64,000 nucleotides of DNA from positions 125,178,001 to 125,242,000 of the forward strand of contig CM059430.1 in the NCBI GenBank assembly GCA_030390025.1. Reading direction: 5' to 3'. The stretch's first letter is position 1; every line of letters begins with the position of its first letter. This DNA comes from Squalus acanthias (Eukaryota). Shown here in pieces: positions 1 to 64,000 of the stretch. The notes below the pieces were generated by a model, which worked only from the letters and a program-made list of their open reading frames with translations, was not told the DNA's origin and searched no databases. Both the position numbers and the translations under genes were made by a program.

Positions 1-120
1 TTTAAATGCTAGCCATTGCTTGTCTGCCATCATACCTTTTAATGTAGCTTCCCAATCTACGGTAGCCAAATCACCCCTCATACCTACGTAGTTTGCTTTG
101 TTTAGATACAAGACCCTAGA
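1..120 (-). mobile_element. CR1 LINE ORF2 fragment (truncated by the window edge)
   Basis: The minus strand encodes RVLYLNKANYVGMRGDLATVDWEATLKG, homologous to the linker in the CR1 copies at about 11500-11620 and 26000-26100. Confidence 0.75.
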
Positions 121-394
121 GACTTGCTTTCACAACTTCAGGAGTGGTGCAACTTGGTCTAGTCCTCTGTTCTACAACCAAATTGCTGTCACCAATAGCA
201 CCACTCTGCAGATTCCAATTCCATTGACAGCCCTAGCTAAATACACTCCCCAACCTTGACCGCTCACTTCATGAAGAGCTCTTATCAGACTTTGTTTAAC
301 ACTTGATCTGGCAGATAGAAATCAAGTCTGAGGGAAGAAATTCAACCAAGGCAAGACAATGCAATAGGAGGACTACCAATAGTAAAGACAGTCA

Positions 395-1030
395 CAGATA
401 TCATACTTGTGTATGAAGCATCAGTGATCATGACAGAATCCTTGGAGCCCTTCTGGAATGATGCAGTGTGTGAAATCTAAAACCCAACAATGAGGAAGCA
501 GAACTAAGGCTCCAAGAAGTTCTATTCATAAGAGATCTCATTATACCCCAAGGTCTGAAACCAGATTCAGATAAGGTCAGAGCTGTTTTGGAGATTCCCA
601 GGCCATGAACGTCACAGGAATTCAGAGGTCCACTGAGCTTGTTACTTATCTCATTAAATTTTTACTGAAGCTCAGCAATGTGTGGGAGCCACAGAGAAAA
701 CTGGCACTTAAGAACACAGAATGGTGTCGGTTACATATTTACTGAGGTACTACAATCTGCAGGAGGTGCTCATCCTGCAAACAGACTTCTCAAACATGTC
801 TTGGAGCAGCACTCGTGCAGAGTGGGCTGCTGGCTGCATATGGAAGTTGCAAACTTACAGATACTGAGACTTGGCATGCTCAGATTGAAAACGAACTCCC
901 AGCAGTCGTACTTGTATTTGAGAGCATTCGTCAAAACACTTATTGTAGACCAGTGACTGTACATACAGAGCGTAAAGCCTTACAAGTTATAAAGGAAAAA
1001 AACACTTCATAATGCTCCAAAAGTCTAGAG
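395..1030 (+). mobile_element. Degenerate Gypsy LTR-retrotransposon pol relic (RT C-terminus/RNase H)
   Basis: It encodes GLKPDSDKVRAVLEIP. ORF 815-1012 reads AYGSCKLTDTETWHAQIENELPAVV...RPVTVHTERKAL, similar to Gypsy RNase H 'AYASR.LT.TE..YAQIEKELLA...VTV.TDHKPL'. It has many stops and frameshifts. Confidence 0.7.
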
Positions 1031-1913
1031 GCAAACAATGAATCAACATGCAATGTTCCTTTATGCTGTGGTGTTCTCCAGAAGTACAGTCCAACCTCTC
1101 CTTAATGATGTTGAATCAGAGAGGTTAAACAGAGAGCATAAATGGTTTGAAGAGGGAATTAGTGTGTTTCTGGAGAGAAGAGTGACTGCAGCATATTTTG
1201 TTAAGTAGGTAGGTGGTGGAGTTGATGTATAAAGGCAGATGGGGTTGTTTGGCCTTTTCCTGTTCCTAAAAAGTCTTTGGTCTCAAATAAAACTTCAAGT
1301 CTAAATATCTGGTTGAGAAGAAGTACAGACAATATATACAGTCTAACTGAAATTCCCCCTTCTTGAGTTTGTTAAATTCCTGATTTTGTGATCTAGCCAC
1401 ACTACATCACTGCCTTAAAGCTGCAGTATATCTTCTTCATCTGCCTACATGAAAACGATTCAATTGCAACTACCACAAGAGTAACACAATGACACCAAAT
1501 GTGCCTGCAGGTTTGCAGGGTTCATTTTTCTTTTTTTGTTTCTAAATTAGGAGGTTGAAGATCCAGAAACTGCAGTGTAGAGCGCATAGCTCTCCTTGAT
1601 CTCACCCAGGCCGATTTGAAATTGGCACTGATCAGAGGCTGTTCAATGTGGGAGGCAAGCACCATGTTAGGTCGCACTTTCACACAAGACTGAATTGCAA
1701 TCCAGAGAAGCCGAGGCAGTGGGGGTCTGCAGTATAATACTGAAATACTTATCAAATTAGCAGTTTTCCAGTCAACTCAAGTTGAATTTAACTCTTGATT
1801 GACTCATCCCTCCTCGCGTTGTTCTCCTAATTTTCCCAGGATTCATCTGTAGCATTGCCATTATTTACCAAGTCCAAAAGTGGGCAAGGGTCAGGTCGAG
1901 GCTGGAGTTGCAT

Positions 1914-2372
1914 CAGCCATGGCTCAGTAGGTACCACTCTCGTCTTTGAATCAGACGGTTGTGGGTTCAAGTTCCACTCCAGACACTTGAGCACAAAAAA
2001 AATCTAGGCTGACATTCCAGTGCAGTGCTGAGGGAGTGCTGCACTGTCGGGGCTGCAGTCTTTCAGATGAGACGTTAAACCGAGGCCTCGTCTGCTCTCT
2101 CAGGTGGATGTAAACGATCCCCTGGCACTATTTCGAAGAGCAGCAGGGGAGTTATCCCCGGTGTCCTGGCCAATATTTATCCCTCAATCAATATCTCTAA
2201 AAACAGATTATCTGGTCATTATCACATTGCTGTTTGTGGGAGCTAGCTATGTGCAAATTGGCTGCCGCGTTTCCTATAGTACAACAGTGACTACACTTCA
2301 AAATTGGCTGTAAAGCGCTTTGGGACATCCTGAGGTCGTGAAAGACGCTATATGAATGTGAGTCTCTCTTTC
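1914..2372 (+). mobile_element. SacSINE1-like Deu-SINE (tRNA head, Deu domain, L2-type tail)
   Basis: A-box TGGCTCAGTAGG and B-box GGTTCAAGTTCC, central GTGCTGAGGGAGTGCTGCACTGTC...AGATGAGACGTTAAACCGAGG, and tail TGTAAAGCGCTTTGGGACATCCTGAGGTCGTGAAAG. Confidence 0.8.
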
Positions 2373-3059
2373 TCATGCCAGTTTTTTTTCTTACAAAATG
2401 AAAGTTAACTAAATGTCTCTAAATAATACATCAAAATGAGAATAAAATCTTTTTTTCTAAATAAATGCAGACGGAGTGTTCAGTTTACATTTGAGAAAAT
2501 TCCACATATCCTACTCAAAACCAAGCTGCCAGTATCAAAGCAGACAGGTAACACCTATCCACCACATCCCAAGGACTCGCACCCCAATGTATCCTCTTTT
2601 CCCTTCAGAGAACAGGCATGCCATAGGCCACTATTCATTCTGGAAGTGCACTTGTAACAAAGCCAAGGTGCCAGTCAGTCAATGTCATCCTTTACACCCA
2701 AGCAACCTGTCCTGGCCATGCAATGATGATACCGCCATTAACACACCAGATGTCAATACAGCAGTGATTGATAGGCCACCCACTGTTTACAAACATTTTG
2801 CAGGAGCAAATCATTAAAAAGGCATTACTTTTGTTTCAAATATGTAAACACAGAGGGGAGTTAAATATGTGATTCATGTTGTTTATTTTTACAGGAGGGT
2901 GATGTATAATGGGTGCAGTGCGAAGAGGGAACTGGTAAAAGCCCAGGGTCTCTGTGACCAGAACACAGACTCTTTTGTTTGCTGCACTCCAGATGTGTTT
3001 CTTCCTTATTTCCCCCATTTTGGGAATGGTCCAGCACAAACATTGCGTCAAAGGGAGGC

Positions 3060-3650
3060 TAGAGGCTGAAAACATGGATATTGTAAAAAGCAACAAGAAA
3101 CAGATATGGAAAGAAAGAATCAGAGAGAGCATGTTAGAGCGAGAGCAAACAAAGGGTAGAGACGACAGGGCAACTGAATGCGAGCTGGGACAAGTGAAAG
3201 GGGAGGGGGGAGAGAATGGGAGACAGAGGGAGTGAGAGTGAGGCAGATGGTGAGAACGGGTGAGTGAGGGATATGAAAGCAGCAAGACTGGGAGGGAGGG
3301 AGATAACAGAAGAGATGGTGAGTGAGGAGAGAGAGGCACAGAGAGACCAAGAAGCAGAGAGAAGAGAGAAAGAGAAAGGGCAGAGAAACAGGAAAGGAGG
3401 AGGGACATGCCCAAAGTGGGTGAGATGGATAGAGAAAGAGTCATGTAGAGAGCGAGAGAGAAAGAGCCCCACAGATAGGAGGAGAGAGACAGACAGAGAA
3501 AAGGGGGAAGAGAGAAGAGCTGCAGAAAGAAAGGGAGATGCAGAGAGAAGAGAGGCAGAGACAGGGAGTGAGAAATGCAGAGAGACAGAGAGGAAGAGAT
3601 GCAGAAAGAGACACACACAAAGATAGACATATCTGTGTGAGAGAGCGAGA
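3060..3650. repeat. GA-rich low-complexity tract
   Basis: Purine-rich degenerate (GA)n. It accounts for the S/L-rich and E/R-rich spurious ORFs. Confidence 0.85.
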
Positions 3651-3709
3651 ATAGTTAATTCTATATCTGCAAAATCCAGGCAATGTATGAATTTAATTAC
3701 ATCTCATTC

Positions 3710-4082
3710 TTTTTCTCCCCTCTTCTGAATATTCAGACTCTTGCTGGAGTACATCAGCCTCCCTCTTTCACTACATCCAAGTTGCCATTTATTCTTCATG
3801 TGAAAGCCTAAATGTTGAGTATTGGCAGGCTATTTGATAATGGCATCAGAGCCAAACCTGATCCTGTCCTCATCCGAGAACCATACAAAGTCACATTCTA
3901 ACACGAGTCACTCGATAGCAATCAGTATGGGAACTCTGGCTGGCATTTCCCCCTCTCTCTGACCCAAGGGCACCGAGACCAATTGTAGTCTCCTTACTGA
4001 TGCCCTGTATGAGATCATGGACTCAAATCAAACCTTTCTGACCTCTCAGTTAGTAACTCCACTGCTTAGTGCGGCACTGAGT
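3710..4082 (-). mobile_element. Old tRNA-derived SINE, unnamed family 'X'
   Basis: It shares motifs with the other copies: TACAATTGGCCTCAGTGCCC, ATCCAGTGACCC, AGGACAGGATCAGG and the tail AGAGTCAGCACCTTCAGGAGAGGAGGGGAGAAAA. Confidence 0.6.
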
Positions 4083-5321
4083 TTAACCTTTAAAAGCGGG
4101 GGGCTACTTAAGGATATATTTGTTTTAATTCTAATCTGTTAACCATCTGGTGCAATACTGAACTGCACTGCATGGTAGGCCTCACCCTCAACCCCTGATT
4201 TGCACTAACATTGGCCTCAGCAAGTCAGGGCTAAAGGGCGGGGGATAGGAAAATCAGCGAGGGTCCCGGCCCTGTTCATTATCCAGTGACCTGTGCTGGA
4301 AAACGCCACTTGGACAAAATAGCTGGCGGCTGACGTTCGTGCCAATTATGGGACTGTACCCAAGAATGAGTCCATAACTTCAGGAAAGGGGAGAAAATTT
4401 TGGGAAAGGGATTAAATTGGAAGGAGATGGAACAATGGTGCAGCAGGTCTCATCACGTCATCAGTCAGTCACTCACTCACAAGGTAAGAGCTCAGCTCTG
4501 GATGTTACACCTTCTATAGCCATGGTAACTGATGGGGTAGCATCCACTTAGAAACAGGATTACACTGTGTAAACATGTACTGAGTGGGCACACATCGTGG
4601 ATTAGAGTTTTCTCAACTTTACCTTATTCTGGCTTCCTTAACAGAAGGGTTTCTCATTTGGCTGGGGGTGGGGGCAAGAGGAGGAAGCTCGTAGGAACAC
4701 TTAAAGCCCCAGCAGGCACACTAAGTTCAGATGGCTCTGAATCGCACTCAATGAAGTTCAATAATTTAAAATAAAAAGGAAAGAAAGGGGAGTTTTGGAC
4801 CCAGTAACAAAATCAATTCTTTTTTTTGAAGTTCGTTCTTTTTGAAGTTGGCTACAAAAGCTGGCTTGGAATCGATCTGTTTAATTGTGCAGAGGCAGAA
4901 CCGACACGAATGGTGATCATCCAGGCCCTTTCAGATTGTGAAATCACTGAGGTACACTGTCGATCATCAGCATAATCGATTAGAATCGGTCCAGGCGGTT
5001 TACAGAGGGGCTGTCCCTGTAGCATAGCAACGAGCAGCTAGAGCAGCAGGAATGGGATACTGAGACGGGGCGATGGTAGGTATTCCAGAACAGAATCCTG
5101 GACTGAATTTAAAACAGACTTTAAACTAGTAAAAGCAGAGTTCTACTGTGTTGAAATACATACTCATTGCACGCCAACTTATTCTTTCCCAGATCCTTAA
5201 AACTGTTAAAGTCTTTAACACCGTCAATGTTCCCTTCCTTCCACAACTGACCAATTTTGAAAACCCAGTCCTGACATCACCTTATCCCAGCGGGTCTTCA
5301 CCCTTCACCTGGGTTTTTCCA

Positions 5322-5784
5322 AAAAGAAAGACTTGTATTAATATAGCCCCTTTCATGACCACCAGATGTCCCAAAGCACTTTACAGCCAGTGAAATATTT
5401 TTGAAGTGGAGTCACTGTTGTAATGTAGGAAACACGGCAGCCAATTTGCACATAGCGAGCCCCCACAAACAGCAATGTGATAATGACCAGATAATCTGCT
5501 TTTATATAGATGCTGATTGTTGGATAAATATTGGCCAGGGCACTGGGATTAACTCCTCTGCTCTTCTTCGAAATAGTGCCATGGAATCTTATGTCCACCT
5601 GAGAGAGCAGACAGGGCCTTGTTTTAACATTTCATCCGAAAGACGGCACCTCCGATAGTGCAGCACTCCCTCAGTACTGCATTGGCGTGACAGCCTAGAT
5701 TTTTGTGCTCAAGAGTCTGGAGTGGGACTTGAACCCACAAACTTCTGACTTAGAGATGAGGGTGCTTCCAACTGAGCCATGGCA
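5322..5784 (-). mobile_element. SacSINE1-like Deu-SINE, full length
   Basis: Reverse-complement homologue of 1914-2372. Confidence 0.8.
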
Positions 5785-7864
5785 ATAAAACAAACTTAAC
5801 ATGCAGCAGAAGGCTTTTTACTGGCACTGGATAATCGCTCCCCAGGACACCTAATTGTTGCCAATGGCAAAAGTGTGAACCATAGGTTTCCAACGGAGGG
5901 TCCCCAAGGATACAAAAGGGGATCCCAGCTGGCCCAGAGTTCACCAGATTATTGTCTATTCATCATCAGGTTTCTGTATTTTTCTGAACCTGTTGAGTTA
6001 TGAGCTTATTGCTGTACAGCAGCAGAATAATGGAACATATTTTCTGCAGTGATAGCACCATTTTCCTTTAAGTAGCCGAAACTATCTTTCAGGAGATACA
6101 GCAGAGGATCCCCAAGAGTGTGCCAATATTTTCAGAGGATCCCTCACATGACAAAGTTTGAAAACCACCGCTGTAATCTAACAACAGTCAGGAGCAGCAT
6201 AACTTGCTATCGGATGGAGAAGTTATGCGATAGTGCTTCTCTTTCTTTTCTTTCCCTCCCATCAAAATGATTTTAAATAATCATGAACTGGGGATGCTAG
6301 TTAATGGCATACTTATGTGTGCTACCCAGCAACAAGGCTGGACACAGCCTCTTGCAGACTTGAGTTTTCTTCATATCTCCCCTCTTCCCTCCACACAAGG
6401 ACTGAGGAAGAGTCAGATGTCTGGACTCCATCTTAACTGGCTTAAGAACCACATTGGTGGGGATCTGGGAGGGGAGCACGAAGAGGACAGTGAACATTCC
6501 CCTCCCCGTTTCCCCACTGAAAGGTAATGCGTGGCACAGGAGGGCTGATATGAAAGGCAAATAAAAAATGCCGTAAAAGTATTTTGAACACACAAACTGC
6601 TGCTGTAGGATGCTGCCAGTTACCCATTGTATGAAACATGACCTGACTGAAGCCTCCTCCCCCCCCCCCCCCTAGAGACTTGGCAGCTAAAGCATTTTTA
6701 TTTTTAAAATCACAGTGTGAGTGTTGGCCATTAAGAGGTAAAAAGATATTAAGCATTACTTCTTTGCCAAGAAGCATTAACAGAGCATGACACACACACA
6801 CTCTTTCTTTCTTGTTTCCTTGCCCCGCAGCCGGGCCCCTCTTCAGTTTTTTTCCTCCATCTTCTGCTGAAGGGGCTGACTCTTGCCGGGGTACCAATCC
6901 CCAGCGACCAACAGTCCTCCAGAACTCACCCAAGTGCCGAGCCTTCACGTGTGAACCTAGACCGGGGGGGGCGATGTCACAACAGAGTCCAATTCTGTAT
7001 TCACACAAACTGTGTAGCGTGAGTGAGTGACTGGATAGTAACTGTGCCCCAGGAGTTACTGGATACCGCCTGGGGAACCGTGTCCCAGCTGGTCAGAGAG
7101 GAACAAATTGGAAGGAGAAAAAACATTGGCCGGGGGGCGGTTTCTAACCCTCAAAAAGAGTGCACAACATGAGGTGATGTCTTATTGCAATGTCAACGTG
7201 AGCTCTTGCATTATAAGCCACTATGACAACACCTTCTGGAATGAAAAAAGTATTTTTTGCAGTTGATAGTTACTTTTTATTTCTGCCGCACCCCCGCAAC
7301 AAGTGTACTTTTCTTTGACACACTCCCATGTCCCAGCTTCCGGCCCAGTGCCGTTAACACATCGGTAGGTTTTTTGTTCTCCCTTATAAATATGAACTTT
7401 CAAGATTGGACTCGGCACTTAATTTCTGATGAATGTTTGACTACACAAGAAACGCCCAAGGAGCAAGCTCGCAAAGTTGCCGTAGCAACACCGAGTGAAA
7501 TTAATGATCTTTTAGGCTGTATTCACTCCCGCCAAACTCTTCAAAGGAATCAAGTCTAATTGAAATCCTGCAGGAATAGGCTTTGTCGCAACCAATCACT
7601 ACCTCAGGCCTAGGCCGTTTTTGTTCCCAGTTTTGTTTTTTTACAGTGAAGTTTGCTACAGACCTTCATTTGAAGTCTGAAGTGGGGAGAGGGTTAGAAC
7701 TGCAACAAGGTCGGTCTCTAAAAGCGAGAGGGGATTAATGCAATACACAACTCGATGCAAGAGCTGTTAACTCTTCAACCGCACCTCCGTGTTTATACAC
7801 CAGGAACACACAAGAGTGTCTGCAGCTGTATCTCAGCATTATGCATCAAACCTGCAAACTAGTG

Positions 7865-8170
7865 AAAGAAAGACTTGAATTTATATAACGCCTCATCACT
7901 TCTGTCAGAAACAGCTCGAACAGCTTTATATATAATCAACTACTTTCAAATGCAGCAATTGTTATCTTGTAGAAAAATGCAGTGGTCATTTTTCTCTCAG
8001 CAAGATCCTACAAACAGCAATGAGATGAGTGACTAGTTAATCTGTTTTGGAGTGTTGGTTGAAGTAGGAATGTTGACCAGGATAACGCTCATATTTTGAC
8101 TAGCACAAGATCGTTAACATTCATCTCATCTGACAATGCAGCACTCCCTCAGTACTTCACTGGACTGATG
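7865..8170 (-). mobile_element. Degenerate SacSINE1-like copy
   Basis: It has the AAAGAAAGACTTGAATTTATATA tail and the GCAGCACTCCCTCAGTACT core. Confidence 0.6.
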
Positions 8171-8539
8171 GCGTAGAATGGGATGTCTAAGCTGCAGCCC
8201 GTGGGCTCATGCAACCCTTTTGTCCTCAAAGCTCAGGCAACTCAGTTCCATCTACACGTGTATTTCTGATCCTGTTTGCGCTGCGTGTACTTTGTGGAAC
8301 TGCACACTTGGAAAGAGATTTATTTTAGCACTATGGCCTAATTAGTGCATCAATCTTATATCAGAAAACCAAGATATGGTACTACTGTATCAGCAAGTGG
8401 AGAAACATGCAAAGTAATGGGAACACGGATTCAAATTTATGGCACATATTTTCTTTCCACTTTGGCAGTTATGCTACCATAAATGTGGCCGGGCAGGATT
8501 TCCACCCCGCCCCATCCCAACAGATTCAAAAAAATGTTT

Positions 8540-9249
8540 TATTTGTTTTATGGGATGTGGGCATCACTGGCAAGGCCAGCATTTATTGCCCATCCCTAAT
8601 TGCCCTTGAACCACTGCAATCCGTGTGGTGAAGGTACTCCCACAATGCTGTTAGGTAGGGCGTTCCAGGATTTTGACCCAACGACGATGAAGGATCGGCG
8701 ATATACTTCCAAGTCAGGATGGTGTGTGACTTGGAGGGGAACTTGGAGGTGGTGGTGTTCCCATGCACCTGCTGCCCTTGTCCTTCTAGGTGGAAGAGGT
8801 CGCGGGTTTGGGAGATGCTGCCAAAGAAGCCTTGGCGAGTTGCTGCCAGTGCATCTTGTAGATGGTACACACTGCAGCCATGGTACGCCGGTGGTGGAGG
8901 GAGTGAATGTTTAAGGTGGTGGATGGGGTGCCAATCAAGCGGGCTGCTTTGTCCTGGATGGTGTCGAGTTTCTTGAGTGTTGTTGGAGCTGCACTCATCC
9001 AGGCAAGTGGAGAGTATTCCATCATACTCCTTACTTGTGCCTTGTAGATGGTGGAAAGGCTTTGAGAGTCAGGAGGTGAGACACTCACTGCAGAATACCT
9101 AGCCTCTGACCCGCTCTTGTTGCCACAGTATTTATGTGGCTGGTCCAGTTAAGTTTCTGGTCAATGGTGACCCCCAGGATGTTGATGGTGGGGGATTCAG
9201 CGATGGTAATGCCGTTGAATGTCAAGGGGAGATGGTTAGACTCTCGCTT
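8540..9249 (-). mobile_element. CR1/Jockey-group LINE (second lineage), 3' part; host of the nested full-length CR1
   Basis: It encodes RESNHLPLTFNGITIAESPTINILGVTIDQKLNWTSHI and IYKAQVRSMMEYSPLAWMSAAPTTLKKLDTIQDKAARLIG (RT C-terminal region). Confidence 0.85.
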
Positions 9250-9485
9250 ACAGAAGAACATAAGAACATAAGAAATAGGAGCAGGAGTAGGCCAATCGGC
9301 CCCTCGAGCCTGCTCCGCCATTCAATAAGATCATGGCTGATCTGATTCTAACCGCCAATCTACTATCACAGAACCATCTCCTGAACCTAACAGAATTGGA
9401 GACACAAAATAGGAGCAGGATCAGGCTACACGGCCCCTGGGCCCGCTATGCTACCCACAGGGCCATGACTGATCCGAACCTAGAC

Positions 9486-12300
9486 TCATGTCCAAATTCC
9501 TGCCTGCTCCCCGTCACCCTTAATTCCCTTTACTTCTAGGAAACTGTCTATTTCTGTTTTAAATTTATGTAATGATGTAGCTTCTACAGCTTTTTGGGGC
9601 AGCATATTCCATGGACCTACCACCCTCTGAGTGAAGTAGTTTCTCCTCATCTCAGTTTTGAAAGAGCAGCCCCTTATTCTAAGACTATGCCCCCTAGTTC
9701 TAGTTTCACTCATCATCAGGAACATCCTCCCCGCATCCACCCGATCCAACCCCTTCACAATCTTATATGTTTCAATAAGATCGCCTCTCATTCTTCTGAA
9801 CTCCAATGAGTAGAGTCCCAATCTACCCAACCTCTCCTCATATGTCCATCCCCTCATCCCTGGGATTAACCGAGTGAACCTTCTTTGTACTGACTCGAGA
9901 GCAAGTATGTCTTTTCTTAAGTACGGACACCAAAACTGTATGCAGTATTCCAGGTGCGGTCTCACCAATACCTTGTACAACTGAAGCAATACCTCCCTAT
10001 TTTTATATTCTATCCCCCTAGCAATGAAAGCCAACATTCCATTGGCCTTCTTAATCACTTGCTGCACCTGCATACTAACCTTTTGAGTTTCGTGCACCAG
10101 GACCCCCAGATCCCTTTGTACTTCAGTACTTTCCAGTTTCTTGCCATTAAGATAATAACTTGCTCTACTATTTTTCCTGCCAAAGTGCATAACCTCACAC
10201 TTTCCAGTATTGTATTCCATCTGCCAAATCTCTGCCCACTTACTTAGCCTGTCTATGTCCCCTTGCAGATTTTTTATGTCCTCCTCACTCACTACTTTCC
10301 CTCCCATCTTAGTATCATCTGCAAACTTTGATATGTTACACTCGGTCCCCTCCTCCAAATCATTAATATAGATTGTAAAGAGTTGGGGACCCAGCACTGA
10401 CCCCTGCGGAACACCACTAGTTACTGATTGCCAGTCTGAGAATGAACCATTTATCCCAACTCTCTGCCTTCTGTTCGATAGCCAATCCTCTATCCATGCC
10501 AGAATATTACCCCCAATCCCATGATTTTTTATCTTAAGCAATAATCTTTTCTGTGGCACCTTGTCAAATGCCTTTTGGAAGTCTAAATACACCACATCTA
10601 CTGGTTCCCCTTTATCCACCCTGTATGTTACTTCCTCAAAGAACTCCAGCAAATTTGTCAAACATGACTTCCCCTTCATAAAACCATGCTGACTTTGTCC
10701 TATTAAATTATGATTATCCAAATGTCCCGTTATTGTCTCCTTAATAATGGACTCCAAAATTTTACCTACCACAGATGTTAGGCTAACCGGTCTATAGTTT
10801 CCAGCCTTCTGTCTACTGCCCTTTTTAAATAAGGGTGTTACATAAGCAGTTTTCCAGTCTGCCGGGATCTTTGCTGAGTCCAGGGAGTTTTGGAAAATTG
10901 TTACCAATGCATCCACAATCCCTACCGCCACTTCTCTCAAGACCCTAGGATGTAAGCCATCAGGTCCAGGTGATTTATACGCCTTGAGTCCCATTATTTT
11001 ACCGAGTACCACTTCCTTAGTGATTTTGATCGTGTTTAGCTCCTCCCCCCCTTTAGCCCCCGGTTTGTCCAGTGTTGGGATATTCTTAGTGTCCTCTACT
11101 GTAAAGACTGATACAAAATATTCAGTGTATTTGCCATCTCCATATTTCCCACCATTAATTTCCCAGTCTCATCCTCTAAGGGACCAACATTTACTTTAGC
11201 CACCCTTTTTCTTTTTATATAACTATAAAAACTCTTACTATCTGTTTTTATATTTTTTGCTAATTTACTTTCATAATCTATCTTCCCTTTCTTAATCAAT
11301 GTTTTTGTTATTTTTTGCTGTCTTTTAAAGTTTTCCCAATCCTCTATCCTCCCACTAGATTTGGCTACCTTATAAGCCCTTGTTTTTAGTCGAATACTAT
11401 CCTTAATTTCTTTACTTAGCCACGGATGACTGTCTTTTCTTTTACACCCTTTTCTTCTCAGTGGAATATATATTTTTTTGGAAGTTGTAAAATAACTCCT
11501 TAAATGTACACCACTGATAATGTATCATCTTACCCTTTAATCTATTTTCCCAATCCACTCTACTCAATTCCGCTCGCATACCTTCATAGTCTCCTTTATT
11601 CAAGCTTAGCACGCTTGTTTGAGATCCAACCTTCTCACCCTCTAATTGAATATGGAATTCAACCATGTTATGGTCACTCATTCCAAGGGGATCCTTTACT
11701 CGGACATTTTTAATTAATCCGGTCTCGTTACACAGGACCAGATCTAAGGTTGCTTGCCCCCTGGTCGGTTCAGTTACATACTGCTCAAGAAACCCATCCC
11801 TAATACACTCAATGAACTCATCCTCAAGGCAGCCCTGCCCAATTTGATTTGTCCAATTAATATGATAGTTAAAATCCCCCATAATTAAAGATGTTCCCTT
11901 ATTACAAGCCTCAACTATTTCCTGATTGATACTCCGTCCAACAGAGTTGCAACTGTTCGGAGGCCTATAGACTACGCCCACTAGTGTTTTTTCCCCTTAT
12001 TATTCCTTATCTCCACCCAAACTGTTTCATTATCCTGATCTTTTGACCCAATATCATTTCTCTGTATTACAGTGATTCCTTCCTTTATTAACATAGCCAC
12101 CCCACCTCCCCTTCCTTCCTGCCTGTCCTTCCTGATCGTTAAATAACCTGGTATGTTTAATTCCCAAGCATTGTCACCCTGCAGCCATGTTTCTGTAATG
12201 GCCACAAGATCATACCCATATGTAGTTATTTGTGCCATTAACTCGTCTATTTTGTTACGAATGGCTACGTGCATTCAGATAGAAAACTTTCAAATATGTT
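9486..12300 (-). pseudogene. CR1 ORF2p (APE endonuclease and reverse transcriptase), several frameshifts; RT part open for 508 aa
   Basis: APE motifs ITETWL, GVVYRPP, MGDFN and SDHN are present. RT motifs [35 protein letters not shown] and KFADD lie in ORF 9486-11012. Confidence 0.92.
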
Positions 12301-12501
12301 TTGTGACACTTAGTTCCTGCTTTTGCCCTTTTTATTACTTTACCTTTTACTCCATACCTTCTGCCCCTTCCTGACACACTCTGGTTTTTAATTTCCCCAC
12401 TGCTACCTAAGTCTATGACCTTCTCTGTTGTCATTTTTATGATTTGCTCTCTAGGAACCTCCCCCCCACTAGTTAGTTTAAAGCCCTCTCTACAGCCCTA
12501 G

Positions 12502-13426
12502 TTATATGATCCGCCAGGACTCTAGTCCCAGCACTGGCCAAGTGAAGCCCGTCCCAACGGAACAGCTCCCTCCTGCCCAGTACTGGTGCCAGTGTCCCAG
12601 GAAGCAAAACCCATTTCTCCCACACCAGTCTTTGAGCCACTCATTTAACTCTCTAATTTTATTTGTCCTAGCCAAATTCGCTCGTGGCTCAGGTAATAAT
12701 CCAGAGATTAATACCCTTGAGGTTCTGTTTTTTAATTTGACCCCTAGCTGCTCATACTCCTTTAACAGAACCTGCTTCCTTGTCCTAGCTATGTCGTTTG
12801 TACCAACATGGACCACGACAACTGGATCCACCCCCCTCCCACTGCAAGTTTCTTTCCAGCCCAGAGGAGATGTCCTTAACCCTGGCACCGGGCAGGCAAC
12901 ATAGCCTACGGGACTCTCGCTCTCGGCTGCAGAGAACTCTATCTATCCCCCTAATAATACTATCCCCTACCACTACAACATTTCTATTTACTCCCCCCTC
13001 TTGAATGGCCCCCCGTTCCACGGTGCTGTGGCCAGGTTGCTCATCCTCCCTGCAGTCCCTGCTCCCGTCCCCACAGGGAGTAAGAACCTCGAACCTGTTG
13101 GACAAGAGCAAGGGCTGCGGCTCCACCAACACTACCTCCTGGATCCCCGTACCTGCCTCACTCGTAGTCACACCCTCCTGTCCCTGACCATGGGCTACAT
13201 CTGAATTAATTAACTTCATAGGTGTGACCACCTCCTGAAACACAAAGTCCAGGTACTTCTCCCCCACCCTGATGTGTCGCAGTGTCTGAAGCTCAGACTC
13301 CAGCTCATCAATACGGAGCTGGAGTTCCTGTAGCAGCAGACACTTGTCACAGATGTAATCACCGTGAGCCTCAATGGGGTCCACCGGCTCCCACATCTCA
13401 CAACAGTAACACATCACCTGCTCCAT
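12502..13426 (-). pseudogene. CR1 ORF1p (Zn finger, coiled coil, SGNH/GDSL esterase), frameshifted
   Basis: CxxCEMWE...CDKC and LQLRIDELESELQTL, then VVVVGDSIIRG and VVVHVGTNDI. It is split over ORFs 12785-13426 and 12502-12888 at a C-run near 12830. Confidence 0.88.
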
Positions 13427-13744
13427 TCTATGTAATTAATTAAATTTTTTATTGTTAGTTATGGCCACTCTCTGCCCGATTATAGATGCTAGTATCCCCT
13501 CTAATTAATTGGATTTAAATTCAATCAATCCCTCTAAATTACACCAGTTAAATGGTTTACCAACAGTCACTCTGCACCAGAAAGGCCTTATTAACTACAA
13601 CCCACAGAGTTTAAGTTTAAAAAGAGAGAAATACTCTCCAACCAATTACTTACCTGCTTTCTGGTAACGTCACACCTCGATTATTTTTACCTCTCTCTCT
13701 CCCTCCGAGTTGGGAGACTGGTCCCGCCTTACCTGGTCTCTGGA

Positions 13745-14070
13745 GCTTGTTGGAGATAGTTATTGCCTGGCACTTCTGTGGAGTGAATGTTACCTGGCAC
13801 TTACCAGCCCAAGCCTGAACATCATCCAGGTCTTGTTGCATGTGGGCATGGACAGCTTCATTATCTGAGGAGTTGTGAATGGCGCTGAACACTGTGCAAT
13901 CATCAGCAAATCTCCCCAATTCTGACCTTTTGTTGGAGGGAAGGTCATTGATGAAGCAGCTGAAGATAGTTGGGCCTAGGACACTGCCCTGAGGAACTCC
14001 TGCAGCAATGTCCTGGGGCTGTGATGATTGACCTTCAACCACCACAATCATCTTCCTTTGTGCTAGGTAA
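13745..14070 (-). mobile_element. 5' part of the host LINE split by the CR1 insertion
   Basis: [20 protein letters not shown]...FADDCT...KCQAITISNK joins in frame to RESNH at 9245. Confidence 0.85.
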
Positions 14071-14467
14071 TGCAGCACTGACTCCAGGCTAGCCTAATTT
14101 TTTTCGGCAGACTCCTGGCAAGGTATCGCTGATGAGCTGACCACCGGGCGGGGGACGGTTGAATCCGTACTGCTGTAAGACTGATAGCTGCAGCATTTTA
14201 AAGGCACCACCTTCCTCCAGGCCAGGGCAAAGTGTTTGATTTCTCCAAAATCCGATTTAAGGTGCAAGTAAAGGAAAGCGAGTCGAATGCCCTGCACATG
14301 GATTGCTTTCCCTGGGATAAGCCATTTAATTATTTTTAAACCCTATGCCAGCCCCAACAATGCTGGATGTCTCTTATATACAGGCGTTCTTTAGGCCTAG
14401 TGTTGCTGTGGTGGTAATGATAGAAAATGTGACGTAGATATCACTCATTCATTATTTATTTCCCGTC

Positions 14468-14780
14468 TATCAGATGCGATGTTAAACTGAGGCCCGTTTG
14501 CCTTCGCAGGTGGACATAAAGGATTCCAGGGTACTAATCGAAGAAGAACAGGGAAGTTCTCCCGTGCTCTAACTAACATTTATTTCTCAAATAACACGGC
14601 CAAAAACAGGTTATTTGGTCACTTGTCTCATTGCTGCTCGAGAGACCTTGCTGTGCACAAATTGGCTGCCACATTTCCCTACATTACAATACCAGTTATA
14701 CTTAAAAGTACTTAATGGGCTGTGAAGTGCTTTGGGGCATCCCGAGGTCGAGAAAGGTGCTATGTAAATACAAGCTCTTT
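14468..14780 (+). mobile_element. Partial SacSINE1-like Deu-SINE
   Basis: CAGATGCGATGTTAAACTGAGGCCC...AAATTGGCTGCC...TGTGAAGTGCTTTGGGGCATCCCGAGG. Confidence 0.65.
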
Positions 14781-15449
14781 ATTTGTTATTTGGTAACGTA
14801 TGTCCCTTTCTGGGACGTAGTCCTGGCATCTGGCAAAATGAATGCCGGAATGTCGATCTAGGCCAGTAAATGGGGCAGAGAGCCAGCATAACTTCAAAGG
14901 AAGATCCTCCCCTCATACGTGGCTCCTTGTGCAGCCAACAAAGACAAAATGCTTTAACACTCCAATCTAGATTATGAGCCAAAACCTGTGTGTGGGGAGA
15001 GAACGACAACAAGTAAAACCAAGCTGACAGCTCCTCACAGACTGCTTCTCCTGTGTGTGGATCTCACTCCCAGTGTTATGCTTGGATTTCTATTCCATAT
15101 ATGCAAAAGTTTAAACCAAGAGATACCAGCCTTTGCTGAATCAAGGTTCTTGCAGAGAGCACAGGAAAGGCTTTGGACTCGATAGCACCCAAACATTCCC
15201 TTTAACTTTTTTTGCACGAGTTATTTTTAATTAATTTTTCTCACCTCCTACCCTGAAGGTGCGGATTCCTTGCTGGGTACAGTTCCATTGGTAACTTCCA
15301 ATACTACATCCAATCTACATAACAATTTGCCTGTACTTCAAAAAAGGAATTAATTGTATGAGTTATTTTAACATGATTGATGCATTATAAATGCAAGTAT
15401 TATTTATTCATTTTCATTTTTAAATCTACTCAGCGAGTGCTGACCGACG

Positions 15450-15850
15450 ATTCTCTAGAGTTTAGAAGAATGAGAGGTGATCTCATTGAAACATACAAAA
15501 TTCTTACAGGGCTTGACAGGGTAGATGCAGGGAGGATGTTTCCCCTGGCTGGGGAATCTAGAACCAGGGGTCAGCCATTTTAGGACTAAGATGAGGAGAA
15601 ATGTCTTCACTCAGAGGGTGGTGAATTTTTGGAATTCCCTACCCCAGAGGGCTGTGGATGCTCAGTCATTGAGTATATTCAAGACAGAAATCGATAGATT
15701 TTTGGATATTAAGGGAATCAAGGGATATGGGGATAGTGCAGGAAAGTGGAGTCGAGGTCGAAGATCAGCCATGATCTTATTGAATGGCGGAGCAGGCTCG
15801 ATGGGCTGGATGGCCTACTCCTGCTCCTATTTCTTATGTTCTTATTCTTT
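15450..15850 (+). mobile_element. CR1 LINE 3' fragment
   Basis: SLEFRRMRGDLIETYKIL...FTQRVVNFWNSLPQ, followed by the conserved 3'UTR and TTCTTATG tail. Confidence 0.88.
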
Positions 15851-15979
15851 AATGGAGAGATTGCAAACAAGCCCAATCCTTTTCTCACACAACAGCACTT
15901 TCATGCAGGGGCCACTGGATAAGGATCAGGAGCCCCAATTTTTCCCTTCCCTGACCCAAGGGTCTGCAGCCAGACAGCA

Positions 15980-16560
15980 CAAGAGAGAACAAGAGCAAGA
16001 GTGAGAGGCAAAGACACACACACAGAAAGTACAAGAAACAGCATGAGACAAGAGAATGGGAGGGAGAGAGAATCACACATAGATACAGCAGGAAGTTCAT
16101 GAGAGAACAGAGGCATGAGAGAGAAAGAGAAAATAGTTGCATGAGAAAACAGTTACAAGAGAGAAACAGGTGAGGCAGGGGGAGAGGGCAAGAAACAGAT
16201 GTGAACAAAAGGTGAGATAAACAGGTGAGAGGGAGAAAGGGAGAGAGAAAAAAAACAGGTGAAATAGGCGGGCGTGGGAGAGAGGTTGCAGGAGTGTAAG
16301 AGGAATAAACGTGCAAGAGAAATTATGCACAAGAAAAAATGTACGAGAAAATATGTGCATGAGAACACGCAAGACAGCGTAAAAGACAACACATACAGCA
16401 CAGAAGGGAACATATGCACAACAAAGAAAAAGATGCATGAGGGAGAGGGCGAGAGAGACAACATGTGTGAGAGAGAGAAAAAATGTGCAAGTGTGAAAAT
16501 GTACGCAAGAGAAAGAACAGGTGAGACGGAAAGAGAATGTGCGAGAAAGTGAGATTGGTA
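15980..16560. repeat. GA/AC-rich low-complexity tract
   Basis: Degenerate AGAGAAACAGGTGAG-type repeats. Confidence 0.75.
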
Positions 16561-17384
16561 CTCAGGAAGCCTGCAAACATCATGGAACAAAATGAGTTAT
16601 AAAACGAATTATAAAAATGAATTGAACACCCGAGTGCTTTGAAAGGAAATGTGTTTCATACTGTAAAACCCGAGCAACCACTTATCAAGCTGAAATCCAA
16701 TCCGTTAATGTAACAGTGATTAGCGTGTGTTACATACACTTATCCACGCAGCAGTGCAGCAGAGCAGCAGCTCCTCCGACTGATAAAAGGTTTTTGAGAG
16801 CCAGACAATTGAATAACTGTCAACCCCTTCAGGCCCAGAGCAGCTGAGAAGTTACAGACAGGAAAAGGTTTACTCTGTCTCCATGAATCTCCTTTACAAG
16901 GAGAGCAGAGAATTAATAAGAGGGAAGTGGGAAAATCGGGCTGATAGAAAACACTGAGGCTGAACTGCTTGCTTGATCCGGACACAGAAATGCATTTCCT
17001 TTTTACCCCCAATTTTCTCCCCTCTCCTGAAGGCAGACTCTTGTTCGGTTCAGTTCCACAGGTGACTAGCGGTCCTAAGTACTTCACCAGAGTGGCCACT
17101 CCAGACTAAATTTTCTTAAAACCCTTTGGGGATCGGAAAATATTCAAACCGAGCTTTCCCTTGGGAATCTCAATGAGTGGGCAGTGTTGATGGTAGCAGA
17201 GACTGTACATGGGGTACGGAAGGAGTGAACAATGGATTAAATGACCTTTTCTCGTTCCGTGTGTTGTTATGAGATTCCCTCTCTTAAAAGCTAAAACAAA
17301 GGGTGTTCCTTTCTCCCTTCAGTTTCTTTCACTACCAATTCTTGACCTACTTTCAATGGTGTGCAGACACTGACACTAAGAAGT

Positions 17385-17540
17385 ACATGGGGAAGCTAGA
17401 AAAGCACATGAGGGAGAAAGGTATGGAAGGATATGCTGATGGGGTTAGATCAAGAGGGGTGGGAGGAAGCTCGTGTGGAGCATAAACACCGGCATGGACC
17501 TGTTGGGCCAAATGGCCTGTTTCTGTGCTGTAAATACTTT
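17385..17540 (+). mobile_element. CR1-type 3' end (different subfamily)
   Basis: GGAAGCTAGA...AGGGAGAAAGG...GGACCTGTTGGGCCAAATGGCCTGTTTCTGTGCTGTAAA. Confidence 0.6.
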
Positions 17541-17669
17541 GAAATGTTACCAGCCAAGGGCAACACATTGCCACAGGGAGGGTGGCAAAATTGGAAGCAA
17601 TGTGTTCTGCACATCTCTGGGCAGTACAGGTAAGATACTTAATAGCAGGAGGAAAGATATGTTGAGGCT

Positions 17670-17990
17670 GGCCTACTGGCTCAGTGAATAAATGGTCCAA
17701 CAAGGTGTGGTACTGAGCCTTAACAACCAGGAAGGTCTCGAGTCCATTTATGGTCTGTGCTGAGTTAGCCAGTGATCCCTGCTCGAAATGTGTGGTAATT
17801 GTAGGAACAATGGGGGAAGACTGGATTAGATCAGCTAGAATGCCCCCTTCCCCCCACGACTGAATAGCCTGCCAACATTCATCGTCTCGGCTTATGCATG
17901 AAAACAATATTAGCTTGGTGAGTTATCAGAGAGCTAATCACTACTCTACTTCAGCAAGAGTGGTTTCAGGAGAGGAGAGGAGAAAATTGA
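17670..17990 (+). mobile_element. SINE family 'X' copy
   Basis: TGGCTCAGTG head, GGTCTGTGCTGAGTTAGC, GAATAGCCTGCCAACA and a GGAGAGGAGAAAATTG tail. Confidence 0.6.
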
Positions 17991-20554
17991 AAGAAAGGAT
18001 GCAGGAGAAACTGGAAACAAAATAAAACTGGCCTGATATTTACTTACCAGCAACACTGCACAGCACACACCAGGTCACGAAAAGATTGTTTTTTTAAAAA
18101 ATGTCTCACCATTCACTGCTCCCGGCCAACCATAGATTACAGAGCACACCGTATAAAACATCACTCGCAGGGGAAGCCAGCTAATGGGCTCTAAACGGTT
18201 TCTAATGATTTACAGGGTCTCAACTAAAGTAGTAAAATACTGGAACAAGGATTTCAAAAAAGGCAGAGACACAGTGTACTGCCTAAACACTTACTGGGCA
18301 AGTATTGTACAGTGCTCTGAGGAACCATTAGGAAGCTTAATAATTCAGAGTCCAAGAGACTCATAGATCACACAATGAGACACGTGTGCGAAAAGCAGCT
18401 GCAATTCTACTCGCTTTCCAATTCTGTCCCTCTTTCTTTCCTGCGGGCCTTGACTCGTTAGGTTGCAGTTTCACAGGCCCCAGGCATCGTGCACCTGATA
18501 CTTCACCCAAGTGGCCAGTCCTCATGCCTAAACTTAAACTGCGAGCGTTGGCAGACTATCTGAGTACGCAAGCATCACAACCGAGCCTAATCCTGTCCTC
18601 CCCCAACATCCACACCTGCACATTTCACGGCAGTGGTCAATACTAACTGGAATTAGGAACCCTGGTGGATTTTCATCTCTCTATAACATAACCAAGTATA
18701 GGATCTTCATCACCACCTCGACTGACATCAGCTAACACAGATTATACTCATTTCATTATACAAGACATACAGTTTCCTCTGTGTGATTCAGATGTTGGTA
18801 GACTTTGAGTTACTGTGTCTCACACAGAGGTGATGTGTTTTGTTTTATCACTTCTACTATCATTATTTCAATGATCTTTGTTTTCTTGTTCGTCCTTAGC
18901 TAGAAATACAACACCACAGACTCCTCGTCCTCTCTGTATCCTCACTGTGTTAAACACTAGACTCATCACAGTCTCGTATCCTAACTCATTCCTTCTCAGG
19001 ATCTCAAACTGCAGAGCTCCCTATCATTTCAGGAGTTACCTACTCTTTTCAACCTTGCTTGAGCCCTGCACTACAGGCTGTGGCCCTCCATCCTAGGTTT
19101 CTCAATAAAAAAATGTTCCATCACAGGAACTACAATGAATCGAGTTACATGTCATAGGCATCTTGACTGGCATCAGGCTTCCACAATATCCTTGCATTTC
19201 TCCCCCCACCCCCAAAAATGCCCTGTGATAACAAATTGATTCAGTGTCCTCTCCAATTGAAGTTGTCCACCATCGGAAATCGAGATGTGTTAGAAATAGA
19301 GTTTTGGAAGATCAGGGCGTCATGGACTTACATTAAGGTTAGGTCAATAAACATTTTGGATTGTGGCAGGAGCACGTCATAGTATATTACTGACAGGGAG
19401 GGGGTACTTGAAAGATTGGGGTGGGGAGGCACTTGACATTTATTGGAGATTCACCGGCAATGCCTCTCTACTGGAAACTTCTCTTTGTCGCATATGATCG
19501 GATGTTTATGAATGTATGCCGGGCAGCACACTGAGTGGAGAGCTGCAACCTGCTCCAAACTCACCAGAACTTTAGCCAGGCCACCAATTAGATACTGCCC
19601 AGTGTCCACAAGAAGTCAAATCAGCATCAAACCAGGCAAACAAAACAATATCATTAGGATTCTTGTGGGAAACTGTGGCAAAGACAATGAGCAACAAAGG
19701 AGGGATTCAGAGCTGAAACCTGAGCCACTGTGCCCTACAGCAACAATCTCTCCTCAAGAGTCTTTCATGCCTTCCTTGAAAGCCAGAACAAAGGACAGAC
19801 TACACACTTCATTCCATGCTTTAATGCTTTTTTTTTTAAGAAACATTATTTCCTTCGAGGCACATGTGCCTCTCCCAATCGCTGTTTCCGTTCTTTTCAA
19901 TAGCTCCAATGGTCTGCACCTTACTGACAAAAACATGGCCCCCAGCTCAATCCTCTGTCATGGTTGCAACAGGCCATGTTCCTGAACAACAGCAAAAAAT
20001 ACTCCACAGTCCAACAGTTTCGTACCTAGTTTCCTTTCCTTTTTACCCCCTAAGGTTATGCAGCACTGGGGAACTATCCCTCAGCTTGGGGTTTGGAGGT
20101 AGGGTAGGAATGTGTCAACTAGAATTAAGGACACACTTCTCTCTCTTCCACTTCTGCCTCAGTGATATTTGATGTTTTGCTCATACAGGTAAGATCCAGT
20201 TAGGAATAGACTTTATGATGATGTCCCATACAGATGAATACCCAATAATTTTCCCTAACTAGGTTCACACAAAGAATAGCCACTGGGTGAGTTGTCAGGT
20301 GGTACCTGCACAAGAGCCAACACTTTCAGGTGCAGTGAGGGGGCAAAAACTGCAGGAAAAATCTCTGAAGGGATGGTAATGTGGGGGTAGAATAGGATTT
20401 TATGTCTGGAGTGAGGGCTTTCCTTTTCCTTCCCTGGGATGAAATTACCAAAAAAAAAGAAAATGGAAGATGACATTTTCAATAAGTCACCAAAGTGCAC
20501 AGACAGCAAAATGGTCAGGCAAATAGTCAGCGGCTTTGGAATGAGAAAAACACT

Positions 20555-20705
20555 ATTAGGAACATAGAAACAGGAGTAGGTCATTTAGCCAAGCATGGCT
20601 GTTCTGTGAGCTAACTTCATATACCCGCCTTTGGCCCATATCCCTTAATACCTTTGGTTAACAGAAATCTATCAATCTCAGATTTAAAATTTACAATTGA
20701 CAATT
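20555..20705 (-). mobile_element. CR1 3' tail fragment
   Basis: GGAACATAGAAACAGGAGTAGG...CCCATATCCCTTAATACC...AAATCTATCAATCTC. Confidence 0.6.
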
Positions 20706-21854
20706 GGCCCAGCATCATCTCACCAACCCTGCTTCTTGCACAGTTCATGCATGATTACCTCAAACATGCACTCTCTTTCCTCACCATATTTCAATACCTA
20801 GTTTTTGAAGTTTTACTTTAAAAGTGGTGCATTCAAGCTTCCCCTTAAATGTCTCAATGCTCTCTGCTTCAACCACTTCATGTGGCAGCGAGATCCACAT
20901 TCTCACCACCCTCAAACTGATCTCACTGCTGCTCCCAGCTGCAACTCATACCCAATGCTGCTGCTTCAATCTGGTAGTGGGCTCCAAGCTGCAGGCAGGA
21001 ATTTTTGATTTACCAAAAAACCAAAGCACACGCCTGTGGTGTGAAGCACAATGAGTCGCAGCCGCGACTGGAAGCGAGATGATCAAGGGATGAAGTGGCA
21101 ATGATTTCCTGGGCGGATCTCTTGGTGCAGCAAAGCAGCTGTTGGATCACACATTTACTGACTTCCCACGAGAGCTGATAAAAGGCCGACAGATTTGCAT
21201 ACCGTGCACCTGCCTGGCCAGTCTTGTATCACTATCCACAGGGGGGAAGCCGATTCTCCTAATCTCTAACTCGAGGCTTGTGAATGTTTCTTCTTGAATA
21301 TTGGAGTTATGTTGCTCCCGCCAGTCTTCGGAAATACCAAGGCAATGTTGTTACGGCAGTGTCAAAAGGCACTTTTACAGCAATGAGTTCTGCTGACATC
21401 AGACATATAGTTCTCCCAATGTCAGCTGCTCTCCCAAGTGTAAATGACCCAACCTGCAGAAAACCATCATCATCATAGGCCCATTAATATGTGGCTCTAT
21501 AAATTGCTGTTGGATTAAGGCAAGTTAAACACATGGAGCTAGGCCAGGGTCTCTGCACAGATCCGGCAGTTGGGTCTGGGTATTTTCACTCTGTAGGCCT
21601 CTGGAGTCCAACAACTGATGTCATAAAGTAAAGGGAGGATCAACACACAGAAGTAACTCTCCTGAGACAGAAATGAGAAAAGTAAATAAAGTGTAAGTGC
21701 CTTCCAACTCAGCTGGCAAATTGCCTCCAGGGACTGGGGAAAGAGAGAACTGAGATCACTCCAATCAGCAGGTGTGCATATGTTTTGGTTCAAACAGAGA
21801 AAATAAGAGAGAAAACAGGTTACAGAATGTTTAGGTAGCTATAGTTGAACAACA

Positions 21855-22320
21855 TTCACGAATGGGGACACACCCCCCAGCCTCATTCAAGGCTCTCTCC
21901 CAGCTCCACTCCCAACTCTCCCACTTCCACCACCAGGCTGCTGAGAGCACAAGAACTCTGCTCTTGGCACTTCATGTCACCCACCTTCTCCACCATGCAC
22001 TGCTGCATGCATGCTCTCAATCTCTCAGTATCGACTCACTTTATTTCAGTGCTGTCCTGGTCCTCGGTTCCATATCATCTTTTGTCTCATGCGATGTTTG
22101 AACAAACAAAATGTACTTTCTTCATTTCAGGCAACAAGGACCATGAGTTTAAACATGTCCAACATGATCCCACCACCAAACAGCTCTTCTTCTCCCCTCC
22201 TCTCTCCGCTTTCCAAAGATGGTACTGTCGAAGGTTTACACCTGAAACATTAACTCATCTGTTCTCTCTGCAGATGCTGACCAACTTCCAGCATTTTCTG
22301 TTTTTGTTTCAGATTAAAGA
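21855..22320 (+). mobile_element. Degenerate Penelope-like element (ORF remnant and terminal repeat with a decayed hammerhead)
   Basis: FKHVQHDPTTKQLFFSPPLSAFQR resembles shark PLE ORFs as I recall them. It is followed by CTGTCGAAGG-TTTACA-CCTGAAACATT and CAGATGCTG...TTCCAGCATTTTCTGTTTTTGTTTCAGA. Confidence 0.6.
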
Positions 22321-22489
22321 ATGTGAAACGGTCAATCACAGCATCGGTCCATTCTGGTACATTGTGCTGCAGAATAGATTCATCACCTCTACTTCATTCT
22401 ATGTGAACTAAATGGATGTAAATTCCTGGAGGCACAGAACACTTCTCAATTTCAGCATCAGTGTCAACATCAGGAACTCACAAATGGAT

Positions 22490-22820
22490 TATCCCAATGG
22501 CTTAATGGGCAAATGTGCCAGCCAGTATCGGATTCAGCTATTAAGATCAGGAAAGTCCCAGGTTGAAATATTGGTCTGGGATGAGTTAGCTGATCTCTGT
22601 CAGAGTGGCAGTTGGGTGCTGCAATTGGCCTCAGTGCCCTGGGCCTGTGGTGGGCGGGGGAAATTACCCAGAGTATTTACTCATGATCTCCAATGCTCCC
22701 TTCTGGAAAGTGTGGATAATGGGGGAGGACAGGATCAGGCTCAGCTGTGATACTCTCCACAGTTGAATATTCTAACTCACTCTGTAGGCCTACAGGAAGA
22801 GCAAGGGAGAAAATTGGGCT
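22490..22820 (+). mobile_element. SINE family 'X' copy
   Basis: GAGTTAGCTGATCTC, CAATTGGCCTCAGTGCCCTGGG, AGGACAGGATCAGGCTCAGCTGTGAT, GGGAGAAAATTGGG. Confidence 0.65.
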
Positions 22821-23629
22821 GGATGTGATTTTTATTAAAATGTTTAGTATATATATGTAACATAGCCTTGACTCTTTTAGTTACGAGTTTTGCAAATGCT
22901 TACACTGTAACCTAAAATGTGCACAAGTTTGTCATCCATTGATTCTGGTAATGCTGTCAGGAATGAAACAAGTTGGATGTAGCAGTGTGCAAGCATGACG
23001 CAGAATCCAACTAAGACATGCTAATCGAGATGACCAGAAGTCGAATACACTTTGGGTTTTTTGCTGCTTTGGTTGGAACTCTGCAAAAGGAATGTTTCTA
23101 GCAAAGTATCACTCAGCCAGTCCCAGCTGCATGGGATCAGAGGCCCTGAAACTTCACAAGGTCACGTCTAAGAGACTCACTGATCAGCTCAATGTTGTGT
23201 CCACTGGGAATGCTGGTTGTAGGGTAGATTCCAGGCGGGGTCACAGACCCTGATCTGACATTTCAGAATAACAGCTGCCTCTCTGAATGTGCGGCAGACA
23301 TGGCCTATTTGAGGTAGTCATCCATGGTTTAGTTCCTCGACTTATTTTCACTCCCGTTCCCCCAATCCATCATGGATTTCTTCAGCTGGAGATGATTCAG
23401 GTGTTACTGGTCAATTGCCATTGGTGGGGAGGTGGGGCAGTATTTGCTCGATCATGAGCTCGGTTTGTTCTCCAGATATCCAGTCCTACGATCCTCCTGA
23501 TAATCACCTGGAGCAGCCCTTTAGAGAGCAATGATCACATGCAAAACATGGTCTGGATTGGAGGTGAAACGTAAAGCATGGGGCTCAGCAGAGATTGGCC
23601 AATCCTCTTGACAACTACATCATCATCAA

Positions 23630-24979
23630 CAGCATGCATTTATATAGCACGTTTAGCATAGAAAAACTTCTCAAATGCTTCACTCAGGCATAATAAAAAC
23701 AGACAGCAAGCCAAAGAAGTAGCTAGGAGATGGGGGTGGTCAAAAGTTTGGATAAAGAGGTGAGTTTTAAGAAGAGTCCTGAAGGAGAGGGAGGTGGAAT
23801 GGTGGAGGAGCTTAGGGAGGGAATTCCAGAGCATGGGGCCTCGGCAACGGATAGCACAGCAATGGTGGGGTAAAGAGGGAGGGGTATGCGTGAAAGAGTC
23901 AGAGGAATGGAGAGTTCAGGAAGAGTGGGGTTGTAGGGCTGGAGGTGGTTACTGAGATAGGCAGGGGCAAGGCCATGGAGGGAATTAAATACAAAGATGA
24001 GAATTTTAAATTGGAGCTGTTGGAAGACCAGGAGCGAATGTAGGTCAGCAAAGACAAGGGTGATGGGCAGGGTAGGATGTGGGCAGCAGAGTTTCGGATA
24101 AGCTGAAACTTATGGAGTGTACAGGATAGGAGGCCAGCCAGGAGTTGGAAGAGTCGAGTCTGAAAGTGACAAAGGCATGGATGAGAATTTTAGCAGCAGA
24201 TGGGCTGGGGTAGAGGCAGAGGCAGAGGCAGGCAGTGTTACAGAGGTGGAAGTAGGCAGTCTTTGTGATGGAGAGGATGATTGGGTAAAACGGGACACTG
24301 AGGTTTTAAACAGTTGGATTCAGCCCAAGATAGTGGCTTGGGAGAGTGATGTAATCAGTGACAACGGTATGCAGTTTGTGGCAGAGTCAAAGACAATTCC
24401 TTCAGTCTTCCCAATGTTTAGCTAGAGGAAACTGTTGGTCATCCAAGACTGGATGTCAGACAAGCAGACCGACAACACAGAGGTAATGAGGGGGTTGACA
24501 GAGGTGATAGAGATGTAGATTTGGATGTCGTTAGCTTACATGAGAGCGCTGATCCCTTGTTTGTGGATGATGTCCCTAAGGAGCAGCATGTAGATGAGAA
24601 AGAGGAGGAGGCCAAGGATAGATCCTTGTGGGGGCAGGGTTAGAAGCCATTGCTGGAGATGCTCTGGCTATGATTGGATAGGTAGTGGTAGAACCACATG
24701 AAGGCATTGCCACCGAGCTCAATATCACAGAAGAGGTTTTGGAAGAGGATGACGTAGTTGATCATGTCAAATGCTGCAGGGCTCAAGGAGGATGAGGAGC
24801 GATAATCCATCACAGTCACAGAGAATGTCATTCATGACTTTGGTTATGGCTATTTTGATGCTGTGGCAAGGGCAGAAACTTGATTGGCGAGATTCTAACA
24901 TGGGAGTTACGGGAGCGATGGGTATAGATTTGGGAGGCAATAACACATTCAACAAATTTGGGGAGGAAGGGGAGATTGG
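23630..24979 (-). mobile_element. L2 LINE (3' portion), interrupted by CR1; continues at 28176-28315
   Basis: The minus strand encodes AAFDMINY.IL, PQGSILGLLLFLIYML and LWNSLPK...FRTLLKTHLF. The tail GTGAAGCATTTGAG...GCTATATAAATGCA is of the type shared with the Deu-SINE. Confidence 0.8.
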
Positions 24980-27900
24980 TGTGGAGGACGAATTTCACTT
25001 CAACAAATACCACTAATGGTGTGGAGGACGAATTCTTGGAATGCATGCGAGATGGTTTCCTGGATCAGTATGTGGAGGAACCAACCAGGGAACAGGCTAT
25101 TCTGGATCTGGTACTGTGTAATGAGAAAGTGCTAATCAATAATCTTGTGGTAAAGGGGCCTTTAGGGACAAGTGACCATAATATGATTTCATTTTACATT
25201 GGGCCAGAAATTCGGCTCCCTGGCTTCCCACGGGTGCAAGGATCGTGCGCGCACCTACCTACCGCGCCTGCCGTTGACCCCTGGGCCCGCGGGGGATTCC
25301 GGTCCTGGGCCTCCTCCAACTGCCGGCGCGCAGTGCTTGCGTATCCCAGGGGCGTAGTTAGTGCGATGCGTCCCCTGGGATCACGTGGGCCATGGAGAGC
25401 CAATGGCAGCAGACCATCTTTCATTCATAGATTTGACCTGTCAAATCTATGAATACAGATCGGCCCCAAAACATCCCTAAAACTACAAATACATTTTTTT
25501 TTAAAAACATCACATTTTTAAAATAACTATAAATTACATTAATTAACTATTTCAACCAAAAAATTAAATTTTTGAAAAAATTAATTACACTTTTTAACAC
25601 GGCTAAAACTAAACTTACCTTTCTTTAAAGTAATTAAAAAAGATAAATCTGTGAAAAAAATGTTTAATAAAATCAACACTTACCTTGTTAAAAGAAGGCC
25701 TTGTGCCTCCTTTTTCAATGTGCATCTTCTCCGTGCTTACCCTCACGGAGGAACGTGTAAAAAAAAACGAAGTGCGAGGCGAACGCGCTGGCACTCCGGC
25801 ATGCGCGTTCGACCTCTGAACCCCTTCCTTCAGGGGAACGGAAGTGCCAGTTTTCCGCACATGCGCAGTGTATGCAAGAAACCGGCACTCTCGTTCCGTC
25901 CACGGGTGAGTACATAGTGCGTACTCACCCGTGGTGAGCCTAATTTCTGCCCCAATAAGTTTGAGAGTGATGTAGTCCAATCTGAAAATACGGTCTTCAA
26001 TCTAAACAGAGGAAACTACAAGGATATGAGGGACAAGTTGGCCCTGGTAGATTGGGAGACTACACTAAAAGGTATGAAGGTGGGCATACAATGGCTAACA
26101 TTCAAGGAAATAATGCATAATTTGCAACAAACATATATTCCTCTAGGGCATAAAAACCCAAAAGGAAAAGTGATCCAACCATGGCTAACGAAAGAAATTA
26201 AAGCTAGTATTAAGTCAAAGGAGGAAGCTTATAAAGTTGCCAGAAAAAGCGGTCAGCCTGAGGATTGGGATCTTTTTAGAAATCAGCAAAGGGGGACCAA
26301 GAAATTGATAAAGAAAGGGAAAATGGAATAGGAGCACAAACTAGCGAAAAATATAAAAACGGATTGTAAAAGCTTCTATAGGTACGTGAAAAGGAAAAGA
26401 CTGGCGAAGGTAAATGTAGGTCCTTTACAGTCAGAGACAGGAGAATTTATAAATGGGAAATGAGGAAATGGCAGAGAAATTAAATAAATACTTTGTTTCT
26501 GTCTTCACGGAGGAAGACACAAAAAACCTCCCAGAAATACGAGAAAAGCAAGGGTGTGGCGAGAATGAGGAACTTAAAGAAATTATTAGTAAAAAAAAGT
26601 ACTAGCAAAATTAATGGCATTAAAAGTCGATAAATCACAAGGACTGGATGACCTACACCCTAGGGTTTTGAAAGAGGTGGCCATTGGGATAGTGGACGCA
26701 TTGGTTGTCATCTTCCAGAATCTATAGAATTTTGGAACGGTTCCTGCAGATTGGAGGATAGCAAATGTAATCCCACTATTTAAGAAAGGAGGGAGAGAGA
26801 AAACGGGGAACTACAGACCTGTTAGCCTCACATCAGTAGTTGTGAAAATGCTGGAATCTATTAAAGGATGCAATAACTGGGCACTTAGAAACTAATAGTA
26901 AGATTGAGCAGAGTCAACATGGATTTATGAAAGGGAAATCCTGTTTGACAAACCTATTGGAGTTCTTTGAGGATGTAACTAGTGGAGTAGACAAAGGGGA
27001 ACCGGTAGATGTGGTGTATTTGGATTTTCAGAAGGCCTTCGATAAGGTCCCACACAAGAGGTTGGTGAACAAAATTAGGGCACATGGAATTGGGGTTAAT
27101 ATAGTAGCATGGATTGAGAATTGGTTAACAGACAGAAAACAAAGAGTGGGGATAAACGGGTCTTTTTCAGGATGGCAGGCTGTGACTAGTGGGGTACCGC
27201 AAGGATCGGTGCTTGGGCCCCAGCTATTCACAATCTATATCAATGATTTGGATGAGGGGACTAAATGTAACATTTCCAAATTTGCTGATGATACAAAGCT
27301 AGGTTGCAGTGTCAGTTGTGAAGAGGCTTCAAGGGGCTCAGTGAGTGGGCAAGAACATGGCAGATGGAATATAATGTGGATAAATGTGAAGTTATCCACT
27401 TTGGTAGAAAAAACAGAAAGGCAGAGTATTTCCTCAATGGCGAAAGATTGGGGAATGCAGATGCTCAAAGGGTCCTGAGTGTCCTTATACATGAGTCACT
27501 GAAAGTGAATGTGCAGGTGCAGCAAGCCATTAGGAAGGCAAATGGTATGCTGGCCTTCATTACAAGAGGATTTGAGCACAGGAGTAAAGAAGTCTTACTC
27601 CAATTATATAGGGCCTTGGTGAGACCACACCTGGAGTAGTGTACAATTTTGGTCTCCTTACCTAAGGAAGGATATACTTGCCATAGAGGGAGTGCAACGA
27701 AGGTTCACGAGATTGATTCCTGGGATGGCGGGACTGTCGTATGAGAAGAGATTGAGTAAACTAGGCCTGTATTCTCTTGAATTCAGAAGAATGAGAGGGG
27801 ATCTCATTGAAGCATACAAAATTATTATAGGGCTTGATAGGGTGGATGCTGCCCTTGGCTGGAGAGTATGGAACCAGGGGCCACATCCTCAGGATAAAGG

Positions 27901-28175
27901 GTAGGCCATCCAGGACTGAGATGAGAAGAAATTTCTTCACACAGAGGGTGGTGAATCTTTGGAATTCTCTACCCTCGAGGGCTGTGGAGGCTCAGTCATT
28001 GGGTATATTGAAAACAGAAGTCGATAGATTTCTGACTAGTAAGGGCATCAAGGGATATGGCGATAGGGCCGGTAAATGGAGTTGAGGCAGAAAATCAGCC
28101 ATGATCTCATTGAATGGCGGAGCAGGCTCGAAGGGCCGAATGGCCTACTCCTGCTCCTATTTCTTATGTTCTTAT
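24977..28175 (+). mobile_element. 5'-truncated CR1 LINE (APE C-terminus and RT, with stops and frameshifts), containing a MITE
   Basis: EFLECMRDGFLDQYVEEPTREQAILDLVLCN...[21 protein letters not shown] and KFADD, then the 3'UTR and TTCTTATG tail ending at 28175. Confidence 0.9.
25201..25953. mobile_element. Non-autonomous DNA transposon (PIF/Harbinger-like, 753 bp)
   Basis: TIRs are GGGCCAGAAATTCGGCTC and GAGCCTAATTTCTGCCCC (16/18), with 3-bp flanks ATT and AAT. Removing it restores the CR1 frame (FY-I-KFES). Confidence 0.8.
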
Positions 28176-28525
28176 GGGAGATGGGACATTTGTTTGGAAG
28201 AACAGAGGGGTCAAGGGTAGTTATTTTTGAGGTGGGGGGTGATGGCGGTGGTTTGAAAAGAGAGGGACTGTGCCCGAGAAGGGAACCATTTACAATGTCA
28301 GCATGGGGCCAGGTATGAAGGTTGGGTGGTCAGTAGTTTTTTGATTCAGATTTCCAGATTCTGCAATGAATTGCTTTTTGTTCAAACCCCCTGATGGGAA
28401 AACTGCAAAAGCCATAAACATAAGTAGAAACAATGGATTGCCAAATTGATCATCATTAATTATTTTATCACATGAATGCACTTTGCAGCTCTGGAAACTT
28501 GTTAAACAATGTCATAAAAATGTCA

Positions 28526-28935
28526 TGATGCGGAGATGCCGGTGTTGGACTGGGGTGGACAAAATTGAGAGATTTTCCCAGTAAAAAAGTAAATTTTTTT
28601 TTTTTAAAGCTTTTCGTTTTACATACAGACGGCAGCTTTTGACACGTTAGAACCCCTGCGACTTCACCTCATTGTCTCAGTTGTATCTTGCTATGTCTTT
28701 TGATGTGGTACCTTCCTGGCTGACTTAATTAACTTTATCACACCTCGGCAGATAGTCAGGATGATTTAATTTATTGGTCTGCAATTGTAAAGTACACATG
28801 CTTTTTTTTCCATCTATATATGCTCTGACGATTCTGTATCCAATTTACTTCACCTGAGGAAGGAGCGATAGTTCCGAAAGCTTGTGATTTCAAATAAAAC
28901 TGTTGGACTATAACCTGGTGTTGTGCGACCTCTCA
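28526..28935 (+). mobile_element. Penelope-like element-derived short insertion (410 bp)
   Basis: 12-bp TSD ATAAAAATGTCA (28514-28525 and 28936-28947). It has a PLE terminal-repeat end CTGAGGAAGGAGC...CCGAAAGCTTGTG...AATAAAACTGTTGGACTATAACCTGGTGTTGTG and an inverted 46-bp tail at its left end. Confidence 0.8.
28850..28887 (+). ncRNA. Minimal type-I hammerhead ribozyme motif
   Basis: Stem I UCAC/GUGA, core CUGAGGA, stem II GGAGC-GAUA-GUUCC, GAAA, and palindromic AGCU stem III followed by U17 (CUU triplet). Confidence 0.7.
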
Positions 28936-30839
28936 ATAAAAATGTCAGACAATGCTATTTCAAATTGAAACTTACAAAACAGGCAGTTTAGTGTATTTCT
29001 CACCTTCACCCATACACAAAAACACAAAAGTCAGAAAAGACATCTTAAAATTGCTTTTCTGTTGTGCCAAGAGCCATTCTCAAAACATGTACCTGACGCA
29101 GCTGGCTACAACGAGATAGTAAACTTTCCAGGATTCACCAAGACCACCGGTTGGGAAGACCAGGTAGAAACGGGTCTTCCTTGTTACCGCCCTGAGCGAA
29201 TGTGGCAAGTTTACTTAATGAGATGCAGCTGGCTGCTTGAAGCATGCATCCGGAGCTTAAACCACTAGCACTGATTTTAGCGCAACATAAAAGCAGCGTT
29301 AAAAATGTTACAATACTACCAAGCTACAAATTCCAAGGAAATACATGGAATATATAGAGATTCTTATGATTTTAAGCAGGACGAAGCCTCAAGTCTGTCA
29401 CAGAACACTTCACGACTGCTGCTGGCCCAGTCCCAGAAAAAACAGAAAGCAAAATACTACTTTAAGTTACAGTCGCAGCCAAAACACGACAGACTTATAT
29501 GAAGTTCGATCGTAGCCACAGATCTGTCAGATATCTGTATATTCTCTAATGACAAAATGTCAATATAACCTAATTCACCATTAGTGTCAGCGAACTCCTG
29601 GGGTTCACGCGCATTAGAAAAAATATTGTCGTGTTTCCAAAGTGGGAGGAGCAGTATCATATGAGCATGCAGATCCTGCTCCCAAAAACTTCAATGGGTC
29701 CTAAACATCCCGAGAGAAATATATTAGAGCGGGGCCAATGGAATCACCGGGCTTATTTGGTGTAGTAGTAGAATTTTTAAAAAATCATAGCCATTTGCTA
29801 CTTGTGTGACACTCTTCATTCATCATCTGAAACTGCTCCAACTACGAGTGACAGTGCAGTAACCTTCAATACTGCACCCTAGTGCCATATAGCTTAAAAT
29901 GCTCTCTTGAAACACAAACTAAGTTTAGAAGGAGGAAACTGATAATTGTACCGCTGGGTGTTCCTCACAGTTCAAGTCAATACAGTATGAAAATTTCACA
30001 CACAAACCATTGCATTTTACTGAAATCCCAGTGACAGTACTGCAGCTGTAAATCAGCTTCCAGCAAAGATGACCCACGTGCCTCGGGTACTTCCCTCTCT
30101 CATCCAATATATATGAAGAGTTAACATGGAACTGATCCACAAAGTAATTTGTCATTTCTTTTAACCCTCTCCCTCCCCGCCACATGGTAGAGCCTCCCTC
30201 TATAGTCGCCAAAAAGAAGCACCACATTGTTAAGGAATGCACTCTCCCGTCTTCAATTCATTCAGGAGTACATAAAACTGTACTGAGCATAAAAACAGCA
30301 CAAAAGAATCTCACCACAATTGACCCTAACACAGAATTATTACTGTCCTGGGTAAAGTATAGAAACAGACGTTTCCTACATTGGACATGGCCCAACAATC
30401 TGTCCCTGGTAACATACATCATGATGGTCTCTTTCTGCAGTAACCATACAATAATCACAGTAATTGGCTTCCTTTTTCTAAGTATCTAATCAGTCCACAC
30501 ACTCGTAAATGCATGCTTGAGCCAAGTCCTTTTGTTTCCTCTGGCATGTATGTTGGGGGGCGGGGAGCAGTACAGAGACCATCCTTCAGGCAACATTGCA
30601 ACTTAAGTTGCTCGTGTCCTCCAGGATTGCAAAACAAATCACTTCAGGACCCTGTCAAAACCTGGTAATTCCCAAGAATCTTGTGTTATTTTATTTAGGA
30701 ACTCCTGGATAAAACAACATCCATCCTGGCAGGAGCTCACTCAATTCTTCCCTTGTGTGAAAGGGGCAACTTCTTCCTACAAATCTTATAAGTCCCCCCC
30801 CCCCCGCCCACCATATGGCTCAGTGTATAAATGCACCAT

Positions 30840-31715
30840 CCAACAACAATATACATTCTGTAGAGATATATTAGAGCATTTTACAGGTTAAATAGATGCT
30901 GGGGGAAAATAAGAGAGTTGAAACAGGGCAAAAACATAGTCAAAGAGGAAGGTCTTAAGAAGGGACATAGATATGCTGAGGAAGGGGGTTCCAGTAGATG
31001 GGAGCAAAATGGGTGAAGGAGCAGCTACATGGTAGAGAGAGAAAAAAAACAAGTGTTGGAGTGGAGACTGTGCACAGGGTCATAGGATTGAAGGAGATCA
31101 GGGAGGTGGCAAGGGACAAGGCTACAAAGAGATCTGAAGGTGAGGACAAAAATCTTAAAAGTCAATTCTCTGAGATACGAGACACCACTGGAGCTTAGCA
31201 GGGGCAGGGATGATGAGGATATAGGCCTTAGCGTGACATTCTAGATGACTTGTATATGAATAGTAGAAGCTGGGAGCCCAGCAACAAAAATATGGGAGAA
31301 GTCAGCCGCCAGCTAATAAAAAGCACGGATTAGAGTTTCAGTGGCAGACAGGGAGAGGTAGGAGCAGAAGTGGGCAATGTCAGAGGTGAAAGAAAGCAGT
31401 CTTGGTCATAGATTGGTTATGCAGGAGGAAACTGAGCTTGTGGACAAGCAATACACCAAAGATTCAACACCTCTGGGCTAAGCGAGAGATGATAGCTGGG
31501 TAGAGAGTGAAGGCCTCACATTCATTGCTGTTTGCAGGAGCCGAAGAAGATGGTTTCAGTTTTGCCAACATTAAGCTGCATGAAGTTTTGGCTCATTCAA
31601 GTCTCAATGTTGGTTAGATAGTTGAAAACAGCATGGCAACAGCTATGGAGTCAGTGGAGGAGGTGGAAAAGGTGAGCCAAGCGACATCAGCACACATGTG
31701 GAAGCTACATATAGT
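30840..31715 (-). mobile_element. Highly degenerate L2 LINE fragment
   Basis: G-rich plus strand. The minus strand gives FHMCAD (a YADD equivalent) and APIYWNPLP. Confidence 0.55.
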
Positions 31716-31724
31716 GAACAGATC

Positions 31725-32095
31725 AATCCATCATTCAGAGCAATGCTGAGCCATATAGATCAGAAGGTCCGAGGATCCAGCCCTGAACTGTGCTGAATTA
31801 ACTGATCTCAGCCAGAGCAGCAGTTGGGACACTACAATTGGTTTCACACCCTTCCTCTAGTGAATGGGGAAGCCAGAGCTTCCTCTCCTTATCACAATCC
31901 AGTGATCCCTGCTGGAAAGTGTGAGTGTGGATATTGGGGGAGGACTCAGCTGGGATACTCTCCAGGGTCAAGTATCCTGCAGACACCATCTAGGATCACC
32001 CATGAAGAACAGCCACTTGGGCGAGGTACTGGAAAGTGGCTAAAATACATTGAATCTAACCCATAGCATGAGCCAGGAGACAATGGGAGAAAACT
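31725..32095 (+). mobile_element. SINE family 'X' copy
   Basis: TGTGCTGAATTAACTGATCTCAGCC, ACTACAATTGG, ATCCAGTGATCCCTGCTGGAAAGTG, CATGAAGAACAGCCACTTGGGCGAGGTACTGGA. Confidence 0.65.
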
Positions 32096-35000
32096 GGACT
32101 TTATGGTATTAAAGGCTCCATCTTATCAGCAGAATAATGCATTGTGCATTACGTGGTATAATGCTTCTGCCCTTATAAGACAATGCACCATCTGGCTCAC
32201 AGTGTAGCATCCAGGATGCCAGGGACAGAAAAGGTCGCAGCACATTGTTACTTGTCAGCTTACTGGTATAAACGACGTCACCAAGAGCCACAAGATTGAA
32301 GAAACACAGACATAAAAGATAAGGAATATCGTTAGTACAAAGAGGGGAGGCGGGCGGGGGTGGGGGCTACAGAATCTGTTGCAACAGTTGGAAGCTCTGC
32401 AACCCAACATCTTTAACATTCAAAATATGCTTAAAAAACACAAGATTTCATCGAGTACATCAAGCAGAGCATAAACAGTGACCTGACATTTAAGATTTTT
32501 TTTTCTTATTGAATTTAATACTTAACAGAACAGAATTGAATTCTAGTGGTATCATCTCATTTTGAACTCCTATTATTACAAAGGTTTCTCTATTGATGCC
32601 ACAGGACAGTGATGGAATGATTTCCCAAGTCACGAGGATCACTAATGGGATTTGAAGGTTACTGTGTTAGAAACACAGACAGGCATCATAGGCCTGACTT
32701 TGTCCCTCGTGTACTTGTGCACATCAGGTGCCCGACTTTGTCCCGGAAGTTGTGAGGTCTGGTCCCTTACTACAGCAATGTCACTAACAGAAAGTCGCAC
32801 TGCTGGCAGAAAACCGTCAATTGTGGAATAAGAACAAGTTTGAACAGAGGCTGCAGCATTAAGAATGAGGCAGGTATAGAATTAATCAGGGAAGTGAGAA
32901 ACATTGCATGGAGTGTCATCAAGGCCTGCAACGTGGCCACGATTTTCTTTTCAGTTAATTTTCTTCTTTATCCTTCCTTTCTTCAAGGTGCCAATTCATC
33001 CTGGGGTACACTTCTATAGACACTGGCCACTTTCCAATGCCTCACCCAAGTGTCCAATTCTTCATTTGCTAGTCTAGACAGGGAGCGCGCAAGTGGAGAA
33101 AAAAAAAAATCAGCCAGGGTTCCAGACCCTGATCGTTATCCAGTACTTCCTACTGGAAAATGAGTTGCAGTGGGTGTTTGGCGAGGATTCAATCAGGCTC
33201 GGTAATGCTGGCTCCTAGGGTCAAATATCCTGCCTAACCTCTCAATCCAGACTCGCACATAAAGAATGACCAGCTAGGCCAGGTTTTGCAGGATACCTGC
33301 AACACTAAGAATCAAAACCCAACAAGAGTCAGCACCTTCAGAAGAGGAGAGGAGGAAATTTGGGGTGTGGAGGAGGCCGGTGAAGATGGTTTCCTGCTTC
33401 AGACAAAGTTGAAGCGAACACTCCCTGCTGTTCTCTCCTCACCTGGTACAATATTTAAAGCATATACTTTCAGAGGAGATAAAGGAACGATTGTTCTACC
33501 TGGGTGCAATTCTCCTTCAAAACAAAACACAATGAACTCTCTAATAAAGATTTGGCTTAAAATGTTTAACAGATCAAAGGAAGACAAGCAGCACATTTGG
33601 CAACTGGATCTCAGCTCAGTGACTCATACCTGAGAATGTTTTCTTGACAATCCTAACTCAGGGGCACTGAGGTGAATTGTAACATGCCAAGTGCTGTGCT
33701 GGTCAAAATCAGCGAACAGCACAAACCTGTGATAAACCCTTTCAGCTATTGGGATTCACCAATTGCTTCCTTGGCCACTCCTCTTCCTCACCCTCACCCC
33801 CCCCCCCCCGCCCCGCAGCTTTGCAGACAAAGATGAATTATTCTACAGTCAAAACCACAGAGCTTCTGCCAGATTTTAAAGCCTACAATCACCAGCCATA
33901 TCTGGCTGTTCAATGCTACAGCTGTAACAACTTTCATTTCTCCCTCTATGTTTTTTGGCCAGTTTGGGGCCTTCACCCCAGCCCCATGAACCCATCCTGT
34001 TCCCTGTGTGTATGGGGGTTTATTGACAGAACATGTTACCGGGCGTAGTTCACATAATAAGCAAAGAAACATCAAAGTGGAGCTGGCAGACTGCCTCAAA
34101 CCTCTAAGAAATTTAAAAGGTGGATTTTATCTCTATGTGTGGGCGTTTGAGGACTGGGAGAAGGAGGGAAAGAGAGATAATTCTATAGGCTACACTAAAG
34201 GAACCTCAGAGATCTCTTCCTGCATTGCTCTCATCAGCGCAGGAGAGAGGAACTAGTGCTCTGAATGTTTATGACTGCACTCAGTATCGGCATCTGATTA
34301 CTCCCAGAGAGATCACAATCTTCCTACCAACACCAGTCAACTTCTGATAAGAGCTTCTGTTGATGAAAAAGTGCTCCAGGGGATTCGATAATGAACCAAC
34401 AGAATCTCACCTTTTCACTGATGACCATCTTTATCAAACTGCAACTGTTGCAGTAATCGCGATCAAAACTTTATTTACACCGAGTGATATCACTGCAGTT
34501 CTCAATCTGTTCTGTTTTAATCACTAAACCATTGCAGCTCAAAAAGCTTTTTTTTCTTTTGCTGAAAAATTGAGGGTACAATTCCATTTGCTTTTCTCTC
34601 CCTTATGCCCCAGGGCTTTCTACTGCTCCCAATTCTGCCATAGTTGGATAGTGGCAGAAGATACCTTCATTCCATTAGTGAAGGCTGAATTCAGACCTGG
34701 GACCCAGAGTGAAAGGGTCCAAGCACACTACACCACCCAGTTTCTTTTACTTTAAAACACGCATTTCTCATTTCGACTCTTGCTCCAGTGTGGTTCTACT
34801 TTTGTTGCAGCCCTCTGGAACCGTGCTCAAATAGTCATTGTTCATTCCCAGCTGGCGAGATTTAACATAGCTCAGTACCACACACTCACCAAACTATCAG
34901 AAGAATGATCGGTTTCCCTTTTGGTGATAAACTATGGGGTAATGATCTTAGATACAATAAATCTACTAGGTAATACAAGTCTTGAATGAAAACAGTGCTC

Positions 35001-35214
35001 AACACACAATTGTAAGTCACCCACAAGAGCATGAAGAGGATACCAATGGGGAGGGTTGATGCAGCCAAGAACACTGTTCAGTCATTCAGGCTCGTACAAG
35101 GACTCCCCTCAGACCATATTGGTCTATAATTATATTTGAGATGTTAAACCAGTACACTGTTGTGTTTGATTTAATTAAATTATTAGGAGAAAATAATTTA
35201 GTTTAGTATGGAGT

Positions 35215-35795
35215 CTGTGATTTGCAATGTCTGCTTGATGTAGATGGTCATGAACGCTGTGCGTGTCTGGAATGACCCCATGCGTAGCAAGTGGCTCTAC
35301 TGCTTGTGCTCAAGCTCCAGGTTTCTGAGCTTGAGGAGCAGCTGGTGTCACTCCATCGCATATGGGAGGCTGAAGGGTTCCAGGAATGCACAGAGAAAGC
35401 GAGTTAGTGGGGAAGAATAAATTTGTACAAGGCAACATTTACGTCACAGTTAGAGTAAAATGTTCAGTTTACGTGCTCCATTATAGAAAAGACATTAGAG
35501 ACAGGACAGCAAAGATTGACCAGGATGATAGTGATGAGACACAATCGTTACAAGACTTGAGATACTAGAACTATTTCCATTGGAGCCAGAGGTTCTAAAA
35601 ATTAAGAGTTTGTATAAGGTGAAATAGGGGAAGTCTATTTTTCTGGCTGGGGTGCCAATTATATGAGGGGGGACATCAATTTAAAACTGCCACAAAAAGA
35701 GTGAGCAGAAAGGTTAGGAGAAATTCCTTTACTGGGAGTTGTTAGAGCATGGAATGTTTTGCCACGGAGTGGCTGAGGCAGAAAAAAATGGCACA
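35215..35795 (+). mobile_element. Degenerate, internally deleted CR1 (ORF1 N-terminus joined to ORF2 C-terminus)
   Basis: CNVC...CSKW...LQVSELEEQLVSL resembles the ORF1 Zn finger and coiled coil. It is followed by ORF2-end-like sequence (GAGGGGGGACATCAATTTAAAA...GAGTTGTTAGAGCATGGAAT). Confidence 0.5.
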
Positions 35796-35800
35796 GATTA

Positions 35801-36230
35801 AAAGAAAGACTTGCATTTATATAGCGCCTTTCATGACCACCGGACGTCCCAAAGCACTTTACAGCCAATGAAGTACTTTATGAAGTGTAGTCACTGTTAT
35901 AATGTAGGAAACGTGGCAGCCAATTAGCACACAGCAAGCTCCCACAAATAGCAATGTGATAATGACCAGGTAATCTGCTTTAGTGGTGTTGGTTGAGGGA
36001 TAAACATTGACCAGGACACCGGGGATAACTCCCCTGCTCTTCTGTGAAATAATGCTATGGGATCTCTTACGTCCACTTGTGGGGGCAGACGGTGCCTCGG
36101 TTTAACGTCTCATCCAAAAGACGGCACCTCTGACAGTGTAGCACTCCCTCGGTACTGCACCTAGATTATGTGCTCAAGTCTCTGGAGTGGGGCTTGAACC
36201 CACAACCTTCTGGCTCAGAAGAGAGAGGTT
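35801..36230 (-). mobile_element. SacSINE1-like Deu-SINE, near full length
   Basis: Closely similar to 5322-5784, from the tail AAAGAAAGACTTGCATTTATATAGCGCC to the B-box CTTGAACCC. Confidence 0.8.
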
Positions 36231-37120
36231 GAAGAGTGCCAGCAAGAAATAGTAGGGAGAAAAGCATGTCTCCATAAACTGGGGGCAGAGAGAAGGAGAT
36301 GGAGAAGAGTGCTTTTGTCACTGTGACAACTGTAAAACAGTTTAACAACTAGATTCAGCCACAGAGATTACCACTTCATATCCACAATAACAATTTCATG
36401 GCAAGAAATCAAGGACACCTTGCAATTCTTGCTACAATCAACCACTACACAAGTGATATAATGATAGCTATATCTGCAGCGCAAGTTATGGCAAACCTAT
36501 GCTGGGCTTTCAATGCGACTGCATGTTGTAAGCATAAAGTTAGACCTATTTTGAGCTATCAGGTTTTTATGAGGCTGGCTGGCGGTTTTTGCTACTTTTC
36601 TGGGTTGGCGTGTTCCATGTTCCTAATCTTGTCTCGACTTCTCTTCTATTGATTCAGCAGAAAGAATTTCTCCCCCACCTCCCCACCCCCAACCTACCTC
36701 ACCAATTCCATTCATTTCCCACCTCACCCATTGGATCTCTTTGCACTCATTTATGGCTCATTCGTTATTGTTTGCACTGTGCTGTCACCCTGTTGCCATG
36801 CAGGTCACCCAAGCTCAATAACAAAAACTCAAATGGTTCAAACTTTATTGAATCTATGTAACCTCTACTCAATCATCCAGACAGGAGATAACCACATTAC
36901 ACTGCAGGACGACACCATGAGGGAGTAAGCTGCTCTGGCAGACAGGCAGTGCCCCGCAGCACAACAAATCCAGTCAACCCCCACCCTCACCAGAACCGTA
37001 CATTCCACTTATGCTGTGGAATGGCCTCCGTTGAATGTGGTTGAGCAATGTGGATAGGTGCTCTGAATACATCTTATTTACATTACAGGCTGGAAACAGC
37101 ACCAGCAATAGCTGGAACAA

Positions 37121-37122
<2 letters not shown>

Positions 37123-37156
<34 letters not shown>
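37123..37156. repeat. (AC)n microsatellite
   Basis: About 17 perfect AC units. Confidence 0.9.
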
Positions 37157-37160
<4 letters not shown>

Positions 37161-37254
37161 ACAAACACACACACTGAACACAACAGCATAAGAGCACCAG
37201 AAATAAGATGGGGCCACTCAACTCAACAAGCCTGATCATATATAGCCCCCCATA

Positions 37255-37522
37255 TAGGGTTGCCAACCCTCCAGGATTGTCATGGCGTCCCCAGGAATTA
37301 AATATTAATCTCCTGGCCTCTGCTGGGAGCAACTCAGGAGAAAATTTATAAATGGACATTAAAAAAAGTGAGTTTTTTCCATTTTCTTTGAACACTTTTG
37401 TTTATTAGTTATAAAAATATTGGAGATGGGGGGGAATGCTGTTTTCCAGGTGGGGCAGTTGGAGGCAGAAGGTCATGTGATGAAACCGCCAGGAATATGT
37501 CCAACCAGAGTTGGCAACCCTA
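37255..37522. mobile_element. hAT-family MITE (268 bp)
   Basis: Perfect 13-bp TIRs TAGGGTTGCCAAC and GTTGGCAACCCTA. The 8-bp TSD is CCCCCATA / CCCCCATT (7/8). Confidence 0.8.
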
Positions 37523-40500
37523 CCCCCATTCCATCCCAGATCGCTCAAAACTCTTAACTCCCATGTGAATCAAACAGATGTAATAACAGAACCCTCAATT
37601 TCCTTTGTTCATATATGTTTGTGACTTTTATGTTTCTTGCCACGGACAATATCAATGTTAATACTGAGAGGTCAGGACAGGTCAGCAATACAAGAGCTGC
37701 ATTATTGATCTGAACAGGTTGGCTTTGAGATCAACCAGCAGAACAAAATGGTCGCTGGTGGAGTTCAGCGGTCTCTCTGGAGCAGAACACTCAACAAAGG
37801 GTAAATATGTGTGCACCCATCATTTATAGCATAATGCTACCACCAGGTTTGTATGATGCTGTCCCCAAATGTCACAATGAATTACAAACAGGATCATTAA
37901 CATCAACTCTGTGGCATCAGAGTGGAGTAGAAACAAAATGTGGAATTCTTTCCAAATATCAACTAGAATAGAAGAGTGGGATTGAGAATGGGTCCACATG
38001 AAGAGGATGACTGAGAAAGGGAGAAAGTGACCCGGGGGTTTAAGAATATTTCGAAAACAGAATGAAAAATAACAAAATAAGGAGATACCAACTTGTACTG
38101 CCAGACAAAAAGATAGGAACAGACGGCAGTTAAAAGGAGAATGAATGGAGATAAACAGATGAAAGTATTGGTGTACATTTTCCAACTTGAATTCAAAGAA
38201 TCTAAAATTATATTTAATTGCATGAAAACCAATCTCACAAGAAACAGTATTAAAAATCCCTGACGCATGGAGTCATGAATAATAACTATTAATAATTTGA
38301 AACTGGTCTGTTGGTGATGCACCCGCTCTATGCTGTCGCTTCCACAGGAGATGACAGTAAATGTAATTATCTTGCTTGTTAATGCCACCCCTAATAGGGT
38401 TGAAGAAGCCTGTCACTTCTATCTCCTATGCTAACATATTCCAGAAAACCCTGTACACAACCCTTGCAGCTGCTTCCTCCTCGACCCCCCCATCCAATCC
38501 TTCACACTAACCTCATCAATCCTTTCGGAGACAATTACAGGAATTTTTACTTTTTTTTTAAACAAAACACTCTCCGGCATCCATCACACAAACCACATTA
38601 ACTGCTTCATGCTACAAGTGGCCTGCAAATTCACACTCAAATTAGCACAGAAGCAAGAACAGTTCATTTCACTCTCCGACAGGATCTAAAATTCCAGCAG
38701 AAGCAGCAGTTATACACAAAATAAATTAATCCCTGTGGTATTCGGAGGGAATCTGCATTTTTCTACTCCTACAATTCGGCTCATATAATCCACCCTCATC
38801 TATTCACATTGTGGTCTCTGGATCAGCAATAATTACTGGGGATTTGGCTCCAAACCACATAGAGGTCTTTTATCTTTTGGCCGCAATTAGAGAATCTTCG
38901 TTTTCAGAGAAGACATTAGAACTACCAGGGGTCCTGTTGGGAAGCAGTCCATGCAAATAGCAGGCAGTTTAACTCCTAATCTTTCACATTTGGCACGGTG
39001 TTGTTTCACAGGTAAAGGGCTGGGATTTCTCTTTATCCCCCCTCCTCTCCTGAAGCTTATACACACATGGAGCCCTTCGAGTGTGATGAATCGGCAGGGC
39101 TGTGCAGAAATTCTTGCTGGTTATTTCCACTCACTGCCCGGAGGATCCTTGATTTCCAAAATCAATTCTGGACACATCCCAGGTAGGTTTTCCCTCAGAA
39201 CTGAAGACAGGAATCAAGTGGGAAAAAAAATTATCCCATATAATTCTTGTATTGCCCAGGAAACTCTTGCAAGTACGCACATGCCCACACACATGTACAC
39301 ACGCACACATACACACAATAATCCATATAACTCCACTGGAACACCTAGATTAAAACTGGTTGATGCTACACCTTTGTGAGGTCTTTGCTAACATTACACA
39401 ATAGCCATGTGGCAATGCAATTGACCAGGCCTCCCTCCATTGGCTGCAGTTATATAGTGTAAAAACACCTTCAGTTGCTTCAGGATAGCAAAAGCATCAC
39501 AATTGGATCCTTTCTTTTTTTTGTTTTCAAATTCAATTGTTTGTGGTAATTGAGCCTTGAAAGTATCGATGAACATAGACAGGATTGCAGTGCTTTTCTG
39601 CACCACTATAAAGCTACTATTCACTACAGTGTCACTAGATGCTAGAATGTTGTAAATCTTTTCCAGTTCCATAATTTCCCTAGTTCGAGTTCAAAGTAAT
39701 TTAGAAATATACAACAACAGATATTCAATATTCAGAGAGTCAAATATTAACCGAAGAGAATACTGCACCTCCCAGAGAACAGGAGAGCGAAGGCTGTCAG
39801 CCACCAAGTTATCAATGGGATGCTGTTTAAACATTTCTTTCGAGCTTTTCCCAACCAGCAGGTTTTCACTTTTGACCAAAATTACAATCAATTGTCCAAC
39901 ATTGCAACCATTGGATCCTTTCACTCAAACTCTTTTTGCTTTGTTTGCTGAGAGCACTGATCATCTTAGGGGAGATGCCCGATTACCTACAGCTGTTCAA
40001 AGAACACAGGTAGTAAGTCTTACAGAAGATCCCAGATTTGAGTTGGTGCTGAATTAGCGGATTTCAGGTCGGATGGCCAAAAGGGTGCTTTGTATGTCAA
40101 AGTACCACACATACAGTACATTTATCCACTGACCCATTATATGGGGGAGGCTCTAGAAAGCAGGATTTCTGTCAGAAGTCTAACAAGCATTTTATTTAAA
40201 TCAGCATTCATTTATGGACAAAAGCAACAATTCAGAGATAACCTGGTTTTGGATTATCAGTGGCTGGAGCACAGTCAGTCCTAGTAGGATTTATCTGTAT
40301 ATAGTTATCTGATTTCTCCCCAGTTAATTAATTACTGTTAATCGTACCATGATCCAACTACAACTAGAATCTGAGGTTCCTTTATCTAGTCTGTATCTCA
40401 GTCAAATTGAACTTTGTTGGAACTAATTCAATTATTTGGACTCACACTTGCCCCCTCCTCCTGTCCTGGATGGTTTTTGTAAAGTTCTTGCTCATCAAAG

Positions 40501-41774
40501 CTAGGGATGGTAGACTGGGGAATGAATCACTGTCTAGTTCAGGTTCTAATAACAGCACAGGTTAGAAGAAGAGTAAAGCTCTTCTGCTTTGCCCTAGTAC
40601 TATGTTTCAGACCCAATCAGAGGACCCCATACTGCAGGAGCGTGACATTTTCCACTTCCCATACTAGTCATCTTATGGTCTCCCTATGTCAGCTAGCCAA
40701 ATTAGTGACAAACTCAGGGCACTTTCATGCTCTAAACTCAAGCCTACTGGGTTGAATTTGAATTAATATCCCAGAGGTGAAAGGGCAATACCTCTGTTTT
40801 ATCCTCTTTTAAAATGTCACCATGCACTCAGCAAAATTCCATGTCATATACCATTACAAACCAAAGTCAAGGAGCATTCTCTCATCAACTGAGAAGAAAA
40901 TAGAGATAACTGGCTCCCTCCACCCCCCCCCCCCCCCCCCTCTCCTCTCTCAGGAATGGAGCAATTTGCCATGATGATGAAGTGGTCCAGCTAGTGATCC
41001 TGCCAAGTACCACAGGCACTTGTCGCCACTGGTGCAGGCAATCTGGAGTAAAACTCCGTTCTGCTGGTCCATTCTAGTGCCACGTTGTGCATTTTAAATG
41101 ATCAAAAACAGATTTTTGTTTTAAATTTAAGATGATGCCTTTGAGAATTATCAGCTGATGTCCATAGATCAGAATTGCAGTGCACAGCTATATTCACTAG
41201 TCTAATACCCAGGAGTGCTGGATGAGACATTGTAGACACATCTTTCCTCTGCATCTAACCTGTGCTGGACAGAACCTGATGTGGATACCGGGTGCATTAA
41301 GATCCCTAACCTTGACAAGCATACAACTGAGTAAAAGATACTATGATAAATGTATATTTTACAGCCACTTCCATATTTTATATAAATGGTAGTTCAAACG
41401 AAAGCTATTCTACTTGGCTAGAAAAAGGTTTCTTATTTCTCTTTAGGTTGATTTGAGCCAATAGAAGAGAGCCAGTATTAAAGAGGACTGAAATAAAAAG
41501 CAGCTTCAAAGGAAAATTGGTGGAAAATTTGCCCCAAAGCATCGAATAACAACATTTACAGTCACTTTGAAAAACTGCTTTCATATGAAACCGCACAGCC
41601 ACGAACGCAATGAAGCACAGGGTAAACATGTCCTGCAGGAGGGCCTCCCAGCATCAAGTTCTGCCAAGCAACTGGCAGTCAAATGTTCACAGATCGCACA
41701 TTTCCTCATTCACAAATTTGACTGATCAATAACTAATACATTTTTAAAATTATGAATAAATAAAGAACGACCTG

Positions 41775-42215
41775 ACCCGCTGGACAGCTCAGTGGGCAGA
41801 TGCACTGCCTGTTGTAGTTAGTCTCACAAATCAGGGAGCTTCCGGGTTTAGTTCCTGGTTTGTGGTGAATTAGCTGGTGTCAGCCAGGGCAACAGATTAG
41901 GCAGTACATTTGGTCTCAGTGCCCATGGTGTAAGGAGGAGGGGGGGGGGTGAGAGGGGAAATAACACAGGCAAGGTTTTCACCCTGATCACAATCCAATG
42001 ACTCCTGGTGGAAAGTGCATGACTTTAGATGTCAGGAAGGAACAGGATGAGGCTCGACTGTGACGCAATTCATAGTTGTATATCCTACCAACACTCAACA
42101 GTCTGGGATCACAAGTGAATGACCAGTGGGAGAGGGGCTAGAAAGCAGTCAGCACCTGTGGAACCATATCCCAGTAAAAAGTCAGTACCTTCAGAATTGC
42201 TGGGGAGAAAACTGA
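41775..42215 (+). mobile_element. SINE family 'X' copy (near full length)
   Basis: CAGCTCAGTGGG head, TGAATTAGCTGG, TTGGTCTCAGTGCCC, CACCTGTGGAACCATATCCCAG and GTCAGTACCTTCAG...GGGGAGAAAA. Confidence 0.65.
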
Positions 42216-42540
42216 AGCAAAGAAAGCTAAAAAGAAAATGTATAACTGGATTTCAAAATGCTTCCAACAGTTTCTTTTCCATGGCTGATTTCCTTGGTTG
42301 TCAGAAGACTGGTGAGGTAACTGACACTCAGCTATTAATTACAATAATCCAACCACACTGGATATGATTCTTTCAAAAAAAATATGGCAAGAAAGAACAG
42401 GCCTGTCATGGACCTGTTGGCCACCATCTTACTGAATTATCAAAAACAGCCCCTGAAAACTAGCTCATGAAAAGGATTACTCAAGAATGTCCACAGAATG
42501 CTATACCAACTACTAGAAAAATATAATTACACAATGAACA

Positions 42541-43015
42541 CTGTGATTAGCTCCTTAATCCTTACCCTGCTGAATAAACAGCAACTCCATCCAGCTAAAC
42601 AGTGAGTAACCCATATGCTGCTGAATAAACAGCAAATCAGTACAATTGCAGTGAGTAACCCTTATCCTGCTGATCCATTCCCTCCAGTTACAGCGAATAA
42701 TCCATCCCATACTGAATAAATGGTAACTCTGTCTAGGTTCTCAGTGAGTAACCCTCTCCCTGCTGAAGCAGCAATTCTATACAGTTGGTGAGTTACCCTT
42801 TCCCTGCTGAACAATTCCATTCAGTTACACAGTGAATAACCCTTACCACACTGAACAACAACTCTGTTCAGTTACACAGCGAGTAAACTTTTCCCTGCTG
42901 AAGCAGTAACTCCATCTACTTGGAGTGAGGGACCCTTTCCATGCTGGACAACTCTGTTTAGTTATACAGTGAGTAACCCTTACCCTGCTGAATAAACAGA
43001 AATCCTATACAGTAA
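42541..43015 (+). repeat. Degenerate minisatellite, ~10 units of 42-51 bp
   Basis: Units start with AGTGAGTAACCC at 42601, 42650, 42692, 42743, 42787, 42831, 42878, 42924 and 42968. Confidence 0.85.
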
Positions 43016-43289
43016 TAAATCCTAGGAGATAAAAAAAATTGCTCCTATGAGATTACCTCACATCTAATTTTCTTGTGTTAGTTCCAAAAGACAACAGGTG
43101 GTGGACTGTGCCTGTCATTTTTGGGATGCCTTCTATATCAGAATGGTGACTAGTGAGATAGCAATTACATCCTCCACATTAATACAGCAAGCTTGATGAT
43201 CTGAATAGCTAGGAGCAGAAAAGATTGCACTCCAAACACACTCCCAGTTTAAATACTTATATTTAATCACTGAGCCAGCTCTTATATCA

Positions 43290-43650
43290 CTTACTGTGTT
43301 ACTGAGTAATAGGGACCAGAAGGTCCAAGGTTTGATTTTTTAGTCTGCACTGAATTAGGTAATCTGGGCCAGGGCAGCGGTTGGGGTGGTACAATCGACC
43401 TCAGTCCTGCTGAACTAGACACAGCAAAGTTACATTTCAATCAAGGCTGTCGCTGCTAACCACCATCCAGTGACTCATCCTGGATGTCAAGTGAGAACAG
43501 GAATGGCCTCCCTTGTGCCCTGTCGTGAAACAGCACTGTTCAGGCTCACACATGAAATATGGCCACCTCGGCAACATATCATCATGGCCATGGAACCCAG
43601 CCAAACCCCAGCAAAAGTCAATACCTCCATGAGAAGAGGGAGAGACAATT
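43290..43650 (+). mobile_element. SINE family 'X' copy
   Basis: GACCAGAAGGTCCAAGGTTTGAT, TACAATCGACCTCAGT, CAGGCTCACACATGAA and AGTCAATACCTCC...AGGGGAGA. Confidence 0.6.
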
Positions 43651-46389
43651 AGCAAGGGGTAGAAAGAGATTCCCCTCCGTGATTTTAACAAAATCGTTAT
43701 GGACGGGAAAAAAAACCTTGCCAGAAATCACTAGTCAGTGGTGGGAAGTCAATTGTCGTATGCTACAGAGAAAAACCTAGTCTGGCTCTGTGAGGTCTTG
43801 CATCACATATCACTGCTTTTATCTTCAAAGCAACATAACCCAATGACATCAAAGCAACCAGCCTGCGACAAGGGAATATAAACAGAAAAACTATAATTTA
43901 TAGGTGAAAAATGCACCAAAGAAATACCAGATGCACGTCAGTAAATGTAAACAATCAGGCAGACGTGGAGGGAAGGGGGGGGTGGTTCAGATAACAATCA
44001 CCAATTCACCCGGTTGTCTATTATGTCCCACAGACCTCTCAACTGGATTCGAGCACTGTAACTCAGATCCGGGTCTGCTGTACCCCTGTAGCACACAAGA
44101 GTGACATAAAACCCAAGATCACTGCAATTCAAAAAACACATCATTAGACTGCAGTTTGTAATTCATCAGTATCCACCATGACCCCAGCTATTAGCCTAAA
44201 GAAATCAATTGACTAAAAGCAAAATAAAACAAGTCCCACAAACACTGACAATGTGTGTAGCACCGTCATCACTAGGATTTAGATAAAGTATACTTGGGCT
44301 TTCTGGAGACAGCATTTGAGCTGTGTAATACTGGGCTGAAGCATAAACACAAGCACCAAGTTGGTCTTGGGGGAGGGGGGGGGGGGGGGGGGGAGGAGGT
44401 TGATGAAGGGAAAGAATAATAAGGGCAACATGTTCTCCCCAGTTTTTTTTTTAAACGAGAGTTCTTCTCCTGCTCCAAATGACAGAATAGACCTGTAGTC
44501 TCACCTCAATTCTTCATAAGTGATTGTGCTTCTGATTTGAAATACTGCTGCTGAGAGGTCTGTCACTGATGACAATAGGAGCAATCGGAGGTGGTGATTG
44601 AAAAGCATCACAAAACATTATAGCACAGTGACTTGTGCAATTCTCCCTACAACATGTTTGCTATCAATACGCTAAAGACACCTATGGGAACACTTATACT
44701 TGTAACACATCTTGGGTTGCAGATCACGATGGTAAACCATGCAAGCTTTCCGTTTCTTGAATCCATTGCTGCATCACTGTCATATTACCCACCGTCCATG
44801 ATGAAAAGAGTGAAATCTGTTATAAATGGCATTGCTCCCTCCATTTCCTTTTTTCCCTAATTTTCCCCCTCGTCTCCCGATTCTTGCTGGGTTCTAGGTC
44901 ATGTGAGAGCCAGACATGAGTGTCAACAGACTATTCCAGCAAGGGTTGCATCACAGCTGAGCCCAACCATAACCTCACCCAACATCCGCACTTCTACACT
45001 TGTCATCAACATTTGCTGGAACTGGATCAGGAACCCTGACTAATTTTGTAATGATATAGTCTGAGCATTTATAGATATTCCCTTACTTCAGTGAGTGTTC
45101 TGTTTTGTGTACACCAGTGAAGCCCAATCTCATTAAAACCACAAGTCCTCCCTCAAAGGAGGGCACCAGTAATAAAATAAATAGATGGTTTACACAACAT
45201 AAAATTGTCAGATTACTTTCAATTAATGATTATTAAATTGAGATTAATGATACTCAATCCCCCTATTTTGCTCACTTGTTTAGCAAAGCTACTTCAGTAA
45301 TTTTTATATCAATTCAAACATGTACTTTAGGGACATTCCCTTGACAATTAGTTTTGAACATCATAACCGTTAGGAAACCAGTATGATGCAGACAGATTTA
45401 GCCAGAAGATGTAGTTTGCAAGCAGATGCTAAATAATACTGTTTATAATGTTGTTTTACATCTTAATAAAGTTATTCCTTTTTCATTCAGTCTTGGATTA
45501 CAAAGAACCCTAAAACAAGCTCAAAATAACTTTACTGGCTTTTCACTTCCATAGCCCAGAAGCAATGAGGCCAATTGTAGCCACGCCAATGAAACAAACA
45601 AGCTAAACAGCAGAGCTAGAATCGAAGCTGGGATAAATGGCACTAATTGTCTTACAGTGCAATTTTCTTTTAATGTAATAATAGAGAATTTATCACAGTC
45701 TTTTTGTGGTCAGCTGCACATAACCACATCCCACAATCCAAACAGAACTCCAAACCCAGTCCAGGATTCCAAACATGGGCCTTTCACTCCCACTGTCGAG
45801 AGCTCCTGATCCAAGCACAATATTGAAATACAAACTCACGAGGCAAACGAAAGCAATCTGCTCGAATTATCCAACAATTAATACTAGGCACCATGAAATA
45901 CAGCCCATCCCCAGCCAAGCTTCACCTGGAGACCAAAGCACACTTTGCAACTCTAATCACTTTTATGCTAAATTTGTTGGTGTTTTTTTTTGCTGTGGTG
46001 TTTGTTCAGGCTGAGCTGCTGAGTGAACAGTTAAATAGGAATGTGGAACAAAGATTTGCTAAATGTGCTTTTTATCTGTTCTGTATTAGGAACCCTGATT
46101 CAAGCAAAGCATTTCTTGGCAAACATACTTAGTGTATCAGAGATCAGAATAACAGAAATCTACAGGATATCACAGGGTGTGGTGTGTTTTTCTTACGTTT
46201 ACGATTAAGTAGAAACTACTGATTCTTTCGGACCGCATGCATTTAATTTTATGGGTTTTAACTGCAGTAAATGTGCAAAAAATCTAATTTATTTAAAAGA
46301 GATTTTTTTGAATTTAACTATCGTAACAGAACAATTGTGGAGCTGTTCAATTGGGCACTTTTTTTTTAAAAGAAAAAGAACATCTCCAG

Positions 46390-46775
46390 TCCTTTCCTGA
46401 AGCAGCCAACTATTGCTGCAGTACAGTTACATAAGCACCGCACATCCTCCAGAAACTCACCAAAATGCTCATACTTCATGTATGAGCCCAGACAGAGTGC
46501 GTTGGTTGGCTATTCAAACCTGGGAGCAGCACAACCAAGCCCAACTCTGCCCTCACCCAACATCTAAGTATACACTTTCCAGCAGGGGTCGCTGGATCAC
46601 AATCAGCAGCAGAAAGTCTGGCTGGTTTTTTCCTTTCCTATCTCAGGGTGTGGAGGACTAGCATTCCTCGTGCCACTGCACCCTGCCTCAGATTAGCTAA
46701 CTCAGTACAGATTGGGCATCGAACCTTCCTGGTCTGGACACCTCGGATGGTGCATTTAACCACTGAGCCATCGGG
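46390..46775 (-). mobile_element. SINE family 'X' copy
   Basis: Reverse-complement motifs TTCCAGCAGGGGTCGCTGGAT, AGCTAACTCAGTACAGA and CCACTGAGCCA. Confidence 0.6.
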
Positions 46776-47859
46776 AGCACGGACAATCTTTACTGGGAAA
46801 CATTTGGCCAAATCCCCAGACGCAAACTCACATTGAACTGCCTCAATGTCCCATAAAGAAAACCGATAAACACTCCTATACTACCTCCCCCCGCCACTCT
46901 TCCCAAGCGCACAGTGTACAGTTACACAGGATCTCTGTAATGCTGAAGTTCTTCGGATTAGAAGTGGCAGGAAAGCATAGCTAGAGTGAAAATAAATGAC
47001 GCACTGGAATGACCTGCAAAACCCCACATTTAGTCATAACTTCACATCCCATGTGCAATATAACAACCTCCAGCATAAATCTATGCATGTAAAAGGGATG
47101 GGGATGTCGGGAGACTAGTGAGGAATTTACAAACTTAGTAAGGATGTATCTTTAATTAAATGGAACATTCTCTAAATAACCAAATTTTTCTTGCATCTTT
47201 TTTTGGTCTCTGTTACTTTGATCTTCTGAGAAATTAGAGAGGGCTAATCCTTTGGCCATCCAATCTTTCAATTTGAACAAAGCACAATCATCATTTGATG
47301 GGACATTAAATCGAGGCCCTAGCTGACAGTTCAGGTGGGCTTTCAAAATCCTGGGGTAATGGAGTTGGGTGTAATGGTGTGGCTCACAGACTGATGTAAA
47401 ACAAAGCCAATATAAAAACAGCTAAAGAGAGGGCTTCTCAGAGTGTTCCGGCTAACATTCGTCCCTCATCCAACAGCACCAAAAAACCACAGATTAATTC
47501 ATTCATCTCATTGTTGTTTGCTGGTCCGACATGACTGAGTGTTTGCTTACATACCAGTCATTATAATTCATTGTATGTTAAAAAGAGAAATATCTGCATG
47601 ACAAGCTGCTGTACACGTTGAAATATTATTTATTTGATCTGCTCAGTCCCAAATGTCTGTTCACTCATTTTCAGATTACGACCTTTAAACGCCACTTAAA
47701 GTTATGGATTGTTACTAAAATTGTATTTCTATTCATTAGACTGCGCTGCGCTGTTTAAAAAGCAAGTCTCGCCTGTCAGCACCCTTGTTAAAACTCAAAA
47801 AAAACAATGTTAACATTTTCTACTCCACTTGTTACTTATTTTAATGTTTTGCTCCTTTT

Positions 47860-48240
47860 TCCTCCCATTTTCTCCCTCCTCTCCTGAAGGCATTATTGGC
47901 CCCTAACTACGCTGCACTTCCAAAAGCGTCAGCCGTCATCTGTTATATCGTGCAGGTGGCTTAGACAATGTGTCAGCAGGATATCCAACGAGAGGAGCCA
48001 TCAATGCCAAGCCCATTCCTGCCTCACGCAAAAACAGGCGCAAACGTTCCAGGAGTTCCTGAATAGCAATCAAGAGCTGCTTTCCCCGCTCCCTGGCCCA
48101 GAGGGGCTGAGGCCAATTGTTGCAGCTCTACCCACCACCATGGGATCAGCTAATTTAGCACAGACAAGGGATGGAACCCAAGACCTTCCTGGTCCATTTT
48201 GGCCCAGATACTTGCTGCATAAAATTGTTGACCCATCAGG
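47860..48240 (-). mobile_element. SINE family 'X' copy
   Basis: TTTTCTCCCTCCTCTCCTGAAGG...GCTGAGGCCAATTGT...GATCAGCTAATTTAGCACAGAC...GAACCCAAGACCTTCCTGGTC. Confidence 0.6.
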
Positions 48241-49269
48241 AAGTTCACATGAATATTTTTGTTTGGGCACTATGACTGCTAATAACATTATCCACGGGAA
48301 TGCAGGAAGACAATGCCTTTGGACTTATGGGGAACAAAAGATGAAAGAGCAGAGAAGTAATGACCGTAGAAGAGATGGCAAACTTGCTGTATGTTACACA
48401 GTTTAACTAAAACATGAGTGATTCTCACCGATTACTATATATTTAAATCAATAAGGGAGGAGAGGTGCCCCTTTGTTTGATGTTCAACTATATAAAGCTG
48501 TTTCTTTTAAAGAGCTATACTGTTACTGTGATCTTACACCTTCAATCAGAGAATCTGACTGGCCCTGGCACAAAAAGTGATTCTTCATATAAAAACCCTT
48601 TGGGTGAAATGTAATCTGGGTCCTGAACACCTCATACCTAATTAACCAGCAGCAATCTGCAGATTAAAGGAGTCTTGTACTTCAATTTTGGCTGAACGCA
48701 AGTGTTTTAAATTTAAAATGATGTTAAACAAGACAGGAGTTCAACAATAATAGACTTTTCTTTCAGAAAAAGAGAGTAAGTGATATTTTGAAGAAATTCT
48801 TGAGGCCAGTTACACATTTGTTTTGGTGTAAGGCTCCTTTAAAGGTAATAACGTGTGAATTTTTCTTAAGTGGTTTTTTTTTTGTTTGCATCTCTGAGCA
48901 TAACTTTTGGTGCTTGTATTCTACTTGTGTCTAGTCTAGCGAGTGTTTACACCACGCCTCTCAACTGTCCCACCCTGACATTAAGCAGCACCACAGCAAA
49001 AAGTAACAAGACTTCGAAACATGATGATTTGTTGATGGGGAGGAAAATGCAGCGCAGTTCCCTCCCCAAGTGGCAACCCAAATTTCACTCTTTCAACATG
49101 TTGTCTCCTAAATGAAGTCTCTGGCACTGCTAAAGTACAGCACCCCCTGAATCTGGCCTGAGTGGATTGGTTATTTTACAGTATCGGCTCAATAGGACCT
49201 CAGCTCTAAAACAGGAAACAGCTATGGTCCAGTATCTCCTGAATGTGACTCCAGCTTTGTTATGGTACA

Positions 49270-49985
49270 GCTCTGTTAGAGACATGCTCTGTGACTGTGA
49301 CCGTGCTACATTATCCCTTCTTGTCTCACTCAACCTCGGTGCAGCATTCGATACAGTGGCACACACCATTCTCCTCCACCATCTCTCCTTTGTTGTCTAA
49401 CTCAGTGGGACTGCCCTTTCTATCTATCTATCTATCTGCACGCTCCCAGCAATGGTTTCTCTTCCTGCCCCTGCATTGTCATCTCCAGAGTTCCCAAGGA
49501 TATATCCTTGGCCCCCTCCTCTTACTCATCTAAATGCTGGCCTTCACCATTATAATCTGCAGGCACAGGATCAGCGCCCACATGTATGCTGATGACACCC
49601 AGCTCTACCTCTTCAAAACCTTTATTAACGCCACACCACCTCCATGGTTTCGGACTGTCTGTCCAATATCAAGTCATGGATGAGCCACAGCTTCCCCATC
49701 TTAACATCAGGAAGACTGAAATCATTGGCTAGAAGATCCACTTCCTTGCCAGGGATTACATTGCCCTCTCAGGCCACTCAATCAGACCGAAAAACAGCAT
49801 GAAACGTTGGTATCCTGTTCAACCCCGAGTTGAGCTTCAATCTCCACATCCTATCCATCATAAACACTGTCTATATGCACCTGTGCATAAATTCCCTTCT
49901 CTATCCCAACTAAACCCCTCTGCCACTGAAACACTTATTCATACTTTTGTCACCTCTAGACTTAATTATCCCAGTGCCTCCCATC
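49270..49985 (+). mobile_element. L2 LINE RT fragment
   Basis: LVSLNLGAAFDTVAHTILL, QGYILGPLLLLI, ATGTATGCTGATGACACCCAGCTCTAC (MYADDTQLY) and ATETLIHTFVTSRLNY. Confidence 0.8.
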
Positions 49986-49989
49986 CACC

Positions 49990-50185
49990 ACAAGCTACAA
50001 CCACCCTCTCAGGCAGTGCATTCCAGATCGTAACCACTCGCTGCGTAAAAAAGTTTTTTCCTCATGTCGCCTTTGGTTTTTCTGCCAATCACCTTAAATC
50101 TGTGTTCTTTGATTCTCGCCTCTTCCGCCAATGGGAACAGTTTCTCTCTATCTACTCTGTCTAGACCCCTCATGATTTTGATAAA
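49990..50185 (-). mobile_element. CR1 ORF2 3' fragment
   Basis: The minus strand encodes MRKKLFYAASG, with TCTGGAATGCACTGCCTGAGAGGGTGG (WNALPERV). Confidence 0.6.
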
Positions 50186-50214
50186 CTGTAAATTATAAGT
50201 AAATTAAAGGAAAC

Positions 50215-50745
50215 TTAACAAATTAAATTAAAATATTGTTTCTGGTGTCCACTATGCACTCCAGTCCCTCCGGTGCCCACTGGTCACAGAAGACCTCAAG
50301 CATACAGGTGGACACCTCGTGCTCCCTCTCCAAGGACACCTGGGTGCGGACATAGCCGTGGAAGAGAGGCAGACAGTCAGGCCGAACAACCCCCTTGACC
50401 ACCCGCTGCCTGGACTTGTGGATGGCTACCTTGGCCAGGCCCATGAGGAGGATTTGCCCGCTCTCGTCTCCACCGGGTGGCCAAAGATCAAGAGCGTGTG
50501 ACTGAAGTGCAGCCAGAAATTGAGGAGCAGCCCCTTCACAAAGTGGTAGAGTGGCTGTATCCTCTCACACTGTGTAAATGTGAAACATGGACTCATCCAG
50601 CCCGCAGAAATTGCAGGCTGCCTGGGAGCAGGCTGCGCATGGCCATGCACCAATCGGGAGGTCCCGCGCAGGCCGCTCACCAGCTGCTGCCGCTGGAAAA
50701 TACTGCAGCGGCCACACAGCAAATGTAAAAGGACCGCTCACTTAG
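50215..50745 (-). mobile_element. Tx1-like (L1-Tx1 clade) ORF2 C-terminal fragment
   Basis: CERIQPLYHFVKGLLLNFWLHFSHTLLIFGHPV and GLAKVAIHKSRQ...DCLPLFHGYVRTQVSLEREH...FCDQWAP. Confidence 0.7.
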
Positions 50746-51722
50746 ACCGCAAATTAGAGGGAACAGTGCCTGGGACTGGGAGTCCGTGAATTTGTTTAAA
50801 AACCTATTGGCCGGGACTGCTCCGTGCAACACTCTCCATGCCAGATCTCCAATGGTCAGTTGCCTCTTCTAATCTCTCCCTGTATGGCTCAGGATCGGTT
50901 TCCATTTGTCACGCGCCTTGAGATTTTGATTTGCATTAAAGATGCCACGTAACTAAGTTCCTGTTGTATCTCAGGAATGTGGACCCAGCTGTGTTATGGT
51001 GCAGCACCTGCTGAAGTTGTAAATTGAGGAGCTTGGATTTCACCAATTTGAGTGAATGGGGTGGGTATCTATAAATAAGTTTATTTACAAATCAGATGAA
51101 ATTGAGGCAAAGCTACCATCTGAATGTCAATGTCAAAAGACACTGATGAATTTGCAACAGCAAGGTCACATTAAAGGGTCTATTACATTAAAGGAATGCA
51201 AACGACTAGTAGACATGTAGATCTCCCGCCATTGGCTGCAGAGAACCAACGGCGTTGCAGACTCAAATATAGGTCAACAAATCTACCATCAGCTTAAATA
51301 CCTCTTGTTCATCAAGCTAAACATGCAGATCAACTCGCATGCATCTGCACTCCTCTAAAAATCATGTCTCCGTACTTACAATCGTAATACAGCAGGTCCA
51401 TAGGACTGCCAACCTCAAATAATAAAATGGAAAAGAGTGACACACCGAGGACATGCAACCCAGAGCAGAACAAATAAAATTTAAGGTTAAAGCACCTTTA
51501 GTGCATGGGATGCCTGTTCTGTTTGGTTCAGTTGAATAAGTTCCAACAGCTCTCAGTGGGGAACCTGGATACTGCACCACATGACAAGGTCTTGTTTCTC
51601 AAGCTCAACTCATCTGTTCAGATTTCTCCCTAGTTCGCCAAGGGGGGGGGGGGGGGGGGGAAGGAGTGGAGGGGCGGGGTAGGGGGGAAACACAACATTT
51701 CCCAACCTTTGGGTAGCTGTAT

Positions 51723-51738
51723 CACGCCACCTGCTGGA
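51723..51738 (-). promoter_or_regulatory. Candidate CTCF site
   Basis: The minus strand reads TCCAGCAGGTGGCGTG, matching the CTCF core CCASYAGRKGGCR. Confidence 0.45.
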
Positions 51739-52699
51739 GAGATCATCCATGCATTCCGACCACCAAGTCAGAAGGGAGGTAAAGGCAAAGGGATGGGAAA
51801 GAAAGTCTCACCCACTCTTAAGCCATTGCCAGCAGACATTCATGCAAATAGCAAGAGTTAAAGAAAATCAATTAAAGGAAGAGTATGGTATTTCAAACAC
51901 TGTATGTAAATAGATGGTATGAATGCGGTGTGTGAAGGAGAGAGAGAGACCGAGCAGGCAGGAGGGTGAGCAAGATGGATTGGTCTCCAATGACTGTTTG
52001 AAGTGTTTTATTAACAGATACAACTCCATCCACTTATGCTGCATACATCTTTCACAAGCTTTTGGATGAATTATAAACTGTCGTGAGTATCTTATCAAGG
52101 ATCTGGCTATGTTTACCTTGGACCTCTTGCCCTCTACCCCTCTGCAAAAGCGGTCTGGGTCCTTGTTTCTCATGCTCATGAGTTAATCAGTAATTGTTTC
52201 ATTCAGTTGTCCCCACTCCTGCCCAATCCTATTTCTATGTCAATTTCATTCCTGCAATGCAAAGGGGAATACATTCATGGAACAGTTGGTTTACTGAAAT
52301 TAGAGTGCAGGTGTGAAGGTTGTTTAATCCCCTCATTCCTCCAACATTAAACGAACATGAAATAATCAGGGCAGATGATTTGTTATTGCTCAAATCCACT
52401 CAAGAACTGCCATTTTCACTGTGTTCTGGGACTTTTTAAATGAAAAACTGAAGCACTCAGGCAGCAAACTGCGCTACACATGGTAAGTGTAGAAATTCAC
52501 AAGTTTTTAATGTGATGTCATGCCATGCAAAATCACTTGTCCTACTCCACACTCTCATTTTGAGATTACCTGTATTTCGGAATGGGCATAACAAGAAACT
52601 ATAGTCTGCACCAACTGACACCGATGCAAACTAATCATGGCAAACCATCAGTACTGATTTTATAGCATCATATTCCAGTAAAATACGCATCATACAAAG

Positions 52700-52880
52700 A
52701 AATGCATGCACTGTAGTTCATTGTGTTAAATGCACAGTAACTTATTGTGCATCCCAATGCACTGAATGCTACTGTATTACATATTACAATACAATGTACT
52801 GCACATTGCATTGCAATGTATTGTATTATATTGTGTTGAATGCATTGTACTGTACATTAAATTGCATGCACTGTACTCTT
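52700..52880. repeat. Degenerate pentameric (TGCAC/ATTGT) low-complexity repeat
   Basis: Repeated TGCAT, TGTAC and ATTGT units. Confidence 0.6.
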
Positions 52881-54479
52881 GAATTACAAGGTTATATTCG
52901 GAATGCTTGGTGTTTTCAGAAGTTCTACAGTGTGACTGACCAATTACTTTTAGCCTCTCACTGAGTTTCAATATCTGTGTATGTATCGACACCTCCCCCA
53001 TCCCACCGGCAGCTTTTTAATGCATTCCTCTTTACCGAGTCTGCGGGCTGGTGGGCACCGGTAATTAACACATTCATACCCATCAAAGCACCGCTGCGCA
53101 GAGAGGATCGAGGAAGAAAGCGCAACATTTCATCCCAAGCGGGAAATCGGTCGTGCGGCGGAAAAAAATTAAAGCCACCAGAGTCTGCAGGGAAATCGGG
53201 GGAGTTTCATCATTGTTGCGCTTCTTTGTGAAACTGATTAGAACAAACAAAACCTGGTCAATTTCAAATCAACTTCAAAGTCTGCAGCAAATTCGAGTTC
53301 GTTTTTAGTCTCAATTATTTTCACACGAATTCAGATATTTGCCGAGATCATTTCTCTCTCTCTCGTTATTGGGGTTCCCTTGAAACACAGAGACTTTGCT
53401 GATACTATCAATTATTAACTACTTCATATTCCACGAGGGGTTTTTTTTGTTGTTGATGTAGCCGCCCGGGGAATGCTAAGTTTTCCTAAGTTTTCGGAAA
53501 GTTCGCTCATGAGCCGGTCTCCGAAACCGAACCTCCCTAAAACTCGGTGGGGGGGGAATGGGGGGATCACACGACGGTTTGCAGAAAAAGTAGGAACCAA
53601 CTCGAAACGACAGAGCTCGTCAATCGCGCACTTGGATTACATTACAAAATACTATAATTAATCAATACAAACTGGCTAAACTCGGGATCGGTTTGAGCCG
53701 GAGAGAGAGGGGGATCGGCAGCACCTGGCCGCTGGTTCGAGATCTGACCTCCCGGTATAAACACGATTCGTGGCTCTGCTCAATGTGCTGAATGAATGTA
53801 TCTCACATTGGCAACCTCAACTGAAACAAAAAGCATCGCTAGGAGCAAGGCTACAACTGCAGTTTTATATACAGAATTGCAATCATATTTAAAATGCTTT
53901 CTGTGCACAAATGGCAGAGGATTTATTTGTAGTTTAAAGATAAATGCTGTTCTCCCTCCCCCTCCCCCCCCCCCTAATTATTTTGCATTGTCCCTTTGCG
54001 TCCAAACGCCTGAGAGAGACGGTGAGGAGCTGAGTGGAAGGTGAGGTTCTCTGAACGGGAGAGAAATAACTCCTCGCTCCCCGCCCCCGCAGAACAAAGA
54101 GCGAGATCCACATCCACTTGGGTTTCAAATTAAACTGTAACTTCACAAGAAACGGGAAAGGGACAACCTTTCGATGCCGCTGTGCGGAGCAGACTCGGCG
54201 ATCAAGAATCGGGTCTACCCTCCCCAAAGTAAAGTGCTGAAGGGCGCTCGCAATTATATGCTGCGGTTTGTATTTTCCCTGCCCCGGATCTGAAGTTGGA
54301 GAATTGCAGCACGCTCCTGAAGTATCAACAGCCTGGCGCTCGGCACCTGGGAGCCACCTCCATTCACAAAAAAAAAACACAAACTGCTTCAAATTACAAG
54401 GGAAGGAACCCAGCAACCGCATTCAGGCTCTGCTCCATCTACCTATCTAATGGAATTCAATTTTTTTAAAAAAACTTAC

Positions 54480-54598
54480 TTTGTGTTCTGGGAATGCCAG
54501 GCGACAGGGTCCAAACTCTTGGCTAATGGCAGCGCGCTCCTGCACAGTGCGAATATAACTCCCCAGTAATATTTCCACAGCAAGTCCCATTTAGCCAT
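54480..54598 (-). CDS. efnb1: Ephrin-B (most likely ephrin-B1), first coding exon: signal peptide and start of the receptor-binding domain
   Basis: Manual translation gives MAKWDLLWKYYWGVIFALCRSALPLAKSLDPVAWHSQNT(K). This resembles human EFNB1 '[23 protein letters not shown]'. The ATG has good Kozak context (AGAATGG). The exon ends in phase 2 (AA|GTAAGT donor at 54479-54474), as expected for ephrin-B exon 1. B1 rather than B2 rests on the PLAKxLxPVxW signature. Confidence 0.88.
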
Positions 54599-55140
54599 TC
54601 TCCAGGCCGAGGTAAGACAAGTCAGAAGGTGATCTCTGAGAAATTAGCGGATCTCTCAGGAATGACTGGTTCGCTCTCTCGATACCGTGTGTCTGGATTG
54701 TATCCTTTATTTGTACCTCCAGAGTTATATCCCTCTCTCTGAAACGTATCCTTTTTCTGTCTCTCTGGGTTAAGGCAGGAATGTATCCTTATCCACAGGA
54801 ATGTATCCCTCTCTCAGGATTGTATTTTTTTTCCGGATTGTATCTTTCGCTCCCGCCTACGACGGCTGCACACTTTTCTCTGTCTCTCAACTCCTGTGGT
54901 TGCCGTCAGCTTGAGTCTGCTCTCGCTGCTGCTCCTATCCCCCTGTGGAGATGCCTCTCTCGGAGGGGAGTCCTCCAAAGGCTCAGATCGATGTTGGCTG
55001 CAGGTTGTCCATGTGCGACTTGGAGGATTTTTTTTTTTGTTTGGGTTCCCCCCCTGCTTACTGACTCGCTGCCACTCTACTTAGCTCCCGGTACCTCGAG
55101 TTGCTGCCTCTCCGCTCGCTACTCGCTCACTGGCGGACTA
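54599..55140 (-). other. Probable ephrin-B 5'UTR (TSS not precisely defined)
   Basis: CpG-enriched sequence lies between the ATG and the GC/CCAAT boxes. It contains a single upstream ATG at 55012. Confidence 0.55.
54983..55012 (-). other. Upstream ORF (MDNLQPTSI*) in the ephrin-B 5'UTR
   Basis: The minus strand reads ATG GAC AAC CTG CAG CCA ACA TCG ATC TGA. It is the only ATG between 54599 and about 55200. Confidence 0.5.
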
Positions 55141-55149
55141 ACCTGCGCT

Positions 55150-55250
55150 ACCTCCCCTGCCCCGCCTCTCAGGCACGCTACAGACACCACTAATCCTCCT
55201 ACCAATCACAAACGCCCTGAGCCCCACTCAGCCAATCACACAAAACCCGA
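55150..55250 (-). promoter_or_regulatory. Ephrin-B proximal promoter: GC box and tandem CCAAT boxes
   Basis: CCCCGCCT at 55160-55167. CCAATCACA at 55202 and 55232, exactly 30 bp apart. CpG-rich DNA switches abruptly to AT-rich DNA after about 55320. Confidence 0.6.
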
Positions 55251-57749
55251 AAGGGGTCCTCACACAGGGCTCTGAAAACTAGATTTAACAGTGCCCCAAT
55301 CGACAGTAAACTTTCAAACAGAAGATGCTGCACATTTTATTAATAATTATATTACATACGCATTGTTATATTAATCATCAACATCTAATAATCCGTCTGA
55401 TAGCAATTTATAATCGCTCTAAAACTATATAATGTTCCATTGCATCGAAGTTACTCATTTATTGAAATGTAATTTTTAAATGTTTTAACAAGTTTTGTTA
55501 AATATTCCTTTCCCAGTGTTACCTTCCCTACAAATGCGTGTATTCTATTTAAAGTTTAAGGTACATTTTTACAGATTCAGAAATTACCAAATTTCAGCAG
55601 AGAAAAATAACTTCTATGTATTTGGATGTTTATTTGTAAATCGTTTGATGTTTGAAATCGTGCTTCGATAGATGGTGAGATGTTTAGAGAGAGAGAGAGA
55701 GCCAGTCGTTAGCCTCTGGATATGAAAGTTCCGGACTACCAGAAGCTCAGAGCAAGTTCAACGAACCATCACTGAAAGAGGACGAAATAAGAGTTAAATA
55801 GGGACCCAATAAAACAAAAGCTAATAGAAAAGGGAGAGTCTGGTCACGGCTGATTGATACAGTTCAACCTAATGATATATTACAGTACAATTAAGCACAT
55901 AGGACAGATTGGGAGCGAGTTCAGTTATTCGATCCACGAAAAGCTTTTTTTTCTACATGATTGAACTTGCTTTGTTAAAGAAATAAATAGAATAAATAAA
56001 CTCAATCCAAGTTGAATCCGAGTCTGTGTTTGTAATCTAACACTGACAGGAAGAAGCCAGTACTATAACAGTGAGGTGACATGAATTCATTTTGAACATT
56101 ATTGTTGTAAACTTTGTGCTAAGATGGAACCGAAAAAATGTTATAAATCACACAGGGCTCAGCTGTTAAAAGAGTAGTGTCGCCGGGCCTGACAGACCAG
56201 TAGGTCCCTGGTTCAAGTCGTGCTTTGCGCTGAGTTAGGTGATTGATGGGGCAGTGAAAGCAATACTACAACCGGGCTGTGACAGAGCCATGGAGAGGAA
56301 GAGGAGTACAGTCAGTAAAAACCTCACCTAGAATATTTACTGAAATGGAATCAATTCATCAGAAGGTGTAATACCAAAAGAGGGCGAGCCCAAACCTCAA
56401 ACAACAGACATGGGAGACAGAACTGCACCAAGGAATGTGTTAACATACCAGGCTATTGTTTACCATAACCCTAAGATCAGACTGCTTTACTTTAACCCTA
56501 GCCTTCTGCTACTTTGCTCAAGTGATCATTCTTGGCACGGGAGCTTGGAAAGCGAGTGTCAAAAGGTTATTGGACCACAGGCGACATCACAGACATGTTC
56601 GATCCTCTATCGATCAACATACACACACACACATGCACACACACACACACAAGCACACACACACACAGCAGTTTCCAGCAGGGTCACAGATAGTAATCAG
56701 GAGATTACCTTTCTCCTCCCAATGTGAGGACACTACGGCTAATTGTAGTGTCCCTTACACTTGCCTATTTGAGATCTGCTAACTCAGACTGGGGATTGAG
56801 CCTTCCAATCTGTATAGCCGAACAGTACACTGCGTTTATATTTACTCTCTCTGTATATTTCGCTTTCTGTCTCTATCTCTCTCTGTACATGTGTTTGTGT
56901 GTTCTCTTTCTTTGTCTCTTACACATGCAAATTAAGTTTCCCCTTTCTGAACAAACATTTTCCACTGTTATCAATTACTTGATGACCGCCCCCCCCCCCC
57001 CCCCCCCGAGTGACTAGAGTGGTATAGCTCCCGATGCTGTGCACAAAGCCAAGAGTTCCGTTCTTTTGGAGAGCAAGTCAGTGTTCGTGAGCTTATAAAT
57101 CAAACTAAGCTTCCTTCTGGGTCCCTTGGCATTGAAAATGTAAATCTAGGATTATATTTAGGATCTGTTTCACGTAAACTTTTATTTATTTTCCCTCTCT
57201 GCTTTTTTGCCTCCGACGGGAGTTGGCATTATAAGGGTTGGGAAGGATGGTGTGTAAGGTTGCAATATCTAGTGGATAATGAGTATTGGGACTGATGGTC
57301 TTTTCTTGCTGTTTGTAGATCAAGAAGCATTAATTAGGTGACAGGTTTTAAAGTTCTACTTTGTAGGAGAAAGGGAAAACTGAGATAAATAAGGAGTTCT
57401 AAAGTTTTACGGTCTTGGGAAGGAATGAGTTAAAATGGGACACTGTCTTAATTTTACACAACGATAATGCGGAAAAGAGGAAGAGCATAAAGAACAATGC
57501 ATTTGGAGCTTAGTTAATCATCGCCTTGTCACTTACAATTCTCAGTCCGGGATAGAAGGCAAATCGGACCTAAACCTCCACAAAATGCCAACAATATTCG
57601 TAGCGTTAGAAATGACAAAATACATCAAGAAAATAAAAGGCAGGTATTTTAAAGTGATAATTTTATAACGGAAATATTTATCTGAAGGAAGATTGAGTCC
57701 AACTCATTTACTGCTAGCTCCTGTTTGCATATAATTAAAAACTTACTTG

Positions 57750-58020
57750 ACTATATAACGATTTACATTTCGATATCACTCTTCGCATATCGAAAGACAT
57801 CTTGAAGCACTTTACAGGGCAGAGGGAAAATGTGAACACCGTGCAGGAAAAGAAAGGAAACAAAAAGGTGGGAGTATAAAGCACAGTCAAATAAAACAGT
57901 TTTAGAAGGCTTTTGAAAGCAAGGATTGGGCTGGCAAGGTGGAAGATTTTAAGGAGAGAGTTCAGGGGTCAGAGAGACAGGGAGAAAAAACAGCCGCCGA
58001 TGGTGGAGCAGAGGGAATGA
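57750..58020 (-). mobile_element. L2 3' end remnant
   Basis: ACATCTTGAAGCACTTTACAGG...TTTTAGAAGGCTTTTGAAAG...AGGAGAGAGTTC. Confidence 0.45.
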
Positions 58021-59139
58021 GAATATTGGATATATATTTGTACAAATTTATATTACTAATGCTGTGGCTACACATAGCTGTTGATATTATTATTATTAAC
58101 ACTATGATCACTAGATCGGTTTAATAATTGTTACTGAGTTGACATTGCCTATCTGAAATTAGCATTCTGTAAATTTATGGCATTAAGAGATGGGTTACAA
58201 AATCGTGTAGAATTGTGAAAGAATTAAAAGCCCTCCTAAGAGTGGATGCCAGGGTTGCTGCTCAGTGTAATGATTATTAGTAGTGCTCTGGAGTAACACA
58301 AGAAACTGGAGTATTTTAACTGCTTGGCCGTTAGGGAGCGAACTTTGGGTTATGATATAATATTTGTTCAGGAATATTTGGGGAAATCAAATCATTTTCA
58401 TATTGCCAGTAGATGCTCGCGTGACAAGGAGCAAAGAATATATATGAATTAGCTGAGATAATCTTATATGTGTATGTATCTATAAATGTAAAATATAACC
58501 TCAATCAACAAATAAAATATATTTTGCATATAACTATCATATTAATCTTATAATCAGAAATATTTTGCTTAAAATAAACTTATTCTTATTGTTATTTTTT
58601 GGTGTTATTGTTAGTATTCTAATATTAAACACCTCACGCAGGTTTGGTTGGGATGCAGCGCAGGGCATTGGTGAGCGACTGTAAAGTGGATACTCGGCTC
58701 CGGGGAGAGATACTTTATTCCGCGGTAGCCAGCGCCTCCCACCGGCAGCTGTTTAAGTACACTTCCGGCCCAGCCACTTCCACCAGCAGCTTATCAATCG
58801 ATACAGCCGGTGTAGGCTGCGAGCAGGGATCAAACCAGCGTAATTCCCCGAGTAGTTTATCAAATCTCCACCAACAGCGGCACTTTTCTTTGATTTATTT
58901 AGTGTTATTTCTGCATCGGCTTTTATTACTTTCTATGAATTTCGTATTCCGTTTCAATTGTACTCAGATAGCAATTTACCTGCAAATCCCATCTCTGCCG
59001 ATACAGATTCTCTCACCGTTTTCTTTGTGTCTGTTTCTTTATCTTTCAGTTTTTGTTTCCAATTCTTCCAATCTTACCTCTATCACTGCGTCTTTCTGTT
59101 TTTTCTCTCTTTTCCTCAGTCTATTTACTTCTGTCACCC

Positions 59140-59965
59140 CAATCCCATCAATCTCATCAACCACGCTCACACAAACCTATTAAATGCAGTCACGCTAACT
59201 CCAGCCACATCAAACATACACGAATCCCATCTCACATTCACAATAATGCTAACCCACCAAACACACTCACACTGACACATCAAAGACACTCACACATACC
59301 CCAACATACACACTCACACTAACCAAACCAAGCACACATACGTTAACACATCAAACCACACCCACACTACCCCAAACACATTCATTCATTCCATACAACA
59401 CACCCACACTACCCCAAACACAATCACAGTAACCCACCAACACACACACACTCACACTAACTCATCCAATCACATTAACCCAAGCACTTTCACACTAACC
59501 CCTCAAATACATTAGCATTAACCCACCAAGCACGCTCACAAGAACCCCACCAAACACACTCACACCAACACTAATGCATCAGACACACTAACATTCATAC
59601 TAAATTATCAAACACTCAGACTAACCCAGTCAATCATATTGTCACTAAACTCATCAAATACACTAACCCCATTAAATGCTCTCAAAATCACACTAATCCC
59701 ATCCAACACATTAACAATAACCTCACCTAACATACACTAACCCAACAAATTCTAGCACACCAGTACTAACCCATCAAACACACTGACACATCAGCCCATA
59801 AATTACGCTAAATGAACCCAATGAAACATACTCACACTCCTGCCAAGTTGGGGTCTTTACCTTAGACCCCGAGGAAGCTTGGGATTGGTCACAGTAACCC
59901 AGTCAAAAACTCATCTTCACATTAACCCCACCAAACACACTCGCATGAACTACACTCGAACACAA
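59140..59965. repeat. CA-rich degenerate tandem repeat (ACACTCACACTAACCCACCAAAC-like)
   Basis: Repeated CACTAACCC/CAAACACAC units over about 800 bp. Confidence 0.8.
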
Positions 59966-60129
59966 ATCACATCAGGCTGGCCTCGGGCTGCCAACAGGAG
60001 GGTGATTTTCTTTCTAATTTTGAACTGCCAGCCATCCCTTTTTCAGTAGAAAATGGGGCAAGTGTCAGTTGAAAATCGCCACCCATATAATTCTCCAGTT
60101 GCTTGCAATACTCACCAGTGGATTGGTTT

Positions 60130-60495
60130 TACTTGTTCCTTGGATACGGGCAACGCTGGCAAGGGTTCATTTATTGCTGTTTCCTAGTTGCCCTGAGAAG
60201 GTGGTGGTGAGCCCCTTTTCTAGCAATTGTTTGTATAACTGAGCGGGATTGCTAAACCACTTCAGAGTACATTAAGAGTCAAGCACATAATGTGGGTCAG
60301 ACTGGCTAGGGGTGCCAGCTTCCCTTCCTTGAAGGACATAAGAAGCAGTTGGGCAGCTTTTTCAGACATGGTCAATTTTATTTTCTGGTGACAGCCTACA
60401 CATGACCAGTGTTATTAATTTAATTTCATAATTTACAGTGGAATTTGAATTCCTGACCTATGGGTCATTCGCCCAGTACTATAACCACTACAGTA
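60130..60495 (-). mobile_element. tRNA-derived SINE (probably MetaSINE-like) sharing its 3' tail with the LINE at 8540
   Basis: The tail GCTGGCAAGG..CATTTATTGC..TCCTAGTTGCCCT matches 8565-8606. The central CTTCCCTTCCTTGAAGGACAT resembles the Meta domain as I recall it. Confidence 0.5.
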
Positions 60496-61900
60496 CTGTA
60501 AGCCTTACATCAGTTGTGGGCAAAATGCTGGAGTCCATCATTAAGGATGAAATAGCGGAGCACTTAGCAAATGGGGACAGGATAGGACAGAGTCAACATG
60601 GATTTACAAAGGGTAAATCGTGCTTGAGTAATCTATTGGAATTTTTTGAGGGAGTAACTGGTAAAATAGATGGGGGAGAGCCAGTAGATGTGGTGTACCT
60701 GGACTTCCAAAAGGCCTTCGATAAGGTCCCACATAAAAGATTAGCAGGGAAAATTGAAGCTCATGGGATAAAGGGGAAAGTATTGACGTGGATAGAGAAC
60801 TGGCTGTCAGATAGAAAACAGAGAGTTGGAATAAACGGCTCATTTTCTGAATGGCAGGCAGTAACAAGTGGGGTACCGCAGGGATCTGTCCTGGGTCCCC
60901 AGCTGTTCACAATTTACATTAATGACCTGGATCAGGGAGTCGGATGCAGCATTTCCAAATTTGCAGACGACACTAAACTAGGAGGGGGGGTGGGCTCAGA
61001 GGAGGAGACCAGGAAGCTCCAGAGCGATTTGGACAGACTGGGTGATTGGGCGGATAAATGGCAGATGCACTATAATGTGGACAAGTGCGAAGTTATCCAC
61101 CTTGGGTGCAGGAACGGGAGGGCAAATTATTATTTAAATGGCAATAAATTGGGAGAGGGGGAAGTACAGAGAGACCTGGGTGTTCTTGTACACCAGTCAC
61201 TGAAGGCGAGCATGCAGGTGCAACAGGCGGTCAAGAAGGCAAATGGTATGCTGGCCTTCATAGCAAAAGGGTTGGAATACAGGAACAGGGATACCTTGCT
61301 GCAGCTGTACAGGGCACTGGTGAGACCACACCTCGAGTACTGTGTACAGTTTTGGTCGCCTCATCTGAGGAAAGATGTTCTTGCCATGGAGGGGGTGCAG
61401 CGGCGATTCACCAGGCTGATACCAGGAATGGCGGGATTGACCTATGAGGAGAGACTATGTAGTTTAGGGATGTACACACTGGAGTTTAGAAGATTGAGAG
61501 GGGACCTCATAGAAGTGTATAAAATTCTGACAGGTCTAGACAGACTAGATGCAGAAGGAATGTTTCCCTTGGCGGGTGAGAACAGAACTAGAGGACATAA
61601 TTTAAGGATAAGGGCTAAACCATTTAGGACAGAAATGAGGGGGAATTTCTTCACTCAGAGGGTGGTGAACCTGTGGAACTCATTGCCACAGAGGGCAGTG
61701 TACGCCAGCTCATTAAATATATTTAAGAGGGAATTAGATATATTTCTACAGGCAAAAGGGGTTAAGGGTTACGGAGAGAAGGCGGGGACGGGATACTGAA
61801 TTGGAGGATCAGCCATGATCTCATTAAATGGCGGAGCAGGCTCGAAGGGCCGGATGGCCTACTCCTGCTCCTATCTTCTATGTATCTATGTATCTATGTA
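60496..61900 (+). mobile_element. Young 5'-truncated CR1 LINE with an uninterrupted RT reading frame
   Basis: The frame from VSLTSVVGK to the natural stop at 61799 has no lesions and carries [17 protein letters not shown] and KFADD. The 3'UTR hairpin and (TATCTATG)3 tail follow. Confidence 0.92.
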
Positions 61901-63449
61901 CACTACTGCATATTGTGAACTTAAGTAAAATCTATACTCTTGTTTATTGCAAATGTTAACTGTCATGAATAGTGCATATGGATTGAGATAGGGAGTAATC
62001 ATTCAAAACTGGAACTGCCAAGGGGAGGAAGTTCTCTCTCTCTATAGTTTTAAATATTTCTGTTGCAATGTTAGGTTTCATCTGAATTTATGATCTAGGA
62101 CTGCAAACTGATGGTGGAAAGTTGTTATGTTAGGATTGAGCCACAGAGGTTGAAGTACTATGTCCAAGGGAAGCAGAAAGGAAGGAGTCTGATTGCTGTA
62201 TTTTTCCAGTATGATGAGAGAGAGAGATGGCCAGACTGCAGTCATGTTATAGCAAGTCAATAAATGTTACTTTAATGCGGAAGATAACTAAACTTTCTCC
62301 CCTCTCTTCATTGCTGCTCCTCACCAGCTAATTAATCCTAACTTACGATTAGAAAAATACACATCAATAAGCATTTTTATATTTATAGCCTAAACCACAG
62401 TCCATTTTAATCTGCCACCTTCCTAAATCAGGGAAGCGTGCGTGAGGGTACACGATATAACCAGTAAGCTGAAATACAGTGACAAAGGTTTTCTGTTCGA
62501 CACCTGGGCTCCTTTGAAAGTATCGAAATATTGGACAGGTAAAGGCACAGTCAAGTTCATGGTAAATGAGGCCTCACCTATGGGTGAATGCTCTGAGACA
62601 GTGAACGCGAGAAAAATATCTGGAGTAAAACTCAAAAATGTAAAAGTTCTGTCTATTCTCCCCAGTAATCTTCATGTGCATAATTTCCAAACTGGAAGAC
62701 AGTCCCCTACTATGTCAGTGTGATATTTGTCCTTTTCCCACACCAGCCATCCAGTGGCCTCTCTGGTCAGTGAGATTGCTAATTTAGGACCTGAGTCTTT
62801 TGTGCCACATTTCTGCAGCAGCAAAGCCAGTGGAACAATGCTCTGACCACCCCAAATTTTCTGCTTCAGCTCATTTGAATAATTATGCCTAGATGCCAAT
62901 GCAGTTTTACCCGGTGAAAGGAACAAGCCTAATGGGGCAAGCAGAAATCCTGGTCATCAGGTTCAAATTAAAGGAATGTGCACACTTAATGGTAAGTGCT
63001 GCATATGGGAACAAATATTTATTTTAGTTTTGATGAAGCTTTAAAATTAATTTCAGACATTTGCCAGTCTTGGCAGAGACGAGAAGCGGGGGTAGACTTC
63101 AGGCATAAATGAAGTCCTGGCTAGTGGGCTACTCCACATTCGTAGCCAGCCTACGAGCTTTGGCAGGATGAGTGATGGAGTTCCTGGTTAGGTGCCTCTT
63201 AGCACACATCAAGATGCACCACTCGTTCTGGACTAAAGAGCCAACAAATGTTTTGTTTCAGTTTGTACCAGTTAAAAGATGAAATACAGTGATTGGGGAG
63301 CTTTGAATGCATGCCCAGCATAAAGGTAACAATGAGTTCTGTGCAGTGAACATGTCAGGGCCACTTGCCAGATTTCTTCTTTAAGAATCCTCCTGTCATG
63401 CTGAACTCTTCAAAAGATTTTTTTTTACAATTAGTTTCTCTGTGATATT

Positions 63450-63637
63450 GGGGGCAATTTTAACCTAACTCGCTGGGTGAAAAACCCATGGGATCGGGTG
63501 GAACGCTGGTTTTACACCCCGCCCAATATTACTCTCCATTGACTTAAATAGAGAGTAAAATCAGGCAGGGTGTAAAACTAGCCATGCACCCGATCTCGTC
63601 AGTTTTCTGATGGGTGGCTTAGGTTAAAATTGCCCCC
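63450..63637. mobile_element. Fold-back MITE (188 bp), PIF/Harbinger-like
   Basis: TIRs GGGGGCAATTTTAACCTAA and TTAGGTTAAAATTGCCCCC, a perfect ATT TSD (63447-63449 and 63638-63640), and internal palindromy. Confidence 0.88.
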
Positions 63638-64000
63638 ATTGATTCAGAAAAACCCAGGAAAAAATTCATGCCAGATATCATTTTTGAAAAATCCATTCTA
63701 ACTAAAAAAAAAAGTGTCCCTTTAATTTTGAATTATCCATGCAACTTACCTTTACAATCTGATCTGAATGGGTGGTAGTAACACTGGGCAATACTTCTGT
63801 CCGCACAATGGCAAATTCATTGCAGCACCTAAAGCTTTTCATTAGCATGTTTCATGTTTCATGCTGATGAACTTTACTGCCTGAATGAGGACTGAATAAC
63901 ACAGGTACACAGCCCGCTCACATCATTTGAACTGGCAGGTTTTCAGTGGGATGTGGCGGGGAGCCATAGCCATTCAATTTCCTGTTTCCCGTAGGCCTTA

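What the first reader, a model, noticed from the sequence alone, without database searches (positions are those of the whole stretch)
28514..28947. Intronic 410-bp non-coding Penelope-derived element with an intact minimal hammerhead ribozyme, inverted tail and 12-bp TSD
Seen: the TSD ATAAAAATGTCA is perfect on both sides and there is no ORF. The hammerhead core at 28850-28887 (UCAC-CUGAGGA-A-GGAGC/GUUCC-GAAA-GCUU-GUGA) is followed by AATAAA. The left 46 bp (28526-28571) reverse-complements to CTCTCAATTTTGTCCACCCCAGTCCAACACC..., which overlaps the right end (CTCTCAAT) and would close a TGTTGGACT/AGTCCAACA hairpin. Known: Penelope-like element terminal repeats carry minimal hammerheads whose palindromic stem III favours dimeric cleavage. 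Inference: this may be a recently mobile, retrozyme/SINE-like non-autonomous family. The ribozyme is antisense to the ephrin pre-mRNA, so it would not cut the host transcript.
Basis: partly seen in the sequence, partly recalled or inferred. Interest (0 to 1): 0.7.

Follow-up and report, generated by a model that had tools for sequence, protein, structure and literature searches.

The report
Young truncated Penelope retrotransposon insertion
This 410-base piece in an intron of an ephrin-B gene is an ordinary, shortened copy of the end of a very common protein-coding jumping gene, missing at this spot in three other samples and so likely very recent; its small ribozyme motif is a known feature of such elements and likely cannot cut on its own.

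Summary
There is a perfect 12-bp TSD, no ORF, a minimal hammerhead, AATAAA and a 46-bp inverted tail, all antisense in intron 1 of an ephrin-B1-like gene. The retrozyme/SINE reading fails. The 364-bp body is the 3' end of an autonomous Neptune-type Penelope-like element (RT plus GIY-YIG; 20,084 exact 3' ends in the genome). The tail/body junction occurs once, and 30 of 30 sampled copies sharing the 5' boundary motif run on upstream, 29 of them to the ORF. The layout is the family's usual head-to-head pair, here with an unusually short tailed arm. Contigs from three other samples carry the empty site, so the insertion is likely young and polymorphic. Family-level patterns: 62 of 62 inverted pairs join one tailed and one tail-less arm; TSDs are mostly 12-13 bp; 30 of 206 5' ends sit 3 nt before the hammerhead, 32 nt after a TATA box (likely the transcription start); 191 of 206 arms span the predicted cut, so templates were mostly uncut. 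The scan has noted such elements, and most of these patterns, on other shark-like DNA before.

The parts
28514..28525 (+). Left target-site duplication (12 bp); its last 4 nt also match the continuation of the family's tail
   Evidence: one copy only in the empty allele
28526..28571 (-). Inverted short arm: last 6 nt of the pLTR plus the 40-nt tail, which in the parent element ends at the ORF's ATG
   Evidence: 100% identical to the tails of other copies
28572..28935 (+). Forward arm: 364 bp of 3' UTR/pLTR, starting about 60 nt after the parent ORF's stop codon; joined to the inverted arm with no microhomology
   Evidence: 100% identical over 364 nt to L261, which runs on into the ORF end
28815..28821 (+). 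TATA-like box (TATATAT), 32 nt before the family's main 5' end (promoter role inferred)
   Evidence: sequence; kept at this spacing in other subfamilies
28845..28851 (+). Initiator-like TTACTTC; the A at 28847 corresponds to the pile-up of family 5' ends (likely transcription start)
   Evidence: 30 of 206 arms end at -87..-89 from the 3' end; Inr consensus recalled
28850..28887 (+). Minimal type I hammerhead motif, predicted cut after 28883; helix III possible only between two copies
   Evidence: 1,866 exact copies of this 37-mer
28893..28898 (+). AATAAA, family-wide
28936..28947 (+). Right target-site duplication (12 bp); its first 2 nt match the start of the tail
54480..54598 (-). Coding part of exon 1 of the host ephrin-B1-like gene; the element lies in the following intron of about 103 kb

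Best explanation
The 410 bp is a 5'-truncated, two-armed copy of the end of an abundant protein-coding Penelope-like retrotransposon, likely inserted very recently and likely made when the element's enzyme copied its RNA from both strands of a 12-nt staggered cut. Shown: the parent has the layout hammerhead - AATAAA - tail - ATG - one long ORF (RT, Cys linker, GIY-YIG) - 3' UTR - hammerhead - tail. Copies are variably truncated. Inverted pairs join one tailed and one tail-less arm inside a TSD of mostly 12-13 bp. Inferred: the GIY-YIG domain nicks both strands 12 nt apart. One nick primes reverse transcription at the start of the tail (site 1) and here made 364 nt. The other primes at the end of the tail (site 2) and here made only 46 nt. 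The two cDNAs were end-joined and the gaps filled, which gave the TSD. The template had not been cut at the hammerhead, since both sides of the cut are present. The copy has no ORF and no tail downstream of the ribozyme, so it is likely dead on arrival. Its lone hammerhead would need a second copy or the element's protein to fold helix III.
For: Parent ORF: L031 holds 855 stop-free codons (5'-truncated) with RVT_1 (E 1.3e-8) and GIY-YIG (E 1.2e-4, over cut-off), followed by this body and the tail. Of 10 loci picked from the window's own hammerhead subfamily, mostly for long span, 4 have open frames of 367-724 aa with bodies 98.6-99.7% identical to the window's. A copy at C1:2.363 Mb shows hammerhead-tail-ATG-ORF (one frameshift)-pLTR-tail. 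Counts: 20,084 exact 3' ends, 9,462 of them with the tail, and 1 with the window's junction. In 123 stretches of contig C1, 206 of 207 arms were placed, with 5' ends from -35 to beyond -1,500; only 2 fall in -340..-380 and 47 reach into the ORF. 62 of 62 head-to-head pairs are tailed + tail-less; a TSD was found in 60, and 43 of these are 12-13 bp. Same architecture as the window (tail-only arm plus forward body): 12 of 35 examined loci out of 58 pattern hits; the other 11 have 5' ends at -22 to -286. Empty site: one X1 contig joins 28513 to 28936; an X5 contig and an X7 contig carry both flanks with one TSD copy. Two adjacent internal RT start sites, nicking of both strands, a predicted dimer, and uncut RNA as the main substrate were shown in vitro for the anole element PAc (PMC11167929, main text read).
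Against: Twin priming is inferred from finished insertions and was not observed. PAc is a Poseidon-clade element whose tail lies inside the ORF, so the transfer to this family is by analogy. The window's arms are very unequal (46 vs 364 nt), while arm lengths in the 62 pairs are correlated (Spearman 0.64; 0.55 for the 31 pairs with an arm over 100 nt), and none of the 82 unpaired arms in the C1 sample had a tail-only partner. About two thirds of the sampled stretches (52 new ones plus many earlier ones) were found with a tail-bearing pattern, so tail-less + tail-less pairs were under-sampled, though tailed + tailed pairs were not. That organism A of the read runs is the species of G000 is inferred from flanks with 2 differences in 826 bases. 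Only contigs were available, and table 8 was cut.
Confidence: 0.88

Rival explanations
1. A fixed 410-bp non-autonomous retrozyme- or SINE-like family that moves as a unit.
For: Clean ends and a perfect TSD. Three other solo copies (L005, L006, L008) start within 1-2 nt of the same point. A preprint reports a mean retrozyme consensus of 363 bp in one chondrichthyan (10.64898/2026.07.22.740005, main text read, tables not seen), close to this body's 364 bp.
Against: The junction is unique. No head-to-tail junction exists. 30 of 30 sampled copies of the 1,506 with the boundary motif continue upstream, and the first 100 listed all carry the family's next base. The three look-alikes came from a search that skips common words and scored only 37 candidates, which likely enriched the rare junction word; the position-ordered sample shows no peak there.
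Confidence: 0.02
2. The inverted arm arises from one priming event followed by fold-back, a template switch or repair, not from priming on both target strands.
For: Arm lengths are correlated, and some pairs have near-perfect palindromic centres. Self-priming on an antisense template was proposed for rotifer Penelopes (PMC3846280, passages read).
Against: Fold-back of one cDNA would mirror the same outer end. Instead 62 of 62 pairs have two different outer ends, at the two fixed sites, each abutting one TSD copy. In the window copy the arms share only 6 nt of family sequence and join bluntly.
Confidence: 0.2
3. The pile-up of 5' ends just before the hammerhead marks a place where RT stalls on folded or protein-bound RNA, not the transcript's 5' end.
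For: 5' ends are also frequent across the hammerhead itself (-53..-86), which suggests pausing in the structure. No raw RNA reads were available.
Against: There is a sharp wall: 30 arms in 3 nt against 28 in the next 41 nt (binomial p 4e-20). A TATA box lies 32 nt upstream and an initiator-like motif sits at the wall. The one copy seen with hammerhead-tail-ATG-ORF starts at about -92 to -99. A TATA plus Inr in the pLTR is described for rotifer Penelopes (PMC3846280), and a start site in the pLTR for Penelope (PMC8557442).
Confidence: 0.3
4. This copy is active in the host locus: its retained TATA/initiator fires a short antisense RNA that self-cleaves or affects ephrin-B1 expression.
For: The copy keeps TATA, initiator, hammerhead and AATAAA unmutated.
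Against: It is one of thousands of near-identical ends, and it is absent from three other samples. It is the only descriptor hit in 64 kb, so there is no partner in cis. Two copies folded together prefer another pairing (-24.8 kcal/mol) to the form with the intermolecular AGCU helix and both stems II (-17.7, stem I left out). Minimal PLE hammerheads showed no cleavage as monomers and low cleavage as dimers (PMC4209133).
Confidence: 0.05

Closest known systems
Endonuclease-bearing Penelope-like elements, Neptune clade (PMC8557442, passages read; PMC3846280, passages read)
   Same: Single ORF with RT and C-terminal GIY-YIG; CX2-5CxxC linker; heavy 5' truncation; inverted 5'-truncated copy; 30-40 bp tail at one end; hammerhead in the pLTR; TSDs; TATA and initiator-like motifs in the pLTR.
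   Different: In this copy the inverted arm is reduced to the tail plus 6 nt, an uncommon outcome (12 of 35 loci examined among 58 pattern hits, against 9,462 tailed ends). TSDs here are mostly 12-13 bp, against the 8-10 bp cited for rotifer copies. Clade not placed on a tree.
PAc, Poseidon element of the green anole (PMC11167929, main text read)
   Same: Two adjacent internal start sites that bound the tail; AT-rich target; uncut RNA as the main template.
   Different: In PAc the hammerhead overlaps the start codon and the start sites lie 111-118 nt into the ORF. Here the hammerhead lies wholly upstream, about 90 nt before the ATG, and the tail ends at the ATG.
Minimal type I hammerheads of metazoan PLE pLTRs (PMC4209133, results and discussion read)
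   Same: [quoted passage not shown]
   Different: Helix II is 5 bp in this subfamily, against 7-8 bp in the Schistosoma examples; cleavage untested.
Metazoan non-LTR retrozymes (PMC7229834, passages read; 10.64898/2026.07.22.740005, main text read)
   Same: Non-coding, a few hundred bp, type I hammerhead, related to PLE pLTRs.
   Different: Not tandem, no fixed monomer, a head-to-head layout with a TSD, and continuous with an ORF in sister copies.

Membership tests
EN+ Penelope-like element | Single ORF with RT and C-terminal GIY-YIG endonuclease (in the parent family) | tested here: met
EN+ Penelope-like element | pLTR repeated on both sides of the ORF (partial tandem) | tested here: met
   copy at C1:2.363 Mb
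EN+ Penelope-like element | Inverted 5'-truncated copy, with a 30-40 bp tail at one end only | tested here: met
   62 of 62 pairs; window copy
EN+ Penelope-like element | Target-site duplication, with a single copy in the empty site | tested here: met
EN+ Penelope-like element | RT falls in the PLE clade of a phylogeny | not tested
   no named PLE references were fetched; PDB search gave no hit
Neptune clade | CX2-5CxxC motif between RT and EN (PMC8557442) | tested here: met
   C-X4-C-X2-C upstream of the GIY-YIG motif in the translation
Neptune clade | Distinction from Nematis, which shares the motif, by phylogeny | not tested
   by elimination only: the 2026 preprint found Neptune and Poseidon in its vertebrate sample
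Minimal PLE hammerhead | Core boxes, extra nt 9/10.1, G10.1-C11.1 pair, palindromic 15.2-16.2, helix I of 4-5 bp | tested here: met
   96 of 96 cells paired in 12 variants
Minimal PLE hammerhead | Covariation in the helices | tested here: inconclusive
   no two-sided change in the 8 pairs counted; the fifth pair of stem II reads C-G, U-A or U-G among subfamilies
Minimal PLE hammerhead | Self-cleavage as a dimer or with protein help | not testable with these tools
   191 of 206 arms span the cut, 5 end within -50..-53
Rfam hammerhead families | Match to a covariance model | tested here: not met
   0 matches at E<=1
Non-LTR retrozyme | Tandem repeats with a hammerhead in each unit | tested here: not met
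   single motif in the window; 0 head-to-tail junctions of this unit
Non-LTR retrozyme | Linear and circular monomer RNAs | not testable with these tools
   only contigs were available
SINE-like non-autonomous family | Many dispersed copies with the same two ends | tested here: not met

The most novel reading that the evidence does not exclude
The family is a currently active vertebrate Neptune element whose thousands of insertions record its whole cycle. The RNA starts 3 nt before the hammerhead, behind a TATA box carried in the previous copy's 3' UTR. One dimeric RNP cuts a 12-nt stagger and always primes one strand at the start of the tail and the other at the start codon. The hammerhead, conserved across subfamilies, is mostly uncut when copied and would serve as a 5'-terminal folding or protein-binding element rather than as a processing enzyme. 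This polymorphic copy, with its empty allele, is a clean before-and-after record of one such event.
Probability: 0.45. Interest if true: 0.45.

Novelty: new member of a known kind. Interest (0 to 1): 0.2.

Why it matters
As a locus it matters little: it is one of about twenty thousand ends of a known class of element. The useful part is the family. How Penelope-like elements make their inverted ends and one-sided tail, and what their hammerhead does, is still open; among the papers read here, only one element (PAc) was reconstituted as a full protein. A young, apparently still polymorphic Neptune-type family with strict rules (one tailed plus one tail-less arm, 12-nt stagger, fixed 5' end) gives exact predictions for an in vitro test, and presence/absence markers for population work.

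Tried and rejected
(1) A C/T difference 6 nt from the 3' end seemed tied to tailed arms in the first hit list. Whole-genome counts show an ascertainment effect: T in 30 of 20,084 ends, 16 of them with the tail. (2) A truncation hot spot at the window's 5' boundary: rejected. (3) A peak of 5' ends at the hammerhead cut: 1 of 206 exactly at -51 and 5 within -50..-53, so at most a slight excess. (4) A preferred stop for tail-only arms at -6: 58 hits against 24 at a control position; 18 of the 35 examined are point mutants whose arm continues; left undecided. (5) The all-against-all length estimate was confounded by palindromic pairs and was replaced by a sense-only panel. Some -83 calls there come from subfamilies missing from the panel, so I used only -87..-89. 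(6) One search used a misplaced structure string; one search is the valid count. (7) Folding z-scores of the hammerhead (-1.24) and of the tail hairpin (-0.45) are not significant. (8) RNA: no RNA holder is on record. Depth in the two runs guessed to be RNA rises after 28848, but contig depth cannot rank parts of a stretch, so I did not use it. X14 laid nothing; X3 and X6 fit the empty site but do not show it directly. (9) A short ephrin motif recalled from memory found no exon; exon 1 was then read from translations. (10) Orientation bias in introns was not tested: no annotation is held. (11) Paper searches listed no study of this family or of twin priming in PLEs. The library is partial, and the supplements of PMC11167929 and of the 2026 preprint were not read and may bear on this.

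Full report
Observation. The sequence is as described. The 12-mer ATAAAAATGTCA stands at 28514 and 28936 only. Between the two copies lie 410 bp with no frame longer than 53 codons. A minimal type I hammerhead occupies 28850-28887, with the predicted cut after 28883. My descriptor finds it once in the window and never in 100 simulated windows; Rfam does not detect it. AATAAA follows at 28893. The host is an ephrin-B gene on the minus strand. Exon 1 lies at about 54480-54598, and the ephrin-domain exon lies 49 kb left of the window, best matching ephrin-B1. The element is thus in intron 1, with its hammerhead antisense.

What it is. A search of the own genome returned near-full-length matches to positions 45-410 of the element, often followed directly by the reverse complement of its first 46 bp. 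One such locus, L031, has an 855-codon open frame upstream with an RT domain, a C-X4-C-X2-C linker and a GIY-YIG domain. The window's body begins about 60 nt after that frame's stop. A copy on C1 shows the whole order: hammerhead, AATAAA, tail, ATG, ORF (one frameshift), 3' UTR, hammerhead, tail. The tail is therefore the last 40 nt before the start codon. The family is large: 20,084 exact 22-nt 3' ends, 9,462 of them with the tail. The window's hammerhead 37-mer, with its G-U pair in stem II, has 1,866 exact copies, so that pair marks a subfamily and is not decay. Locus L261 is 100% identical to the window's 364-bp body and runs on into the ORF end. Among 10 subfamily loci chosen mostly for long span, 4 have open frames of 367-724 aa.

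Test of the fixed-unit idea. The tail/body junction occurs once in 3.7 Gb. A head-to-tail junction of the unit occurs 0 times. Of 1,506 places with the window's 5' boundary motif, the first 30 along C1 all continue upstream (38 to over 1,500 nt), and 29 reach the ORF end. In 123 stretches of C1, taken in positional order from the lists, 206 of 207 arms could be placed. Their 5' ends run from -35 to beyond -1,500, with only 2 between -340 and -380. Among 35 of the 58 places where a tail leaves the consensus at the window's point, 12 (the window included) are tail-only arms joined to a forward body, and the other 11 bodies start at -22 to -286. Of the rest, 18 are point mutants, 4 are lone tails and 1 is ambiguous.

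Age. Contigs of public runs carry the empty site. In X1 one 2,228-nt contig covers 28153-28513 and 28936-29400 without a break. In X5 a 1,697-nt contig matches the right flank and 28447-28525, and the two matches overlap by exactly the 12-nt TSD. In X7 a 272-nt contig covers 28306-28525, and its depth continues to about 28999. These are three samples from three studies, all labelled organism A, with flanks 99.8% identical in X1. No contig with a filled junction was listed, but the tables were cut. The simplest reading is a polymorphic, very recent insertion; a sister species with near-identical flanks is not excluded.

How it likely works. In the C1 sample 124 of 207 arms form 62 head-to-head pairs, and all 62 join one tailed and one tail-less arm. 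TSDs were found for 60 pairs, 43 of them 12-13 bp. The sample partly favoured tailed arms, but that cannot explain the absence of tailed + tailed pairs. For the anole element PAc, purified protein nicks and extends both strands, starts at two adjacent internal sites that bound the tail, is predicted to be a dimer, and uses mainly uncut RNA (PMC11167929, parts 1-2 of 4 read). By analogy I infer that a 12-nt staggered cut was primed on one strand at the tail's start (364 nt made) and on the other at the tail's end (46 nt made). The two cDNAs were then joined bluntly: the subfamily's flanking bases match neither side of the junction. The 2-nt and 4-nt overlaps between the TSD and the family sequence at the two outer ends fit primer-template pairing. 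Arm lengths are correlated across pairs (rho 0.64), so this copy's lopsided arms are an outlier. 30 of 206 5' ends fall at -87..-89 and few beyond (p 4e-20). This is window 28846-28848, an initiator-like motif 32 nt after TATATAT, so it is likely the transcript's 5' end, with the hammerhead as the first thing transcribed; RT stalling is the rival. 191 of 206 arms, and the window copy itself, span the predicted cut, so templates were mostly uncut. The motif is nonetheless kept paired across subfamilies (96 of 96 cells, one-sided changes only; the fifth stem II pair varies between C-G, U-A and U-G). With no loop in helix III it can be active only as a dimer or with help (PMC4209133, parts 1-2 of 4 read: monomers inactive, dimers weak), and this copy has no partner in the window.

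Comparison and verdict. Inverted truncated copies, a one-sided 30-40 bp tail, pLTR hammerheads and the Cys linker of Neptune and Nematis are described (PMC8557442, 12 of 22 passages seen; PMC3846280, 12 of 13 passages seen). Non-LTR retrozymes are tandem by definition (PMC7229834, 12 of 30 passages seen; 10.64898/2026.07.22.740005, parts 1-3 of 5 read), which this is not. It is filed as a copy of a Neptune-type PLE, with the clade not tree-tested: a new member of a known kind. My five paper searches listed no study of this family's strict arm pairing or fixed 5' end, but the library is partial. A sequence look-up of earlier scan notes found nothing. A word look-up found 189 notes on at least 16 other genomes, several with the same patterns; these are unchecked notes, seen after my own analysis. 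Interest 0.2.

Noticed in passing
G000:C1 sample; window 28846-28848: Sharp pile-up of family 5' ends 3 nt before hammerhead stem I, 32 nt after a TATA-like box; this yields many ~90- and ~130-nt mini-copies and ~220-nt palindromic pairs, a better candidate for a fixed-size class than the 410-bp copy.
   Followed up: partly
L306 (C1:139.625 Mb), L224 (C1:30.70 Mb), L230, L232: Inverted pairs whose two arms end at exactly the same family position (-1478/-1478, -696/-696, -89/-89); arm lengths are correlated overall.
   Followed up: partly
L031 (C1659:372000-381500): Two family copies sit inside a long simple-repeat array and share 2.7 kb at 90% identity, which suggests amplification together with the satellite.
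   Followed up: no
C1 sample: The same TSDs recur at different loci (three pairs share one 12-mer, two pairs another), apparently because the element inserts at the same spots of other abundant repeats; this may reflect a target preference.
   Followed up: no
L051, L107, L158, L176: Subfamilies with CCGACGA in place of CUGANGA in the hammerhead core (U4 to C) and different stem II loops.
   Followed up: no
window 9486-11168 (-), 26846-27904 (+), 60432-61799 (+): Long RT-like reading frames (560, 210 and 455 aa) of another LINE family, 71-73% alike to each other; a fragment of the same family appears to end at 28176, about 340 bp left of the element. The CR1/L2-like label is recalled, not tested.
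   Followed up: no
window 28575-28593: The body starts inside the second copy of a ~20-nt direct repeat in the family's 3' UTR; some older copies have only one copy of it.
   Followed up: partly
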